From an uncultured Bacteroidales bacterium (GTDB taxonomy: Bacteria; Bacteroidota; Bacteroidia; Bacteroidales; JAADJA01): a stretch of DNA of 64,000 bases. Numbering within the stretch: position 1 is the stretch's first letter; the number at the start of each line of letters is the position of its first letter. Below are positions 1 to 64,000 of the stretch, in pieces. Below the pieces are notes generated by a model. The model saw nothing but the letters and a program-made list of their open reading frames with translations, did no database searches and was not told where the DNA came from. Where the stretch lies: NCBI GenBank assembly GCA_963761195.1, contig CAVXGA010000012.1, forward strand, positions 96,082 through 160,081, written 5' to 3'. Made by a program: the position numbers and the translations under genes.

Positions 1-807
1 TAAAAGGAGGGTCCCCTTTATATCGCCGGCCGATATGGCATCTACCATTTTAAAATAATAATCATAGTCGAGTACATTCAGGTTCTCGATTACATTTTTA
101 TAGGTGATATTTTTCCCGCCGAAACTCACAATCTGGTCAAAAATGGAAAGCGCATCACGCATCGCACCGTCCGATTTCTGCGCTATAATATGAAGGGCAT
201 CCATCTCAGCAGTTACATTTTCCTGTTCCGCAACAAACTGAAGATATGCAGCGATATCATCAACAGTAATTCTTCGAAAATCATAAATCTGGCAACGGGA
301 TAAAATAGTGGGGATGATCTTATGCTTTTCCGTAGTTGCGAGGATGAATTTAGCATATTCCGGTGGTTCTTCCAGCGTTTTCAGAAAAGCATTAAAAGCA
401 TTTGCAGAAAGCATATGCACTTCATCGATAATATATACCTTATACTTCCCGACCTGAGGAGGTATCCTCACCTGATCCACAAGGTTACGGATATCATCCA
501 CCGAATTGTTGGAAGCTGCATCAAGTTCATGAATATTAAAGGATGCTGACCGGTTAAATGAAATGCAGGATTCGCATTCATCGCAGGCATCAAGACTGGC
601 GGAAAGGTTTTTACAGTTGATAGTTTTTGCTAATATTCTGGCACAGGTTGTTTTACCCACACCCCTAGGGCCACAAAACAAAAATGCCTGGGCAAGATGA
701 TTATTCCTGATCGCATTTTTAAGTGTCTGAGTTATCGAGTTCTGCCCAACAACTGTATCAAATGTTTGTGGTCTGTATTTCCTTGCCGATACGATAAAAT
801 TTTCCAT
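1..807 (-). CDS. dnaX: DNA polymerase III subunit gamma/tau, N-terminal part (3' end runs off the window)
   Basis: Reverse-strand translation from the ATG at 805-807 reads MENFIVSARKYRPQTFDTVVGQNSITQTLKNAIRNNHLAQAFLFCGPRGVGKTTCARILAKTINC. This is a clamp-loader AAA+ Walker A. It is absent from the ORF track because it is open to the edge. The + ORFs 322-549 and 697-921 are its antisense shadows. Confidence 0.9.
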   Translation of the reverse strand, partial: MENFIVSARKYRPQTFDTVVGQNSITQTLKNAIRNNHLAQAFLFCGPRGVGKTTCARILAKTINCKNLSASLDACDECESCISFNRSASFNIHELDAASNNSVDDIRNLVDQVRIPPQVGKYKVYIIDEVHMLSANAFNAFLKTLEEPPEYAKFILATTEKHKIIPTILSRCQIYDFRRITVDDIAAYLQFVAEQENVTAEMDALHIIAQKSDGAMRDALSIFDQIVSFGGKNITYKNVIENLNVLDYDYYFKMVDAISAGDIKGTLLL

Positions 808-1015
808 TATTCCTGTTCCGATTATTCCGTTTACCGATTTTCCAAAATTACAAAGATTTTCATACGGGAAGATAGAAAGCCATATTCAAATTCATTATGT
901 TCCATCTGCAAATCTGTATGATTTTTGAAACAATTCACATTTACCACGAGCTTAACTATTGATATTAGGTTAATCATCTATTAATTTTAATCATTCTCCA
1001 ATTCAATCATTTTTT

Positions 1016-1023
1016 TATCTTTG
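1016..1023 (+). promoter_or_regulatory. Bacteroidota-type -7 promoter box (TAtcTTTG)
   Basis: Matches TAnnTTTG and lies 25 nt upstream of the ATG at 1048. Confidence 0.45.
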
Positions 1024-1047
1024 ACCAGTCAATAATGATAGCAGGTC

Positions 1048-2652
1048 ATGACAGCCCAAATTAAAGAAGATAACAAAAAGGTAAGATGGATAGCTTTGAT
1101 TGCCGTTCTGGTGTTTACAGCTATTTTATATTCAGGATCCGTCAAAAATTCGATTCTTTATGGTTGGGACGATGGTGAATACATCGAAAATGCAGACATC
1201 AGGCAGTTCGATGTAAGTAAATTTTTTTCCACTTATTATCTTGGCATGTACCAGCCACTGGCCGTTCTTACCATCTCTGCAAATTACCAGGCTGCCCATG
1301 ATAATCCTGTTCCCTACCATACTACAAACCTGTTGATCCATTTGATTAATGTGATTTTGGTTTTTTACCTTTTTTACAGTCTGGCAGGCCGTATTGATAT
1401 TGCTACTTTCATCAGTTTATTGTTTGCTATTCATCCGATGAATGTTGAGGCAGTGGAATGGATTGCAGCCCGGAGTACCGGGCTGTATTCGATGTTTTAC
1501 CTTGCAGCACTTTTGAGCTATCTCGCTTTTCTTAAAAAGAAATCAATTTTATACCTGGTCCTTACCTTCGTGTTCTTTTTATTATCATGCCTTACCAAAT
1601 CTATGGCGATGACACTTCCTTTAGTGCTCTTTACGTTTGACTATTACCTGGGAAGAAAATGGAAAGGCAGGGTAGTCTGGGAAAAGGTTCCGTTTTTTAT
1701 CGTATCGGTCGTAATCGGAATTGTTACCATCAATGCCGCATCAAGCTTCGGGCATATACGGAATCTTGATGTTTCCTACAATCTTTTCGACAGGCTTTTA
1801 ATGCTCATTTATTCCCTTGTTTTTTACCTTGTTAAAGCGGTTGGTCCGGCCAATCTTTCGGCTGTTTATGCCTATCCCGATAAATCAGGATTCTTTCTGC
1901 CCTGGGAATATTATCTGGCTCTTTTAATTTTTGGTGTGATAATTTTAAACATTGTAATATTAGGGAAATCAAGGAAAAGGGTACTTTTTGGTCTGATGTT
2001 TTTTGCAGTGACCATCGCCCCGGTTTTACCCTTGGTATGGTCGCGTATGCTAATGTTAGCCGACCGGTACACATACATCCCCTACCTTGGCATTTTCTTT
2101 ATTTTGGCCCGAATTTATATCCGTTTTATTGAAAGTAACAGAGAACAGATCCAGAAATATAAATTGTTTATAAATACCGGATTATTTATTTATATCCTCT
2201 TCCTCTCAATTACATCGTACCAACGAACTAAAGTCTGGAAGGATGCACAAACCCTGATGACCGATGTGATCGAAAAAGACCGTTCGGACGTGGATGTATC
2301 CATCGGTTATTTTTTTAGAGGGAATATCAATGACCGCTCCAACGATATGAATGCAGCCCTGACAGATTTTTCAGAAGCCATTAAGCTGAACCCAAAATAT
2401 ACCCTGGCTTACAACAACCGGGGCATCATAAGAGGCAGCATGCAGAATTTTAAAGGAGCAATGGAAGATTTCAATAAAGCCATTGAGCTGGAACCCAATT
2501 ATGCCGATGCGTTTTATAACCGCGGAAATGTTAATTATTACCTCAAACATTTCGACGATGCCTGCAGTGACTGGGATAAGGCAGCAAATCTGGGCTCGGA
2601 TCAGGCCGCTGCAATTAAAAACAAATATTGTAATTCACAACTGTCTCGTTAA
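1048..2652 (+). CDS. TMTC-like GT-C membrane glycosyltransferase homolog (DUF1736-type core) with C-terminal TPR repeats
   Basis: Polytopic N-terminal region containing HPMNVEAVEWIAARSTGLYSMFYLAALLSY. The C-terminus has three TPR-like units (AYNNRGIIRG, AFYNRGNVNY). Confidence 0.65.
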   Translation: MTAQIKEDNKKVRWIALIAVLVFTAILYSGSVKNSILYGWDDGEYIENADIRQFDVSKFFSTYYLGMYQPLAVLTISANYQAAHDNPVPYHTTNLLIHLINVILVFYLFYSLAGRIDIATFISLLFAIHPMNVEAVEWIAARSTGLYSMFYLAALLSYLAFLKKKSILYLVLTFVFFLLSCLTKSMAMTLPLVLFTFDYYLGRKWKGRVVWEKVPFFIVSVVIGIVTINAASSFGHIRNLDVSYNLFDRLLMLIYSLVFYLVKAVGPANLSAVYAYPDKSGFFLPWEYYLALLIFGVIILNIVILGKSRKRVLFGLMFFAVTIAPVLPLVWSRMLMLADRYTYIPYLGIFFILARIYIRFIESNREQIQKYKLFINTGLFIYILFLSITSYQRTKVWKDAQTLMTDVIEKDRSDVDVSIGYFFRGNINDRSNDMNAALTDFSEAIKLNPKYTLAYNNRGIIRGSMQNFKGAMEDFNKAIELEPNYADAFYNRGNVNYYLKHFDDACSDWDKAANLGSDQAAAIKNKYCNSQLSR

Positions 2653-2729
2653 AAGAGACTGAGTGACAGTTGTTTATAATTTAGTTCTTTGACATTTTTG
2701 TAATCATTATTTGCAAGTAGCCCAGCACT

Positions 2730-2752
2730 CGTCCTCGTTTGTAACGAGGACG
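2730..2752 (+). other. Perfect 10-bp stem-loop CGTCCTCGTT-tgt-AACGAGGACG, 3' of the TMTC-like gene
   Basis: Read directly from the sequence. It has the same GTT-TGT-AAC apex as the stem-loops at 7930-7956 and 8837-8863 when those are read in transcript sense. No U-tract follows. Confidence 0.5.
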
Positions 2753-2920
2753 CATTTATCCGCAGCATTTGTAATGCAAAACCAATAAGACAATTGAGTA
2801 CAAAAAATCTTTAATTTTGATTCATGTTTGGCCATTCAGTTATTAATTACCAGGATGAAAATAAAAAATTGCATTTAAAATGCTGAAATAAACCTGTCCT
2901 CGTTATACGCGAGGTTTAGA

Positions 2921-3205
2921 TTGGGGCTGCGGCCTTTTCTGAACAGTCGAATGGACAGAACAACAATAGATACCTACCAAAAAGCCGATTCTTTAATTAC
3001 TACTCGTTTTCATTCACCGTTTCAATGCTCCTCAAGAGATTTGCTTAAGAGCCGGGAATTTGCAATTATCCTGACAGATGTATTGTTTTTCACTAAAAGA
3101 ATTATGCTTCCACACAAGAGAATAGCAGTTGTAATGAATGAGATGGAAGAAATAATTTCAAAAGATTACCCTGATGCGAAGATTGAGAAATATAAACCTT
3201 TTTAG
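2921..3205 (+). CDS. Hypothetical protein (doubtful ORF, TTG start)
   Basis: The only ORF in a 1.1-kb gap. No recognisable motif. Confidence 0.2.
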   Translation: MGLRPFLNSRMDRTTIDTYQKADSLITTRFHSPFQCSSRDLLKSREFAIILTDVLFFTKRIMLPHKRIAVVMNEMEEIISKDYPDAKIEKYKPF

Positions 3206-3424
3206 AAAGACCTGTAAATGAAAACGAACCGCCCGCAAGTTCAAGCGTTCCTGTAAAGGTCTCTGCGTAAAAATCACCCGGACCGTAATACTTACGATAT
3301 CCAAATCAGGCGAACGTATAATCTTGTTATGGGATTGTAAACAAGAAAGAGCAGGTTTTCACTTCGTAAAAAAAATTTTCTCCTTTTATCAATGATTCTC
3401 TTTACTGCGTTATAGTCGAAAGAA

Positions 3425-3500
3425 AGTACGGCGGTACTCGAAGCCGAGTATCGGCGTACTCGGAGTCAAGTATCACGGTACTCGGTGCCGAGTATGCTGC
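3425..3500. repeat. 3.5 tandem copies of a 22-bp unit (AGTAYCRSGGTACTCGGWGYCR) with nested inverted repeats CCGAGTA/TACTCGG
   Basis: AGTA recurs at 3425, 3447, 3469 and 3491, an exact 22-bp period. Palindromes seen are TACTCG-aagc-CGAGTA and CCGAGTA-tcggcg-TACTCGG. Confidence 0.8.
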
Positions 3501-3667
3501 ATATTCTGCAAGTTCAAATAAACTAATTGAAATCATTTATCCTGCTGCATTGCTTTTAACATTTCGGGATAGACTGGTAAAACAGTAAAAACACAGGTTA
3601 TCAACAAAAAGAAAAAATAAACATAACAATGACTTTATCAAAAAAACGGTCAACCTTATTCAGGCAT

Positions 3668-3785
3668 GGTCATTCAGGCAAGGTCATTGAACCTTAAACC
3701 TTGAACTTTGAACCTTAACACCTTGAACCTTGAACTCTTGAACCTTAAACCTTTGAACCTTAAACTTTGAACCTTAAACTTCCAC
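3668..3785. repeat. Degenerate tandem array of TGAAC(C/T)T / TTGAACCTTAAAC units (about 9 copies)
   Basis: Read directly: ...ttgaaccttaaaccttgaactttgaaccttaacaccttgaaccttgaactcttgaaccttaaacctttgaaccttaaactttgaaccttaaac... It ends about 40 nt before the M48 start. Confidence 0.8.
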
Positions 3786-3795
3786 CTAATTTTGG

Positions 3796-3803
3796 TAATT
3801 TTG
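3796..3803 (+). promoter_or_regulatory. -7 promoter box TAatTTTG (a second copy lies at 3787-3794)
   Basis: Matches TAnnTTTG, 22 nt upstream of the ATG at 3825. Confidence 0.45.
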
Positions 3804-3824
3804 CAAACCATTAATAAAGTGTAT

Positions 3825-5067
3825 ATGGCTCAGATCATATTTTATATAATTATTGGGATTATTATTTTCGACTATATTCTGGAACGGATACTCGATTGGC
3901 TCAACAGTACGTATTGGAGCAATGAACTACCTCCCGAACTTGCCGGCATTTACGATGCGGAGAAATACAAAAAATCGCAGGATTACGAACGAGTGACCAC
4001 CCGTTTTTCGTTGCTTACAAGTTCATTAAGCATTATCGTTATGCTGCTCATGCTTTTCCTTAGCGGTTTTGCATGGCTCGATAATGTTGTACAGGCATTA
4101 TACGCAAAATCCCATCCTGATGGCACTGCTGTTTTTCGGGATACTGGGATTTGCTGCCGATATCCTGTCGACGCCATTTTCAGTTTACAGCACCTTTGTC
4201 ATCGAAGAAAAGTTCGGATTTAATAAAACAACTCCGAAAACCTTTGTTCTGGATAAGCTGAAAGGGTTATTTCTGGCGGCGATTATCGGTGGCGGACTGC
4301 TGGCTCTTGTCGTATGGATTTACATGATTTCAGGCTCATGGTTTTGGGTGATCGCCTGGGCTGTCATCAGCGTGTTTACTATTTTCATGACCATGTTCTA
4401 TTCAAACATCATTGTTCCTTTATTCAACAAGCAAACACCGCTTGAAGAAGGAAACCTGCGAACAGCCATCGAAGATTTTGCACATAAAGTCGGCTTTAAG
4501 CTTAAGAATATTTTTGTCATGGACGGTTCCAAACGCTCCACGAAGGCAAATGCCTATTTTACAGGTCTCGGCTCAAAGAAACGAATCGTACTTTTTGATA
4601 CACTGATCAAGGATCATACAACAGAAGAGCTTGTCGGAGTTTTGGCCCATGAAATTGGCCATTACAAGAAAAAGCATACGCTTACGGGAACCATTATTTC
4701 GCTTTTACAAACCGGACTGATGCTTTATATTTTATCGCTCTTTATTGGGAACCCGGTTTTATCGCAGGCGCTGGGTGCAAGCGAAGGCAGTTTTCACTTG
4801 GGTATTCTTGCATTCGGATTGCTGTACAGTCCCCTGTCGCTCATTCTCGGATTAATTATGAATATGATCTCCCGGAAAAATGAATTTGCTGCGGATCGTT
4901 ATGCAGGCGAAAATTATAAACCCAAACCCTTACAGGATGCATTAAAAAAGTTATCGGTTAATCATTTAAGCAATCTTCGCCCCCACCCTGCCTATGTATT
5001 CTTTTACTATTCGCATCCGCCGCTGCTGCAAAGACTGAAAGCACTGGAAAAGGTAACTCCAGCTTGA
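3825..5067 (+). pseudogene. M48 family (Ste24/HtpX-like) zinc metalloprotease, interrupted by a +1 frameshift near 4092
   Basis: HEIGHYKKKH (HExxH) sits in the 3' frame. The N-terminal frame (MAQIIFYIIIG...GFAWLDNVV) continues as RHYTQNPILMALLFFG only if one base (c at about 4092) is skipped. Confidence 0.8.
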
Positions 5068-5116
5068 TAATTTTATGATTCTTTATTAGATTTGTAGATT
5101 CTTTAAATCAAATAGG

Positions 5117-5326
5117 ATGTTTCAGCAAAAATATATAACGGATGAAAAAGGCAGGAAGATAAGCGTTGTAGTTCCTTTTAAAGAATACAAAAAGCTTATC
5201 GAAGCCTATGACGAGCTCGAGGATATTAAAGCGTACGATTCAGCTAAATCCAAAAAATCTGATCCGGTAGATGCAGCCACAGCATTTGAGGAAATAGAAG
5301 AGTACCAAAAAAGATCAAAAAAGTGA
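5117..5326 (+). CDS. RelB/ParD-type antitoxin
   Basis: 69 aa with an acidic C-terminus. Its stop overlaps the ATG of the RelE-like remnant (ATGA overlap at 5324-5328). Confidence 0.6.
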   Translation: MFQQKYITDEKGRKISVVVPFKEYKKLIEAYDELEDIKAYDSAKSKKSDPVDAATAFEEIEEYQKRSKK

Positions 5327-5580
5327 TGATGTATCGCATCATGGTTGAACGGATCAGTAGTAAAATTTCTTAAGACCTATTCCAAAATCCGATTATCCAA
5401 GGATCAAAGCAAAAATTTTAAACCTCCAGACGAATCCCCACCCTTATGATTCGCTAAAACTTAAAGGTAGAAATGCATTCAGAATACGCCAGGGAAAATA
5501 CAGGATCATATACGAAGTAAGAGAAAATGTACTTTTAATTGTCATTATTTTGTAATCGGACACCGAAAGGATATTTATCG
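5326..5580 (+). pseudogene. RelE/ParE family toxin remnant (at least 2 frameshifts)
   Basis: Three frames must be joined: MMYRIMVERISSK / FLRPIPKSDYPRIKAKILNLQTNPHPYDSLKLKGRNAFRIRQGKYRIIYEVRENVLLIVIIL / VIGHRKDIY. Together these give the typical RelE signature. Shifts lie at about 5362-5365 and about 5545. Confidence 0.75.
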
Positions 5581-6228
5581 TCAAGTAAAAACAGACTTCA
5601 CTGTTGCCAGCATTAAAGGGATAAAAGTTAATCGCTTTAAAGCTCGCAGGACTGCTAATAACATCTCCGGCGATAGCCGCTCTGAAATATTCACATTGAT
5701 GTATTCAAACAAGATCTCTCCTTTTGTATTTACTACCATCACTGTCGGAACAGGCAATAAATCCGAAACGTCTCCTTTGGTCCTGGGTGAAATGAAAAAT
5801 TTGGAAACATCCTTCGTTTTATAGGCAAGTCCTGTTTTCTGTATCAGGTTGCCGCCCGGATCGGAATAGACCTGGTAACGGATGCTATCCTTGTCGATGG
5901 TGGGCTGCAGGTTTTTATAATCTTCAGGACTAACAGCAACGATCTGGTAACCCAGTTTCAGGATTTCCTGCTCCGCTTTTGCCAGCCCCGAAAGCTGCGC
6001 ATTGCAATACGGGCACCAGCCGCCGCGATAAAAGACAAGAACGGTTGGTTTTTCTTTGAGGATCGAATACAACTCAACCGGTTCATTTTTCAGGTTGATT
6101 AATTTTTCATTGGGTAATGATTCACCTACCAGCAAAGGAGAAATATCCTCCTTTTTATCCGCTATTTGTGCCTGAACTGAAAAAGAAAGTAAACCTGTAA
6201 TTATGCAGAAGAAAAATGTTTTTTTCAT
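5581..6228 (-). CDS. Secreted thioredoxin-fold redoxin (AhpC/TSA-like, WCPYC active site)
   Basis: Signal peptide MKKTFFFCIITGLLSFSVQA and the motif FYRGGWCPYCNAQL. Confidence 0.75.
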   Translation of the reverse strand: MKKTFFFCIITGLLSFSVQAQIADKKEDISPLLVGESLPNEKLINLKNEPVELYSILKEKPTVLVFYRGGWCPYCNAQLSGLAKAEQEILKLGYQIVAVSPEDYKNLQPTIDKDSIRYQVYSDPGGNLIQKTGLAYKTKDVSKFFISPRTKGDVSDLLPVPTVMVVNTKGEILFEYINVNISERLSPEMLLAVLRALKRLTFIPLMLATVKSVFT

Positions 6229-6498
6229 TTCAAAAGGTTGAGTTTGTGCAGCTGATTATTTTAATGATCCCAACAATTAAACAAGCAGAAGCGTTAAGTG
6301 TTTGCTGTTTTCTGATTAGGGTGGGGAATTTTGGTCAATCAGGGTTTTCTATTGGTGTTTCAATATAAGCAAAATCCTGGCAAACATGGTAAAGGTTTTG
6401 TTATCACAGGCTAATTGTTATGTATTAAGGATGCATTCTTGCAATTTACCGGTTCGGCGCTTAACGAAGTGGCGGCTTAAAAGCACAATACGCTCGGC

Positions 6499-7092
6499 TT
6501 AGGCTCCAACCGTACCTGTCTCTACTTTTCCGGATCGTTTGTAGTTGGCAAAGATCACTCCGGTTGGCGTAACCAAACTCTCTGTTAATGTAAATGCTGC
6601 CGCAATCGTGCCATTGTCAAACAACTTTTTCCCTTTGCCAAGAGTCACAGGGTAAATTTTGAGCCAGAGTTCGTCCACTAAATCATTCTTAAGGAGTAGC
6701 TGAATAAGCTCACCACTGCCGTGAACCTGAATGTCAGAACCGTTTGAATTTTTGAGCTTTTCAATATCTGCCAGGGTTTTGAGGAAAACTGAGTTTTTCC
6801 AATCACACTTTTTCAGGGTCCCGGACATAACGTATTTTGTGACATCATTGATACCTGGCCAAAAGTCTGCATGTTCAGGCCAGTAGGAGGCAAAAATCTC
6901 AAATGTTTTTCTGCCCAAAAGAAGGTCTGCAGGTTTCATCTGTTTTTCCATCACCTTACCTCCAACTTCGTCAAAATAAGGCGCCACCCAACCGCCTTAT
7001 TTGAAACCGCCTGACGGATATTCCTCAGGTCCGCCGGGTGCTTGCATTATGCCATCCAATGTAATAAATGATAAGACGATTATTTTTCTCAT
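6499..7092 (-). pseudogene. Dihydrofolate-reductase-family (RibD C-terminal domain) protein with an in-frame TAA
   Basis: Reverse translation from the ATG at 7090-7092 reads [44 protein letters not shown]... The stop codon occupies 6997-6999. The rest of the ORF is intact. Confidence 0.7.
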
Positions 7093-7395
7093 CAGCATGT
7101 CGTCAGTGATTATCGTGCTGACTTCGCACGTTTATAGTTGCTTACTCAATTCCGTTTTCCGTTTCCCCATCAATTTTTTTCTGTTTATTTCTTTCAGTCA
7201 CTTTCAAGTTAGTAGGTCGCCCAGTCATGACGCATGACGGTTAGTAAGTATGGCACGTAGCCCTTCCTTACTATTATTTATATTGATTTGTATTATTTTC
7301 AATTTTACAATTCTTTGTCTTAATGACCGCTATCTGGCTATGAGAATCTACTTGCTGTTATCGGCTGAAATCTAAGTTCCCCTTATTAATTTCAA

Positions 7396-7671
7396 TTAAA
7401 TACTTAGCATTATCTCTTTATTTTCCTTATCAGGTTCGTTTTCATATTGATTAAGCAAAAATGGACTCATTTCTAAAATTTTCCTAATTCTAACACTGTT
7501 TAATGGATTAGCTATTCCATATGAATTTTTTAAATCAAGAACGTATAATTCTCTTAAAGATGCTATTTCGGCACCCTTTATTGCTCCTCCAATGGCACCC
7601 ATGTTGTATCCTTGAGAAGATTTAATTGCTACTTCTCCATTGTTGATAGGCCCATAAAAAACTAAGTACAT
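7396..7671 (-). CDS. Hypothetical protein, possibly a 5'-truncated fragment
   Basis: The frame stays open about 40 codons upstream of the ATG without another start. No motif recognised. Confidence 0.3.
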   Translation of the reverse strand: MYLVFYGPINNGEVAIKSSQGYNMGAIGGAIKGAEIASLRELYVLDLKNSYGIANPLNSVRIRKILEMSPFLLNQYENEPDKENKEIMLSI

Positions 7672-7929
7672 TCCTTCAGAAATTATTTTTGAATACCAGG
7701 TTTGGGCTTGTTGAAGGTTACAATTTATAAATAATGAGTCTCCGGTTGAGATGGCATAAATCTGCTTTTTAATAAAATTATTTTTTATTGATTTAGAGAC
7801 TGTTTAAAATTCAATAAAAAATTTGACAGTATCAATTTTGCCACTAAATCACTAATACGCAAAGAAAACACAAAGAGTTATAACAGTCTCTAAGGTTTTA
7901 CCCTAAGGCTTAAATCATTATTATCTGTT

Positions 7930-7956
7930 GCCACGAGTTACAAACTCGGGGCAGCG
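7930..7956 (-). other. 27-nt conserved stem-loop, copy A (GCC-a-CGAGTT-aca-AACTCG-g-GGC-agcg), 15 nt 3' of the HTH gene stop
   Basis: 23 of 27 nt identical to copy B. One G:C to A:T compensatory pair lies in the stem. Confidence 0.6.
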
Positions 7957-7971
7957 GGTTTGGGATTTGGG

Positions 7972-8304
7972 TTAGGTTTGGGGGCGGGCTTTTAGGAGGG
8001 TATTGATTTCGTGGAGATAGGCTACTTCTTTTTGTAAGGCGACTACTTTGGCGGTTAATTCTTTGTTTTGAGCGGTTAAACTGGTGAGGGTGGCTGCGGA
8101 TGTTCCGGATTTTTCGATGAAATGGATGAAAAAGTTGTACTTGAGGTGGCGGGAGATGCGGTATAGCCTGCTTACGGGCATGTCGTTCTTCTTTAATGAA
8201 GCGTAGAGGGTTACGGGACTAATTTTAAGTTGTTTTGCAAGGTCGTAAACGGATGTGTGGTGCAGTCTGCAATGCTCTTTTATTTTATAACCAAAGTTTA
8301 CCAT
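7972..8304 (-). CDS. Small helix-turn-helix DNA-binding protein with a C-terminal coiled coil
   Basis: TSVYDLAKQLKISPVTLYASLKK is HTH-like. The C-terminal heptad-like stretch is LTAQNKELTAKVVALQKEVAYLHEINTLL. Confidence 0.6.
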   Translation of the reverse strand: MVNFGYKIKEHCRLHHTSVYDLAKQLKISPVTLYASLKKNDMPVSRLYRISRHLKYNFFIHFIEKSGTSAATLTSLTAQNKELTAKVVALQKEVAYLHEINTLLKARPQT

Positions 8305-8361
8305 GATGAATTTTTTATTTTAATGTGTTATGCGGGTTCAAAAATAGAAAAAATTTTGTGA

Positions 8362-8529
8362 TTGTTAACTATATTGATATAAATGTTCAACTAATTATTC
8401 AATATGTTAAATTAATTAATCTTTATGTAAAGTTATTTAATTAATATGTTAAGTTGATTAATTATTTTGTTAATCAGATTAGTAAATTTATAAAGTAAAT
8501 TGATATATTTGTTAAGTTGATTAATTAAT
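8362..8529. repeat. Eight tandem 21-bp iteron-like units (consensus about WTGTTAAGTTGATTAATTAAT)
   Basis: Unit starts at 8362, 8383, 8404, 8425, 8446, 8467, 8488 and 8509, an exact 21-bp phase. Units at 8446 and 8509 are nearly identical. Confidence 0.85.
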
Positions 8530-8836
8530 ATGATGGCCGGAAGATCATTTTAGCGTTAAAAACTTGCGGGGGCGTTGATTTTAAGGGGTTGGGGGACAAA
8601 TGCAAATTGGTGGGTGGGATAAATAAGGAACGAGAATAGAAGTTATACTATATAGGCATGATTGTTATCTTAAGGCACGAGTCGCGCTTACACACTGGCC
8701 TGGGTTGGAAGACTGGCGCCAGTTAGGGTACATCACAAAGCCATATTTGTGAAGAAATTTGGGGTTGGGAGGGGAGGAATTAGTAGGGTTGGTGGAGTAG
8801 GATTGGGTGGAGAAGGTCTGATGTTGCCATATTAAA

Positions 8837-8863
8837 GCCACAATTTACAAACTTGCGGCAGCG
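8837..8863 (-). other. 27-nt conserved stem-loop, copy B, 10 nt 3' of the HepT stop
   Basis: gccacaatttacaaacttgcggcagcg compared with copy A gccacgagttacaaactcggggcagcg. Confidence 0.6.
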
Positions 8864-8873
8864 TAGGGCAGCC

Positions 8874-9212
8874 TTATAAATTAAGTAATTCTTGAACTTC
8901 AGTTTTAAGTTTTGGTAGGTGATTAATCAGGATGCTCCAAATAAGATCATCTGAGATTTTATCATAACCATGTGCTATCCTGTTTCTTGTCCCAACAATT
9001 TTTTGCGCATTAACAAGTTCAAATTTCCTGTCCCTTTTAAGTATTCGGTTTGTAGCTTCTCCAATAATTTCGATATTGCGCTCAACAGCACGCTTAGTTT
9101 TTATGTCCTTAATATAGTTTTCAAATATCCTTGGTTTATCGGCAAAATAACTCTCAATCTCTTCAATGGATTGAATAATATCATACAACCATGTCTTTAT
9201 TTCATTATCCAT
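8874..9212 (-). CDS. hepT: HepT-like (DUF86) RNase toxin of a type VII MNT/HepT toxin-antitoxin pair
   Basis: Rx4HxY motif within TRNRIAHGYD. Overlaps the upstream MNT gene by 8 nt. Confidence 0.85.
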   Translation of the reverse strand: MDNEIKTWLYDIIQSIEEIESYFADKPRIFENYIKDIKTKRAVERNIEIIGEATNRILKRDRKFELVNAQKIVGTRNRIAHGYDKISDDLIWSILINHLPKLKTEVQELLNL

Positions 9213-9504
9213 AAATAAGTTGTTTGGATTGATCTATGGATTGCCGTAAATATGGATTTTTTATTGCTTTATCTTCCAACAAATCCACATCTCTATTGAA
9301 TAATCGTTCCAATGACTCTTTGAAATCGAAATAATTATCAGCATAATAATATAAGTCGACATCATTAAAATCTACTACAAAATCAATATCACTGGTTTTT
9401 CTGAATCTGCCAGTTAATACCGATCCAAAAGCAAATAGTTTACTCACCTTGTGTTTCTTACACAAATCATTAATAATTTCAATATTTCTATCAACAATAT
9501 CCAT
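9205..9504 (-). CDS. mntA: MNT nucleotidyltransferase antitoxin
   Basis: FGSVLTGRFRKTSDIDFVVDF, which is a GS...DxD minimal nucleotidyltransferase motif. Confidence 0.85.
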   Translation of the reverse strand: MDIVDRNIEIINDLCKKHKVSKLFAFGSVLTGRFRKTSDIDFVVDFNDVDLYYYADNYFDFKESLERLFNRDVDLLEDKAIKNPYLRQSIDQSKQLIYG

Positions 9505-9764
9505 GTAGCAAAGATAGTAATTTGCTTCAATTTTTGGTAAGTGTCTGTTTTTTAAGGTTACACCCGACTTGTTTATAAATGAACCTCTCCCCTTTCTACC
9601 AAAAGCGGTTTATCGTTTTTCTCTGAAATTTCAGGTTTTGTTTCTGCACCTCTATGCTTGTTTTGTGTGGCTAATGTAAAGGTTTTTTTGAAACAGCAGA
9701 ATAGTTTTTTATTCATTTAATTAAATCAGCCGGTAGAATGGGCTGGTAAGAGAATATTTCTCTG

Positions 9765-9834
9765 AAATGTGTGAATGATGTAACTCTTTTCTATAATTGT
9801 GTAATGCTTTCCGAAATAGATAGAATGACCTTTG
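9765..9834 (+). promoter_or_regulatory. Stress-gene upstream element, copy 1 (box A 9765-9784, box B 9795-9805, box C 9828-9834)
   Basis: AAATGTGTGAATGATGTAACTCTTTTCTATAATTGTGTAATGC, then 25 nt, then CTTTG. Starts 134 nt before the ATG at 9899. Confidence 0.7.
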
Positions 9835-9898
9835 CTATCGTAATCACTTATTTACGCCCGTCCCGCAGGAAGCGGGGAAATTTTCAAAACATAAAGTC

Positions 9899-10054
9899 AT
9901 GGGAAACTTACTCTATTTCTTAGCGGTTATCCTCCTGATAGGTTGGGCAATCGGATTTTTTGCCTATAGCGCCGGAGGGATTATACACATTCTGCTTGTA
10001 ATTGCAATTATTGCAATACTATTTCAGGTTATCCGGGGGAGAAGAACCATTTGA
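9899..10054 (+). CDS. lmo0937-family small membrane protein (51 aa; below the ORF-track cutoff)
   Basis: MGNLLYFLAVILLIGWAIGFFAYSAGGIIHILLVIAIIAILFQVIRGRRTI. It has the two-helix hairpin typical of this family. Confidence 0.75.
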   Translation: MGNLLYFLAVILLIGWAIGFFAYSAGGIIHILLVIAIIAILFQVIRGRRTI

Positions 10055-10209
10055 TCATGAAATTTATAGTTATTCGAATCATACTCTATGTTTAACCTTA
10101 AATGGCGTGCTTTGGTTTGATGTTAATCAACCCATATATATTTTAATTATCCATAAAGATTTAAATGAAGCAATAAAATTAATTTTAAATAAATTTAAAC
10201 ATAAAGAAA

Positions 10210-10710
10210 ATGAGAAGATCAGTGTTGACCATATTGTTAGTTTTAATAATTAGCATGCTTTTTGCCCAAACTCCGTTGCCGAATGGTAAGGTCCAGCTTA
10301 ATGCCGGGGTAGGTTTATATTCAGGCGGAATTCCCGTTTATGTAGGTTTCGATGTAGGTGTTCCCAAAGATTTTACCGTCGGCGGAGAATTGTCTTTCGC
10401 ATCCTATTACGATGACTGGCATTCCAGACATTACCATCATACGGTTACAGGTATTTCCGGCAATTTTAATTATCATTTTAACAGGTTGCTCAACATCACT
10501 CCAAAATGGGATGTGTATGCCGGTCTGAACCTGGGATTTTACATCTGGAATTCGCCCAACGATTATGAAGGAAATCATAGTTCAGGTCTTGGTTTGGGCT
10601 TACAGGTTGGCGGAAGGTACTACTTTACGGATAAATTCGGGATTAATCTTGAATTTGGTGGTGGTAATGAATTTTCGGGAGCCAAATTCGGTATTTCAAT
10701 CCGATTCTAA
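10210..10710 (+). CDS. Small outer-membrane beta-barrel protein (OMP_b-brl / OmpW-like)
   Basis: Signal peptide, alternating aromatic/Gly beta-strand pattern, and a C-terminal ...KFGISIRF. Confidence 0.65.
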   Translation: MRRSVLTILLVLIISMLFAQTPLPNGKVQLNAGVGLYSGGIPVYVGFDVGVPKDFTVGGELSFASYYDDWHSRHYHHTVTGISGNFNYHFNRLLNITPKWDVYAGLNLGFYIWNSPNDYEGNHSSGLGLGLQVGGRYYFTDKFGINLEFGGGNEFSGAKFGISIRF

Positions 10711-11001
10711 AATGCTTGCGGGTTAGGATGCCTTGAAAAAGATGCATCTAATGATACGCATATTTATTACAGGTATGCAGGTAAAATTCCTGTTTACTGT
10801 AGCTTTATTGCAATAGATAAGGAAATAACCACCTTCAAAAAACCATCCCGATTCGTGAAGGCTTCCTTTTAATTAATCTGTTAATTATTTTACCACTCAT
10901 TGTTTGCTTGACAAAACTTCAGGGATATCGATTCCAGACAATTGATTGACACGTTACTTTTTATAGACTTCAGTGACTAACCAAAAACGCATCCCATTTG
11001 T

Positions 11002-11071
11002 AAATGTGTGAATCATGTAACTCTTTTGCATAATTGTGTAATGCTTTCCGGAAAAGATAGACGGAACTTTA
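11002..11071 (+). promoter_or_regulatory. Stress-gene upstream element, copy 2
   Basis: AAATGTGTGAATCATGTAACTCTTTTGCATAATTGTGTAATGC, then 25 nt, then CTTTA. Also starts 134 nt before its ATG (11136). Confidence 0.7.
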
Positions 11072-11135
11072 CTCGTGTAATCATTTTATTAAACCTGTTA
11101 AAAAGGAAGCAGGAAATTTAAATAAATTTTTAGTC

Positions 11136-11291
11136 ATGAGAACTATGCTAAATGTCATTGCAATAATTTTGGTTGTTGCCTGGGCAATCGGATTTTTTAA
11201 ATACAGCGCCGGGGGAATGATAAACATTCTTCTTGCACTAGCTCTTTTTGCAGTATTGCTAAGGGTGTTGATGGGACCAAGAAGCATTTAA
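11136..11291 (+). CDS. lmo0937-family small membrane protein (51 aa)
   Basis: MRTMLNVIAIILVVAWAIGFFKYSAGGMINILLALALFAVLLRVLMGPRSI, a paralog of 9899-10054. The listed minus ORF 11081-11287 is its antisense shadow. Confidence 0.75.
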   Translation: MRTMLNVIAIILVVAWAIGFFKYSAGGMINILLALALFAVLLRVLMGPRSI

Positions 11292-11413
11292 AAATGCCTC
11301 CTTAATTACATGATCATTTATGGCAAATGCTTCATAATCTGCGAATTTTATCAGACGACTCCATGACCCCATAATTAAAATTATACGGATGTTAAAAAAC
11401 TAATTAAAGCTAC

Positions 11414-12457
11414 ATGATAGAGGTCAAAAAGGAAGGTATATTACTCACTAAAACAAATTTAGAATTTGAAAACGAAGGGGTTCTGAATCCTGCAGTAATT
11501 CGCGAAGGAGATAGTGTTCATCTTTTTTACCGGGCTGTGCAACAAGGAAATCATTCGAGTATAGGCTATTGCCGACTGGATGGTCCGTTAACTGTCGCTG
11601 AACGATGGGATAAACCTTTTATGGTTCCCGAATTTGAATACGAATCGCAGGGCGTTGAAGATGCTCGTATTGTAAAGATTGACGACCTGTTTTATTTGAC
11701 TTATACCGGTTACGACGGAACAAATGCCCGCGGAGCTTTTGCTACTTCAAAAGATTTAAGCCATTTCACAAAACAAGGGCTCATTGTTCCTCCCATAACG
11801 TATGCACAATTTGTATTCCTTGCTGAAACTGCCGGAAAAGTAAACCCAAATTATTACCGTAATCATAAGTTTTACTACCAGAAAGCTGATCCTGAAAAAA
11901 AAATAATGTTGTGGGACAAAAATGTAGTTTTCTTTCCCCGAAAAATTAATGGGAAATTGGTATTCCTTCACCGGATCAGGCCCGGCATTCAGATTGTTTC
12001 TATAGATCAAATAAAAGAACTAACTATACAATTCTGGGAAAACTATTTTATCAACCTGCAGGAACATATTGTTATGGATCCTGTTCATGCGCACGAATCA
12101 AGCTACATCGGCAGCGGCTGCCCACCTGTTGAAACAGAACACGGATGGTTGCTGATTTATCATGGAGTAAAAAAAACCCGCCAGGGGATTGTTTATTCGG
12201 CCTGTGCTGCCTTACTGGATCTGAATGATCCTTCGAAAGAGTTGGCGCGGCTGCCTTATCCATTATTTTCGCCGGAATATGAATGGGAATTGCATGGTGA
12301 GGTGAATAACGTCGTATTTCCTACCGGTACTGTGCTTTTTGGAAATACCCTATTTATATATTACGGAGCAGCAGATACACATAGTGCCTGTGCTTCCGTT
12401 AGTTTATCAGCAATATTGGAAGAATTGTTAACTTATACGAACAGTGATGAAAAATAA
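11414..12457 (+). CDS. Glycoside hydrolase family 130 (DUF377-type) protein, putative beta-mannoside phosphorylase/transferase
   Basis: GVLNPAVIREGDSVHLFYRAV, GVEDARIVKIDDLFYLTYTGYDG and WLLIYHGV are GH130 five-bladed propeller signatures. Confidence 0.7.
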   Translation: MIEVKKEGILLTKTNLEFENEGVLNPAVIREGDSVHLFYRAVQQGNHSSIGYCRLDGPLTVAERWDKPFMVPEFEYESQGVEDARIVKIDDLFYLTYTGYDGTNARGAFATSKDLSHFTKQGLIVPPITYAQFVFLAETAGKVNPNYYRNHKFYYQKADPEKKIMLWDKNVVFFPRKINGKLVFLHRIRPGIQIVSIDQIKELTIQFWENYFINLQEHIVMDPVHAHESSYIGSGCPPVETEHGWLLIYHGVKKTRQGIVYSACAALLDLNDPSKELARLPYPLFSPEYEWELHGEVNNVVFPTGTVLFGNTLFIYYGAADTHSACASVSLSAILEELLTYTNSDEK

Positions 12458-14903
12458 AATAGTTTCTATCGGATTTAATAATGTGATCAATCATCAGAAA
12501 GAGTTGTCTCATTTGAAAAATACCATTCCTACGAGAATCACTCTTAAAAACATTGATATAGAACCGAATCCGGACAAAAAAACGGATTTGGCTGAAATCT
12601 TGTTTATTACCTCCTATCCACCAAGGGAGTGCGGTATAGCGACCTATTCACAGGATTTGATAAAATCCCTTAATAATAAATTCAGCAATTCCTTCTCTAT
12701 AAAAGTTTGTGCGCTGGAATCAGGAGATGCCAATTATCCATATCCTGAGGAAGTAAAATGTATTCTTAAAACATCCCTGGCTTCCGGATATGATAAACTG
12801 GCATTGACCATTAATAATGACAATCGCATCAAAATTGTTCTGATACAGCATGAGTTCGGCTTTTATAGATTGCAGGAACAAGCATTTATAAAGTTTTTAC
12901 ATAAACTTTCAAAACCGGTTGTTATTGTTTTTCATACCGTATTGCCACATCCTGATGAAGCATTAAAATCAAAGATACAAAGTATTGCGGCTGCCTGCGA
13001 GGCCATTGTTGTAATGACCCATATTTCGGAAGGGATTTTAACAAATGATTATGGATTGCCGGATCAAAAAATATCCGTGATAGCCCACGGTACTCATTTG
13101 GTCTCCCATTTAAGTAAGAAATTTTTAAAAAGTAAATATGGATTAAAAGGCAGGAAAGTCCTTTCAACATTTGGCCTGCTAAGTTCGGGAAAGAGTATTG
13201 AAACTACATTGGAAGCATTGCCGGCCATTATAAAAACCAGCCCCGAAGTCGTATTTCTGGTAATCGGCAAGACCCATCCCGAAGTTGTGAAGACAGAAGG
13301 AGAAAAATACAGGGAAATGCTTGAACAAAAAGTGAAACAATATGATCTTCAGGATCATGTGATATTTATTAATAAATATGTTGCATTACCTGAATTGCTC
13401 GAATATTTGCAGCTTACCGATATTTACCTGTTTACCACCAACGATCCGAACCAGGCCGTAAGCGGCACATTTGCCTATGCCATGAGCTGCGCCTGCCCAA
13501 TCATCTCCACCCCTATTCCTCATGCAAGGGAAATATTGACTGAGGATACCGGAATTATTTTTGATTTTCGCAACTCAGAACAATTGGCTAATGGCGTTAT
13601 ACGGTTACTCACCGATGATCCGTTGCGAAGGAATATCAGTACAAATACGCTGGAGAAAATCGTCTCCACTGCCTGGGAAAATTCTGCCGTTGCACATGCA
13701 ATGCTGTTCGAAAAAATTGCCGGAGAAAAAATTGTGCTGCAATATAATCTTCCGGCCATCAACCTGGACCACCTGAAACAAATGACTACGGATACCGGGA
13801 TCATTCAATTTTCAAAAATCAATCAACCCGATATCAGTAGCGGTTATACCTTAGATGATAATGCCAGAGCACTGGTAGCCATGTGCATGCACTTTAAACT
13901 GACTGGTGATGAGTCGAGTGTAGATTACATTGCAAAATATCTCGATTTTATAAAATATTGCCAGCAACCGGCAGGAAATTTTTTAAATTATGTAGATAAG
14001 GATAACAATTTTACCGAACAAAACAATGCTGTCAATTTGGATGATGCCAATGGAAGAGCTGTTTGGGCCCTGGGATATTTAGTGTCATTATCGAGCCTGC
14101 TGCCCGCGGAGATTATTTTTGAGGCTAATGAAATCATTCAAAAAACAATTCCTCACATAGAAACAATGCATTCAACACGGGCTATGGCCTTTGCTATAAA
14201 AGGATTGTATTTCTATCATACGAGCATAAAACTGCCTGAACAGTTTAACCTGATTAAAACACTGGCAAATCGTTTGGTTCAGATGTATAAACATGAATCG
14301 GATGAAAAATGGGAATGGTTTGAAACCTATCTCACCTATGCCAACAGTATATTGCCCGAATCCATGTTATATGCCTGGTTATTAACCGGAGATACTGTTT
14401 ACAAAGACATCGCCAGATCATCGTTTAATTTTCTTTTATCGCAAACCTTTAATGAAAACGGGATAGAAGTAATTTCGAATAAAGACTGGCTGCAAAAGGG
14501 AGAGAATGCAGGGGGTTTTGGCGAACAACCTATTGATGTTGCCTATACCATAATGACTTTAAGCGCTTTTTATGACGAATTTATGGATGATAGCTATCGC
14601 CTGAAAATGGAAACGGCCTTCAACTGGTTTTTAGGGAACAACCGATTGCATCAGATTATTTATAATCCTTGCACCGGGGGTTGCTACGACGGGCTGGAAG
14701 AAAAACATGTGAACATAAATCAGGGTGCAGAGTCAACGATAAGTCATCTGATAGCAAGATTTACAATTGAAAAGTATAAAATTTCACAGACCCGACTTAA
14801 AACTCAATTGCGAAATCATATCAGGGTGCATAAAAAAAACAGCGAATTTGTATATTCGACCGTTGATAAAAATGAACCGGGTGCTCATTTTTTCATTTCA
14901 TAA
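12447..14903 (+). CDS. GT4-family glycosyltransferase fused to a C-terminal domain of about 400 aa with unknown function
   Basis: The N-terminal roughly 420 aa look like GT-B/GT4 (FITSYPPRECGIATYSQDL, a GKTHPEVV-type region). The C-terminal half has no motif I recognise. The start overlaps the GH130 stop. Confidence 0.65.
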   Translation: MKNKIVSIGFNNVINHQKELSHLKNTIPTRITLKNIDIEPNPDKKTDLAEILFITSYPPRECGIATYSQDLIKSLNNKFSNSFSIKVCALESGDANYPYPEEVKCILKTSLASGYDKLALTINNDNRIKIVLIQHEFGFYRLQEQAFIKFLHKLSKPVVIVFHTVLPHPDEALKSKIQSIAAACEAIVVMTHISEGILTNDYGLPDQKISVIAHGTHLVSHLSKKFLKSKYGLKGRKVLSTFGLLSSGKSIETTLEALPAIIKTSPEVVFLVIGKTHPEVVKTEGEKYREMLEQKVKQYDLQDHVIFINKYVALPELLEYLQLTDIYLFTTNDPNQAVSGTFAYAMSCACPIISTPIPHAREILTEDTGIIFDFRNSEQLANGVIRLLTDDPLRRNISTNTLEKIVSTAWENSAVAHAMLFEKIAGEKIVLQYNLPAINLDHLKQMTTDTGIIQFSKINQPDISSGYTLDDNARALVAMCMHFKLTGDESSVDYIAKYLDFIKYCQQPAGNFLNYVDKDNNFTEQNNAVNLDDANGRAVWALGYLVSLSSLLPAEIIFEANEIIQKTIPHIETMHSTRAMAFAIKGLYFYHTSIKLPEQFNLIKTLANRLVQMYKHESDEKWEWFETYLTYANSILPESMLYAWLLTGDTVYKDIARSSFNFLLSQTFNENGIEVISNKDWLQKGENAGGFGEQPIDVAYTIMTLSAFYDEFMDDSYRLKMETAFNWFLGNNRLHQIIYNPCTGGCYDGLEEKHVNINQGAESTISHLIARFTIEKYKISQTRLKTQLRNHIRVHKKNSEFVYSTVDKNEPGAHFFIS

Positions 14904-14926
14904 CAATGCCGCAGGTATCATACACA

Positions 14927-14963
14927 TTTTTCAGCATAAAATTGTAAAATATTGGCTGAAAAA
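14927..14963 (+). terminator. Inverted repeat TTTTTCAGC-N19-GCTGAAAAA, 3' of the GT4 gene
   Basis: A perfect 9-bp stem with A/T flanks, but the long loop weakens the call. Confidence 0.3.
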
Positions 14964-15397
14964 TATATAAAAATATTTTCACAACAGTAGTTATCGGAAT
15001 AACCTGCTATCAGGATACCCTGATTAACAAAAACCTATGGAATCAAGCAATACTCCCAATTCATAATTGCAACACTAACCATGGATCCAAAATAGATATG
15101 GTTGCTTCGCATAGCTGTTAAGTTTCGGTATAAAAGAATTGAGTAATTCCAAAAAAAGTTTATCATAGGCCGAATATAACCAAAATAAAGATAAATTTGG
15201 ATTTTTTTTATTGGTAATTCTGATTGCTTAATTCTATTGAAAAAGTATACGATATCAAGATTTTGTTTGAGGCTGATATTAGAATATTAGAGATGATTAT
15301 CTACTAATTAAGCATTTATGTGTGTGGTACAGATATTGCACAATAGAATAAGCACATTTCACCTTATATAAAAATTGAAGGTCTAATTTGATTTACA

Positions 15398-16870
15398 ATG
15401 CAAGTTAAAGTAACTAGAAAAGACGTATTATTTAAACCGGATCCAACCCGGGTAATAGCCCGATATATAAGTTATTCTGAAAGTAATAATATTCGCATTA
15501 TCTTAAATGTCCTTTCCATGTCGGAGCTGGATGTAGATATTGCTGTTAATCAGGTATTAAGAGGATATTCAAAAAGACATAGAAGAATTTCAAATATATT
15601 TGAAAAACACTTTATAAAGCTGAAGAATGATTTAGCATCAAAGAATATTATTCCAGATGCACTGAATCAGAACCGGAGGCTGTTGATAGGCTCCTATTTT
15701 ACGATGGAGTATTCCATTGAATCAGCTGCATTTTTTAATCCTTCGATAGTGGAGCATCCTGATCAGACTGAATTACAACATGGTGAAAAAAGGATAATTA
15801 TGAGCTTCAGGGCTACCGGTGAAGGTCATATATCTTCGATTGTTTTCCGTTCTGGTGTGCTGGATATGAATAATGTAATGAGTTTTGAGCCCCGTGGGAG
15901 AATGCTGGATGAACCTGAAACCATCAGGCATTATTTGTATGATAAAAAATCCTTTCAGGAAAAGTTGGAAAATATGAAATTTTATGACAACACCTTACCT
16001 CCTTCAGTAATCCTGGACCAGCTCGAAGATGAATTCACTTATCTCGAATTGCAAAAATGTGTGGAAGAGGCCAATAATACTTTTCCATTCTCAGAAATAA
16101 AAACCCTGACGCTAAAACAGATCATGTGGCTTGCTTCATCACATTATGAAATTGAATTTTCCTTTGATACTTCCATGTCAGAACGGGTTATTTTTCCGGT
16201 TATGCAAACTGAAAAAAATGGTATTGAAGACGCCCGTTTTGTCCGTTTTGTTGATGATGACGGAACCATAAAGTATTTTGCAACATATACAGCATATGAC
16301 GGATCCGTAATTATGCCCAAGCTGATCGAAACAAATTCTTTTTACAGGTTCCAGATTTCTCCGATTAATGGTGACTTTGCTATGAACAAAGGAATGGCAG
16401 TTTTCCCCAGGAAAATCAATGGGAAATATGCTATGCTGGGCCGTATTGATGATGCCTCCATCTACATTTCATTTTCGGATGATTATAAAGTCTGGAATGA
16501 AGCACAACTTATTCAGGAACCAAAGTACCCATGGGAATTTGTTAAAATAGGCAATTGTGGTTCACCGATTGAAACTGATGAGGGTTGGCTGATTATTACC
16601 CATGGGGTCGGACAAATGAGGGAATATGTTCTGGGTGCCAGCTTGTTCGATTTAGATAATCCAACCAAAGAAATCGGTAGATTAAAAACTCCAATGATGA
16701 TTCCCAACATGGAAGAGCGAGAGGGTTATGTCCCCAATGTACTCTATTCCTGTGGTTCTATTATAAATAACGGAGAACTTGTGATTCCTTATGCCATGTC
16801 AGATTATGCTTCTACATATGCTACTGTTAATTTAAAGGAACTTCTGGGTGAGTTGAAGAATTCCAAATAG
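15398..16870 (+). CDS. Long-form GH130 family protein (490 aa, about 150-aa N-terminal extension)
   Basis: GIEDARFVRFVDDDGTIKYFATYTAYDG, VFPRKINGKYAML and WLIITHGV. Confidence 0.7.
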   Translation: MQVKVTRKDVLFKPDPTRVIARYISYSESNNIRIILNVLSMSELDVDIAVNQVLRGYSKRHRRISNIFEKHFIKLKNDLASKNIIPDALNQNRRLLIGSYFTMEYSIESAAFFNPSIVEHPDQTELQHGEKRIIMSFRATGEGHISSIVFRSGVLDMNNVMSFEPRGRMLDEPETIRHYLYDKKSFQEKLENMKFYDNTLPPSVILDQLEDEFTYLELQKCVEEANNTFPFSEIKTLTLKQIMWLASSHYEIEFSFDTSMSERVIFPVMQTEKNGIEDARFVRFVDDDGTIKYFATYTAYDGSVIMPKLIETNSFYRFQISPINGDFAMNKGMAVFPRKINGKYAMLGRIDDASIYISFSDDYKVWNEAQLIQEPKYPWEFVKIGNCGSPIETDEGWLIITHGVGQMREYVLGASLFDLDNPTKEIGRLKTPMMIPNMEEREGYVPNVLYSCGSIINNGELVIPYAMSDYASTYATVNLKELLGELKNSK

Positions 16871-16964
16871 TGTCCCCAACATTATTTTTTATTCATTTGT
16901 GACTTCTTCATTATAAATATTTGTCCTGATTTACCTTCAGGTTCGAACATCCCACATTTTTTGA

Positions 16965-17034
16965 AAAGGTGTGAATTATGTAATTTTAATATAAAATTGT
17001 GTAACACATATTTTGCTATAGTTATTCAACTTTG
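16965..17034 (+). promoter_or_regulatory. Stress-gene upstream element, copy 3
   Basis: AAAGGTGTGAATTATGTAATTTTAATATAAAATTGTGTAACAC, then 25 nt, then CTTTG. Starts 99 nt before the ATG at 17064. Confidence 0.65.
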
Positions 17035-17063
17035 TAACAGTATTATTCACTAAAAAAAACAAG

Positions 17064-17840
17064 ATGAAAAAAACATTTCAATTCCTTGCATTCTTAACCT
17101 TGATTTTTAGCATGTTAATTATATCATGCGTACCAACCAGAAAACTTGAGGTTTCAAAAGCCAAAGTTGATAAGCTACAAAAAGACAGCACGAAAACGCA
17201 CAATCAACTGAATGAGTGCAATTCGCAAAAAGCATCCCTGCAGGATGAATACGCTGCTGTTCAAAATGATTTGAAGGTTCTTTCAACCGAATCAAATCTG
17301 ACCATTGCCGACCAGGCGAAACGATTGAAAAATCTTCAGGATATGATTCAGTCACAAAAGGATGTAATGACTAAACTTAAAAATTCAATAGCCGATGCGC
17401 TTATGAATTATAAAACCGATGAGCTATCCGTTTATACTAAAGACGGAAAGGTTTATGTTTCGCTTCAGGAAAAATTGCTTTTCAAATCAGGCAGCGATGT
17501 GGTTAATCCTCAGGGTAAAGAAGCACTTAAAACGCTTGCTCAGGTGCTCAACAGCACCAAAGACATTAATGTGTTGATTGAAGGCCATACGGATAATGTC
17601 CCTATTAAAACAAAATTGTTTAAAGATAATTGGGATCTCAGCACCGCAAGAGCCACATCCATTGTACGAATTTTGACAAAAGACAATGGCTTTGATTCGA
17701 GTCGTATAACAGCAGCAGGCAGAGGTGAATTTCATCCCGTATTAACAAATGAAACAGAGGAAGGACGTGCCGGCAACCGCCGAACTGAAATCATTCTATC
17801 ACCTAACTTGAGCGAGCTCTATAAACTATTGGGTCAATAA
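17064..17840 (+). CDS. OmpA-family lipoprotein with an N-terminal coiled coil
   Basis: Lipobox LIISC. The OmpA C-terminal domain shows TDNVPI...NRRTEIILSP. Confidence 0.8.
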   Translation: MKKTFQFLAFLTLIFSMLIISCVPTRKLEVSKAKVDKLQKDSTKTHNQLNECNSQKASLQDEYAAVQNDLKVLSTESNLTIADQAKRLKNLQDMIQSQKDVMTKLKNSIADALMNYKTDELSVYTKDGKVYVSLQEKLLFKSGSDVVNPQGKEALKTLAQVLNSTKDINVLIEGHTDNVPIKTKLFKDNWDLSTARATSIVRILTKDNGFDSSRITAAGRGEFHPVLTNETEEGRAGNRRTEIILSPNLSELYKLLGQ

Positions 17841-18081
17841 AAATGGATCGTGTTTTTGCCTCTCTTTAAGCAAAATTATATGTTAACTCATAGTATCAAT
17901 AATATACGCAAAGAACCAATGACTTAACCGGGTTAATCCGGTATTACGATACATTTAGGCTTTGTTCGTTTATCCTGATTTATCAAACGCTTCAAAGCCT
18001 TATTGTTTTTTATTATTTGAATTTTTATGCTTATTCATGTTAACTAATTTGGATTCAGTTACCTTTTAGAAAATTCACGAA

Positions 18082-18150
18082 AAATGTGTGAATTATGTAA
18101 TTCTTATCCTGAATTGTGTAATACTTTCTGCAGTCATTTGAATTACTTTT
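18082..18150 (+). promoter_or_regulatory. Stress-gene upstream element, copy 4
   Basis: AAATGTGTGAATTATGTAATTCTTATCCTGAATTGTGTAATAC, then 24 nt, then CTTTT. Starts 116 nt before the ATG at 18198. Confidence 0.65.
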
Positions 18151-18197
18151 AAGCGACTTATTTAACGGTAATTAGTTGGATGATGTAACCTCAGACA

Positions 18198-18362
18198 ATG
18201 AAAAATATACTTTATATCACCATCGTTTTACTTGTAATAATTTGGGCAATTATTTTTTTGAGTTTTAGTTCATTCATGATTGTTCATTTGTTGCTTGTAT
18301 TTGCGGGATTTTATTTACTCATTATCCTTAATTTTAATGAGGAATTATCAAGAAAATGGTGA
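18198..18362 (+). CDS. Small two-helix membrane protein (54 aa), a distant lmo0937-like paralog
   Basis: MKNILYITIVLLVIIWAIIFLSFSSFMIVHLLLVFAGFYLLIILNFNEELSRKW. Not in the ORF track. Confidence 0.55.
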   Translation: MKNILYITIVLLVIIWAIIFLSFSSFMIVHLLLVFAGFYLLIILNFNEELSRKW

Positions 18363-18432
18363 GTGTTAGTAATTGACGTTAAATAAAAATGCGATGTAAT
18401 TAAGTTGGTACTTACTTGTAATACTTTATGAT

Positions 18433-18618
18433 ATGGATTCAAAACTAAATCAGAGTAACTTAAATGAGCTTAAATCCAAGCTTAGAAAAAAATTCCCTCA
18501 GTTAACAGAAACTGATTTACAAAATAAAGAGGGTGCGGAAGAAAGTATGCTGAGAATGGTGGAATATAAACTTCGAAAGACAAAACAGCAGATGCAGGAA
18601 ATAATTGAAAAGCTTTAG
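18433..18618 (+). CDS. CsbD-like general stress protein (Bacteroidota type)
   Basis: The pattern NELKSKLRKKFPQLTETDLQNKEGAEESMLRMVEYKLRKTKQQ matches the NWNELKGK...LTDDDL...GK.DEL..KLQ CsbD-family layout. Confidence 0.6.
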   Translation: MDSKLNQSNLNELKSKLRKKFPQLTETDLQNKEGAEESMLRMVEYKLRKTKQQMQEIIEKL

Positions 18619-18668
18619 CCTGATTTCTTCCTGAAACATAATTAAGCATAAAAAGAAAGGAACTAGAA

Positions 18669-19535
18669 ATGAATTATTTGTATTTATTAATTCCACTTGC
18701 AGTTATTTTAATTGCAGGTATAAGAATTGTCAGACCCACACAAAGAGGGTTGATCGAAAGGCTTGGAAAATACCATAATTACGCGAATCCTGGATTTCAC
18801 TGGATTATTCCAATTATCGACAGGTTATTTATGGTAAATATAACCGAACAAATGGTAGATGCCGAGCCTCAGGAAATAATTACCAACGACAATTTGAATG
18901 CGAGCGTTGACGCGCAGGTATATTTCAGGGTGAAAGCCGATGAAGAAAACGTAAAAGGATCGACCTATAATGTGAATGATTACAAATGGCAGATTGTGAA
19001 CCTTGCACGGACGACGCTGCGTAATATTATCGGTACCCTTACGCTTAAATCGGCCAACAGCGAACGCGGTAAAATAAATGCCGGACTTTATGAAACTCTG
19101 CATAATGAAACGCAAAACTGGGGCATTGAAATCGTCCGCACAGAGTTGAAGGAAATTGACCCGCCTAAAGATGTGCAGGAAACCATGAATAAAGTAGTAA
19201 AAGCTGAAAATGAAAAAATTGCGGCTATAGATTCTGCGACTGCGGCCGAAACTGTCGCCGATGGGATAAAACGCGCCTCTATTAAAGAAGCGGAAGGGTT
19301 TAAACAATCGAAGATATTGCACGCCGAAGGGGAAGCTGAGGCCATTAGACTGGTAAATCAGGCAGCAGACAAATATTTTATCGGAAACGCTCAATTATTG
19401 CGGAAGTTGGAGGCAATGGAAACATCGCTCGAAAAGAATGCGAAAATTGTTATCCCAACCGGAACTGAATTGGTAAACATTATCGGAGAGATGGCAGGAA
19501 TAGTCCCTCTGACACGAAAACAAAAAGAAGATTAA
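18669..19535 (+). CDS. SPFH/band-7 (stomatin-like) membrane protein
   Basis: N-terminal TM segment followed by IRIVRPTQRGLIERLGKY...ITNDNLNASVDAQVYFRV. Confidence 0.85.
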   Translation: MNYLYLLIPLAVILIAGIRIVRPTQRGLIERLGKYHNYANPGFHWIIPIIDRLFMVNITEQMVDAEPQEIITNDNLNASVDAQVYFRVKADEENVKGSTYNVNDYKWQIVNLARTTLRNIIGTLTLKSANSERGKINAGLYETLHNETQNWGIEIVRTELKEIDPPKDVQETMNKVVKAENEKIAAIDSATAAETVADGIKRASIKEAEGFKQSKILHAEGEAEAIRLVNQAADKYFIGNAQLLRKLEAMETSLEKNAKIVIPTGTELVNIIGEMAGIVPLTRKQKED

Positions 19536-19667
19536 TTTTGAATTCATAATTGCATTTTATTGACGAATCTGTGTGAGGTTTAGTTAAATATAAGCATCGG
19601 CTAAAGTGCAGCAGTGAAAAGTTATAACCTTTTTCTGTCTTTAAATTTTCTTTAACAGAAACTATAA

Positions 19668-19736
19668 AAATGTGGGAATAATGTAAATCTTTTACAAAAT
19701 TGTGTAACGGATTCTGAAGGCAATTTACGTACTTTT
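19668..19736 (+). promoter_or_regulatory. Stress-gene upstream element, copy 5
   Basis: AAATGTGGGAATAATGTAAATCTTTTACAAAATTGTGTAACGG, then 24 nt, then CTTTT. Starts 236 nt before the ATG at 19904. Confidence 0.6.
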
Positions 19737-19903
19737 AATTTTTATTTTAAAAAATGGTGCTGAAGGAGTAACATATAGAAATAAAAATCCTGGGAAAATC
19801 ATAGACTTTGTCAGATAAACAGTAGTAATTGGTGGTATCGTTTTTTTCAGATTTAAACGTATTTATTTTGCTTCATTTTTATTCACACATAAAACCAACT
19901 GAA

Positions 19904-20104
19904 ATGAATGAAATCTTGACCCCCAAACAATGGAATGAACTCCGAATCCAATTAAAACAAAAACACCCTGAACTTACTGATGCTGATTTGCCTTATTATG
20001 AAGCCGAAGAAGAGGATATGTTGTGCATGATCGAATACGAGCTTCAAATGTATCATGAAAAAATGCCGCATACAAATAATGCTATTAGCCATTATTCCCG
20101 CTAA
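19904..20104 (+). CDS. CsbD-like stress protein, second paralog
   Basis: MNEILTPKQWNELRIQLKQKHPELTDADLPYYEAEEEDMLCMIEYELQ. The listed ORF start at 19829 is probably too early. Confidence 0.55.
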   Translation: MNEILTPKQWNELRIQLKQKHPELTDADLPYYEAEEEDMLCMIEYELQMYHEKMPHTNNAISHYSR

Positions 20105-20564
20105 ATAGATATAGTCGATAAAGTGTGAACGTTTAATCTGCAATTAAATTAAAAAGAATTTTAAGTTAGGTGTCGTGAGGGATTACGAAGCTATTTCCTA
20201 TCTGTAGTGGTCCAGTAAAACTGGTCAGAAATTATTAATTTTAAAATTTATCTCAAATGAAAAGATGTTTACAGTGTTAAGGCGCTTTTTGCGTAGGATA
20301 AATTAAAAATGTGCATGGAAATATTGCTGACTATTTTTGATCGTCGTCTATGCAACTGAACTAAGTGATCGAAGGAATCAGTAAAACTGTAATCAAGAGA
20401 ATTTTCATCAGGAGATGAGATCAATATTATGAAGGTTCGGGATCGAAATATATTTTAAAAAACCGCTTTCGAAATTGAATTAATAATTATTATGATTTTT
20501 AACCTTATATCTCATTGTTTTATTGAGCTTTACAAATGTTATTTATTTTAATTTGTTGTACCTA

Positions 20565-20605
20565 TCAAAAGAATAATGCCCGTATAATATTTATATACAG
20601 GCATT
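20565..20605 (-). terminator. Stem-loop plus T-rich tail, 3' of tRNA-Arg
   Basis: aatgcccgtata/tatacaggcatt forms a 12-bp stem with one mismatch. On the minus strand it is followed by attctttt. Confidence 0.5.
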
Positions 20606-20620
20606 TATATTAATTTTCTG

Positions 20621-20693
20621 TGATCCCGGGAGGGCTCGAACCCCCATCACGAGAACCGGAATCTCGAATTCTATCCAGTTGAACTACGGGACC
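20621..20693 (-). tRNA. tRNA-Arg (anticodon CCG)
   Basis: The reverse complement GGTCCCGTAGTTCAACTGGATAGAATTCGAGATTCCGGTTCTCGTGATGGGGGTTCGAGCCCTCCCGGGATCA folds as a cloverleaf. The anticodon loop is TTCCGGT. Confidence 0.9.
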
Positions 20694-20912
20694 AGTGTGA
20701 TTGCAGATCGAGGAATAACGATTTATGATTTATGATCTGTTCCGATACTGCAAAAATATCCTTTATTTCAATAAACACTCAATTGCTCAATTTATCTAAA
20801 ACCTTAACAAAGAAGAAACAATTCCGGCAAAATTATAAAGATTTTCATTCTGAACTTAATCTCGGTAACTATTAATTTAACAATTATTAAATCTCTTCTC
20901 GTACATTTTCAA

Positions 20913-20920
20913 TAAATTTG
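20913..20920 (+). promoter_or_regulatory. -7 promoter box TAaaTTTG upstream of fbaA
   Basis: Matches TAnnTTTG, 39 nt before the ATG at 20959. Confidence 0.4.
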
Positions 20921-20958
20921 CAAATCAATTTCTGTTTTTCATTATAAAAAACAACTAT

Positions 20959-22038
20959 ATGTCTGAAAAAATTTTAAACGTCGTTAAACCAGGTGTCATT
21001 ACTGGCGACGACCTACAAAAAGTATATAAAATTGCCAAGACGAATCAGTTTGCAATCCCTGCAGTCAATGTCATAGGAACAGATTCAGTAAATGGCGTTC
21101 TCGAAGTTGCCAGAACCGTGAATTCACCGGTAATCATTCAGTTCTCAAATGGCGGATCCCACTTTTATGCAGGAAAAGGTTTGTCGAATGAAAATGAAAA
21201 AGCAGCAATTATAGGGGCAATTTCGGGTGCAAAACACATTCATCATGTGGCTGAAATGTATGGAGTACCTGTAATTGTCCATACTGATCATGCAGCCAAA
21301 AAACTATTACCCTGGATTGACGGACTGCTTACAGCCGGGGAAGAACATTTTAAACATTACGGTAAACCGTTGTTCAGTTCTCACATGCTTGATTTGTCTG
21401 AAGAACCGATCAAAGAAAATATCGAAATCTGTAAGAAATATCTTGCAAGAATGAGTAAATTGGGTATGACGCTGGAGTTGGAACTGGGGGTTACCGGTGG
21501 CGAAGAAGACGGCGTGGACAATACAGGCCTTGACAGTTCGCGTTTATATACCCAACCCGAGGAAGTAGCCTTAGCTTATGAAGAACTGCTTAAAATTTCG
21601 CCTAACTTTACTATTGCAGCTGCATTTGGTAATGTGCACGGCGTTTACAAACCCGGAAACGTAAAACTTCAACCCATTATCCTGAAAAACTCACAAGATT
21701 ATATCCAGAAAAAATTTAACACGCCCGAAAAACCAGTAAATTTTGTATTTCATGGCGGTTCAGGATCAAGTCATGAGGAGATCAAACAAGCGGTATCGTA
21801 CGGTGTGATAAAAATGAACATCGATACCGATACGCAATGGGCATTTTGGGATGGAATACGGAAATTTGAGGCTAAAAACCACAGTTATCTTCAGAGCCAG
21901 ATCGGCAATCCTGAAGGTGATGATAAACCGAATAAAAAATATTACGATCCCAGAAAATGGCTCCGTGAAGGTCAGTTGAGCATGATCGAAAGATTGAAAA
22001 TTGCATTCGAGGATCTCAACAACATCAACAGGAATTAA
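20959..22038 (+). CDS. fbaA: Class II fructose-bisphosphate aldolase
   Basis: IPAVNVIGTDSVNGVLEVA, VIVHTDHAAKKLLPWIDG and FVFHGGSGS. Confidence 0.92.
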   Translation: MSEKILNVVKPGVITGDDLQKVYKIAKTNQFAIPAVNVIGTDSVNGVLEVARTVNSPVIIQFSNGGSHFYAGKGLSNENEKAAIIGAISGAKHIHHVAEMYGVPVIVHTDHAAKKLLPWIDGLLTAGEEHFKHYGKPLFSSHMLDLSEEPIKENIEICKKYLARMSKLGMTLELELGVTGGEEDGVDNTGLDSSRLYTQPEEVALAYEELLKISPNFTIAAAFGNVHGVYKPGNVKLQPIILKNSQDYIQKKFNTPEKPVNFVFHGGSGSSHEEIKQAVSYGVIKMNIDTDTQWAFWDGIRKFEAKNHSYLQSQIGNPEGDDKPNKKYYDPRKWLREGQLSMIERLKIAFEDLNNINRN

Positions 22039-22072
22039 GTATCTCTTTATTCTTCAGGGCTTATAAAGCTTG

Positions 22073-23881
22073 ATGAAAAGTAAATTTTTTGCATACCTTT
22101 TGTTTGGAGGATTATTCGGGTACCTGATTTTGAGAGGTATTTATGTACCCCTGATCCATGATTCAATTGCAACTTTTTTCAGGTATGTCCATATCGGTGA
22201 GATTTTCCCTTACCATTCGGAATGGTCGGCGAATAACCATTATCTGAATTCATTACTGACTTTTATTAGTTACAGGCTTTTGGGGTCTTCACCTATTGCA
22301 TTGAAACTTCCCAACATTATTTTTTTCCCGGTTTTTTTCTACTTTGTTTATAAAATTTCACTTGAAATCAAAGAGAAATTCCTTCGCTGGGGATTTTTGA
22401 TCGTTTTGACAATGACTCATAATTTCTTTGAGTTTTTTGCAGTGTCAAGGGGTTATGGGATGTCAATGGCCTTGTTGTTCGGTGCAATATGGTTCACCAT
22501 TTTAGCGATGAAAGAAAACCGGCTTAAGGATTATATCTTCGTGCTTGTTTTTCTTATTCTCGCAACCTATGCCAACCTGACTATCACGAACTCCTTCATT
22601 TTAATTTTAGGACTACTTACTATTAACATTTTACATAACCATTCTGACGGATTTATAAGGATGCTCAAAAAGCTACTTATAATTATTTTTTTAGGGATTA
22701 TACCTCTCTTTCTCGGCATTGTCCTCCTTTTTAAGCTAAAAGCCGAAGGAGAGCTTTATTACGGTAAACCCGACGGATTTTATCAGGTAACCGTTCGTAC
22801 ACTCATTCGTTTACTCACGGGTTCTGAATCCAGCCTTTTAACCTGGTGGGCAATTGCATATTTTCTCGCTACATCTATCGGATTTGTTTACATCGTTATA
22901 AAACTAAAGAAGACAGAACAACCCTGGAAATTTCTTCAACCTGAGTGGATATTTTTTTATCTTCTTACAGGAAATATCATTGCTTCGGTACTTGAGAATA
23001 AACTTTTCGGAACAAATTATCCCGAAGACCGAACCGGTCTTTACTTTTTTCCATACCTAATCGGTTCTATATTTTTTATAACTGACAGAATCAATTTTAA
23101 GCAATCATTCATTAAATGGATAGTTGTAATACCGCTGGCATTTTTTCCAATCCATTTTATTCTGAATCTTAATTTATCCCGGTCTTCACTTGAAGATGAA
23201 GCCATTCCATTGCGCTTTCATGAAAAAGTTGCTGCTACCACGTATCCGGGTCAAATACCTCCAACTATTGAAGGTTATCGGAGCAGAGTTTTTCGCTGGG
23301 TTTATATGAATTTCAGGGAAAAACAGGAATTAAGCCTGATCCATTACAATTCCTATCCATCTCTTGACGGCGACTTTCAACTGGTTCGACCTGCAGACGA
23401 TCCCCTCTGGCAGAAGTTTTATGACTCGGTCGATTCCGATAAACACACCGGTTTCTGGCTTCTTAAGAGGAAGCATGTGCTTGAAAAAAATCTGATTTAT
23501 ACCAAAAAGTCCATTCAAATGGATTCTATCACGAATCAGGAATACTTCGAAATTGCAAGCGGATCAGTAGATTCACTCAAGGGTATGACTTTATATTTGT
23601 ATTATAACCTGCGATTATTCTCCAATCAAAAACCTTTTCATGGCTGGATCGTGACAAGTGTATTTGATAAAGACAGAAAATTATTGCGCTATGAATATAT
23701 TCCGCTCGATTGGTACAGAACAGTGTGGGATGATAACAAACCTTTTAAAAATGGAATGCTGGTTCATGAAATACCTGAAAGTGCCACTTCATATGTTACC
23801 TATATCTGGAACATTCAAAAAACCCCTTTTATCGTTAATAAATGCGATTACAACTTGTTTACACTTGAAAAAGACTATTAA
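22073..23881 (+). CDS. Polytopic membrane protein, possible GT-C (ArnT/PMT-like) glycosyltransferase
   Basis: About 12 predicted TM segments in the first 370 aa, then a soluble C-terminal domain. No catalytic motif confirmed. Confidence 0.4.
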   Translation: MKSKFFAYLLFGGLFGYLILRGIYVPLIHDSIATFFRYVHIGEIFPYHSEWSANNHYLNSLLTFISYRLLGSSPIALKLPNIIFFPVFFYFVYKISLEIKEKFLRWGFLIVLTMTHNFFEFFAVSRGYGMSMALLFGAIWFTILAMKENRLKDYIFVLVFLILATYANLTITNSFILILGLLTINILHNHSDGFIRMLKKLLIIIFLGIIPLFLGIVLLFKLKAEGELYYGKPDGFYQVTVRTLIRLLTGSESSLLTWWAIAYFLATSIGFVYIVIKLKKTEQPWKFLQPEWIFFYLLTGNIIASVLENKLFGTNYPEDRTGLYFFPYLIGSIFFITDRINFKQSFIKWIVVIPLAFFPIHFILNLNLSRSSLEDEAIPLRFHEKVAATTYPGQIPPTIEGYRSRVFRWVYMNFREKQELSLIHYNSYPSLDGDFQLVRPADDPLWQKFYDSVDSDKHTGFWLLKRKHVLEKNLIYTKKSIQMDSITNQEYFEIASGSVDSLKGMTLYLYYNLRLFSNQKPFHGWIVTSVFDKDRKLLRYEYIPLDWYRTVWDDNKPFKNGMLVHEIPESATSYVTYIWNIQKTPFIVNKCDYNLFTLEKDY

Positions 23882-23972
23882 CAAAATTATCCTTGTGTTA
23901 ACAAATATTTCTTGGAGTCCATCAATAATCATGTAATTTTACATCCCTAAAAAAATTAATAAATTATTCATT

Positions 23973-26831
23973 ATGAAACGTATTTTACTTTTATCTGTCA
24001 TTCTGCTGACAGTATTTTTTGGAACTGTTCAAGCTCAGAACCTTGTCGTGAATGGAAACCTGGAATCGTGGACAAGCGGGGTCCCTGATGGGTGGGGACT
24101 GGTACAAAATATCACACAGGGAACCACATTTGTTCATGGTGGAAATTATTCCGCGATGCATACCTCTACCAGCACAAGTCAGAAATTTAACCAGGAGATT
24201 AACGGTTTGCAGGCGGGCCAGGATTATACAATAAGTTATTGGTATTACGATAATGACCCTACAGCAAAAACAAGGATATGGGCGTACTGGTTATCCGGTG
24301 GGGCAACTTTGCCTGACAATGCGGATGTGCTAAGACCCTCTACCTATTCGACTGACAATCCGGATTGGCAGCAATTTAGTGCAATACTGACCGCACCTGC
24401 AGGTGCCGATGCATTTCGTTTTGAAGTAAGGGTGTATCAGGAAAACAGTGTGTCAGGGGGTGCTAATTATTACGACGATTTTGAATTTACAGGTGATATC
24501 ATTGTAAATCCGGAACCTTCGAATTACCCAACCAACTTTGTCGCAAATGCTGCCGGTCTGTCTATCGACCTTTCCTGGACTGATGCTACAGGATCACAAC
24601 TTCCCACCGGTTACATAATAGTGGCCGGACTTAACCCATCATTACCGGTTCCGGTAGATGGAACACCAATTTTAGATGATCTGGATTTGTCAGATGGCAG
24701 TGGAGCGATCAACGTTGCCTATGGTGCTCAATCTACATCGTTTGTAAATTTAGAATCAAATACACCTTATTATTTTGCAATTTATCCATACAGTAACACG
24801 GGTACCAATATCGATTTTAAAACTGATGGTACGGCTCCGACTGCCACGGCAACAACAGCCAACCAAACAATTATCGAGTCAGAAAACTTTGACGATTCGT
24901 GGGGAAACTGGACTACAATCAGTGTAGTTGGCGACCAGGTTTGGGACAGAAACAATACTTTTGGACTCAACGGTACAGCTTGTGCACGTATCAGCGGATT
25001 TGTTGTCCAGGCTTTTGACAATGACGATTGGCTGATCTCGCCTGCAATGAATTTTAATAATTTTTCAAATGCATCCCTTGTATTTTTCAATGCGAAAAAT
25101 TATACAGGACCGGATTTGGAATGCGTGATATCGACTAATTATGATGGTGGTGGCGATCCTGGTTCTGCAACCTGGACAGCACTGACATATACAATGTGCC
25201 CCGGAAACTGGGTTTGGACGAATTCAGGTACAATTGACCTTTCTGCCTACAGCGGAGCCGCCGTGTATGTTGCTTTTCATTACACATGCAACACAGTTGA
25301 ATCAGCGACATGGGAAATCGATGATGTTCTGATCACCGGTGAAGGCACCGGGACTGTTTATCCCGAGCCTTCAAACTATCCTACAATTTTCACAGCCGAC
25401 CCGGGAAGCACGAGTATTCAATTATCATGGACTGATGCAACAGGTACACAACTTCCGTCAAAATATATCATCATGGCCGGAACTTCCGCTTCATTACCTG
25501 TACCGGTTGATGGAATTCCAACTCCTAATGACCTTGATCTTTCTGATGGTTCAGGTGCAATGAATGTTAATTATGGCGTTGAGGATGCTACTTTTGCTAA
25601 TCTGGTCACCGGAACAACCTATTATTTTACCATTTATCCCTATACGAATAGTGGTGCTGTCATTGATTATAAAACCGATGGTGTCGCTCCTGCAGCTAAT
25701 GCAACCACAACATTTTTACCCGAACCTACAAATTACCCGGTAAACTTTGTTGCCAGTCCAACAAACAACTCGATTGGATTAACCTGGACTGATGCAGTTG
25801 GAACTCAATTACCTGAAAAGTACATCGTCTTTGCAGGAACAAGTTCCACATTGCCTGTTCCTGTTGATGGAACTGCAATTGCAGATGATACGGACATGAG
25901 TGACGGATCCGGAGCACTTAATATTGCCTATGGTGTTCAAGCCGCTTCTTTCAGTGGATTAGAAGCAAGTACACCATATTATTTTTCAATATATCCTTAC
26001 ACCAATTCAGGTTCCGGTATAAATTATAAAACTGATGGAACGGCTCCCACTGTAACAGCTACAACCTCAGTCCAGACAATTGTTACTATTGAAGCAGAGA
26101 ATTTTGATGATAGCTGGGGCAACTGGACAACAGTTAGCGTGACAGGCGATCAGGTATGGAGCAGAGACAATACCTTCGGAATAAATAGTACACCTTGTGC
26201 ACTGATGAGCGGATTTTCGGGCGTATCCTATGAAAACGATGACTGGTTAATTTCACCTGCTTTAGACCTGGATAATTATAATAACGAGGTCCTTACTTTC
26301 CAGAATGCTAAAAATTACACAGGTAATGATCTCTTACTTAAATTTTCAACCGATTACAATGGTGGTGGAGATCCTTATTCGGCGACCTGGACTACATTGA
26401 ACTATACCATGTGCCCGGGAAACTGGACCTGGACTTCTTCAGGAAATGTTGACCTTTCATCAATTAACGGAACCGCTGTTTATGTTGCATTTCAGTTCAC
26501 ATCAACCAGTACGGAATCAGCTACCTGGGAGATTGATGATATTCAAATTACAGGTGAAGGAAACACAAGCATTACCAATCAGTTCTTATTATCGAATTTG
26601 TCAAAAGTTTATCCCAATCCTTCAAGTGGTGTTATCAATCTTGAAAAATTATATGAAGGATTTGATAAGGTTCAAATATTATCTTTAACCGGAACCGTAC
26701 TTTCTGAATTCGAATTTAATGAACCCATTGTCAGGCATGATATTTCTGACCTTGGCAAAGGAATTTATTTTGTCAGGTTTATAGAATCTTCAACAGGTCA
26801 GTATTCGGCACAAAAACTTATTGTCTATTAA
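23973..26831 (+). CDS. Large T9SS-secreted surface protein: CBM-like N-terminus, 3 FN3-like repeats, 2 choice-of-anchor-J domains, T9SS C-terminal sorting domain
   Basis: The repeat EPSNYPTNF...LSWTDATGxQLP...YYFxIYPY starts at about 24510, 25362 and 25719. ENFDDSWGNWTT...DDWLISPA...ATWEIDD occurs at about 24882-25340 and 26097-26560. The CTD VYPNPSSGVINL...GIYFVRF runs about 26607-26828. Confidence 0.8.
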   Translation: MKRILLLSVILLTVFFGTVQAQNLVVNGNLESWTSGVPDGWGLVQNITQGTTFVHGGNYSAMHTSTSTSQKFNQEINGLQAGQDYTISYWYYDNDPTAKTRIWAYWLSGGATLPDNADVLRPSTYSTDNPDWQQFSAILTAPAGADAFRFEVRVYQENSVSGGANYYDDFEFTGDIIVNPEPSNYPTNFVANAAGLSIDLSWTDATGSQLPTGYIIVAGLNPSLPVPVDGTPILDDLDLSDGSGAINVAYGAQSTSFVNLESNTPYYFAIYPYSNTGTNIDFKTDGTAPTATATTANQTIIESENFDDSWGNWTTISVVGDQVWDRNNTFGLNGTACARISGFVVQAFDNDDWLISPAMNFNNFSNASLVFFNAKNYTGPDLECVISTNYDGGGDPGSATWTALTYTMCPGNWVWTNSGTIDLSAYSGAAVYVAFHYTCNTVESATWEIDDVLITGEGTGTVYPEPSNYPTIFTADPGSTSIQLSWTDATGTQLPSKYIIMAGTSASLPVPVDGIPTPNDLDLSDGSGAMNVNYGVEDATFANLVTGTTYYFTIYPYTNSGAVIDYKTDGVAPAANATTTFLPEPTNYPVNFVASPTNNSIGLTWTDAVGTQLPEKYIVFAGTSSTLPVPVDGTAIADDTDMSDGSGALNIAYGVQAASFSGLEASTPYYFSIYPYTNSGSGINYKTDGTAPTVTATTSVQTIVTIEAENFDDSWGNWTTVSVTGDQVWSRDNTFGINSTPCALMSGFSGVSYENDDWLISPALDLDNYNNEVLTFQNAKNYTGNDLLLKFSTDYNGGGDPYSATWTTLNYTMCPGNWTWTSSGNVDLSSINGTAVYVAFQFTSTSTESATWEIDDIQITGEGNTSITNQFLLSNLSKVYPNPSSGVINLEKLYEGFDKVQILSLTGTVLSEFEFNEPIVRHDISDLGKGIYFVRFIESSTGQYSAQKLIVY

Positions 26832-26853
26832 TCATTGAAAAACATAAAACTTC

Positions 26854-26890
26854 AAAGTCCTCCGGAAACGGGGGACTTTTATTTTTATTC
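26854..26890 (+). terminator. Rho-independent terminator
   Basis: aaagtcctccg-gaaa-cgggggacttt followed by ttatttttatt. Confidence 0.7.
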
Positions 26891-26931
26891 AATAAATGGA
26901 TTTCATTATCGTTTAGGTAAACAATAATCTT

Positions 26932-26939
26932 TATATTTG
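26932..26939 (+). promoter_or_regulatory. -7 promoter box TAtaTTTG
   Basis: Matches TAnnTTTG, 23 nt before the ATG at 26962. Confidence 0.45.
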
Positions 26940-26961
26940 TGGCAACAGGAAACCTTTAAGA

Positions 26962-28524
26962 ATGCAGTTCACTATGAAGCTACCGGTTAAATACATCATT
27001 GTCTTTTGCATTTTAATGTTACATTTCTTGTTTTTGCCTGCTCAGGACGACCCTTTATTAAGAATTGAGATTGACAGCAAATCGGATAATGCAAATTACA
27101 GCCTTGCTTCGTGTCAGGATAAAGGTATATTTTTATTTTATGAAACGACCATAAATCAGGATGGGTACAAATTCTGGGTGTTTGTGTTTTATGATAAATT
27201 TCTACAGGAAGTCTGGAAAAAAGATGTTCCTGTTTTCGAAAATATGATTTATCAAATGAAATCCCTGCATGGCGATTATCTTTATGTTTTGTTTAATATT
27301 CCAGATAAGAAGAAAGTTGATAATTATAATTACCAGGTACTGAAAATAGCCATTGCCGATGGGCATTATGAAATGTTCAGCGGGAAGATTCCTGATCATT
27401 TCTATTTTGTCGATTTTGATGTCCTTGGTGATAATATAATTATTGGGATGAGCGGCGATAATGATAAGTGTGGTATTTATGTGTTAAATATGCTTACAAA
27501 AGAAACCAAACCGGTTTTTGAAATTGACACCGACCGTTCAAAATTAGAAGAACTTTATTTAGATACGATAAACAATACATATTACGGGATTTTTAACATC
27601 CGGACGTCTAAATCAGAATTTTATTTTCAATTAAATGAATTTGATAAAACGGGAGTTAAAATCGGATCTACTGAAATTCAAGCCGAGTCAGGGAAGAAAT
27701 TAAATACAGGTAAACTAATGCATACAACTCAAAATAGTTTACTACTCATTGGCACATACGGGGTTATTAAAGGTAATTCTGTAAACGATAAAGATTACTT
27801 CGATGATCAGGCCGCCGGGTTTTACAGTATATTGATTTCCGGCAATCAGGAACAAGAAGCCCACTATTACAATTTTCTTGAATTAGAAAACATGACCGGT
27901 TACCTGAAAAGTAAAGAGTATTTGCAAGCTAAAAGGAAAGCCGAGAAGGATGAAGAACCGGATAAATACTCCATGAATTTCGATTTGCTTTTACATGACA
28001 TTATTTGCAGTGACAGCCTTTATTATTTAATTGCCGAGGCCTATTATGAAGAATACCGCACTGTGACAAGCACATATTATGATTATTACGGTCATCCTAT
28101 GCCGGTATCTTACTCTGTTTTTGACGGTTATAAATATTTTAATGCATTTATTTCCTGTTTCGATAACAAAGGGATAAAAGTTTGGGATAACGGTATGGAG
28201 ATATTTAATATCCTTACCTTTAATTTAGAGAAACGAGTCTGCACCTTTTTTCCAGATTCAAGCCAAATGGTTCTCACCTATAATCATGATGGGAAAATAG
28301 CAAGTAAAATAATCGACGGTGATAAAACTGTCGAAGGAGTTGATTATTATCCGATCGAAACAACCTATTCCAACGATAAGATAATGGCAGACTCTAAAAG
28401 CAATATTTTTTACTGGTACAATAATTATTTTATTGCTTATGGTTTTCAGACCATTAAAAACAACTCACTTTTAGAAAATAATAAACGAACCGTGTTTTAC
28501 ATCAATAAAGTAGCTTTCCGTTGA
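26962..28524 (+). CDS. Hypothetical secreted protein
   Basis: Signal-like N-terminus and a long intact ORF. No motif recognised. Confidence 0.5.
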   Translation: MQFTMKLPVKYIIVFCILMLHFLFLPAQDDPLLRIEIDSKSDNANYSLASCQDKGIFLFYETTINQDGYKFWVFVFYDKFLQEVWKKDVPVFENMIYQMKSLHGDYLYVLFNIPDKKKVDNYNYQVLKIAIADGHYEMFSGKIPDHFYFVDFDVLGDNIIIGMSGDNDKCGIYVLNMLTKETKPVFEIDTDRSKLEELYLDTINNTYYGIFNIRTSKSEFYFQLNEFDKTGVKIGSTEIQAESGKKLNTGKLMHTTQNSLLLIGTYGVIKGNSVNDKDYFDDQAAGFYSILISGNQEQEAHYYNFLELENMTGYLKSKEYLQAKRKAEKDEEPDKYSMNFDLLLHDIICSDSLYYLIAEAYYEEYRTVTSTYYDYYGHPMPVSYSVFDGYKYFNAFISCFDNKGIKVWDNGMEIFNILTFNLEKRVCTFFPDSSQMVLTYNHDGKIASKIIDGDKTVEGVDYYPIETTYSNDKIMADSKSNIFYWYNNYFIAYGFQTIKNNSLLENNKRTVFYINKVAFR

Positions 28525-28576
28525 TTTTATCGGATTTGCAAAGTCCAAAAGATTGATTTCAACCCAAATGTTCCCG

Positions 28577-29963
28577 TTATATCATTTTCCGCGGATCGAC
28601 CCATTTGCTGAATTCCTCGTCGGTTACATAACCAAGACCCACTGCAGCTTCTCTTAATGTTAAACCTTCCTTATGTGCTTTCTTGGCTATTTCAGCAGCT
28701 TTTTCATACCCGATATGTGTATTTAAAGCCGTAACCAGCATCAATGAGTTTTCCAGATTTTTCTGTATAAAAGGCAGGTTTGGTTCGATGCCAATTGCGC
28801 AATTGTCGTTAAACGAAACACAGGCATCACCTAACAATCGGGCAGCCATTAGAAGGTTATATATCATTACCGGCTTGAACACATTCAGCTGGAAGTGACC
28901 CTGCATTCCCCCAACCGCAATTGCAGCATCGTTGCCGATAACCTGTGCACAAACCATGCTCAATGCCTCATTTTGAGTGGGATTTACTTTTCCCGGCATA
29001 ATCGAAGAACCGGGTTCATTTTCAGGTAGTTTTAGTTCACCAATTCCGCATCGTGGACCGGATGCAAGCATACGGGTATTATTTGCAATATGCATAAGAC
29101 TGACGGCAAGCGTTTTCAATGCTCCAGAAGTTTCAACCATTGCATCATGTGCTGAAAGGGATTCAAATTTATTTGCTGCGGTTCGAAACGGACATCCGGT
29201 TAGTTCTGCAATTTTAGCGGCAACTTTTTCAGAATATCCTGGAGGCGTATTGATCCCTGTACCAACGGCGGTTCCACCCAAAGCAAGCTCTTGCAAATGA
29301 TCAAGGGTATTTATTAACGCTTTTATGCCATGATCGAGCTGCGATGCATATCCGCTGAATTCCTGTCCCAATGTAAGCGGTGTAGCGTCCATAAGATGCG
29401 TACGTCCGGTTTTTACGATATCCTTAAAGTCAGCAGCTTTCTTCTGCCAGGGTTTTCTTTAAAAGTTCGACACCCGGAATGGTCGTTTCAACGATCATCT
29501 TATAGGCTGCAATATGCATTGCGGTAGGGAACGTATCGTTTGATGACTGAGATTTGTTTACATCATCATTGGGATGAATGGTCCGTTTCCCATCACCCAA
29601 TTGTCCGCCATTCAATACATGTGCTCTGTTGGCAATGACCTCATTCATATTCATATTGGATTGTGTACCGGAGCCTGTCTGCCAGATTACCAATGGAAAA
29701 TTATCATCCAGCTTACCTGCCAGAATTTCATCACAAACATCACTAATCAGCTTTGCTTTATCTGCAGAAAGAACACCCAAATCCTTATTGGTAAGGGCTG
29801 CTGCTTTTTTCAGATAGGCAAAGGCCATGATGATTTCTCTGGGCATTGATCCGGGTTCGCCAATCAGAAAATTCATTTTTGACCGCTGGGTTTGAGCACC
29901 CCAGTATTTGTCAGCTGGAACCTCTACAGTTCCCATCGTGTCCTTTTCAATTCTGTAATTCAT
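28577..29963 (-). pseudogene. fumC: Class II fumarate hydratase, split by a frameshift at about 29438-29440
   Basis: The N-terminal part ...[16 protein letters not shown]... ends at EESC*. Skipping one base restores [43 protein letters not shown] is present in the C-terminal part. Confidence 0.9.
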
Positions 29964-30037
29964 AACGTTTAATTTTTTTATAGTTGTAATCCAATTTTTT
30001 CTTTTCTGAATTAATTAGCCATAATTTTTCCCCTGGG

Positions 30038-30391
30038 TTATGTTTTTTGTTCAAATAATATATCTATATTTTCAGGAGGATCGGCCCATACTGCTTTGTA
30101 ATTTTTAACCACAATCGGTCGCTTAATCAGTTTTGGGTTCTCAACCAGAATTTTAATCCACTCATTATCCGTAAATTTCATGGTCTTAAATTGTTTCCGG
30201 TATATATCCTCCTGCATCCGAATAATTTCCTGAGGCTTTGCATTCATTTTAATGAGAATGACTTTCAAATCCTTTTCTGTTAAAGGGTTCTTCAGGTATT
30301 CGACAATTTCATAGGGCTCCCCTTTTTTCGCCAGGTAATTTAAACCGGCTCGCGATTTTTTGCATTTAGGATTGTGGTAAATTTTGATCAT
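30038..30391 (-). CDS. ArsC/Spx-family reductase-like protein (YffB type)
   Basis: MIKIYHNPKCKKSRAGLNYL carries the N-terminal CxxS redox motif. Confidence 0.7.
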   Translation of the reverse strand: MIKIYHNPKCKKSRAGLNYLAKKGEPYEIVEYLKNPLTEKDLKVILIKMNAKPQEIIRMQEDIYRKQFKTMKFTDNEWIKILVENPKLIKRPIVVKNYKAVWADPPENIDILFEQKT

Positions 30392-30459
30392 TTTTTTCTT
30401 TATGATGGGTTACTTAATTTACTGTTGAAACTTTTAATAACTTGACCAAACAGCCATTG

Positions 30460-32625
30460 CTACTCATTTTCAGCTATTGTCATTTCATCAACCAAATGTT
30501 TCGCACCAGCAAATTTATCTATAATAAATAAACAATACCGAATATCGAGGACAATATTTCTGCATTGTTCAGGATCGAAATAGAGATCGCTCATGGTTCC
30601 TTCCCAGCAACGATCGAAATTAAGCCCGATCAGGTTTCCATTTGCGTCCAGCACGGGGCTGCCAGAATTTCCTCCGGATGTGTGATTGGTCGCCAGAAAG
30701 CATACATGCATTGTTCCATCCTGATCACCATATCTTCCGTAATCCTTTTCATAGTAAAGCTCTTTGAGCCTGTTTTCAACAACGTAATCATAGACATCCG
30801 CGTCCTCTTTTTCAATAATGCCTTTCAGCGTCGTAAAATATTCATAATCAACTGCATCTTCAGGCTTATAACCATCCACTTTACCATAGGCTACTCTAAG
30901 CGTTGAATTGGCATCCGGATAAAAAAGCTTCATGGGCTGCATTTCCATTTGGCCTTTCATGTATAGCTGCATCAGACTGTCGGTAGTGAGATTAAGCTGA
31001 CTGATTTTTTTTACAAGTACTTCATTATAATTATTAAATCCTTGAGTCAGTTTATAAACCAGATCCTTTTGAAGCTTCTTCCATGAAGATTTTTTATAGG
31101 AGGTTAGAAAATTATTCATTTTTTCCCGGGATGCAAATAAAGAATGTTCAAAAATTTCTTCTGCAAGCCTATTCATATCCCCCTTGTATCGGCCAGTAAT
31201 TTCACTAAATTCAAGTGGTAAATCCTCTTTTGGATTACTATTATAGTAATCACTCATGAGCGCCACAAAAATCTTTTTATCGATACCAGGCTGATAATCT
31301 TTGTAAAATAAATCTGAAGACCGGATAAGTTTTTGTATACGATCTTCTGTATTTTCCTTTGACTCATCAGTTCTCTTCCCGGCTTCGACCAGGGGTTCAA
31401 ACTGCCGGGCAAAGCGGATGATCTCTACACCAAATCCTGCTTCCCTTATATAAAGTGCACTTTGGTATAACGGACCGAGGTTCTTATAAATCTTTTCGAA
31501 TGCAGGAAGAACGGGACCATATTTATTTTTCAAGTCGGCAGTAGAATTTGCCCACTCCTGAAATGCGGATTCAAATTGCTTTTTATTTTCGATAGCATTG
31601 AGTCTTTTAATACCGCGATCCTCTCCTATTGCCTTTTTCCATCCATTTGCAACAGATGCTTGTTTGGCGGCATATTGAATACGGATCTCACTGCTTTGAT
31701 CCATGCCTTGTTTAAATATTTCTATTCGCTTTCCCCGCAAATTTATCAGCAATGGATTGAGCATATTCACCTGCAGGCTTATCTGACACGAAGGAATGTA
31801 TTCTTCGGTTCGTCCGGGATAGCCAAAAACAAAGGTAAAATCTCCTTGCTGAACGCCATTCAGAGAAATTGCAAGATGCTTTTTAGGATGGTACGGAATA
31901 TTTTCCTGTGAATATTTACAGGGGTTGTTATCTTTATCTGCATAAATTCTGAAAACAGAAAAATCACCCGTATGTCGCGGCCAAATCCAGTTATCGGTAT
32001 CGCCCCCGAATTTTCCGATATCGGAAGGCGGGGCACCAACGAGGCGAACATCTTCAAAAACTTCATTTACAAAGAGGAAATACCGGTTTCCCTCGAAAAA
32101 TGAACGCACAACAGCTTTATAATGAGTACCTTTCACAGCTTCTTTCTTCACAGAATCAATATTCATAGCAATGGTGAACATCCTGTCAGCTTCATTCATC
32201 GTATCAGAAACACCTTCGAGGACGAGGCTTGTAACCTCTTCCATGCGGATCAATAATGTAACGGTTAAACCAGGGTTTGCAAGCTCTTCCGATCGATCCC
32301 TTGCCCAGAATCCATTGGTAAGGTAATCGTTTTCGAGAGATGAATGGGCCTGTATCCGGCTATAACCACAATGGTAATTGGTTAGGATCAGACCTTCATC
32401 CGATACAATTTCTGCCGTACAACCACCTCCGAAAATCAGGATGGCGTCTTTCAGACTCGCATGGTTGATGCTGTAAATATCATCGGCAGTTATATTCATT
32501 CCCATCGACTGCATTTCGGTCTCGTTCAGTTCGCCAAGATAAAGAGGTATCCAAATTCCTTCATCCGAACGCGCTTGCTGTTGAATTAAAAAACAAAAGA
32601 GAATAATGTAAAGAAACTGTTTCAT
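30460..32625 (-). CDS. S46 family dipeptidyl-peptidase (DPP7/DPP11-like)
   Basis: ILTNYHCGY (His) and SGGNSGSPV (Ser). The likely start is MKQFLYIILFCFL at 32625, not the listed 32754. Confidence 0.85.
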   Translation of the reverse strand: MKQFLYIILFCFLIQQQARSDEGIWIPLYLGELNETEMQSMGMNITADDIYSINHASLKDAILIFGGGCTAEIVSDEGLILTNYHCGYSRIQAHSSLENDYLTNGFWARDRSEELANPGLTVTLLIRMEEVTSLVLEGVSDTMNEADRMFTIAMNIDSVKKEAVKGTHYKAVVRSFFEGNRYFLFVNEVFEDVRLVGAPPSDIGKFGGDTDNWIWPRHTGDFSVFRIYADKDNNPCKYSQENIPYHPKKHLAISLNGVQQGDFTFVFGYPGRTEEYIPSCQISLQVNMLNPLLINLRGKRIEIFKQGMDQSSEIRIQYAAKQASVANGWKKAIGEDRGIKRLNAIENKKQFESAFQEWANSTADLKNKYGPVLPAFEKIYKNLGPLYQSALYIREAGFGVEIIRFARQFEPLVEAGKRTDESKENTEDRIQKLIRSSDLFYKDYQPGIDKKIFVALMSDYYNSNPKEDLPLEFSEITGRYKGDMNRLAEEIFEHSLFASREKMNNFLTSYKKSSWKKLQKDLVYKLTQGFNNYNEVLVKKISQLNLTTDSLMQLYMKGQMEMQPMKLFYPDANSTLRVAYGKVDGYKPEDAVDYEYFTTLKGIIEKEDADVYDYVVENRLKELYYEKDYGRYGDQDGTMHVCFLATNHTSGGNSGSPVLDANGNLIGLNFDRCWEGTMSDLYFDPEQCRNIVLDIRYCLFIIDKFAGAKHLVDEMTIAENE

Positions 32626-32863
32626 TTTAAATGGAAATTGATAACCGCAAATATAGTTAATTGAGTTACTAATTTTCTTCAACTTCGTTTTTAATGCCGA
32701 GAAAAAATAAGGCAAATGACTAATTTGAGTCGTAAAAATTTCATTCCTTTCCAACGATTAACTATTTTTGTATAAATGTTAGGTATCAACTGAACGGAAA
32801 AATTTCTCCAATGATCCTTTGTATCCAATGATATAATAGCGTAACAATATAAACAGTAAGCCA

Positions 32864-33559
32864 ATGAAAACAACAATTACAAAAATAGTTTCCGGACTTT
32901 TATTCCTTTACGCTTTGTTTTCGGTAGCAGGGAATCTGATTGCACAGGACGAGTGCAAAGTGCTTAAACCTGAAATCAGCGGTACGTATACTGGCAAATG
33001 TAAAAAGGGGCTTGCAAATGGGAAAGGCAAAGCTGTTGGTGCCGACATCTATGAAGGACAGTTCAGGGATGGCTTGCCATCAGGCAAGGGAACCTATACC
33101 TGGGCAAATGGCGATATCTATAATGGTGAATGGAAAGAAGGATACAGAGATGGTAAAGGCTCCTATAAATTTAAAGTGGGTGACAAAGATTCTACGCTAA
33201 CCGGATTATGGATCCAGGACCAGTATTACGGTCCCATGCCAATTGCTCCAAGAGTGATTAGCAAGACCAGCATTGACCGTTATACAATTTACAAACAAAG
33301 CGACATCAAATATCGGGTTTTAATTGATTTCATGCAAAATGGAATGAGAAACACCGGGATCACAAATTTACTGATGTCTACTTCCAACGGCACGGAAACT
33401 ACACTTGGTAACTTGATTGGGTATGATTACATCACCTTTCCGGTTAGGATTAAAGTTTCATATATTACCCCGAACAAGTTGCACACTACGACGTTTCATG
33501 CAGATTTTGAGTTCGAAATAAGTGAGCCGGGTGACTGGCGGGTTGAAATCACCAATTAA
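32864..33559 (+). CDS. MORN-repeat protein, secreted
   Basis: YEGQFRDGLPSGKGTYTWANGDIYNGEWKEGYRDGKGSY. Confidence 0.7.
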   Translation: MKTTITKIVSGLLFLYALFSVAGNLIAQDECKVLKPEISGTYTGKCKKGLANGKGKAVGADIYEGQFRDGLPSGKGTYTWANGDIYNGEWKEGYRDGKGSYKFKVGDKDSTLTGLWIQDQYYGPMPIAPRVISKTSIDRYTIYKQSDIKYRVLIDFMQNGMRNTGITNLLMSTSNGTETTLGNLIGYDYITFPVRIKVSYITPNKLHTTTFHADFEFEISEPGDWRVEITN

Positions 33560-33819
33560 CCTGGCCCGGCAATTTCCATTACAGTTTTATGTTGTAAAAT
33601 TTGACAATCCACTCGAAAACATTCAACGGATTTTTGACCCTGGTCAAAGTCAAATGCTTTTTATTTTTGTTTATTTTTTGTAGGATATTGGTTTGGGATT
33701 AAATGACATTTAAATCCATTTTCAAATTAAGCTATGTGATAATTATTAGGTTAGGATCAGGTATCATTTAAAATAGCACAATAAAAACAGAATAAAAAAT
33801 TGTAAATTATATTCAAGTT

Positions 33820-34233
33820 ATGAAAAGAAAAGCAACAGCCGTATGGCAGGGAACAGGAAAAGAAGGCAAAGGCCATCTTTCAACACAAAGTGGTATTTTA
33901 AACAAGACTCAATATTCGTATAGTTCCCGTTTTGAAGAAGGCATCGGAACGAATCCTGAAGAATTGGTAGCTGCAGCACATGCCGGTTGTTTTACCATGA
34001 AACTGAGTTTTAACCTGACTGAAGCAGGCTTTGTAGCAGACAATCTTGAAACAACCTGTACAGTTACACTTGAAAACGGGGCGATCACAACCTCCCACCT
34101 TGAACTGACTGCGCACGTTAAAGGAATTGATAGCGCGAAATTTGAGGAGCTTGTAAAAGATGCTGAAAAGAACTGCCCGATCTCGAAAACGCTGAATTCA
34201 AAAATATCAGTGGTTTTTAAATTGAATCCTTAA
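33820..34233 (+). CDS. osmC: OsmC-family peroxiredoxin
   Basis: AAAHAGCFTMKL and EKNCPISK provide the two conserved Cys. Confidence 0.85.
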   Translation: MKRKATAVWQGTGKEGKGHLSTQSGILNKTQYSYSSRFEEGIGTNPEELVAAAHAGCFTMKLSFNLTEAGFVADNLETTCTVTLENGAITTSHLELTAHVKGIDSAKFEELVKDAEKNCPISKTLNSKISVVFKLNP

Positions 34234-34273
34234 AAACTTTTGGAGATTTTCTGATTTTCTGAATTAAAGGGCT

Positions 34274-36217
34274 TTAATCCACAACCTTAAATTCTGTTCT
34301 TCGGTTATTGGCTCTGCCGGTTTCTGTTTGGTTTGTATCAAGAGGCTGGGTCTCACCATAACCTTTAAAGCTTAAGCGTGATGGATCAATTCCATTTCCA
34401 ATAAGATAATTATAAACTGCCTTTGCCCGGTTCTCTGACAAAATCTGGTTATATTGAGGGGTTCCCACATTATCGGTATGGCCTCCGATCTCGATTTTTA
34501 ATGCAGGGTTTTTGGTCAGCAATTCAGTCAGTTTCTGCAGTTCGACCTTCGAAGCATCCTTCAGTTCATATTTATCAGTCTCGAAAAAAATATTTTTCAG
34601 GATCACTTTGGCACCTGTTTTAAGTTTTTCAAGTGGAATATCCTTTAAAACAGGATCTGTCGAAGGGTTTTCGCCTTCAAGATTAAAGTTTTCGGAATAA
34701 AACAAATAGCCTTCCTTAGAGACTGTCAGTGCATAGTCGTGATGTGCCGGCAGACAAACAAGAAATTCACCGTTTCCTTCGTTTGAAAAGGATTGTACAG
34801 CAAGTTTCCCGGAATTCAAGTCCGTTAGTTCGAAGCGGGCTTCCAGTTTTTCACCACTTTCTTTATCGTAAACGGTGCCTTTCATATAGGTAACCGGCTG
34901 CGGACGGGCACTTTCATACAATTCAAAACTGTACAGATCGAGACCCCCAAACCCATCCTTCCTGTCGGAAGCAAGCATGGCCAGCTTTCCATTAGCGCTT
35001 ATCAAAATACTGTTTTCATCTTTAAATGTATTGATGGGATATCCGAGGTTAACAGGAACACCCCAATTGCCAGCGCTATCCCTGCGACTTACAAATATGT
35101 CCAAACCACCCATTCCGGTATGACCATCCGATGAAAAATAAAGTGTCTGGTTATCAGGATGGATGAACACAGAGCCTTCATAACCATCCGTATTTATGTT
35201 GTCTCCCAGTTTTACGGGTATACCCCACTCACCTTCACCGGTCATAACCGAACACCAGATATCGTAATTGTTATCGCGGTTGCTCACGTAATAAATTGTT
35301 TTCCCATCTGATGAAAGTGAAGGCTGCGACTCCCAATGCCTTGAATTGACCGGTGCACCAATATTATAAGGCACCGACCAGTTATTCCCAACTTTTTTTG
35401 ATGCAAACAGATCGCATCTTCCGTAACCTTGCCTGTCACTGCCATAACCGTTTACACTTTCACACGCAGTAAAGATCAGCATATTCCCGTCGGCTGAGAG
35501 CGTAGGTGCGCCTTCATTATAAATGGTATTGATGGGCGGTCCTATGGAAACGGCAGGCTGCCATTCACCATTAAGGAAATTGCTCACAAAAAAATCCTCC
35601 TGCCTGCCGGATGGTGCGTTTTTATCTTTCAGCAACCGGGTAAAGAGCAGGGTTTGGTTGTCAGCAGTAAGGCAGGGGAAATAATCATCCTGAGCTGAAT
35701 TGACATTTTTACCCAGATTCACCGGATGAAATGGTACCGGATTTTGGATAGCTTTCATGGCAAACTCGCAACTCTCCAAATTTTTCGAGGCTTTTAACTG
35801 GTTTTTCTCATACAATCCGGGATAACCCAGGTACGATTTGTAATGTTCGAACGCATCCCTGTACCAACCGTTTTTATATTCAAGGTTGGCCACTATAAAA
35901 AAAGCAGCAGGAAATTTGTCAGGAGCAATTTCTACTGCTTTTTTATAATATACAACGGCAGCAGAGTCACTTTTATCCTGCTCGTACATATCGCCCAGCA
36001 TCATGTAAGCTTCATAAAAATTTGGGTCTTCTTCAATCGCTTTTTTAAATGAAATTTCTGCTTCCGTTGAATTCTGGTGCTTCAAATATAGTTCACCGGC
36101 TTCGTAAAACTTTTTAGCCTTTTTGGATTTAGAGGATAGATCGTACACCTGTGATTTACAAACCAATGGGAGAATAATCAACAAGAGAATAATAAATTTT
36201 ACAGAGTTAGGAAGCAT
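34274..36217 (-). CDS. OmpA-family envelope protein with N-terminal TPR and a TolB-like beta-propeller
   Basis: TPR units at the N-terminus, repeated WD40-like PD40 segments, and a C-terminal GHTDNVG...NRRTEFKVV. Confidence 0.8.
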   Translation of the reverse strand: MLPNSVKFIILLLIILPLVCKSQVYDLSSKSKKAKKFYEAGELYLKHQNSTEAEISFKKAIEEDPNFYEAYMMLGDMYEQDKSDSAAVVYYKKAVEIAPDKFPAAFFIVANLEYKNGWYRDAFEHYKSYLGYPGLYEKNQLKASKNLESCEFAMKAIQNPVPFHPVNLGKNVNSAQDDYFPCLTADNQTLLFTRLLKDKNAPSGRQEDFFVSNFLNGEWQPAVSIGPPINTIYNEGAPTLSADGNMLIFTACESVNGYGSDRQGYGRCDLFASKKVGNNWSVPYNIGAPVNSRHWESQPSLSSDGKTIYYVSNRDNNYDIWCSVMTGEGEWGIPVKLGDNINTDGYEGSVFIHPDNQTLYFSSDGHTGMGGLDIFVSRRDSAGNWGVPVNLGYPINTFKDENSILISANGKLAMLASDRKDGFGGLDLYSFELYESARPQPVTYMKGTVYDKESGEKLEARFELTDLNSGKLAVQSFSNEGNGEFLVCLPAHHDYALTVSKEGYLFYSENFNLEGENPSTDPVLKDIPLEKLKTGAKVILKNIFFETDKYELKDASKVELQKLTELLTKNPALKIEIGGHTDNVGTPQYNQILSENRAKAVYNYLIGNGIDPSRLSFKGYGETQPLDTNQTETGRANNRRTEFKVVD

Positions 36218-36327
36218 CCTTTACAGTTTATGGAAAATCAAAAATACAATTTCCTGATAAGATCAATACATTAATATAGTAAACTTTTGCCGGCAATTTT
36301 CATCAGTTGACAATGACGTTGTTTTCT

Positions 36328-36969
36328 TCATGGAATTCGCATGTATTTATGGCTTTGCAATGATATTTGCCATTTTGGATTCTTCTTTACATACTCAACA
36401 ATCGATTGCATCATATTTTCTCTTTTACTCCACTCGGGTTGAAGAAATAGCTTGCATTCATCAGAAAGTTTGCTGATATTTTTTTCCGCCCAGTCAAAAT
36501 CTCCTTTTGATTGAATAATCACTTTGTATTCGCTGGCTCTGGAATATATTTCAGGCAGAGGAGGACTGTTTTTCTTCGGTGAAAGACAGATCCAATCCCA
36601 GGTTCCACTAAGCGGATGTGAGCCTGAAGTTTCGAGGTATGTTTTGATTCCTCTGTTTTTTAATTCCGAGCACAAGTAATCAAGGTTATACATTAAGGGC
36701 TCTCCACCGGTAACGACGACGGATTTTGCTACACAGGTCTCTATTCTTTTCACAATTTCATCAGTAGAAGTCAGTGGCCAAATTTCAGCATTCCACGATT
36801 CTTTAACATCGCACCAGCTACAGCCGACATCGCATCCTCCAATCCGGGTAAAATAAGCAGGCTTTCCCGAATGAAAACCTTCTCCCTGAATGGTGTAAAA
36901 ATCTTCCATTAAGGGGAGCGCATGACCGTTTTTAAGCGATTTAATATTTGTCAAATGGCTGTCAGTCAT
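36328..36969 (-). CDS. queE: 7-carboxy-7-deazaguanine synthase (radical SAM)
   Basis: FTRIGGCDVGCSWCD gives the CX3CX2C cluster. The size and layout are typical of QueE. Confidence 0.8.
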   Translation of the reverse strand: MTDSHLTNIKSLKNGHALPLMEDFYTIQGEGFHSGKPAYFTRIGGCDVGCSWCDVKESWNAEIWPLTSTDEIVKRIETCVAKSVVVTGGEPLMYNLDYLCSELKNRGIKTYLETSGSHPLSGTWDWICLSPKKNSPPLPEIYSRASEYKVIIQSKGDFDWAEKNISKLSDECKLFLQPEWSKRENMMQSIVEYVKKNPKWQISLQSHKYMRIP

Positions 36970-36975
36970 AAATTA

Positions 36976-37917
36976 TTAATCATCTGGAAGAAGTTTGATG
37001 ATCTTCTCCACGTTGAGAATGTAAACAGCCTGCTTAAATTCTTTTGTCTGTTCATTTGAAAAAAGGATATTTTCGTCATCCATCCAGCAAATTCCTTCTG
37101 TTTGTCCGCCTGTCATTCTGTTCAGGTTGAACCGGTAAACTTTATCAGTACCCAAAGAAATGCCATTAAAATTTTTAAAATAATAGATGAACGGTACATA
37201 ATCTTTATACCCGATTAAAACTAAAGTTCTTGTATTAATATTGTAATCTGCACCAGTCACAAGACCATCAACATCAAATGAGGCAACCGGCGCAATTGAA
37301 TAATCACCGGTAACTTTTGATAATTTGTACATCCGTGTTTCATTATCTGCCCGGTCTTTCGAAAAAATGATGAGAGAATCGCCGAAATTAATCAGTGATT
37401 CGCAGTCAAAATTGTGGGATCGGGTTTTCTCAAAAGACAATTGGTCGGTGTACGAAAAAGAAATCACCGTGGCTTGAAGACTTACTTTATTACTTTTCTT
37501 TATTTCCTTTTTATCGATTTTATAAATTTTAAGATCTTTTCTAACCCCTTTATTATTCCCAAAATCACCTACATAAATGAAATCGTCGTCTTGTGTAATA
37601 TCTTCCCAGTCAATGTTGGTAGCATTAGCAAGAGAAATAGTCTGAATTATTTTACCTGAATTCTTGTCAATTCGGTAAATTTCAGGTTTCCCACCACTGT
37701 CGTTGAATGTCAGAACCGACTGTTCAAACCATATCAATCCAGAGGTTTCATTTACAATCGTATCGATATCCGAAAATTTTTCAGGTATTACAGGATATTC
37801 AATAATTGTATAGAGCTCTTTTCCCTGCTGGGCAATTAATTGGGGGAATGAAAGAATTATACTGAAAATAAAAAGCAGAAATGGTTTAATTAAAGTGGAT
37901 ACCATCGAACCATTCAT
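36976..37917 (-). CDS. Hypothetical secreted beta-propeller-like protein
   Basis: Signal-like segment LIKPFLLFIFSIILSF and the motif NIDWEDITQDDDFIYVGDFGNN. The start is uncertain (37905-37959). Confidence 0.5.
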   Translation of the reverse strand: MNGSMVSTLIKPFLLFIFSIILSFPQLIAQQGKELYTIIEYPVIPEKFSDIDTIVNETSGLIWFEQSVLTFNDSGGKPEIYRIDKNSGKIIQTISLANATNIDWEDITQDDDFIYVGDFGNNKGVRKDLKIYKIDKKEIKKSNKVSLQATVISFSYTDQLSFEKTRSHNFDCESLINFGDSLIIFSKDRADNETRMYKLSKVTGDYSIAPVASFDVDGLVTGADYNINTRTLVLIGYKDYVPFIYYFKNFNGISLGTDKVYRFNLNRMTGGQTEGICWMDDENILFSNEQTKEFKQAVYILNVEKIIKLLPDD

Positions 37918-37955
37918 TTTGAGATTAAAATTCTGAGAATAAAAACAAGAATGGA

Positions 37956-38837
37956 TCACGGATAAATTTCCTTTTTGTGAGCTTTCAGCGTATTCATTAA
38001 CAAGGACACGATGGTCATGGGACCAACACCTCCCGGAACCGGAGTTATTAATGACGCTAAAGAAATGACCTCATCAAATTTTACATCTCCGATCAGTCTG
38101 AAACCCGATTTGGTCGAATCAGAAGGAATCCGATGAATACCAACGTCGATCACCACAGCACCTTTTTTCACCATATCTGCAGTCACAAATTCAGGTTGAC
38201 CCATTGCCACAATCAGTATATCCGCTGTTTTTGCAATCTTTTTGAGGTCTTTTGTTTGGCTGTGACACAACGTTACGGTGGCATTTCCAGGATATGCTTT
38301 TCTTGACATCAGGATGCTTATGGGAGAACCAACAATATGACTTCGGCCAAGAACGACACAATGTTTTCCTGCAGTCTCAATTTTCGACCTTTCAATTAAC
38401 TGCAGAATACCGTTTGGAGTTGCGGGCAGGTAAGCGGGCAGGTTCATTGCCATTCGCCCAAAATTTATAGGATGAAATCCATCTACATCTTTAGCCGGAG
38501 AAATGCTTTCAATTACTTTTTTTTCGTCGATATGAGCAGGAAGAGGCAGCTGAACAATAAAGCCATCGATTTCATCATCTTCATTAAGGTATTGCACAAC
38601 TTTCAATAATTCTTTTTCACTTACGGTTTCAGGAAGCTTATAAATGGAAGAAATAATGCCTACTTCCTTACAGGCTTTTTCTTTACCACTGACATACGTC
38701 AGACTGGCCGGATCCTCGCCAACAAGTACTGCAGCCAAATGCGGGCTGGAATCACCTTTATCAATAATGGCAAGCACTTCAGCAGCAATTTCTGCTTTAA
38801 TTTGTTTCGCAATTTCCTTTCCGTCAATTATTTTCAT
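37956..38837 (-). CDS. folD: Bifunctional methylenetetrahydrofolate dehydrogenase/cyclohydrolase
   Basis: PHLAAVLVGEDPASLTYV, FIVQLPLP and VVLGRSHIVGSP. Confidence 0.92.
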   Translation of the reverse strand: MKIIDGKEIAKQIKAEIAAEVLAIIDKGDSSPHLAAVLVGEDPASLTYVSGKEKACKEVGIISSIYKLPETVSEKELLKVVQYLNEDDEIDGFIVQLPLPAHIDEKKVIESISPAKDVDGFHPINFGRMAMNLPAYLPATPNGILQLIERSKIETAGKHCVVLGRSHIVGSPISILMSRKAYPGNATVTLCHSQTKDLKKIAKTADILIVAMGQPEFVTADMVKKGAVVIDVGIHRIPSDSTKSGFRLIGDVKFDEVISLASLITPVPGGVGPMTIVSLLMNTLKAHKKEIYP

Positions 38838-38918
38838 AAAATCTGATCAAGTGTGTATAAATTTAATCATTTTCATCGAAATGTCCTGACAGGCTGCCAC
38901 TTCATCCAATCATCGATT

Positions 38919-40262
38919 TTACCTTCCCGGCATTTTATTCATATTTGCCATAGCTCTCATTACATTCTTCCCCTTCCCTCCCGACATCATTTTCATCATT
39001 TTCTGCGTTTCGCCAAACTGTTTGATAAGCTGGTTAACCTCCTGTATGTCAGTACCACTGCCAATCGCAATTCTCCGTCTTCGGCTTCCGTTAAGAATCT
39101 TCGGGTCATTCCGCTCACCGGGCGTCATGGAATGGATTATGGCTTCAATTCCCTTAAAGGCATCATCGTCAATATCCATGTTTTTAATGGCTTTACCCAC
39201 ACCAGGTATCATACCCATCAGGTCTTTCACATTACCCATTTTTTTGATCTGTTTGATCTGATTTAAAAAATCATCGAAATTAAACTGGTTTTTAGCGATC
39301 TTTTTCTGGAGTTTCCTGGCTTCTTCTACATCAAACTGTTCCTGTGCTTTTTCAACCAGAGAAACGATGTCACCCATTCCCAGTATCCTGTCAGCCATAC
39401 GACTGGGATGAAAAACATCAATAGCATCCATTTTTTCGCCAATACCCACAAACTTTATGGGTTTATCTACAACCGCTTTTATTGTTAGGGCTGCACCACC
39501 CCTGGTATCACCATCGAGCTTTGTAAGAACAACCCCATTATAATCAAGCCGTTCATTAAAAGCTTTAGCCGTATTCACTGCATCCTGACCGGTCATGGAA
39601 TCAACCACGAACAAAGTTTCCTGAGGGTTGACAGATTGCTTGATTGCTGCAATTTCATTCATCATCAGTTCATCGATTGCAAGCCGGCCTGCCGTGTCGA
39701 TAATAACTACATTAAATCCGAATTCGTGTGCATGTTTAAGTGCATTTTTACAAATGGAAACCGGGAGTTTATTTTCTTCTTCAGCATATACCTTAACATT
39801 TACCTGTTCTCCTAAAACTTTAAGCTGGTTAATTGCAGCAGGTCGATAAACATCACCTGCTACCAGCAAAGGGTTTTTCCCTTTTTTACTCTTCAGATAG
39901 TTAGCCAGCTTTGCCGAAAATGTCGTTTTACCAGAGCCCTGTAATCCTGCGATGAGAATAATGGCCGGATTACCTTTTATATTCAGTTCAGATGCCTGAG
40001 ATCCCATTAACATGGATAGCTCATCATGTACAATCTTCACCATAAGCTGTCCCGGAGATACAGATGTTAAAATCTTTTCGCCAAGCGCTTTTTCTTTGAC
40101 CTGTTCCGTAAATTGCTTTGCAATTTTAAAACTTACATCCGCATCCAACAAGGCTTTTCTCACTTCCTTCAATGTCTCGGCAACATTGATTTCCGTAATA
40201 TGACCATGTCCTTTAAGTATTTTAAATGACCGTTCAAGTTTATCCGATAGACCTTCAAACAT
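38919..40262 (-). CDS. ffh: Signal recognition particle protein
   Basis: MFEGLSDKLERSFKILKGHGHITEINV, GLQGSGKTT, DTAGR and a Met-rich M domain. Confidence 0.95.
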   Translation of the reverse strand: MFEGLSDKLERSFKILKGHGHITEINVAETLKEVRKALLDADVSFKIAKQFTEQVKEKALGEKILTSVSPGQLMVKIVHDELSMLMGSQASELNIKGNPAIILIAGLQGSGKTTFSAKLANYLKSKKGKNPLLVAGDVYRPAAINQLKVLGEQVNVKVYAEEENKLPVSICKNALKHAHEFGFNVVIIDTAGRLAIDELMMNEIAAIKQSVNPQETLFVVDSMTGQDAVNTAKAFNERLDYNGVVLTKLDGDTRGGAALTIKAVVDKPIKFVGIGEKMDAIDVFHPSRMADRILGMGDIVSLVEKAQEQFDVEEARKLQKKIAKNQFNFDDFLNQIKQIKKMGNVKDLMGMIPGVGKAIKNMDIDDDAFKGIEAIIHSMTPGERNDPKILNGSRRRRIAIGSGTDIQEVNQLIKQFGETQKMMKMMSGGKGKNVMRAMANMNKMPGR

Positions 40263-40502
40263 AGTGTACAAATTTTTGAGGGTGCAAAATTAATAAATTT
40301 TGGCAAGGTGTAAAGAATGGAACTACTTTGAATTTTTACTCCACATAATTTTCCACATATAGTTAACATGTCCCTAAATTGCAGTTTTTTCCAAATATGA
40401 GAATTCTTCTTTTTTAATCGTTATTGATATTCAGAGGTTTACACGTTTGTATGGTTTTTGACTGATCCTTTAACGAAAATAAAGAATTTTAAATTAGAAA
40501 AA

Positions 40503-40691
40503 ATGAAAACAACAACATCAAATTCAAACGATACAGTTCAAATAAGCGGAAACGACAATTTTTGCATTATTAATAACAAACAGGATAATTTTTGCTGGGT
40601 TATTAACCTGGAAGATCATCCTAATTCATATTTAATGAAATCTTCGTTTCAAAATTATAATCAGAAATATAACAAAACAGGAAGGAATTAG
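40503..40691 (+). CDS. Small Asn-rich hypothetical peptide (62 aa) with the duplicated motif DNFC(I/W)(I/V)IN
   Basis: MKTTTSNSNDTVQISGNDNFCIINNKQDNFCWVINLEDH... It is followed by its own terminator. Confidence 0.3.
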   Translation: MKTTTSNSNDTVQISGNDNFCIINNKQDNFCWVINLEDHPNSYLMKSSFQNYNQKYNKTGRN

Positions 40692-40747
40692 TAACAATTA
40701 TCCGACAGGCCATTTAGTTGATTTTTATCTGCATATATTTTAATTGC

Positions 40748-40778
40748 AAAAGCCCGACAACCCGGGCTTTTTGTTATT
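40748..40778 (+). terminator. Rho-independent terminator
   Basis: agcccg-acaac-cgggct followed by ttttgttattt. Confidence 0.65.
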
Positions 40779-40794
40779 TAAAGGAATTCATTAA

Positions 40795-41256
40795 ATGACA
40801 GAATTTAAAAATATTAAAATTATTTCAGGAGGCCAGACAGGGGTAGATCGTGCAGCTCTCGATTTTGCATTAGGTCATGGCATTAACTGCGGAGGATGGT
40901 GCCCAAAGGGACGGTTGGCTGAGGACGGACCAATTTTGCTTAGATACCCACTCGACGAAACCAAATCGTCATCTTATAAAGTAAGAACAGAAAAAAACAT
41001 CAGCGAAAGTAATGCAACCATTATTATTTACGACAATAAATTTGATGCGGGTACTGGTCTGACTTTGAATCTTTGTAAAAAACTGGGAAAGCCATATCTT
41101 ATTTTCAAACTGACGGAAGTTTATGACAATTATAGCTTTGCAAATTGGATGAAAACGAACAACATTCAAATTCTAAATATTGCTGGTCCGAGAGAAGGTT
41201 CTGCCCTTGGAATTTATAAGAAAACTTTACTTTTTTTAGAAAAAATATTCCTATAA
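40795..41256 (+). CDS. YpsA-like SLOG-fold protein ('putative molybdenum carrier' family)
   Basis: IISGGQTGVDRAALDFALGHGINCGGWCPKGRLAEDG. Confidence 0.6.
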   Translation: MTEFKNIKIISGGQTGVDRAALDFALGHGINCGGWCPKGRLAEDGPILLRYPLDETKSSSYKVRTEKNISESNATIIIYDNKFDAGTGLTLNLCKKLGKPYLIFKLTEVYDNYSFANWMKTNNIQILNIAGPREGSALGIYKKTLLFLEKIFL

Positions 41257-42118
41257 ATCTGCTTTCAGTATCCTGTTTTTTCCTGACATATCTTTACAAA
41301 TTTCAACATTTTGATAACCTTTGTGTTCAAATAGATCGCATGTCTCCGTGGTTAAAAACTCATTAATTTCGCAGAAGATTTTGCCCTTTTGTATCAAATG
41401 CTCAGCTCCAAATGCTGCAATTGCCCGGTAAAAAATGAGTGGGTCATCATCCTTAACAAAAAGGGCCAGTTCAGGCTCATAATCCAAAACATTTTTTTTC
41501 ATGGCTTTTTTTTCTGAATGCCTTACATAAGGAGGATTACTGACGATAATATCAAAACTCCCGAGTCTGTTCTGGTTTTTTTCATTCAAAAAGTCCATCT
41601 GAAGAAAAGAAATCTCTGTCCTGTTCATCGTCGCATTTTTTTTTGCAATGTCAAGTGCATAGCCTAGAAATATCTATGGCAAGAAGTTTTGCATCGATGC
41701 GATTTTTTTTGATTGAAATGGCTATACAACCCGACCCTGTTCCAATATCTAAAATATTTGGCTCTTTTAATTCACTGCAATCCTGTAGAATAATTTCAAC
41801 CAATTCTTCTGTTTCCGGCCGTGGAATCAATACGTCGGGTGTTACCATAAACTGAAGACCATAAAATTCAGTTTGACCAAGGATGTATTGAATCGGTTTG
41901 TAGTTTTTTAAATCTTTTACCGCGAAATGAATTTTTAACAATTGGGATTCATTAACGGGTTTTTCCGGTTCAGCCAAAATTTTTGTGCGCGTGAGTTCCG
42001 TGTATGCTTCAATAATCAGGAACAGCAACGTATCAGCCTCACGTTCATCATAATATTTCATGAGTTCGGGCCTGTAATAACTTCTGATATCTCCTATCCT
42101 GTTTGACCGTACATCCAT
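41251..42118 (-). pseudogene. prmC: Release-factor glutamine N5-methyltransferase, frameshifted near 41668
   Basis: ILDIGTGSGCIAISI and VSNPPYV are present. The upstream frame ends ...AIDISRLCT*. Skipping one base gives DISGYALDIAKKNATMNRTEISFLQMD. The likely start is MDVRSNRIG at 42118. Confidence 0.85.
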
Positions 42119-42175
42119 TTTTCGAAAGTACTCAAAAAAATGTATTTTTGAGGATGTAAAATTCAATTCACGAAG

Positions 42176-42820
42176 ATGAAAGGAGATATTCTCATACTTG
42201 ATGATAACCACCGGAAAGCGGCCAAACAGGTGGTAGGATTAATTCTTGATGATATTAAAATAGCAACCAATCGATTTGTACTTACGGTTGCTGGTGAATC
42301 CGGTGCTGGTAAATCGGAAGTTGCTGCTTCCATTGCTCAAATTCTTGAGGAAAATAACATAAAATGCTACATCTTTGGCCAGGACGACTACTTCAAACTC
42401 CCGCCAAAAACTAATGAAAGAAAAAGAAAATCAGATATTTCATGGGTAGGAATTCAAGAAGTGAAGCTTGATTTGCTGGATGAAAATTTAAATGATGCGT
42501 TGGAGGGAAAAGCAATTGTAACAAAGCCCCTTGTTGATTTTAATGCAGATAAAATCGAAGAAGAAAAAGTTGACCTTTCAGAATTTAACATGCTGATTGC
42601 CGAAGGTACTTACACTACATTGCTGAAAAACGTGAATTGCAGGATTTTTATTGACAGAAATAAAATGGATACGATAGAATCGCGAAAAAGAAGGGCGCGG
42701 GAAAATCAGGATGAATTTCTGGACAAAATCCTAACCATCGAACATGAAATTATTTCCCGGCATAAGCAGTTGGCTGATATTATCATTTCTAAGGAATGGA
42801 ATGCGACAAGAATTAATTAA
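42176..42820 (+). CDS. P-loop kinase of the PRK/uridine-kinase family
   Basis: Walker A VAGESGAGKSEVA and a size typical of the family. Confidence 0.5.
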   Translation: MKGDILILDDNHRKAAKQVVGLILDDIKIATNRFVLTVAGESGAGKSEVAASIAQILEENNIKCYIFGQDDYFKLPPKTNERKRKSDISWVGIQEVKLDLLDENLNDALEGKAIVTKPLVDFNADKIEEEKVDLSEFNMLIAEGTYTTLLKNVNCRIFIDRNKMDTIESRKRRARENQDEFLDKILTIEHEIISRHKQLADIIISKEWNATRIN

Positions 42821-42883
42821 TTTTCATTCAAATAAAATTGACGAATTCAAAACAAATATTCATGCGCTTTAAGCTGAACAATT

Positions 42884-44140
42884 ATGGAGAATAATTATAA
42901 TCACATCGCCATGTTAAGCACACATGGGTATTTTGATCCGGTTCCTACGTTGGGGATTACTGATACCGGCGGCCAGGTGGTTTATGTGCTCGAACTTTCA
43001 AAAGCTCTGGCACGCAAAGGAATCAAAGTTGATATCTTCACCCGATGGTTCGACAGGACAAAACCCCAGATTGATCCTGTACCAGGTTATCCCGATGTAA
43101 GGGTGATCAGAATCCCTTGCGGTAGCTGGGAATTTGTTCCGAAAGAATTTATTTACGATTTGTTGCCGGAATTATCCTCAAATATGATCCGGTTCATCAG
43201 TAAAAACAACCTGTCGTATGACCTGTTTCACGGGCATTACGTAGATGCCGGCATTGTAATGCTTGAAGTAGCGAATTACTTCGACAAGCCTTCCTATTTT
43301 ACAGCTCATTCACTGGGAGCCTGGAAAAAGGACCAAATGGGCGGAGATCCTGAAGAAATGGAAAAGGTGTTTAATTTCAAGCATCGCATCGCTGAGGAAG
43401 TTCGTATTTTTAAAGCCGTTAACGGACAGACCCTGACTTCATCCGTGCAACTTGAAAAACTGAATAGCCTGTATAATTTTAAGGCTGATAATATTGAAAT
43501 CATTCCTCCCGGAGTGGATATTAACCGATTTCGTATGTCGCGGGCATCTGAGCAAAAAACAATGACAAACCTCCCGGAAAAATACATCCTGAACCTCAGC
43601 CGTATCGATTCAAATAAGGGCCATGACCTGATGCTAAATGCATTTGGCAAAATTGTTCATCAGCTTGACGATGTACACCTGGTTATTGGGGGCGGTTCAC
43701 CAAATCCAAAACCCCGGGAGATTGAAATTTTTGATATGATGCGAAAGATCATCGGTGAAAATAACATGAAAGATAAGGTTCATCTGGTAGGCTATATCAG
43801 TGATGAAATGATGCTCCCCTATTATCAGAATGCCTTACTGTTTGTGCTGCCTTCTGTTTTTGAACCTTTCGGGATGACAACTCAGGAAGCTATGGCCTGT
43901 GGTTGCCCTGTAATTGCTTCAAAATTCGGAGGTATCAGGAACGCGATTACACACGGGAAAGACGGATTACTGATCGATCCGGGAAATGAAGAAGAATTTG
44001 CTGGAGCAATAAAGAGCTTATTGCAAGATGAGGTTCATCGGAAAAGAATTGGCAAAGCGGGAAGTGTTCTTATTCGTAATGAGTATAGCTGGGAAGCTAT
44101 TGCTGACAGATTTCTTGAGTTTTATTTGAAATACAAGTAA
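42884..44140 (+). CDS. Sucrose-phosphate-synthase-like GT4 glycosyltransferase (glycosyltransferase domain only)
   Basis: MLSTHGYFDPVPTLGITDTGGQVVYVLELSKALARKG is the SPS/mannosylfructose-P synthase type N-terminus. VLPSVFEPFGMTTQEAMACGCPV is also present. Confidence 0.65.
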   Translation: MENNYNHIAMLSTHGYFDPVPTLGITDTGGQVVYVLELSKALARKGIKVDIFTRWFDRTKPQIDPVPGYPDVRVIRIPCGSWEFVPKEFIYDLLPELSSNMIRFISKNNLSYDLFHGHYVDAGIVMLEVANYFDKPSYFTAHSLGAWKKDQMGGDPEEMEKVFNFKHRIAEEVRIFKAVNGQTLTSSVQLEKLNSLYNFKADNIEIIPPGVDINRFRMSRASEQKTMTNLPEKYILNLSRIDSNKGHDLMLNAFGKIVHQLDDVHLVIGGGSPNPKPREIEIFDMMRKIIGENNMKDKVHLVGYISDEMMLPYYQNALLFVLPSVFEPFGMTTQEAMACGCPVIASKFGGIRNAITHGKDGLLIDPGNEEEFAGAIKSLLQDEVHRKRIGKAGSVLIRNEYSWEAIADRFLEFYLKYK

Positions 44141-44243
44141 ATCTTGTTGTAATAATTCGTGATCCTGAAAAATTCAATTTATAAATCAACTTATTCCAGA
44201 GAAAGAATTAAAAGAAACAGAAATTCGTTAGGATACAGATTAA

Positions 44244-45020
44244 ATGAAAGCAATGGAAGATATATTGTTCAGAATAGCTGAAATAAAAAAAGTAGGGAGA
44301 AAAGCTGCCTTGTGTATTATTATCGAAACAAAGGGAAGCTCACCCCGAAAGGCGGGTTCGAAAATGCTGGTTCTCGCAGATTCGACAATTGAAGGATCTG
44401 TTGGCGGTGGTAGTCTTGAGATGAAAGTTATTTCCGATGCACGAAATGTTATGGCGAAAAATCAGCCCCAAAAGTTCACTTACGATCTTGAAGATGATCT
44501 TTCCATGCATTGTGGAGGTACTGCCGAAGTCTACATTGAACCCATCATTCCTGAACTGAATCTGTATATTTTTGGTGCCGGCCATATAGGCAAAGTCCTT
44601 GCGAAATTCGCATCCGGTTTTGGATTCCGCATTATACTTATCGATCACCGGGAAGAAATCACAGATAAAATTGATCTTCCTGAAGTCGAACTGATCCGTG
44701 ATGAATATGCGAACGCTGCCCGGAAATTGGAGTTTAACCCAAATGATTATATTGTAATAGTCACGCCTAAACATGCTTATGATGAGGAAGTTCTTGCAAT
44801 CTGTGCAAAAAAGTCGTTTGCATACCTGGGTATGATAGGCAGTAAAACGAAAGTAGCTTTGGCGCGTAAAAGACTTTTAGAAGAAAAGATTCTTACCGAA
44901 GATGAAATCAACAAAGCAGATATGCCAATTGGGATTAAATTTAATGCACAGACTCCGGAGGAAATTGCCATCAGCATCCTTGCAAAATTGATCGATGTTA
45001 AAAATTCAGGAATCGAATGA
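44244..45020 (+). CDS. xdhC: XdhC/CoxI-family molybdenum-hydroxylase maturation factor
   Basis: N-terminal XdhC domain (TKGSSPRKAGSKMLV) plus a Rossmann part (LYIFGAGHIGKVLA). Confidence 0.8.
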   Translation: MKAMEDILFRIAEIKKVGRKAALCIIIETKGSSPRKAGSKMLVLADSTIEGSVGGGSLEMKVISDARNVMAKNQPQKFTYDLEDDLSMHCGGTAEVYIEPIIPELNLYIFGAGHIGKVLAKFASGFGFRIILIDHREEITDKIDLPEVELIRDEYANAARKLEFNPNDYIVIVTPKHAYDEEVLAICAKKSFAYLGMIGSKTKVALARKRLLEEKILTEDEINKADMPIGIKFNAQTPEEIAISILAKLIDVKNSGIE

Positions 45021-46489
45021 TGAAGGAGGATCAAAATAAGATAAGCTTTGTTTTGGACGACACCATCGTCGACATCGATTTTGTGAAGCAAAACCTCAGT
45101 CCAACAATCACTGTTTTGAATTATTTGCGTTCACTATCTAACCACAAAGGAGTTAAAGAGGGCTGTGCAGAAGGTGATTGCGGCGCTTGTACAATAGTTT
45201 TGGGAGAACTGGATGACACTGATAATCTAATCTACAAAGCAGTCAATTCCTGCCTGGTCTTTCTGCCGATGATCCATGGAAAACAATTGATAACAGTTGA
45301 AAACCTGGCTGTTAAACAAGGTGAGGAAGTTAAACTTCATCCCGTTCAGCAAGCCATGATTGATATGAACGGCAGTCAATGCGGTTATTGCACACCAGGC
45401 TTTATCATGTCCATGTTTGCCTTGTATAAAAACTATAAAGCTCCGTCTGACGAGATCATTAAGGATGCCCTGACAGGAAATCTCTGCCGTTGTACGGGTT
45501 ATCAGCCCATTCTCAGGGCAGCAAAGAAAGCGTGCCGGAATGGAGGTAGTGATCAATTCACAAAAAGTGAACAAAAAATAGTGAAGCTTCTAAAATCCAT
45601 TGCGGTTTCTTCAAAGACGGTTTCAGTCGTAACACGAAACCAAAAATACTTTCAACCGAAAAGTTTGCCTGAATGTTTTGACTTATTGGGAAAATACCCC
45701 GAAGCATTGTGCCTGAATGGATCAACCGATATAGCGCTGAAACAAACCAAAAAATTTGAGTTAATCAAAGAAGTAATCGACCTTTCAGGTATCAAGGATT
45801 TAAGATTCTTCACCGAAAACAAATACGAATTCGGCATTGGATCGGGCTTATCGCTTGAAAAGTTGAAGAATAATCTCAATGGCTCCTTGCCCGCATTGAC
45901 GGATATGATCAGCGTTTTTGCATCGAAACAAATCAGGAATCTTGCCACCATCGGCGGTAACATTGCGACTGCTTCACCCATCGGAGATACAATCCCGCTT
46001 TTGATGGCTTACAATGCTAAGATATGGCTGATCAGCAGGAAAGGAGAAAGAATACTTCCCATTGAAAATTTTGTCCGTGGATACCGGCAAACTGATTTGC
46101 AGAGTGGAGAGATCGTTCATTCGATAATCATTCCAAAAATCAAAGGACAGTTAATCCGGTTTTATAAAGTCTCCAAACGAAAAGATTTGGATATATCAAC
46201 GGTTAGTGCCGGCTTCAGGTTAAAACTCACAAATAACACGGTTGAAGATATTTGTCTTGCCTTTGGGGGGATGGCGGAAATGGTTAAAAGAGCAAGTTCA
46301 ACAGAAGCATTTCTGAAGCAAAAGCAATGGACTAATGAAAATATTAAGGCGGCTCAGAAAATACTATTTAATGAATTTGTTCCCATTTCGGATGCACGTT
46401 CAGGAGCTGAATTCAGGAAAATTGCAGCTAAAAATTTATTGATTAAATTCTTTGAAGAAACACGAAATGAGCTACCTACCGCACAATAG
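45017..46489 (+). CDS. xdhA: Xanthine dehydrogenase small subunit (2x[2Fe-2S] + FAD domain)
   Basis: CAEGDCGACTIVL, CGYCTPGFIMS and CRCTGYQPI, followed by a CO-dehydrogenase flavoprotein-like domain. Confidence 0.85.
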   Translation: MMKEDQNKISFVLDDTIVDIDFVKQNLSPTITVLNYLRSLSNHKGVKEGCAEGDCGACTIVLGELDDTDNLIYKAVNSCLVFLPMIHGKQLITVENLAVKQGEEVKLHPVQQAMIDMNGSQCGYCTPGFIMSMFALYKNYKAPSDEIIKDALTGNLCRCTGYQPILRAAKKACRNGGSDQFTKSEQKIVKLLKSIAVSSKTVSVVTRNQKYFQPKSLPECFDLLGKYPEALCLNGSTDIALKQTKKFELIKEVIDLSGIKDLRFFTENKYEFGIGSGLSLEKLKNNLNGSLPALTDMISVFASKQIRNLATIGGNIATASPIGDTIPLLMAYNAKIWLISRKGERILPIENFVRGYRQTDLQSGEIVHSIIIPKIKGQLIRFYKVSKRKDLDISTVSAGFRLKLTNNTVEDICLAFGGMAEMVKRASSTEAFLKQKQWTNENIKAAQKILFNEFVPISDARSGAEFRKIAAKNLLIKFFEETRNELPTAQ

Positions 46490-48776
46490 CGCTGCAAAAC
46501 ACGTAACAGGAGAATCTGTTTATGTGAATGATATCCTGATCAGTGAACAGTTGCTTTACGGTCACCTGGTTTACAGCAAGCAGGCTCATGCAATAATCGA
46601 AGTAGGAAGCCTGAATAAAGCAAAATCGTTGAGTGGCGTCAAAGCAATTCTTACGTGCAAAGATATCCCCGGCAGCAATCAAATGGGACCTGTTGTTCAT
46701 GATGAACCCTGTCTGGCTGATAATGAAGTCCATTGTATTGGTCAGGTCATTTTATTGATCGCCGCCGAAACGAAGCAAATAGCCCGTGAAGCTGAAAAAC
46801 TGATCAGTATCCGTTACAAAACCCTTGACGCTATTCTTGATCTGGAAACAGCGATTGCTAAAAATAATCGCCTTCATCCATCACGGAAAATAGAAACGGG
46901 CAATATTTCCGAAGCATTCAAACAATGTGACCATATTTTTGAAGGCACCTTAAAAACGGGCGGACAGGAGCATTGGTATCTTGAAACTCAATCCTGTCTT
47001 GCTCTTCCGGGTGAGGGAAAAGAAATGAAATTGTTCAGTTCCACACAACACCCGTCGGAAACGCAAGCCATCGTTGCAGAAGTCCTGGGGATTCAAAAAA
47101 ATGAGGTGGAAATTGAGGTGAGAAGAATGGGTGGGGCTTTTGGAGGAAAGGAAACTCAGGCCAATCATTACGCTGCCTGGTCGGCCCTGCTTGCCAATGC
47201 TACAGGACGTCCCGTAAAAATTCACCTCAACCGCGATGAGGATCAGATCATCACAGGCAAAAGACACAATACACGTTCACAGTATAAAGCCGGATTTGAC
47301 AAGAGCGGAAAGATCCTTGCTGTCGATATTGACATAAATCTGGATGCCGGATGCACAACTGATCTTACCATGGCAATTATGGAAAGAGCCATGTTTCATG
47401 TGGATAATGCGTATTTCATTCCCAACCTGCGGGTGATTGGTAATACATGGAAAACAAACAAGCCGTCGAATACAGCATTTCGAGGCTTTGGAGGGCCACA
47501 AGGAATGGCTGTAATTGAAACCATCATTGACCGCATTGCACGGTTCCTTGGCAAAGATGCAATTGAAATCAGGAAAAGGAATTTTTATAAAACAGGGACG
47601 AACAGCATAACTCATTATGGACAGAAAGTTGAAAACATTCGGCTACCATTGATATACAATCAACTCATCAAATCCTCCGGGTATTTCGAGCGGCGTCAAC
47701 AAATCGACCAATTCAACTCATCCAATCAATTTAACAAAAGAGGCATGGCAATGACTCCCGTCAAATTTGGCATTTCATTTACCACTTCTTTTCTAAATCA
47801 GGCAGGATCACTGGTTAATATCTACAAGGATGGTTCTGTTCAGGTAAATCATGGAGGAACTGAAATGGGGCAGGGACTTCACACCAAAATTTTACAAATT
47901 TCATCTTCAGAATTAGGCATCGATCCCAAATTCATCAAGGTAACGAGCACCAATACATCAAAAGTTCCAAACACATCAGCAACTGCAGCCTCTTCCGGCA
48001 GCGACCTGAACGGCATGGCAGTTAAAATTGCCATCGGTAAATTGAAATCAAGGTTGGCGGATATCGCATTAATGCTTTTAAAGGAAGGTCAAGCGAAGAA
48101 GAAAGACATCATTTTTCAGGATAACCTGGTCTTTAATAAACGAAATCCACAAATTAAAATTCCATTTACTGAATTGGTCAACGCTGCATATTTAAACCAA
48201 ATCAGCCTAAGTGCCACCGGATTTTACAGAACTCCCGGCATTTTCTACGATAAGCAAAAAGGAAAGGGCAATCCCTTCCATTATTTTGCTTTTGGAATGG
48301 CCGTAACCGAAGTGGAAATTGATACACTAACAGGATATGCCAAAGTTCTTCGCACGGATATCCTTCATGATGTTGGAAATTCCGTGAACGAACGTATTGA
48401 CTTTGGACAGATTGAAGGTGGATTTGTTCAGGGAATCGGTTGGGTTACGACTGAGGACATGAAATACGACGCAAAAGGCAATTTATTAAACCATTCACCT
48501 GATACCTATAAAATCCCTACCATTCAGGATATTCCGGAAGATTTCAGGGTTGAAATTCTTAAAAATGCTCCGAATCCCGGCACCATTAAGCAAAGCAAGG
48601 CTGTGGGTGAACCGCCATTCATGCTGGCTTTGTCGGTTTGGCTTGCCATTAAAGATGCTATCTCTGCTGTTGGCAACCATAAAATTGAGCCGGATTTTTC
48701 TTTACCCGCAACCAATGAAATAATATTGGAATCACTGGAGAAATTAAAGTTTCAGCACATAGCAAGCAAAGTTTGA
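46467..48776 (+). CDS. xdhB: Xanthine dehydrogenase molybdopterin-binding subunit
   Basis: RRMGGAFGGKE, AFRGFGGPQG and GEPPFMLA. The start probably overlaps the xdhA stop. Confidence 0.85.
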   Translation: MSYLPHNSAAKHVTGESVYVNDILISEQLLYGHLVYSKQAHAIIEVGSLNKAKSLSGVKAILTCKDIPGSNQMGPVVHDEPCLADNEVHCIGQVILLIAAETKQIAREAEKLISIRYKTLDAILDLETAIAKNNRLHPSRKIETGNISEAFKQCDHIFEGTLKTGGQEHWYLETQSCLALPGEGKEMKLFSSTQHPSETQAIVAEVLGIQKNEVEIEVRRMGGAFGGKETQANHYAAWSALLANATGRPVKIHLNRDEDQIITGKRHNTRSQYKAGFDKSGKILAVDIDINLDAGCTTDLTMAIMERAMFHVDNAYFIPNLRVIGNTWKTNKPSNTAFRGFGGPQGMAVIETIIDRIARFLGKDAIEIRKRNFYKTGTNSITHYGQKVENIRLPLIYNQLIKSSGYFERRQQIDQFNSSNQFNKRGMAMTPVKFGISFTTSFLNQAGSLVNIYKDGSVQVNHGGTEMGQGLHTKILQISSSELGIDPKFIKVTSTNTSKVPNTSATAASSGSDLNGMAVKIAIGKLKSRLADIALMLLKEGQAKKKDIIFQDNLVFNKRNPQIKIPFTELVNAAYLNQISLSATGFYRTPGIFYDKQKGKGNPFHYFAFGMAVTEVEIDTLTGYAKVLRTDILHDVGNSVNERIDFGQIEGGFVQGIGWVTTEDMKYDAKGNLLNHSPDTYKIPTIQDIPEDFRVEILKNAPNPGTIKQSKAVGEPPFMLALSVWLAIKDAISAVGNHKIEPDFSLPATNEIILESLEKLKFQHIASKV

Positions 48777-48949
48777 AGCATATACTTAAAGTACTCAGGT
48801 GTTTTTAATTGAAATATTAAAATACACCTATGAATTGAAGATTTTATTATTCGAAATAAAACCTATATGATTTATGCAATCTTGCATGATATAACCAAAT
48901 TGTACTGGACTTTAGTATTTTGAAAAATAGTTGAATAGAGGTAAAATAT

Positions 48950-49534
48950 TCAACGAAAATATCTTTCATAATCTTCCGGCGTATTGATGTTGATCAGCAC
49001 CTGTTCATCATCCACAGCTACTTTCTTGTGTTTGTAATTGCTTAACCAGTCTCTCAGGTTTAAATCATTTCCCGGACAATCGATGAGTTCTTTAATAATT
49101 TCCCCAGTTAGCAAAACCGGATGCCCTCCCCTTTTGCCATAATAAGGTACATAATATTCCGCATCATCAACACCTGAGATCATTTGACGGATGATCCGTT
49201 TGTCGACAAAAGGATTATCGACATTCTGAATAAAAATATAACCTGCCTTTTCGCAGGCTTTCAATCCGGTTTTAACCGAATAAAATCTTCCGTATTCAAC
49301 ATGTCGGTTTATGATAAACCGGCAATCGTTTAAATAAGGTGAAGGTTGTTTTTGAATTTCTGAATTTAATGTTTCATTTATTACAATTACAATTTCAGTA
49401 ATACCGGCACTTCGATATTCCGTAACAATCTTTTCCAGGAAATTATATTTCGAATCAAACCTGAGAAAAGGCTTCGGCCTGCCCATCCTTTCCGAGTTTC
49501 CGGCAGTTAAAATAACGCAAGTAGTATGATCCAT
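48950..49534 (-). CDS. MobA/MocA-like nucleotidyltransferase (molybdenum cofactor cytidylyl/guanylyl-transferase family)
   Basis: CVILTAGNSERMGRPKPFL. Confidence 0.65.
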   Translation of the reverse strand: MDHTTCVILTAGNSERMGRPKPFLRFDSKYNFLEKIVTEYRSAGITEIVIVINETLNSEIQKQPSPYLNDCRFIINRHVEYGRFYSVKTGLKACEKAGYIFIQNVDNPFVDKRIIRQMISGVDDAEYYVPYYGKRGGHPVLLTGEIIKELIDCPGNDLNLRDWLSNYKHKKVAVDDEQVLININTPEDYERYFR

Positions 49535-49635
49535 TTCTATTTGATGTCATTGGCAAAGCTATAAAATCTTTATTACTACTTTTGCCATGAGATGAGGGAA
49601 ACCAAAATGATAAGTTGCTCTCAAAATCAGCATTC

Positions 49636-50592
49636 ATGCACGACAGAACGTACGAATTAAAAAAAGCATCATGGATCGGAATCCTGGGAAACACAGCCCT
49701 TGCTATTCTGAAAATTGTGATCGGTTTCATTGCCGGTAGTTTCGCCGTTATTGCCGATGGCATTGACACCACTACCGATATTCTTTCCTATTTCATCACG
49801 CTTTTTACCTCGCGGATTATTTCCAAACCTCCTGATACCAAATATCCTTACGGTTATAAAAAAGCGGAAACCTCGGCCACCAAAATACTGGCGTTTATTA
49901 TCTTCTTTGCTGGGGCGCAATTGCTTATCTCGACAGTTTCAAGGCTGCTGTCAGGGCAGCATCGGGAAATGCCTTCAATCATAGCTATTTATGTAACGCT
50001 GTTCAGTATTGCAGGAAAAGCAATTCTTTATTCCTGGCAATTCCGGATGGGAAAAAAAACCGAAAGCTCCATGATCATTGCCAATGCTAAAAACATGCGG
50101 AATGACATTCTCATATCCTTTTCTGTTCTGACCGGGCTGATCTTTACCTTTTGGCTACAAATGCCTGTTTTTGACACCATCATCGCCCTTGCCGTGAGCC
50201 TGTGGATCATTGTGGTCGCATTCGGCATTTACCGCGAATCGAACCTTGAGATGATGGACGGCGTAAAAGACACCACCATTTATTTTAAAATATTCAAGTC
50301 GGTCGATCAGGTCGAAGGCGCACACAATCCCCACCGGATCCGGGTTAGAAAACTGGGCAATATGCTTACAATTTCACTGGATATTGAAGTAGATCAGGAG
50401 ATAAAAGTGAGCGAATCGCATGAAATAGCAGTGTGCGTGGAAGAACGGCTGAAAGCAAACATTGACAATATTTACGATATCATGGTTCATGTAGAACCAA
50501 TCGGAAATATTGAACAAAATGAAACATTCGGGATTTCGAAAGAAATTATTCAGGATGAACACAAACCCTCAAAAGCCCGGTTTATCAAATGA
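49636..50592 (+). CDS. Cation diffusion facilitator family transporter
   Basis: Six TM segments containing ADGIDTTTD-type motifs, plus a cytoplasmic C-terminal domain. Confidence 0.8.
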   Translation: MHDRTYELKKASWIGILGNTALAILKIVIGFIAGSFAVIADGIDTTTDILSYFITLFTSRIISKPPDTKYPYGYKKAETSATKILAFIIFFAGAQLLISTVSRLLSGQHREMPSIIAIYVTLFSIAGKAILYSWQFRMGKKTESSMIIANAKNMRNDILISFSVLTGLIFTFWLQMPVFDTIIALAVSLWIIVVAFGIYRESNLEMMDGVKDTTIYFKIFKSVDQVEGAHNPHRIRVRKLGNMLTISLDIEVDQEIKVSESHEIAVCVEERLKANIDNIYDIMVHVEPIGNIEQNETFGISKEIIQDEHKPSKARFIK

Positions 50593-53500
50593 CAGATAAA
50601 TTTTCGATCATCCCTTTCAGGCAATTGGTCTCGATTGTATTCGCTGAACTCGGCAAAGATGAGTTCTTCGGCATACCACGGGCGATTTTTTTCAATCCCT
50701 CATCCTCCGATCCTTTCCGGATGAACCGTTACGGTGCACTGCTGGAAACGCCTTTAGGGGTGGCCGCCGGTCCCCATACACAGCTTTCACAAAATATCAT
50801 CGCTGCATGGCTTTGCGGTGCCCGGTACATCGAATTAAAAACCATTCAAACACTGGATGAACTATCGGTTTCGAAACCCTGTATCGACATGCAGGATGAA
50901 GGTTATAACTGCGAATGGTCGCAAGAACTGAAAATACATGAATCCTTTGATCAGTATCTCAATGCCTGGATTTTAATCCATCTCCTGAAACATAAATTCG
51001 GGTGGATTGAAGACAAAACTTCCGGAACAATTTTCAATATGAGTGTCGGTTATAACCTGGAAGGGATCATGAACCCGAATGTGCAATGGTTTTTTGAGAA
51101 AATGAAAAACTGCAGCATCGAGAAACAAAGGAAGATTGATGAAATCAGTGATTTATATCCTGAAATAACAGAGATTCCTATTTCTGACTGCATTTCCAAT
51201 AATGTTACTTTATCTACCATGCATGGCTGTCCGCCGGATGAAATAGAAAAGATCGGGACCTACCTGATTGAAGAAAAAAAGTTACATACAGTCATTAAAC
51301 TCAATCCGACCTTACTTGGCAAAGATTTGTTAAGAGAAATACTGACGAACAGTGGATTTGATATAGAGGTTCCGGATCTTGCATTTGAGCATGATCTTAA
51401 ATATCCGGAGGCTGTTTCGATCATCAGAAATTTACAAAAGAAAGCCGAAAAACATCAACTGCATTTCGGATTGAAACTGACGAACACCCTTAGAAACATC
51501 GAATCAGAAAGATGTTTTACCTGCGTCAGAAAAAATGATCTACATGAGTGGAAGGGCGCTTCATCCGGTCTCGGTTCAGTTGGCTAATAAACTGCAAAAA
51601 GACTTTGGCGGAAAGCTTAATATCTCCTTTTCAGGTGGTGCAAATGCTTTTAATTTTCCTGATCTTGTTGCCTGCGGGCTGACACCCGTTACTGTTTGTT
51701 CCGACCTGTTAAAACCCGGAGGTTACGGGCTACTGACCCAATATATTACAAATTTGAGAGAGGCTTTTCGGGATGCGGATGCCGGGTCAATACCAGAATT
51801 CATCCAATATAAAAGCAACCGTAAAGTTGAAGATTGGAGAAAAGCTGGCTTATTGAATCTTTCAGAATATGCCTGTAAAGTCCTGGATTCAAAGGCCTGT
51901 AAAAAGACTGAGATCCATGATCCGACAATAAAAACACACCGAAAGCTCGATAATTTCGATTGTATACAAGCACCCTGTGTGGATGCCTGTCCCACAAACC
52001 AGGATATTCCCGATTACCTGTATTATACAGCAAACTCTGATTTTCAAAAGGCTTTTGAAGTAATAATGCGCAGAAACCCGTTCCCTTACACAACCGGAAT
52101 GATCTGTGATCATCTTTGTCAGAGCAAATGCACACGGATGAATTATGAAGAAGCGCTTCAGATTAGGGAAATCAAGCGTTTTATCGCGGAAAATAAAGAG
52201 AGGGATTTTTCACCTGTTGTAAATCCAGGATTCGGTTTAAAGGTCGCCATAATTGGTGCCGGTCCATCGGGATTATCTGCTGCTTATTTTCTTGTACTTG
52301 CGGGTTTTAAGGTTGATATCTATGAAACAAAGGATCAGCCTGGGTGGAATGGTCTCCGGAGCGATCCCTGCGTTCAGGCTCACCAATAAAGCCTTTATAA
52401 AAGATACTGAGTTGCTTGAAAAGATGGGAATAAAAATACATTACAACATAAAAATTGACCGGGAAAATTTTACACAAATAAAGAACTCAAACGATTTTGT
52501 TTACATCGCTGCCGGGGCTCAGCGATCAAAAAAGTTTGAAATCAATGGAATCGAAGCAGAAGGCATTTTAGATCCCCTGCCATTTTTATTCGACATCAAA
52601 CGAGGTAAAAAGGTGGATGTCGGGAATAAAGTAGTCATCATCGGTGGTGGGAACACGGCAATGGATGCGGCAAGGACTGCCTGGCGGCTTGTAGGTCAAA
52701 ATGGGAATGTTACGATAATTTATCGCCGGACCATCAGGGAAATGCCCGCTGATTCCGGTGAGATCAATGCGGTAAGGGAAGAAGGCGTGGAAATTATTGA
52801 ACTCGCACTTCCGGTGAAAATTAATGAGGAGAACGGAAAAGTCAGGTCAATCACCTGCATTCGGATGAAACAAGGGTTACCAGATGCTTCCGGCAGACCT
52901 AAACCCGTACCTGTCCCGGGTTCTGAATTTGAAATTTTCTGTGATACGGTCATTCCCGCTATCGGGCAGGAAACGGATTTTGACTTTATTGATAAAGAAT
53001 TACTTGAAACCGTTCCTGGTGTTTATGAAACCAAAATTCCGGGAGTTTTTATCGGTGGTGATGCACTTCGGGGTGCTTCCACTGCCATAAACGCCATTGG
53101 TGACGGTAGAAAAGCTGCCGCGAAGATCATCGAAAAAGCCGGAGTTAATTTTGAAATACCATTGGCCCGTTTACGCAATCCTAAAACTTTGGCAGAGCAC
53201 ATGACAAGCCGGATGATTAAAAGATTTCCCGGGCACACGCACGAAATTGAACCAGGAGATCGCAAAAACTTCAGCCTTGTAACCGGAACATTTACCAGTA
53301 TGGAAGCAATTGAGGAGGCCTCGCGATGTCTTTTGTGTGATGAAGTTTGCAATATTTGTGTGACAGTTTGCCCTAACCTCGCTAATTATTCCTATGAAAT
53401 TAATCCAACCAAATATTGCCTGAATAAGATCACACATCAAAATGGAAAGCAGGAAATCATACAGGATGAGCTTTTCGAGGTAAACCAAAAATATCAGATA

Positions 53501-53881
53501 CTCCACATTGCCGACTGGTGCAACGAATGCGGCAATTGCACAACCTTTTGTCCGACTGCAGGTTCTCCCTATAAAAATAAACCGCATCTCTACCTGAGCC
53601 GTAAAGCTTTTGAACAGGACGATGATTGCTATTTTTTGGTTAATAAAAATGGGGACAGTGAACTTATTTATAAGGAGAAAGGAATTACACATCATTTGAC
53701 TGAGCAAGAAAATGCGTATCTTTATTACGTTGATGGAATCAGTATCTCTATTGATAAAAAGACATTCGAAATCATTCGTTTGGAAACAGGAGCTGAAACA
53801 CGTGATTTTCGGCTTCACAAAGCTGCAGAAATGAGCATAGTCCTGCAGGGTGCAAAGAAAATTTACAACACTATTAATTAA
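50589..53881 (+). pseudogene. ygfK: YgfK-like flavoprotein (DHOD/DPD-like TIM barrel + Glt-small-subunit-like FAD/NAD domains + 4Fe-4S), with two frameshifts (about 51492 and about 52342-52344)
   Basis: PLGVAAGPHTQLSQNIIAAWLCGARYIELKTIQ, MIYMSGRALHP, VAIIGAGPSGLSAAYFL, VVIIGGGNTAMDAART, and C-terminal CDEVCNICVTVCPN and CNECGNCTTFCPT. The three listed ORFs join if one base is skipped at each junction. Confidence 0.8.
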
Positions 53882-53888
53882 AAGACAG

Positions 53889-55358
53889 ATGAAGAGCAGA
53901 GAAGAAGTTCTGGAAAATACAATCAGGCGGTGCAGGGAAAAACATATTATCATCCCCACTTACAAACAAATGCGCAATCCTGACTTGATTCCCGCGAAAA
54001 TAAAAGACAAGCTAAAAAACATTGGTTTGTGGGATTTGAACTCCCTTAACCTATTTAGGATCACATGGAAAAACGAGCCAATTGAATTCGGCGGTGGTTT
54101 TGGGAAAGTCAATTTTATAGAATTGCCATCTGAGCTTACAGGGGTTAAAGCCAGAATCATCATGCTGATAGGGAAGTATTTCCCGACAGGTGCACATAAA
54201 GTAGGTGCTACATTTGGTCCGCTGGTCGAAAAACTGGTCTCAGGCCGATTTGATCCTACCCGCCAGAAAGCGTTGTGGCCTTCTACCGGAAACTATTGTC
54301 GTGGAGGAGCCTATGATTCATACCTTCTGGGTTGTCAGTCGATTGCCGTTTTACCCGAAGGAATGTCGAAAGAACGATTCGACTGGCTGCATAAAGTGGG
54401 CGCCGAAGTATTTGCTACACCGGGCAGCGAAAGCAATGTGAAAGAAATTTATGATAAAGTGAAAGAGTTGAAGGCAGAGCGGGGTGATGAAATTGTCAAT
54501 CTGAACCAGTTTGAAGAAATTGGCAATGCACTCTGGCATTATACGGTAACAGGACCGGCTATGGATGATGTTTTCAACAGCGTAAAATTAACCGATTCAC
54601 GGTTCTCAGGACTATTCCTCACGCAGGGTTCAGCAGGAACTTTGGGAAGCGCCGATTATCTTCGTGAAAAATTTCCTCTGATAAAAATCTGCGCCGGCGA
54701 AGCACTTCAATGTCCTACCCTGCTGATGAACGGCTATGGGAGTCACCGCATCGAAGGGATCGGCGATAAACATGTGCCATGGATCCATAACATCAAAAAC
54801 ATGGATCTCGTAGCCGGTATCGATGATGAAGCCAATATTCAGATCATGCGGCTGTTCAATGAACCGGCTGGAAAGGAGTACCTGATCAACGAAAGTGGAA
54901 TGGATCCAGAACTTGTCAATAAACTTGAATTACTCGGCATTTCGTCCATTGCCAACCTCATGGGATCGATAAAGTTGGCCAAATATTTTGAAATGGATGA
55001 GAATGATATAATATTTACTGTAGCCACTGATTCGATGGTAATGTACCAGTCAAGGCTTCAGGAAGAAAGGGAAAATAATGGTGACTTTGACAGGAATGAT
55101 GCGTCTATTGTATACAAGGCTTATTTAATGAATCTCAACATCGACCACATGATCGAAATGACCTATTACGAGAAAAGAAGGATGCATAATTTGAAATACT
55201 TCACATGGGTTGAACAACAGGGAAAGACAGTCGATGAACTGAATGCACAATGGTACGATGAAAACTACTGGAAATCGCAATTTGCGAAAGTAGACGAATG
55301 GGATGAAAAGATAATGGAATTTAATGAACGGACAGGTTTACTGAAAGAATACATTTAA
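53889..55358 (+). CDS. Fold-type II (Trp-synthase-beta-like) PLP-dependent enzyme, about 489 aa, function unknown
   Basis: FPTGAHKVGATFGP contains the candidate PLP lysine. STGNYCRGGAYDS and GSAGTLGS are also present. There are long N- and C-terminal extensions relative to cysteine synthase. Confidence 0.6.
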   Translation: MKSREEVLENTIRRCREKHIIIPTYKQMRNPDLIPAKIKDKLKNIGLWDLNSLNLFRITWKNEPIEFGGGFGKVNFIELPSELTGVKARIIMLIGKYFPTGAHKVGATFGPLVEKLVSGRFDPTRQKALWPSTGNYCRGGAYDSYLLGCQSIAVLPEGMSKERFDWLHKVGAEVFATPGSESNVKEIYDKVKELKAERGDEIVNLNQFEEIGNALWHYTVTGPAMDDVFNSVKLTDSRFSGLFLTQGSAGTLGSADYLREKFPLIKICAGEALQCPTLLMNGYGSHRIEGIGDKHVPWIHNIKNMDLVAGIDDEANIQIMRLFNEPAGKEYLINESGMDPELVNKLELLGISSIANLMGSIKLAKYFEMDENDIIFTVATDSMVMYQSRLQEERENNGDFDRNDASIVYKAYLMNLNIDHMIEMTYYEKRRMHNLKYFTWVEQQGKTVDELNAQWYDENYWKSQFAKVDEWDEKIMEFNERTGLLKEYI

Positions 55359-56617
55359 TGCTTGACAAATTCACATATGCGTGTGTAAATTGTGGACAGC
55401 AGTTTCCGGCTGACAGAATAATGTATCTGTGTCCGGTTTGTTCAGCGACATATAAAGAGAACCCACCCAAAGGAGTTCTGAAAACCATTTATAACTACAA
55501 CGAGCTGATCCGGAAAAAATTGACATTTAAATCCTTAAAAGAAAAGCATTTCATTGATCTATTGCCCATCAAATCAAGCATTGATCTTCCAAAATTAAAA
55601 ATCGGAAATACGCCCTTGTATTCGGTCAAATCCTGGGATAAAAAGATGTTTCCTTTTGGTCTTTATTTAAAAGATGATGCTCAAAATCCGACATACTCCT
55701 TTAAAGACCGGGCATCGGGTATTGTTTCGGCTTATGCAAAGGAAAACAACCTGCAGACAATTATTGCTGCTTCTACCGGGAACGCGGCTTCTTCCCTTGC
55801 AGGAATTTGTGCATCACAGGGTCAGGAGGCAGTTGTTATTGTGCCTGCTGCAGCACCGTTGGCAAAGCTTACGCAGGTTATAATGTACGGGGCAAAAGTG
55901 ATTATTGTGAACGGAAATTATGATGATGCATTTGACTTAAGCGTGGAAGCAACGAAGCATTTTGGCTGGTATAACCGCAATACAGCTTTCAATCCGTTGA
56001 CCATCGAAGGGAAAAAAACAGTCTCTTTCGAGCTTTTCGATCAATTGAATGAGACAATTCCCGACCGCATTTTTGTTCCGGTTGGTGATGGTGTTATTCT
56101 ATCAGGTGTATATAAAGGGTTTGAAGATTTGATGAAGCTTGAAATGATAAAAAAAGTACCGGTTATTGTGGCTGTTCAGGCTGATTGTAGTGATAATCTG
56201 ATCAGCAATCTGGAAAAAGAAACCTTCGTCTCAAAAGGGTGTTATACGGTAGCTGATTCCATAGCTGTCGATTATCCGCGTAATTTCTATATGGCAAGGG
56301 ATTATTTAAAAAAATACAAAGGAGAATGGATAGTCGTTACGGATGAGGAAATCATTGCGGCTTCAAAATCATTGTCAAAAAATACCGGCCTCTTTGCGGA
56401 GCCTGCTTCCGCAGCAGCCATTGCCGGAATGATCAAATATAAAGAATTCGGAATGATCCCGGAGCAATCGAAAAATGTTGTTTTGCTTACGGGAAGTGGG
56501 TTGAAAGACATTCAGGCTATGCAAAATTACATTACCATCCCGGCACCTATTGAGCCATCCATCCTCATACTTGAAAAATATTTACATAATAAACAAATGC
56601 AATTCTCCGGTCGTTGA
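55358..56617 (+). CDS. Threonine-synthase-family PLP enzyme with an N-terminal Zn-ribbon
   Basis: CVNCGQQF...CPVCS, NPTYSFKDRASG and STGNAASSLA. Confidence 0.7.
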   Translation: MLDKFTYACVNCGQQFPADRIMYLCPVCSATYKENPPKGVLKTIYNYNELIRKKLTFKSLKEKHFIDLLPIKSSIDLPKLKIGNTPLYSVKSWDKKMFPFGLYLKDDAQNPTYSFKDRASGIVSAYAKENNLQTIIAASTGNAASSLAGICASQGQEAVVIVPAAAPLAKLTQVIMYGAKVIIVNGNYDDAFDLSVEATKHFGWYNRNTAFNPLTIEGKKTVSFELFDQLNETIPDRIFVPVGDGVILSGVYKGFEDLMKLEMIKKVPVIVAVQADCSDNLISNLEKETFVSKGCYTVADSIAVDYPRNFYMARDYLKKYKGEWIVVTDEEIIAASKSLSKNTGLFAEPASAAAIAGMIKYKEFGMIPEQSKNVVLLTGSGLKDIQAMQNYITIPAPIEPSILILEKYLHNKQMQFSGR

Positions 56618-56839
56618 AACTGATATCAGAGTAAAATCAAAGGAATATTAAAAAAAGATCGGGAAGGAAAGTCGTGCCTAAAGTTCATAATGGTAAAGAT
56701 GAACAGATCATCTTCAAAGCCAATCAAATATTAATAACAGTCAGATAAAAGTTTGATGTTGATTTAGCTATCCAAACTTTGCTTAACCCATTAAAATAAA
56801 ACAGGAAACTTAAAAAGTTAAGTTTCCTAGGTAATTTTG

Positions 56840-56914
56840 GGTGCAAGATGGGGCTTGAACCCACGACCCCCGGAACCACAATCCGGTGCTCTAACCAGCT
56901 GAGCTACATGCACC
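56840..56914 (-). tRNA. tRNA-His (anticodon GTG, with encoded G-1)
   Basis: The reverse complement GGTGCATGTAGCTCAGCTGGTTAGAGCACCGGATTGTGGTTCCGGGGGTCGTGGGTTCAAGCCCCATCTTGCACC has the anticodon loop TTGTGGT. There is one T-T mismatch in the acceptor stem. Confidence 0.85.
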
Positions 56915-56988
56915 ATATGAACACCGCAAAAATAGTACAATTTTAATTCTTAAGAAAAAGAAAAATTTTTATTTTTCAATGAAATTGA

Positions 56989-56996
56989 TATTTTTG
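56989..56996 (+). promoter_or_regulatory. -7 promoter box TAttTTTG
   Basis: Matches TAnnTTTG, 27 nt before the ATG at 57023. Confidence 0.4.
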
Positions 56997-57022
56997 CATT
57001 TACATATATTTATATTAGAATA

Positions 57023-58297
57023 ATGAAAAGAAATTTACTATTTCCCTTGACCAAAATAATGGCCGCATTTGGATTGTACATCTTACTCAGTGCATTTATA
57101 AACGCAGAAACAAAGAAACCCAAATCAACTGCCGGAGGTCTTTTGACATTCACCATACGGACAGTTACCGACAATGGCACTTATTCACCCAAGCATGTAT
57201 TAGCCATTTGGATTGAAGATGCCGGCGGGTTTGTTAAAACCAGGAAAGCAATGGCAAACCAGCGTAAACAATACCTATATACCTGGAAAACCGCGTCGAA
57301 TTATAATGTTGTTGATGCAATTACAGGTGTTACATTAACAAGTCATCAAACCCATACGGTTACCTGGAACTGTACCGATCTTTCGGGAAATATTGTTCCC
57401 GACGGAGATTATTCGGTTTGGGTGGAGTTTACGGATAAACATTCTCAGGGGCCTTTGTATAACCTTACGTTCACTAAAGGTACTCAGGCGCAATCGATGA
57501 CGCCGGCTGATGAAACCTATTTTAAAGACATTCAACTCGATTTTGTACCTTATGTCGCAGATTTCGATTCAGATACAACTGAAATCTGCCAGAATGGAAC
57601 AGTTACTTTTACAGATCAGTCAATCGGTGCAACATCCTGGTCATGGAATTTTGGTTCGGGCGCCTCGCCTGCTTCTGCATTAACAGCGGGTCCGCATAAT
57701 GTAATCTATTCCTCGCCAGGTCAAAAAACTGTAACCTTAACTATTAATGGTTCTGTTACTGAAACAAAGCTCAACATGATAACCGTCAATCCTTCACCTA
57801 CCGCAGAATTTTACTTTTCCGTTTCCGGATTCACTGCGGAGTTTTCGAACAACTCATCAAATGCATCGTCCTATTTGTGGGATTTCGGTGATGGAAATTC
57901 AAGTACTGAAATTAACCCTATGCACATTTATGCAGACGCCGGAATATATCAGGTTTCTTTAACAGCTACCTTTATAAGTTGCGATGATGTTGTATATCAT
58001 GATGTTTCTGTCCCTATTGTGGGGATTAGCAAACAGATAGTTGACAATCCTGCAACAGTTTTATTCTATCCGAATCCATCAACCGGATATATCAACATCA
58101 ACATAAATCAGAAAGATTTAAGCCCGGTGAAATTGACCGTATTTAATTCAATCGGTAAAATAATTCAAACAACCACGGAAAAAACTGATTTAACTGAAAT
58201 TATTAATCTTGATATTTCCGATCAACCAAAAGGGATCTACTTTATCAAACTCGAAAGCGCAAGCCTGAATACAAGCCAAAAAATCATGATTTATTAG
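57023..58297 (+). CDS. T9SS-secreted protein with two PKD domains and a DUF2271-like N-terminal domain
   Basis: WSWNFGSGASP and YLWDFGDGNSS are the PKD cores. The T9SS CTD shows LFYPNPSTGYININ...GIYFIKLES. Confidence 0.7.
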   Translation: MKRNLLFPLTKIMAAFGLYILLSAFINAETKKPKSTAGGLLTFTIRTVTDNGTYSPKHVLAIWIEDAGGFVKTRKAMANQRKQYLYTWKTASNYNVVDAITGVTLTSHQTHTVTWNCTDLSGNIVPDGDYSVWVEFTDKHSQGPLYNLTFTKGTQAQSMTPADETYFKDIQLDFVPYVADFDSDTTEICQNGTVTFTDQSIGATSWSWNFGSGASPASALTAGPHNVIYSSPGQKTVTLTINGSVTETKLNMITVNPSPTAEFYFSVSGFTAEFSNNSSNASSYLWDFGDGNSSTEINPMHIYADAGIYQVSLTATFISCDDVVYHDVSVPIVGISKQIVDNPATVLFYPNPSTGYINININQKDLSPVKLTVFNSIGKIIQTTTEKTDLTEIINLDISDQPKGIYFIKLESASLNTSQKIMIY

Positions 58298-58600
58298 GAA
58301 GCGTTTTCCATTATAATGGGGATTATTCAATCCAAAACTCTATTAATCTGCTTTTAGTACGAATTCTGATGATTGGATAATTGGAATTCACAGCAGAACT
58401 GGTGAACAGAAGGTTTCGGCAAGAAATTTCCGGATAGAAGAATCGCACTTATATCTTATAAAAATAAAGAGATTCACTACAATTAGCATTTTGAATTTTC
58501 GGACTTTCAATCCGCCGAAACTTGAAATATTTTTGTTACCGTAAATGATTTTTGGCTTTGAAACCTTGGAGAATAGTTATGCCTATAAAAATATAAAGTA

Positions 58601-58628
58601 AAAAGAGAGAAATTAATTTCTCTCTTTT
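58601..58628. terminator. Perfect 14-bp palindrome AAAAGAGAGAAATT/AATTTCTCTCTTTT between convergent genes (bidirectional terminator)
   Basis: Read directly from the sequence. Flanked by A and T runs on both sides. Confidence 0.65.
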
Positions 58629-58701
58629 CACTGTTATGGATTAAATAAATTGCGATCAAATGCTTAAACTAAACCGCAATTATTAATAGAAAATCGTTTC
58701 C

Positions 58702-59235
58702 TTATTTCTTTACCATTGGATCAGGATGCGCAATTAATGCTTTCTTTTCTTCGAAATTAAATGGTTTGTCAAACGGGTTTTCTTTATTATGACATTTTTC
58801 ACAAACTTTCTGATCCGGAACAATCATTCCTTTTGTCTTGGCTAATGCAAGATCCTTCATGATGGTATTTGTTTTATATGCACTTCCCGGACCGTGGCAA
58901 GATTCGCAGGAGACACCTTCAGCTATTGTTATTCCTGCCATCTGGCTATCCTTTAGACTCCCTGCTGTAGAATGGCATTTTATGCAACTGGCTTCTTTGG
59001 TTGGATCTGCAATGTTATGTGCTTTTGCATAAGCTAACGATTTCTCATTGCTCAACGTTTTCATTGCGTTGGCATGCAAACTTTCCGACCAAATTTTATA
59101 CTGTTGACCCGTAGCAGGTTTGTTGTGGCAAATTTTACACTTTGCGGCACCAACATACTGGAAGTCTTGTGCTAAAAGAACGCTACCGCTGATAAACACC
59201 AGACCCAGAATTAGAAATAGATTTTTACTTTTCAT
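58702..59235 (-). CDS. Periplasmic tetraheme cytochrome c (cytochrome c554-like family)
   Basis: Signal peptide and four CXXCH sites: CKICH, CIKCH, CESCH, CEKCH. Confidence 0.8.
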   Translation of the reverse strand: MKSKNLFLILGLVFISGSVLLAQDFQYVGAAKCKICHNKPATGQQYKIWSESLHANAMKTLSNEKSLAYAKAHNIADPTKEASCIKCHSTAGSLKDSQMAGITIAEGVSCESCHGPGSAYKTNTIMKDLALAKTKGMIVPDQKVCEKCHNKENPFDKPFNFEEKKALIAHPDPMVKK

Positions 59236-59666
59236 ACATTTTAAATTTTAAGTTAAGTTACTTTTTTGTGCATTTTGAAATGCTAAATAAGTCAATTTTT
59301 AAATTCGATATATTTTTTACACTTTAAAATTAGTAACGTTAAGTCTTTTTTACAGAACAAAGATCGGGAAATATTTAACAATTAACATACCAATATACAA
59401 TTCTTTCAAAGAAAAAATTAATCTATTCAATTAACTTTACAAGACCATGAGAATTTGTAAAATTACAAAATAAATCAATGCGATCATGTAGAATAAATTT
59501 TCCCGATTTGCGAGTATATTAAGCACTTATCCAATTTGTTTTTAAGAATTTCAAATTAAGATCATCGAAGAAAATCTGTATTAAATTCAGTTTAGCCTGC
59601 TAAATTATAAAACTTTTGAATACTTATTTAAATATATACAGTATAACATATTTTTAAAAATAGTAC

Positions 59667-59692
59667 ACGTTTACCCTAAAAAGGGTAAACGT
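59667..59692. promoter_or_regulatory. Perfect 11-bp inverted repeat ACGTTTACCCT-aaaa-AGGGTAAACGT in the divergent cytochrome intergenic region
   Basis: Read directly from the sequence. Lies 86-111 nt upstream of the ATG at 59778. No + strand gene upstream that it could terminate. Confidence 0.5.
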
Positions 59693-59777
59693 ATTTTAGA
59701 ATCTATATAAATTAATAGTCAAGTATATATATTATTTATTATTTTAATAATTTCGGCAAGTTTTATCAGGATTTTGA

Positions 59778-62577
59778 ATGAAAAATAAAAATTTTAAAAT
59801 TAACAGAAGCTTTGTACTTCTCATTTACATAGCATTTTTTTTATCGTCAAACACAATTTTCGCTCAGTCGAATGATGATTGTCTTGCGTGTCACGAAGAT
59901 CCCGACCTGACCGCAGTGATACAGGGTAAAACAGTTTCCGTGTTTGTCAACAAATCCATATTGGCTAATTCAGTGCATAAAGATGTATTGTGTGCCTCCT
60001 GCCATCCCGATGCCCTGGTTGAAGAATTTCCTCATCCGGAAGAATTGAAACCGGTGAATTGTGGCAGTTGTCATGAAATACCTGAACAGCAATTTGAAAA
60101 AGGAATTCACGGGCAGGCACTGCAATTAAAAGCATTGTACGCACCAAATTGCAAAGAATGTCATGGTACGCACAACATTTTAGCTTCATCGTCCCCTAAA
60201 TCGAGGACTTATAAAATGAATATTCCAGTATTGTGTGGTAAATGCCACCGTGAAGGTGCCCCTGTGCAAAGAACATACAATATTAATGAACATAACATCC
60301 TCGAAAATTACAGTCAAAGTATTCATGGTGAAGGATTGTTTAAAAAAGGCTTGATCGTATCGGCAACCTGTAATGATTGTCATGGAAATCATTTAATATT
60401 ACCGCATACCAGTCCGAATTCGACAATTTCAGTCAATAATATTGCAAGTACATGCATGAAATGCCATGCAGAAATTGAGAAGGTTCATACTAAAATTATC
60501 AAAAAAGAGCTCTGGGAAAAAGAACCGGGTGCGATTCCGGCCTGTACTGATTGCCATCTTCCCCACAAGGTGGATGTTCAAAATATAGTTATAACGATTT
60601 CTGACCAAGCATGCTTGAAATGCCATGATCAGGTTGGTGTTCACAAAACCGTAAACGATTCTGTCATTTCTTTAAGGGTGACCAAAGATGACATTTCAAA
60701 TTCTGTTCATAAAAATATCCCCTGTGTAAAATGTCATTCAGATGTATCAACGCATTTGAAGCGTCCCTGCGAAACTGCCGGAAAAGTTGATTGCTCAAAT
60801 TGCCATGCTGATATTTCCAATATATATAATGAAAGCGGACATGGCCAAGCCTATTTTAGAAAAGATAAAAATGCTCCCTATTGCACAGATTGTCATGGAA
60901 CGCATAAGGTGAAATCGAGGTATGATGATACCAGTCCTACGTACAGAAGTGCCATTCCTACCCTTTGTGGTAAATGTCATAGAAAAAATGGGAAAGCTGT
61001 TGAAAATACTTCGTTAAAAGAAGTGGATGCTTTTCGCGATTATTCGTCAAGTGTACACGGCAGAGGATTAACAGAAAAGGGATTGTTGCCGAGTGCCGTA
61101 TGTACAGATTGTCACACGACGCATTACATTTTAAAAGAATCCGATGAACGTTCTTCCGTCAATCCTAAAAATATTCCCGCAACATGTGCTAAATGCCACA
61201 AGGGTATCTATAATGATTATATCAGCGGTGACCATTCCATACTGAAAGATGATAAAAAGCATAAATTTCCGACCTGTGCCGACTGTCATACAGCACATGG
61301 AATAACTGAAATTACCGAGGATAAATTCATGAATGAAGTCACACACCAGTGCGGCACTTGTCATGAAGAAGTTTCTAAAACATATATGGAAACGTACCAT
61401 GGTAAAGCTTACCAACTGGGTTATTTAAAAGCGGCGAAATGCTCAGACTGTCATGGCGCGCATAAAATTTATGATGTAAACAATCCGAAATCATCAGTTG
61501 GATCTCAAAATATTGTTGAAACCTGCAAAAAATGTCATCCGGATGCGAATAAGAGGTTTACGGGATATTTAACACATGCAACCCATCACAACAAAACCAA
61601 ATACCCAGTGTTGTATTTTACATTTTGGGGGATGACCGCGTTGCTGGTGGGGGTTTTCGGATTTTTCGGAATCCACCTGTTGCTATGGTTACCACGATCG
61701 ATACAAACGGTAAGGAAACGTAAACAGTTACGTGAATCCATTGGAGATAAATATTATATTCGACGGTTTACAAGAGGTCAACGCATAACCCATATTTTCG
61801 TTATTTTAAGCTTCATCATGCTTGCACTAACAGGTATGATGCTGAAGTTTGCCGGTATGGAATGGGCCAGCAGGTTAGCTGGTTTATTAGGAGGTGTAAA
61901 TATTGCCGGAAATATTCATCGCTTTGCGGCATTTATCACATTTGGCTATTTTACATTTCATATTACATCACTGATCCAGATGAAGGTTAAGCAACATATA
62001 CCTATTTGGAAATTCATTTTCGGAAAGAATTCATTAATGTTCACAAAACAGGATCTGCTTGATTTCAGGGATACAATAAAATGGTTCTTAGGCAGAGGCG
62101 TCCGTCCTGAATATGGTCGATGGACTTACTGGGAAAAATTTGATTATTTCGCTGTATTTTGGGGAGTCGCCGTGATAGGCTTTTCAGGATTAATTCTATG
62201 GTTCCCGGAATTTTTTACAAAATTATTTCCTGGCTGGCTAATAAATGTTGCGATGATCATACACAGTGATGAAGCTTTGCTTGCAGTAGGATTCATCTTC
62301 ACCATACACTTTTTTAACACGCACCTCCGTCCGGATGCGTTCCCAATGGATACCGTAATTTTTACCGGAACCGTTCCATTTCGAAGAATATAAGCTTGAT
62401 CGGCCCCGTGAATATGAAGAATTAAAAAGATCAGGCCGACTGAAAAAAGTGATTATTAAACTGGAAGAAAAAAACAAATGGGAGAAAGTTATCAAAGTTT
62501 TTGGTTATTTTTTCCTAACTGTAGGTCTTTCTCTGGTTGTATTGATTATTTATTCCATGCTATTTGGATATAAATAA
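59778..62577 (+). pseudogene. 19-heme cytochrome c fused to a FdnI/HydC-type membrane cytochrome b domain (CbcL-like quinol oxidoreductase). A single frameshift at about 62382 truncates the last roughly 60 aa
   Basis: 19 CXXCH sites counted between aa 35 and 587. The C-terminal region has about 5 TM helices with conserved His ([26 protein letters not shown]). After VPF, skipping c62382 restores [20 protein letters not shown] plus a final TM, ending at the TAA at 62575-62577. Confidence 0.8.
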
Positions 62578-63090
62578 AGACCTTTCATAAAAGAGCGTAC
62601 TGTTCATCTATGCTTTCCTTTTATAAATCTTCTAATCAGCATTCATCATCTTGATTATTGGTTAAGTGTGTTTTGTTTTAATGGCAAATACTTTCCTAAT
62701 CTAAAATTCTACAAGTATTTTAAGGATAACCAGCATTATCAGAACATTCTACCAAATAATTGTCCGTTAGTTTAACTTAAATCTTTACTTGTTAGGGTAA
62801 AACAGTTGAAATTTATTAGCAAAAAAGCTGCATTATATCATTATAATAACAGTTTTATATCATAGTATCTGCATTGTCCATATGTATGTATATATCTACA
62901 TTTATGCCAATTTAAAATAAACACAATTGTAATATGTTCGTACATTTAATTAACTCATTTCTTTGTTTGCGGCGCTTATTACTTTCGGGGTTTTTATATT
63001 GCAGAGTGACTGCCAATTATCACTATAATTAAAGTATCAAAATAGCGACAGTTAATCACAGGAACTATTTATTTGAAAGATAAATTTACT

Positions 63091-63690
63091 ATGAAACATA
63101 AAAATCACACAAGTCCATTAGTACCGGTTATTTTATTCGTGTTTCTCTTTGTTCTGCTTTGGGGTTGCAGTAATAATAAAAAATCAGAATCCATTGAAAC
63201 CAAAGATGAAATTGCTCAGGTAAATATTGCAAAAGATGAATCTTCCGACGCTTTTAAAGATAACGAAATTGCAATAGAAGCACCCCCTTTCACAGATGGT
63301 ATATTTCCCTGTAATGATTGTCATTCAGATCAGGTACCTAATCCGGTAAGAAGAAAATTGGTTGATATGCACGATGATATTGATGCGATATTTAACCACG
63401 ATAGTGAAAACCGCTGGTGCCTTGACTGCCATGATTTGAATCAGCGGGATTCTTTAAAACTTGCCAGTGGAAAACGCATAGGATTTGACGAATCGTACAA
63501 ATTATGCGGACAATGTCATGGAGATAAATTAAGAGATTGGAAAGTGGGGGTTCATGGAAAACGGACAGGTGAATGGAATGGGAAAAAACAATATCTTTTA
63601 TGCGTGCATTGCCATAATCCGCATTCGCCTAAATTTAAACCCTTAAAGCCGCTACCTCCTCCGGTACGGCAGGAAGATATTCATAAATAA
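63091..63690 (+). CDS. Tetraheme c-type cytochrome lipoprotein (cytochrome c3/NrfB-like)
   Basis: Lipobox LLWGC and four CXXCH sites: CNDCH, CLDCH, CGQCH, CVHCH. Confidence 0.75.
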   Translation: MKHKNHTSPLVPVILFVFLFVLLWGCSNNKKSESIETKDEIAQVNIAKDESSDAFKDNEIAIEAPPFTDGIFPCNDCHSDQVPNPVRRKLVDMHDDIDAIFNHDSENRWCLDCHDLNQRDSLKLASGKRIGFDESYKLCGQCHGDKLRDWKVGVHGKRTGEWNGKKQYLLCVHCHNPHSPKFKPLKPLPPPVRQEDIHK

Positions 63691-63704
63691 TTTGTTAAAA
63701 ATCA

Positions 63705-63953
63705 ATGATAATTATGCAGAAAACTGATACTGATTCAAGAAGAGATTTCTTAAAAAAGATACCTTTTGCACTTGCATCAATTAGTGCTTTTTCGCTTTTT
63801 AGATTTAAAAAATCGAATCATAATTCTGAATTAAAATTTAACACATTATCTAAGTCTGAAGCCGATGAAATTATTAAAAATGAAGAGTTTCCGGCCTCGA
63901 CTTACCTTAATCCGGCAGCGGCGCCTGTCGCAGAAAAAAATTTAAAGGGGTAA
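63705..63953 (+). CDS. Small protein with a twin-arginine (Tat) signal
   Basis: SRRDFLKKIPFALASISAF. Only 82 aa and contains no Cys. A new ORF (MQEKE...) opens at 63986 and runs off the window. Confidence 0.45.
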   Translation: MIIMQKTDTDSRRDFLKKIPFALASISAFSLFRFKKSNHNSELKFNTLSKSEADEIIKNEEFPASTYLNPAAAPVAEKNLKG

Positions 63954-64000
63954 TTTTAAAACTGTTGACTTCAATTTTGTAACATATGCAAGAAAAAGAA

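Follow-up and report, generated by a model that had tools for sequence, protein, structure and literature searches.

CbcL/MtrH/MtoC cytochromes of the inner membrane are recognised by a signal peptide, a periplasmic c-type domain with 3-23 CXXCH motifs and six helices in the C-terminal half (PMC6295460). CbcL of Geobacter sulfurreducens (GSU0274) carries nine bis-His haems, is needed for low-potential extracellular acceptors and reduces PpcA (PMC9129911). MtrH of Rhodoferax ferrireducens and MtoC of Dechloromonas and Gallionella are the other named members in PMC6295460. A Bacteroidetes homologue with a 19-motif pattern was already catalogued in the same survey (Zhong & Shi 2018), where Table S2 includes HGW-Bacteroidetes-4 PKP08298.1 (913 aa) and two Ignavibacteria proteins with 19 motifs. 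The b-type core of these proteins resembles FdnI, the cytochrome b556 of Escherichia coli formate dehydrogenase-N (1KQF chain C). Among Bacteroidota, a genome carrying a related gene set was enriched 39-fold on an electrode (PMC8258643).

The gene described here lies in a 64-kb stretch of Bacteroidales DNA, referred to below as the window. It encodes a further member of the 19-motif subclass, and the locus is neither rare nor new. By homology, the protein is a member of the CbcL/MtrH/MtoC family and a full-length homologue of Geobacter-type CbcL.

Gene model and family membership

As assembled, the open reading frame occupies 59778-62393 (+) and encodes 871 aa; the stop is at 62393 and the remainder, to 62577, is in the +1 frame. 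The earlier note treated 59778-62577 as a single gene and only hinted at a frameshift; its description applies only after removal of one base at about 62380-62382. The repaired length of 932 aa is matched by more than 100 intact homologues (930-934 aa). With its haems, the mature product is estimated at about 115 kDa. Feature coordinates are listed in Table 1. Exact-sequence look-ups gave no record for the 871-aa ORF or for the downstream tetrahaem protein, and that for the c554-like protein gave a 1.2-kb contig as sole match; a c554-like gene identical to that of the window is present in run ERR11571143. A promoter and terminator scan around the CbcL-family gene returned nothing beyond chance expectation.

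Table 1. Coordinates of the CbcL-family gene, its parts and its neighbours in the window.
Feature	Position (nt)	Strand	Details
c554-like tetrahaem cytochrome, 177 aa, signal peptide	58702..59235	-	divergent; 4 CXXCH; Pfam PF13435
CbcL-family cytochrome gene	59778..62577	+	932 aa after deletion of the surplus base at about 62380-62382
Signal peptide	59778..59864	+	aa 1-29, hydrophobic core aa 11-29, end ...IFAQ; from hydropathy
Haem module 1, haems 1-8	59868..60611	+	aa 31-278
Haem module 2, haems 9-16	60612..61349	+	aa 279-524; tandem copy of module 1
Terminal three-haem unit, haems 17-19	61350..61553	+	aa 525-592; equivalent to module haems 3-5
Extra membrane helix TM0	61617..61691	+	aa 614-638; periplasm to cytoplasm; contains invariant His633
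FdnI/HydC-like four-helix dihaem-b core	61758..62327	+	aa 661-850
Frameshift site TTTC	62379..62382	+	one base more than in intact homologues (CCA TTT GAA or CCT TTT GAG)
C-terminal 64 codons, +1 frame	62383..62577	+	stop codon and sixth helix (aa 911-929, nt 62509-62565)
Tetrahaem cytochrome, probably lipoprotein	63073..63690	+	4 CXXCH; first gene of a tetrahaem / Tat-exported FeS / NrfD module running past the window
82-aa ORF, twin-arginine (Tat) signal	63705..63953	+	copy of the downstream FeS protein's N-terminus

The sequence features that define the family were all found: 19 CXXCH motifs, a signal sequence, six helices in the repaired protein, full-length homology and the membrane-region histidines. 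Comparison with Geobacter-type CbcL was made with the Desulfuromonas carbonis and Geotalea uraniireducens proteins. A full-length relative of the window protein (P0004, 82% identical) aligned with the D. carbonis 'c- and b-type cytochrome L' from end to end, all six helices included (36% identical over 660 aa, E 3e-125), and the window ORF aligned with the G. uraniireducens orthologue at E 9e-113. The earlier description of the protein as CbcL-like therefore reflects true homology.

CbcL and its Desulfuromonadales orthologues share with the window protein a signal peptide, a periplasmic multihaem c domain, six helices and an FdnI/HydC-like b core in the same order, and both groups keep the same seven invariant histidines in the membrane domain. 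They differ in haem content (9 haems in 619 aa in CbcL, 19 in 932 aa here) and come from organisms of different phyla. Next to the membrane, haem spacing is 43,28 in CbcL and 25,30,28 in the window protein. MtrH and MtoC have the same fusion, and their last three haems and distance to the first helix match those here (25,30,28), whereas they carry 9 haems and are encoded in mtrAB or mtoAB porin-cytochrome clusters, which are absent from this window. In the 19-motif proteins of Table S2, 17 of 18 motif intervals are equal to those of the window protein and one is 43 rather than 45; six helices are predicted and the subclass is the same. Nothing material separates them except that the window gene is frameshifted.

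JNFKJAOJ_00295 of the electrode-enriched Bacteroidota UBA10030 (PMC8258643) is also a fusion of multihaem c and FdnI-like b domains (29% identical over 704 aa). It differs in having 13 haems and a b domain of another subgroup, 48% identical to stand-alone 246-aa FdnI-like proteins. It sits with ImcH-like, c554-like and hexahaem-lipoprotein genes, which accompany the 19-haem gene in many loci too.

The earlier note had implied that the protein is unusual. In fact the 19-haem form is common in Bacteroidota, Calditrichota, Ignavibacteriota, Acidobacteriota and other phyla, relatives occur widely among bacteria of sediments and are encoded by no fewer than 590 species genomes, and the 2018 survey lists one. 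The core of three haems plus b domain is shared by 654 representative clusters. A literature search on '19 haem' returned nothing specific. Under routine annotation the gene is called just 'cytochrome c3 family protein', and its b domain goes unnoticed. Membership of the HmcA, NrfB, DmsE and NapC families was rejected, as only sub-threshold, motif-level matches were obtained. A quinol dehydrogenase of the NapC/NirT/NrfH/CymA type was also rejected: there was no PF03264 match, and the N-terminus is a signal peptide, not a membrane anchor.

Haem modules and membrane domain

A scan of the 871-aa ORF gave exactly 19 CXXCH motifs, starting at aa 35 and ending with the one at aa 583-587, and no CX3CH, CX4CH or CXXCK variants. 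The motif spacings (37,23,30,28,45,28,30,23; 37,23,30,28,45,28,30,25; 30,28) divide the domain into 8 + 8 + 3 haems. Modules 1 and 2 aligned without gaps with 82/231 residues identical (z = 58 against shuffles), and haems 17-19 aligned with haems 3-5 of the module with 27/63 identical. The motif count over aa 35-587, the arrangement as two eight-haem copies and a three-haem partial copy, and the recurring C..CHG.H ... C.KCH unit, which is visible in the module alignments, were all as the earlier note had described them. Eighteen conserved non-motif histidines in the 19-haem domain, with His600 and His603, suffice in number for bis-His ligation of all 19 haems. The signal peptide is the least conserved region of the protein.

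Nineteen motifs were present in 70 of 78 homologues from many phyla. Across the family, haem numbers of 3, 11, 19 and 22 were found; the 3-haem members have the same 30,28 spacing, and the terminal three-haem unit is the part of the haem domain common to the wider family. This series indicates that the family grows by module duplication, and that a tandem duplication of the eight-haem module turned the common 11-haem form into the 19-haem domain. The best structural match of the haem-domain model was octahaem hydroxylamine oxidoreductase, which also has eight haems per unit; the match is weak (6t5e, E 0.013, TM-score 0.23-0.29), the sequences do not match significantly, nothing points to a catalytic haem, and membership is not claimed.

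Six helices were predicted in the repaired protein (aa 614-638, 673-691, 712-733, 791-809, 822-843 and 911-929) and five in the ORF as assembled, with a topology consistent with the positive-inside rule. The FdnI/HydC-like b domain proposed in the earlier note was recovered by NCBIfam, Foldseek and profile alignment; its figure of about five helices became six on repair. NCBIfam FdoI/FdnI gamma models matched at E of about 1e-11, yet far below their equivalog cutoffs, and Pfam PF01292 scored 27.1 bits, below the curated cutoff of 30.1. The domain is a divergent relative of the FdnI/HydC type and not an FdnI orthologue. For the AlphaFold model (pLDDT 79), the only significant Foldseek match in the PDB was FdnI (1kqf_C, E 3e-4, probability 1.0, TM-score 0.65 over 217 columns), with hydrogenase-1 cytochrome b (4gd3_A) second among related folds. 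A PDB search by sequence gave no close solved relative and FdnI only at E 0.78; with a profile, the best match was a 278-aa 'cytochrome c' (28pb_A, E 4e-13).

The four-helix fold and four haem-ligand histidines align with those of FdnI. Profile alignment placed His672 at FdnI His18, His714 at His57, His829 at His155 and His844 at His169, the last of these to within one residue; the FdnI sequence used equals 1kqf_C in length. The placing expected of haem ligands is observed, with one histidine in helix 1, one in helix 2 and two in helix 4. His600, 633, 672, 714, 829, 844 and 849 were invariant in 72 sequences, 35 of them Geobacter-type CbcLs. The conserved b-domain histidines, whose absence the earlier note had named among the things that would refute its reading, are therefore present, and His672, His714, His829 and His844 are candidate b-haem ligands. 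FdnI itself differs in being a separate 217-aa subunit that takes electrons from an FeS subunit and reduces quinone, whereas in the window protein an extra helix links the b domain to the c haems and a sixth helix is present.

Origin of the frameshift

The one-base insertion that truncates the ORF is probably an assembly or sequencing error, and the organism probably makes the full 932-aa protein. It is read as an artefact because other one-base insertions occur in the window, where an M48 peptidase gene and a 1094-aa oxidoreductase gene are likewise split, and because the shifted codons are conserved: relative to the syntenic locus L001, the tail gives dN 0.07 and dS 2.2 (dN/dS about 0.03). 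This +1-frame part also aligns with the C-terminus of CbcL.

A gene that is truly frameshifted in this organism was given a modest chance. It would encode an 871-aa protein without the sixth helix, or be a decaying pseudogene; alternatively, +1 ribosomal frameshifting at UUU-C would restore the full length. L001, an independent assembly with 77% DNA identity, has an extra base at the same position as the window, a coincidence that random error does not explain, and both L001 frameshifts fall within the final 200 nt of this one gene, the other called L001 genes appearing intact. UUU-pyrimidine sites were reportedly found to be prone to +1 shifts by Schwartz and Curran in 1997, which would count for programmed frameshifting. 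Such frameshifting was nevertheless judged unlikely, as the CGA codon is not rare in this DNA, the L001 site is UUA and not UUU, and L001 also requires a second, non-slippery shift. Long-term decay is excluded by the dN/dS of the tail, and at least three other one-base insertions lie in conserved genes of the window, at 51490-51533, 52343 and about 4100. No extra-base homologue was present in either of two JGI metagenome scans for the frameshifted variant, the first of which returned nothing and the second one unrelated high-GC contig. An equally valid reading of the shared base places an additional T behind CCA in the two assemblies (CCA-TTC becoming CCA-TTTC in the window, and CCA-TAC becoming CCA-TTAC in L001). 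This T lies 2 nt after a palindrome common to both, GGAAC-N-GTTCC, and would suit a context-specific long-read error. That the shared base marks a conserved +1 frameshift deciding whether the sixth helix is made is a small further possibility.

Genomic context and proposed role

The two flanking tetrahaem cytochromes of the earlier note were both located, with four CXXCH motifs each (Table 1). The c554-like protein is a candidate redox partner in the periplasm. It shows 35% identity to JNFKJAOJ_00297, encoded in a gene cluster of the electrode-enriched Bacteroidota genome, and in 37 of 84 related loci a homologue is encoded no more than 10 kb from the CbcL-family gene. An ImcH-like gene is found within 10 kb in 31 of the 84; these 500-aa proteins match PF03264. 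Isolates with an intact orthologue beside the ImcH-like gene include Maribellus sp. YY47 (L024) and a Draconibacterium strain. Stand-alone 246-aa FdnI-like proteins also recur among the related loci. A DUF5777 beta-barrel and a hexahaem lipoprotein, both outer-membrane candidates, occur in only about a quarter of loci, and no outer-membrane conduit is visible within the 64-kb window. The hexahaem lipoprotein has a collagen-like N-terminus.

Context beyond position 64000 was read from the syntenic loci L001 and L058. Up to 10 kb downstream, both contain only tetrahaem/FeS/NrfD modules, a DUF2339 membrane protein and an ImcH-like gene; no catalytic subunit of a terminal reductase (NrfA, MccA or molybdopterin) was found there. 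A role as anchor of a standard Nrf, Mcc, Ttr or Psr reductase operon, the context that the earlier note had set against its own reading, was rejected for want of a catalytic subunit gene at either locus.

The explanation that we consider fairly likely is a CbcL-family cytochrome passing electrons from quinol to the periplasm, made as the full 932 aa from a gene in which the insertion is an assembly error. By homology, quinol oxidation probably feeds periplasmic or extracellular acceptors. As in Geobacter CbcL and E. coli FdnI, menaquinol would be oxidised near the cytoplasmic-side b haem. Electrons would cross the membrane through two b haems, enter the c-haem chain at haem 19 and run outward along it. 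Acceptors in the periplasm, for instance the c554-like cytochrome encoded next door, would take them up and hand them on to terminal acceptors in the periplasm or outside the cell. The 'periplasm-spanning wire' of the earlier note, and its suggested role in metal or electrode respiration, are inferences.

Zhong & Shi found no feature separating quinol-oxidising from quinone-reducing members (PMC6295460), so sequence does not reveal which way the electrons move. Flow in the opposite direction, from Fe(II), a cathode or a reduced shuttle through the haem chain to the quinone pool, the mode suggested for MtoC in Fe(II) oxidisers, is unlikely here. MtoC and MtrH are fellow family members, the last-haem spacing before the membrane fits them and not Geobacter CbcL, and FdnI itself is a quinone reductase; however, the hosts are mostly anaerobic heterotrophs, the recurrent neighbours are other cytochromes and the DUF5777 barrel, and homologues of ImcH, an ImcH-like gene being a frequent neighbour, are reported only from Fe(III) reducers (PMC6295460). 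Less probable still is a general periplasmic electron distributor comparable to CymA of Shewanella, which would oxidise quinol and supply soluble reductases (for nitrite, sulfur compounds or peroxide) rather than extracellular acceptors. The tetrahaem/FeS/NrfD modules in the window and in the closest relatives, in place of a porin-cytochrome conduit, and the scarcity of the outer-membrane candidates would suit such a protein, yet the 10 kb downstream in L001 and L058 encode no catalytic subunit of a reductase, and 19 haems far exceed what is needed to reach a soluble partner.

Within the preferred quinol-oxidising reading, a more speculative and rather improbable extension is that the duplicated modules form a rigid chain of about 10-15 nm (estimated from published multihaem structures) that would reach from the inner membrane across most of the periplasm and dock on an outer-membrane module, for which the DUF5777 barrel and the hexahaem lipoprotein are candidates. 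Bacteroidota and allied phyla would then have a hard-wired inner-to-outer-membrane electron route without soluble shuttles, and module number (3, 11, 19 or 22 haems) would be adjusted to how wide the cell envelope is.

For the window itself, the practical lesson is of an ordinary member of a catalogued family in an assembly prone to one-base insertions. The module-duplication series, the ImcH-like (31/84) and c554-like (37/84) neighbours and the lack of a reductase subunit downstream in two syntenic relatives are additions to the prior record. The module series offers a natural experiment on chain length and electron delivery. Few recognisable markers exist for the step that extracellular electron transfer takes at the inner membrane, and CbcL-type proteins are among them. 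Should the 19-haem form prove to work as a quinol oxidase, many uncultured Bacteroidales, Calditrichia, Ignavibacteria and Acidobacteriota of sediments and the subsurface could respire minerals or electrodes, a capacity that routine annotation of the gene does not suggest.

Haem modules and membrane domain of the cytochrome

The open reading frame at 59778-62393 (+) encodes 871 aa. Its CXXCH motifs number exactly 19, running from residue 35 to residue 587, as counted in the earlier note, and it has zero variant haem motifs. The layout of eight, eight and three haems read there was borne out by repeated motif intervals (37,23,30,28,45,28,30,23; 37,23,30,28,45,28,30,25; 30,28) and by module alignment. 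Residues 31-278 were aligned with 279-524 without gaps (82/231 identities; z = 58 versus shuffled sequence), and the final three haems matched haems 3-5 of one eight-haem module. Outside the motifs, residues 31-592 contain 18 conserved histidines, with His600 and His603 after them. In number, these conserved histidines suffice for each of the 19 haems to be bis-His ligated, the ligation measured for the nine haems of the Geobacter-type cytochrome CbcL (PMC9129911). For the AlphaFold model of the haem domain (pLDDT 80), the sole structural resemblance was a weak one to octahaem hydroxylamine oxidoreductases (E 0.013, TM-score below 0.3).

The membrane domain was modelled over residues 590-868 (pLDDT 79). 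Its sole significant PDB match was FdnI, the cytochrome b subunit of E. coli formate dehydrogenase-N (1kqf_C; E 3e-4, probability 1.0, TM-score 0.65); hydrogenase-1 cytochrome b was the next related fold. Residues 660-886 of P0004, an intact relative 82% identical to the window protein, matched formate dehydrogenase gamma subunits (NCBIfam, E about 1e-11). In a domain profile, His672, His714 and His829 aligned with FdnI His18, His57 and His155, and His844 fell within one residue of FdnI His169. These four histidines, together with His600, His633 and His849, were invariant in 72 sequences including 35 Geobacter-type CbcLs, and the FdnI/HydC-like b domain with conserved histidines proposed earlier is upheld by both fold and histidines. 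His633 lies in the extra first helix, and both His633 and His849 are near the cytoplasmic ends of their helices; in FdnI, quinone is bound near the cytoplasmic helix ends. The three additional histidines are candidate ligands at a quinone site or for a third cofactor, or on the distal side of haem 19. Hydropathy and charge distribution place the Lys/Arg-rich loops in the cytoplasm and the haem c domain in the periplasm.

Family membership and module series

A query made of haems 17-19 and the membrane domain, run against 1.84 billion cluster representatives, gave 4361 relatives, of which 654 scored E <= 1e-30. Among these were nine-haem proteins whose motifs follow the Geobacter CbcL pattern, and they led on to named relatives such as Desulfuromonas carbonis 'c- and b-type cytochrome L' and a Geotalea uraniireducens orthologue. 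The CbcL-like reading of the earlier note proved correct: P0004 aligned with the entire D. carbonis CbcL (CbcL residues 2-614 versus P0004 308-932, all six helices included; E 3e-125), and the window frame matched the Geotalea orthologue at E 9e-113. The usual annotation, 'cytochrome c3 family protein', arises because Pfam detects only generic multihaem domains in the target, with PF01292 below threshold.

CbcL/MtrH/MtoC homologues with 3-23 CXXCH, 416-1034 aa and six helices were reported from 15 phyla by Zhong & Shi 2018 (PMC6295460). Table S2 of that work includes Bacteroidetes PKP08298.1 (913 aa, 19 motifs), in which the motif spacing equals that of the window protein save for one interval (43 versus 45); the 19-haem subclass is therefore already catalogued, though not studied. 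In a scan of one genome per species, relatives were found in at least 590 genomes. The best 80 of these matches covered nearly the whole query at 47-83% identity, in Bacteroidales, Prolixibacteraceae (including the isolate Maribellus sp. YY47), Calditrichota, Ignavibacteriales/Melioribacter, Aminicenantes, Latescibacterota, KSB1, Acidobacteriota, Zixibacteria and Gemmatimonadota. Exactly 19 motifs were present in 70 of 78 recovered homologues. The window protein is one ordinary example of a subclass that is widespread and was already on record.

Spacing across the family forms a series, from three-haem members (30,28) through 11-haem members (37,23,30,28,45,28,30,25,30,28) and 19-haem members (two eight-haem modules followed by the three-haem unit) to 22-haem members (the 11-haem unit twice). 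Eleven is the commonest count (41/150 best representatives). By this series, the window protein is an 11-haem form in which one module has been doubled. The database protein P0121 (1005 aa) has 22 haems with the 11-haem spacing repeated exactly twice, an independent, larger module duplication within the CbcL family.

Frameshift in the target gene

The end at 62577 given in the earlier note is reached, but only through a change of frame, the open frame stopping at 62393. The sequence CCA TTT C GAA GAA at 62376-62388 is one base longer than the intact homologous loci L058 (CCT TTT GAG) and L004 (CCA TTT GAA). Deletion of the extra base gives a protein of 932 aa, and more than 100 database homologues of 66-84% identity are 930-934 aa long. 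Relative to L001, a syntenic locus in an independent assembly (77% DNA identity), the 64 post-shift codons are conserved (dN 0.07, dS 2.2), and so are translated now or were until very recently. At least four one-base frameshifts occur in three conserved window genes (M48 peptidase, oxidoreductase twice, target). The assembly looks indel-prone, and other seemingly truncated genes in it deserve distrust.

Because the shifted tail is conserved and the window is prone to one-base insertions, an assembly error is most likely. Against this stands L001, where one base too many occurs at that codon boundary (about 12491-12503), readable in both sequences as an additional T after CCA, and the two may share a real frameshift. 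Some 120 nt farther along the gene, L001 has another surplus base, its remaining called genes looking intact. The shared base lies 2 nt past a palindrome, GGAAC-N-GTTCC, common to both, a setting that would suit a context-specific, systematic long-read error. No homologue with the extra base was found in two scans of JGI metagenomes.

Coordinates of features in the window and at related loci
Feature	Position	Strand	Remark
HepT-like ribonuclease and nucleotidyltransferase genes	8874-9504	-	8-nt overlap
M48 peptidase gene	3792-5067		split at about 4100 by a one-base frameshift
1094-aa Fer4_20/Pyr_redox_2 oxidoreductase gene	50589-53881		split twice by single-base insertions; intact in L001
Secreted protein gene	57023-58297		DUF2271, PKD and type-IX-secretion sorting domains
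Tetrahaem cytochrome	58702-59235	-	four CXXCH
His600 / His633 / His849	61575-61577 / 61674-61676 / 62322-62324		invariant beyond the four FdnI-type ligands
Target frameshift site	62379-62382	+	one extra base
Tetrahaem cytochrome	63073-63690	+	four CXXCH
Tat-signal ORF, about 80 aa	63705-63953		twin-arginine signal
Ordered gene set	about -4.5 kb to +2.5 kb around target		L014-L032 and other homologous loci

Gene neighbourhood and proposed electron route

The two flanking tetrahaem cytochromes described earlier are present, and with the target are the only c-type cytochrome genes in the 64-kb window. Downstream in L001 and L058 are a tetrahaem cytochrome, a Tat-exported FeS protein and an NrfD-type membrane protein (a set present twice in L058), and a DUF2339 membrane protein; in L058 an ImcH-like gene follows at about 9 kb. 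Neither of these two syntenic loci has a catalytic reductase subunit within 10 kb downstream, so the standard nitrite, sulfite or tetrathionate reductase operon that the earlier note had considered does not explain the locus.

The short Tat-signal ORF resembles the N-terminus of the downstream 299-aa Tat-exported FeS protein (common sequence RRDFLK...KFKTLSKSEA.EIIKNE); the duplication is kept in L001, with the short ORF directly upstream (13851-14090 versus 14123-15022). The secreted protein gene lies between the cytochrome genes and those for PALP enzymes, with synteny in both L001 and L058. The HepT-like pair resembles a HepT/MNT toxin-antitoxin system.

At 37 of 84 loci a c554-like tetrahaem gene was found no more than 10 kb from the target, and at 31 an ImcH-like gene. 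ImcH-like motif spacing is that of GSU3259 and of the Draconibacterium/Melioribacter ImcH homologues listed in PMC6295460. About 20-26 of the 84 loci, mostly Prolixibacteraceae, carry within 7 kb an ordered set comprising a Crp/Fnr regulator, hexahaem lipoprotein (collagen-like Gly-X-Y N-terminus), monohaem lipoprotein, DUF5777 beta-barrel, PhsC-like cytochrome b, target, ImcH-like gene and c554-like gene, a candidate electron-export locus of Prolixibacteraceae and allies. For Prolixibacter and Caldithrix, Joshi et al. noted cbcBA-like clusters whose b subunits are 'thiosulfate reductase-like'. Ouboter et al. (PMC8258643) reported a cluster of seven genes from a Bacteroidota genome with 39-fold anode enrichment. 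Its products include a c-b fusion with 13 haems (29% identity to the target), an ImcH-like protein (42% identity to that of L028), a c554-like protein (35% identity to the c554-like neighbour at 58702-59235) and a collagen-like hexahaem lipoprotein; the tie of the target to electrode respiration through this cluster is circumstantial. What is gained here is modest. Module duplication is seen to run as a series, histidines beyond the four FdnI-type ligands are invariant, and ImcH-like and c554-like genes are frequently linked to the target.

Domain order, topology, cofactor-binding residues and homology to CbcL and FdnI are established for the target. Menaquinol would be oxidised near the inner b haem, and electrons would traverse the membrane via the two b haems to haem 19 and pass outward along the haem chain. 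They would be received by a partner, either soluble or outer, for which the c554-like cytochrome is the leading candidate. Flow through the target might conceivably run in reverse, as in MtoC. The quinone site of FdnI is on the cytoplasmic side. If menaquinol were oxidised by the target at such a site, the reaction would add nothing to the proton gradient, which would fit the raised yield of Geobacter cells without cbcL.
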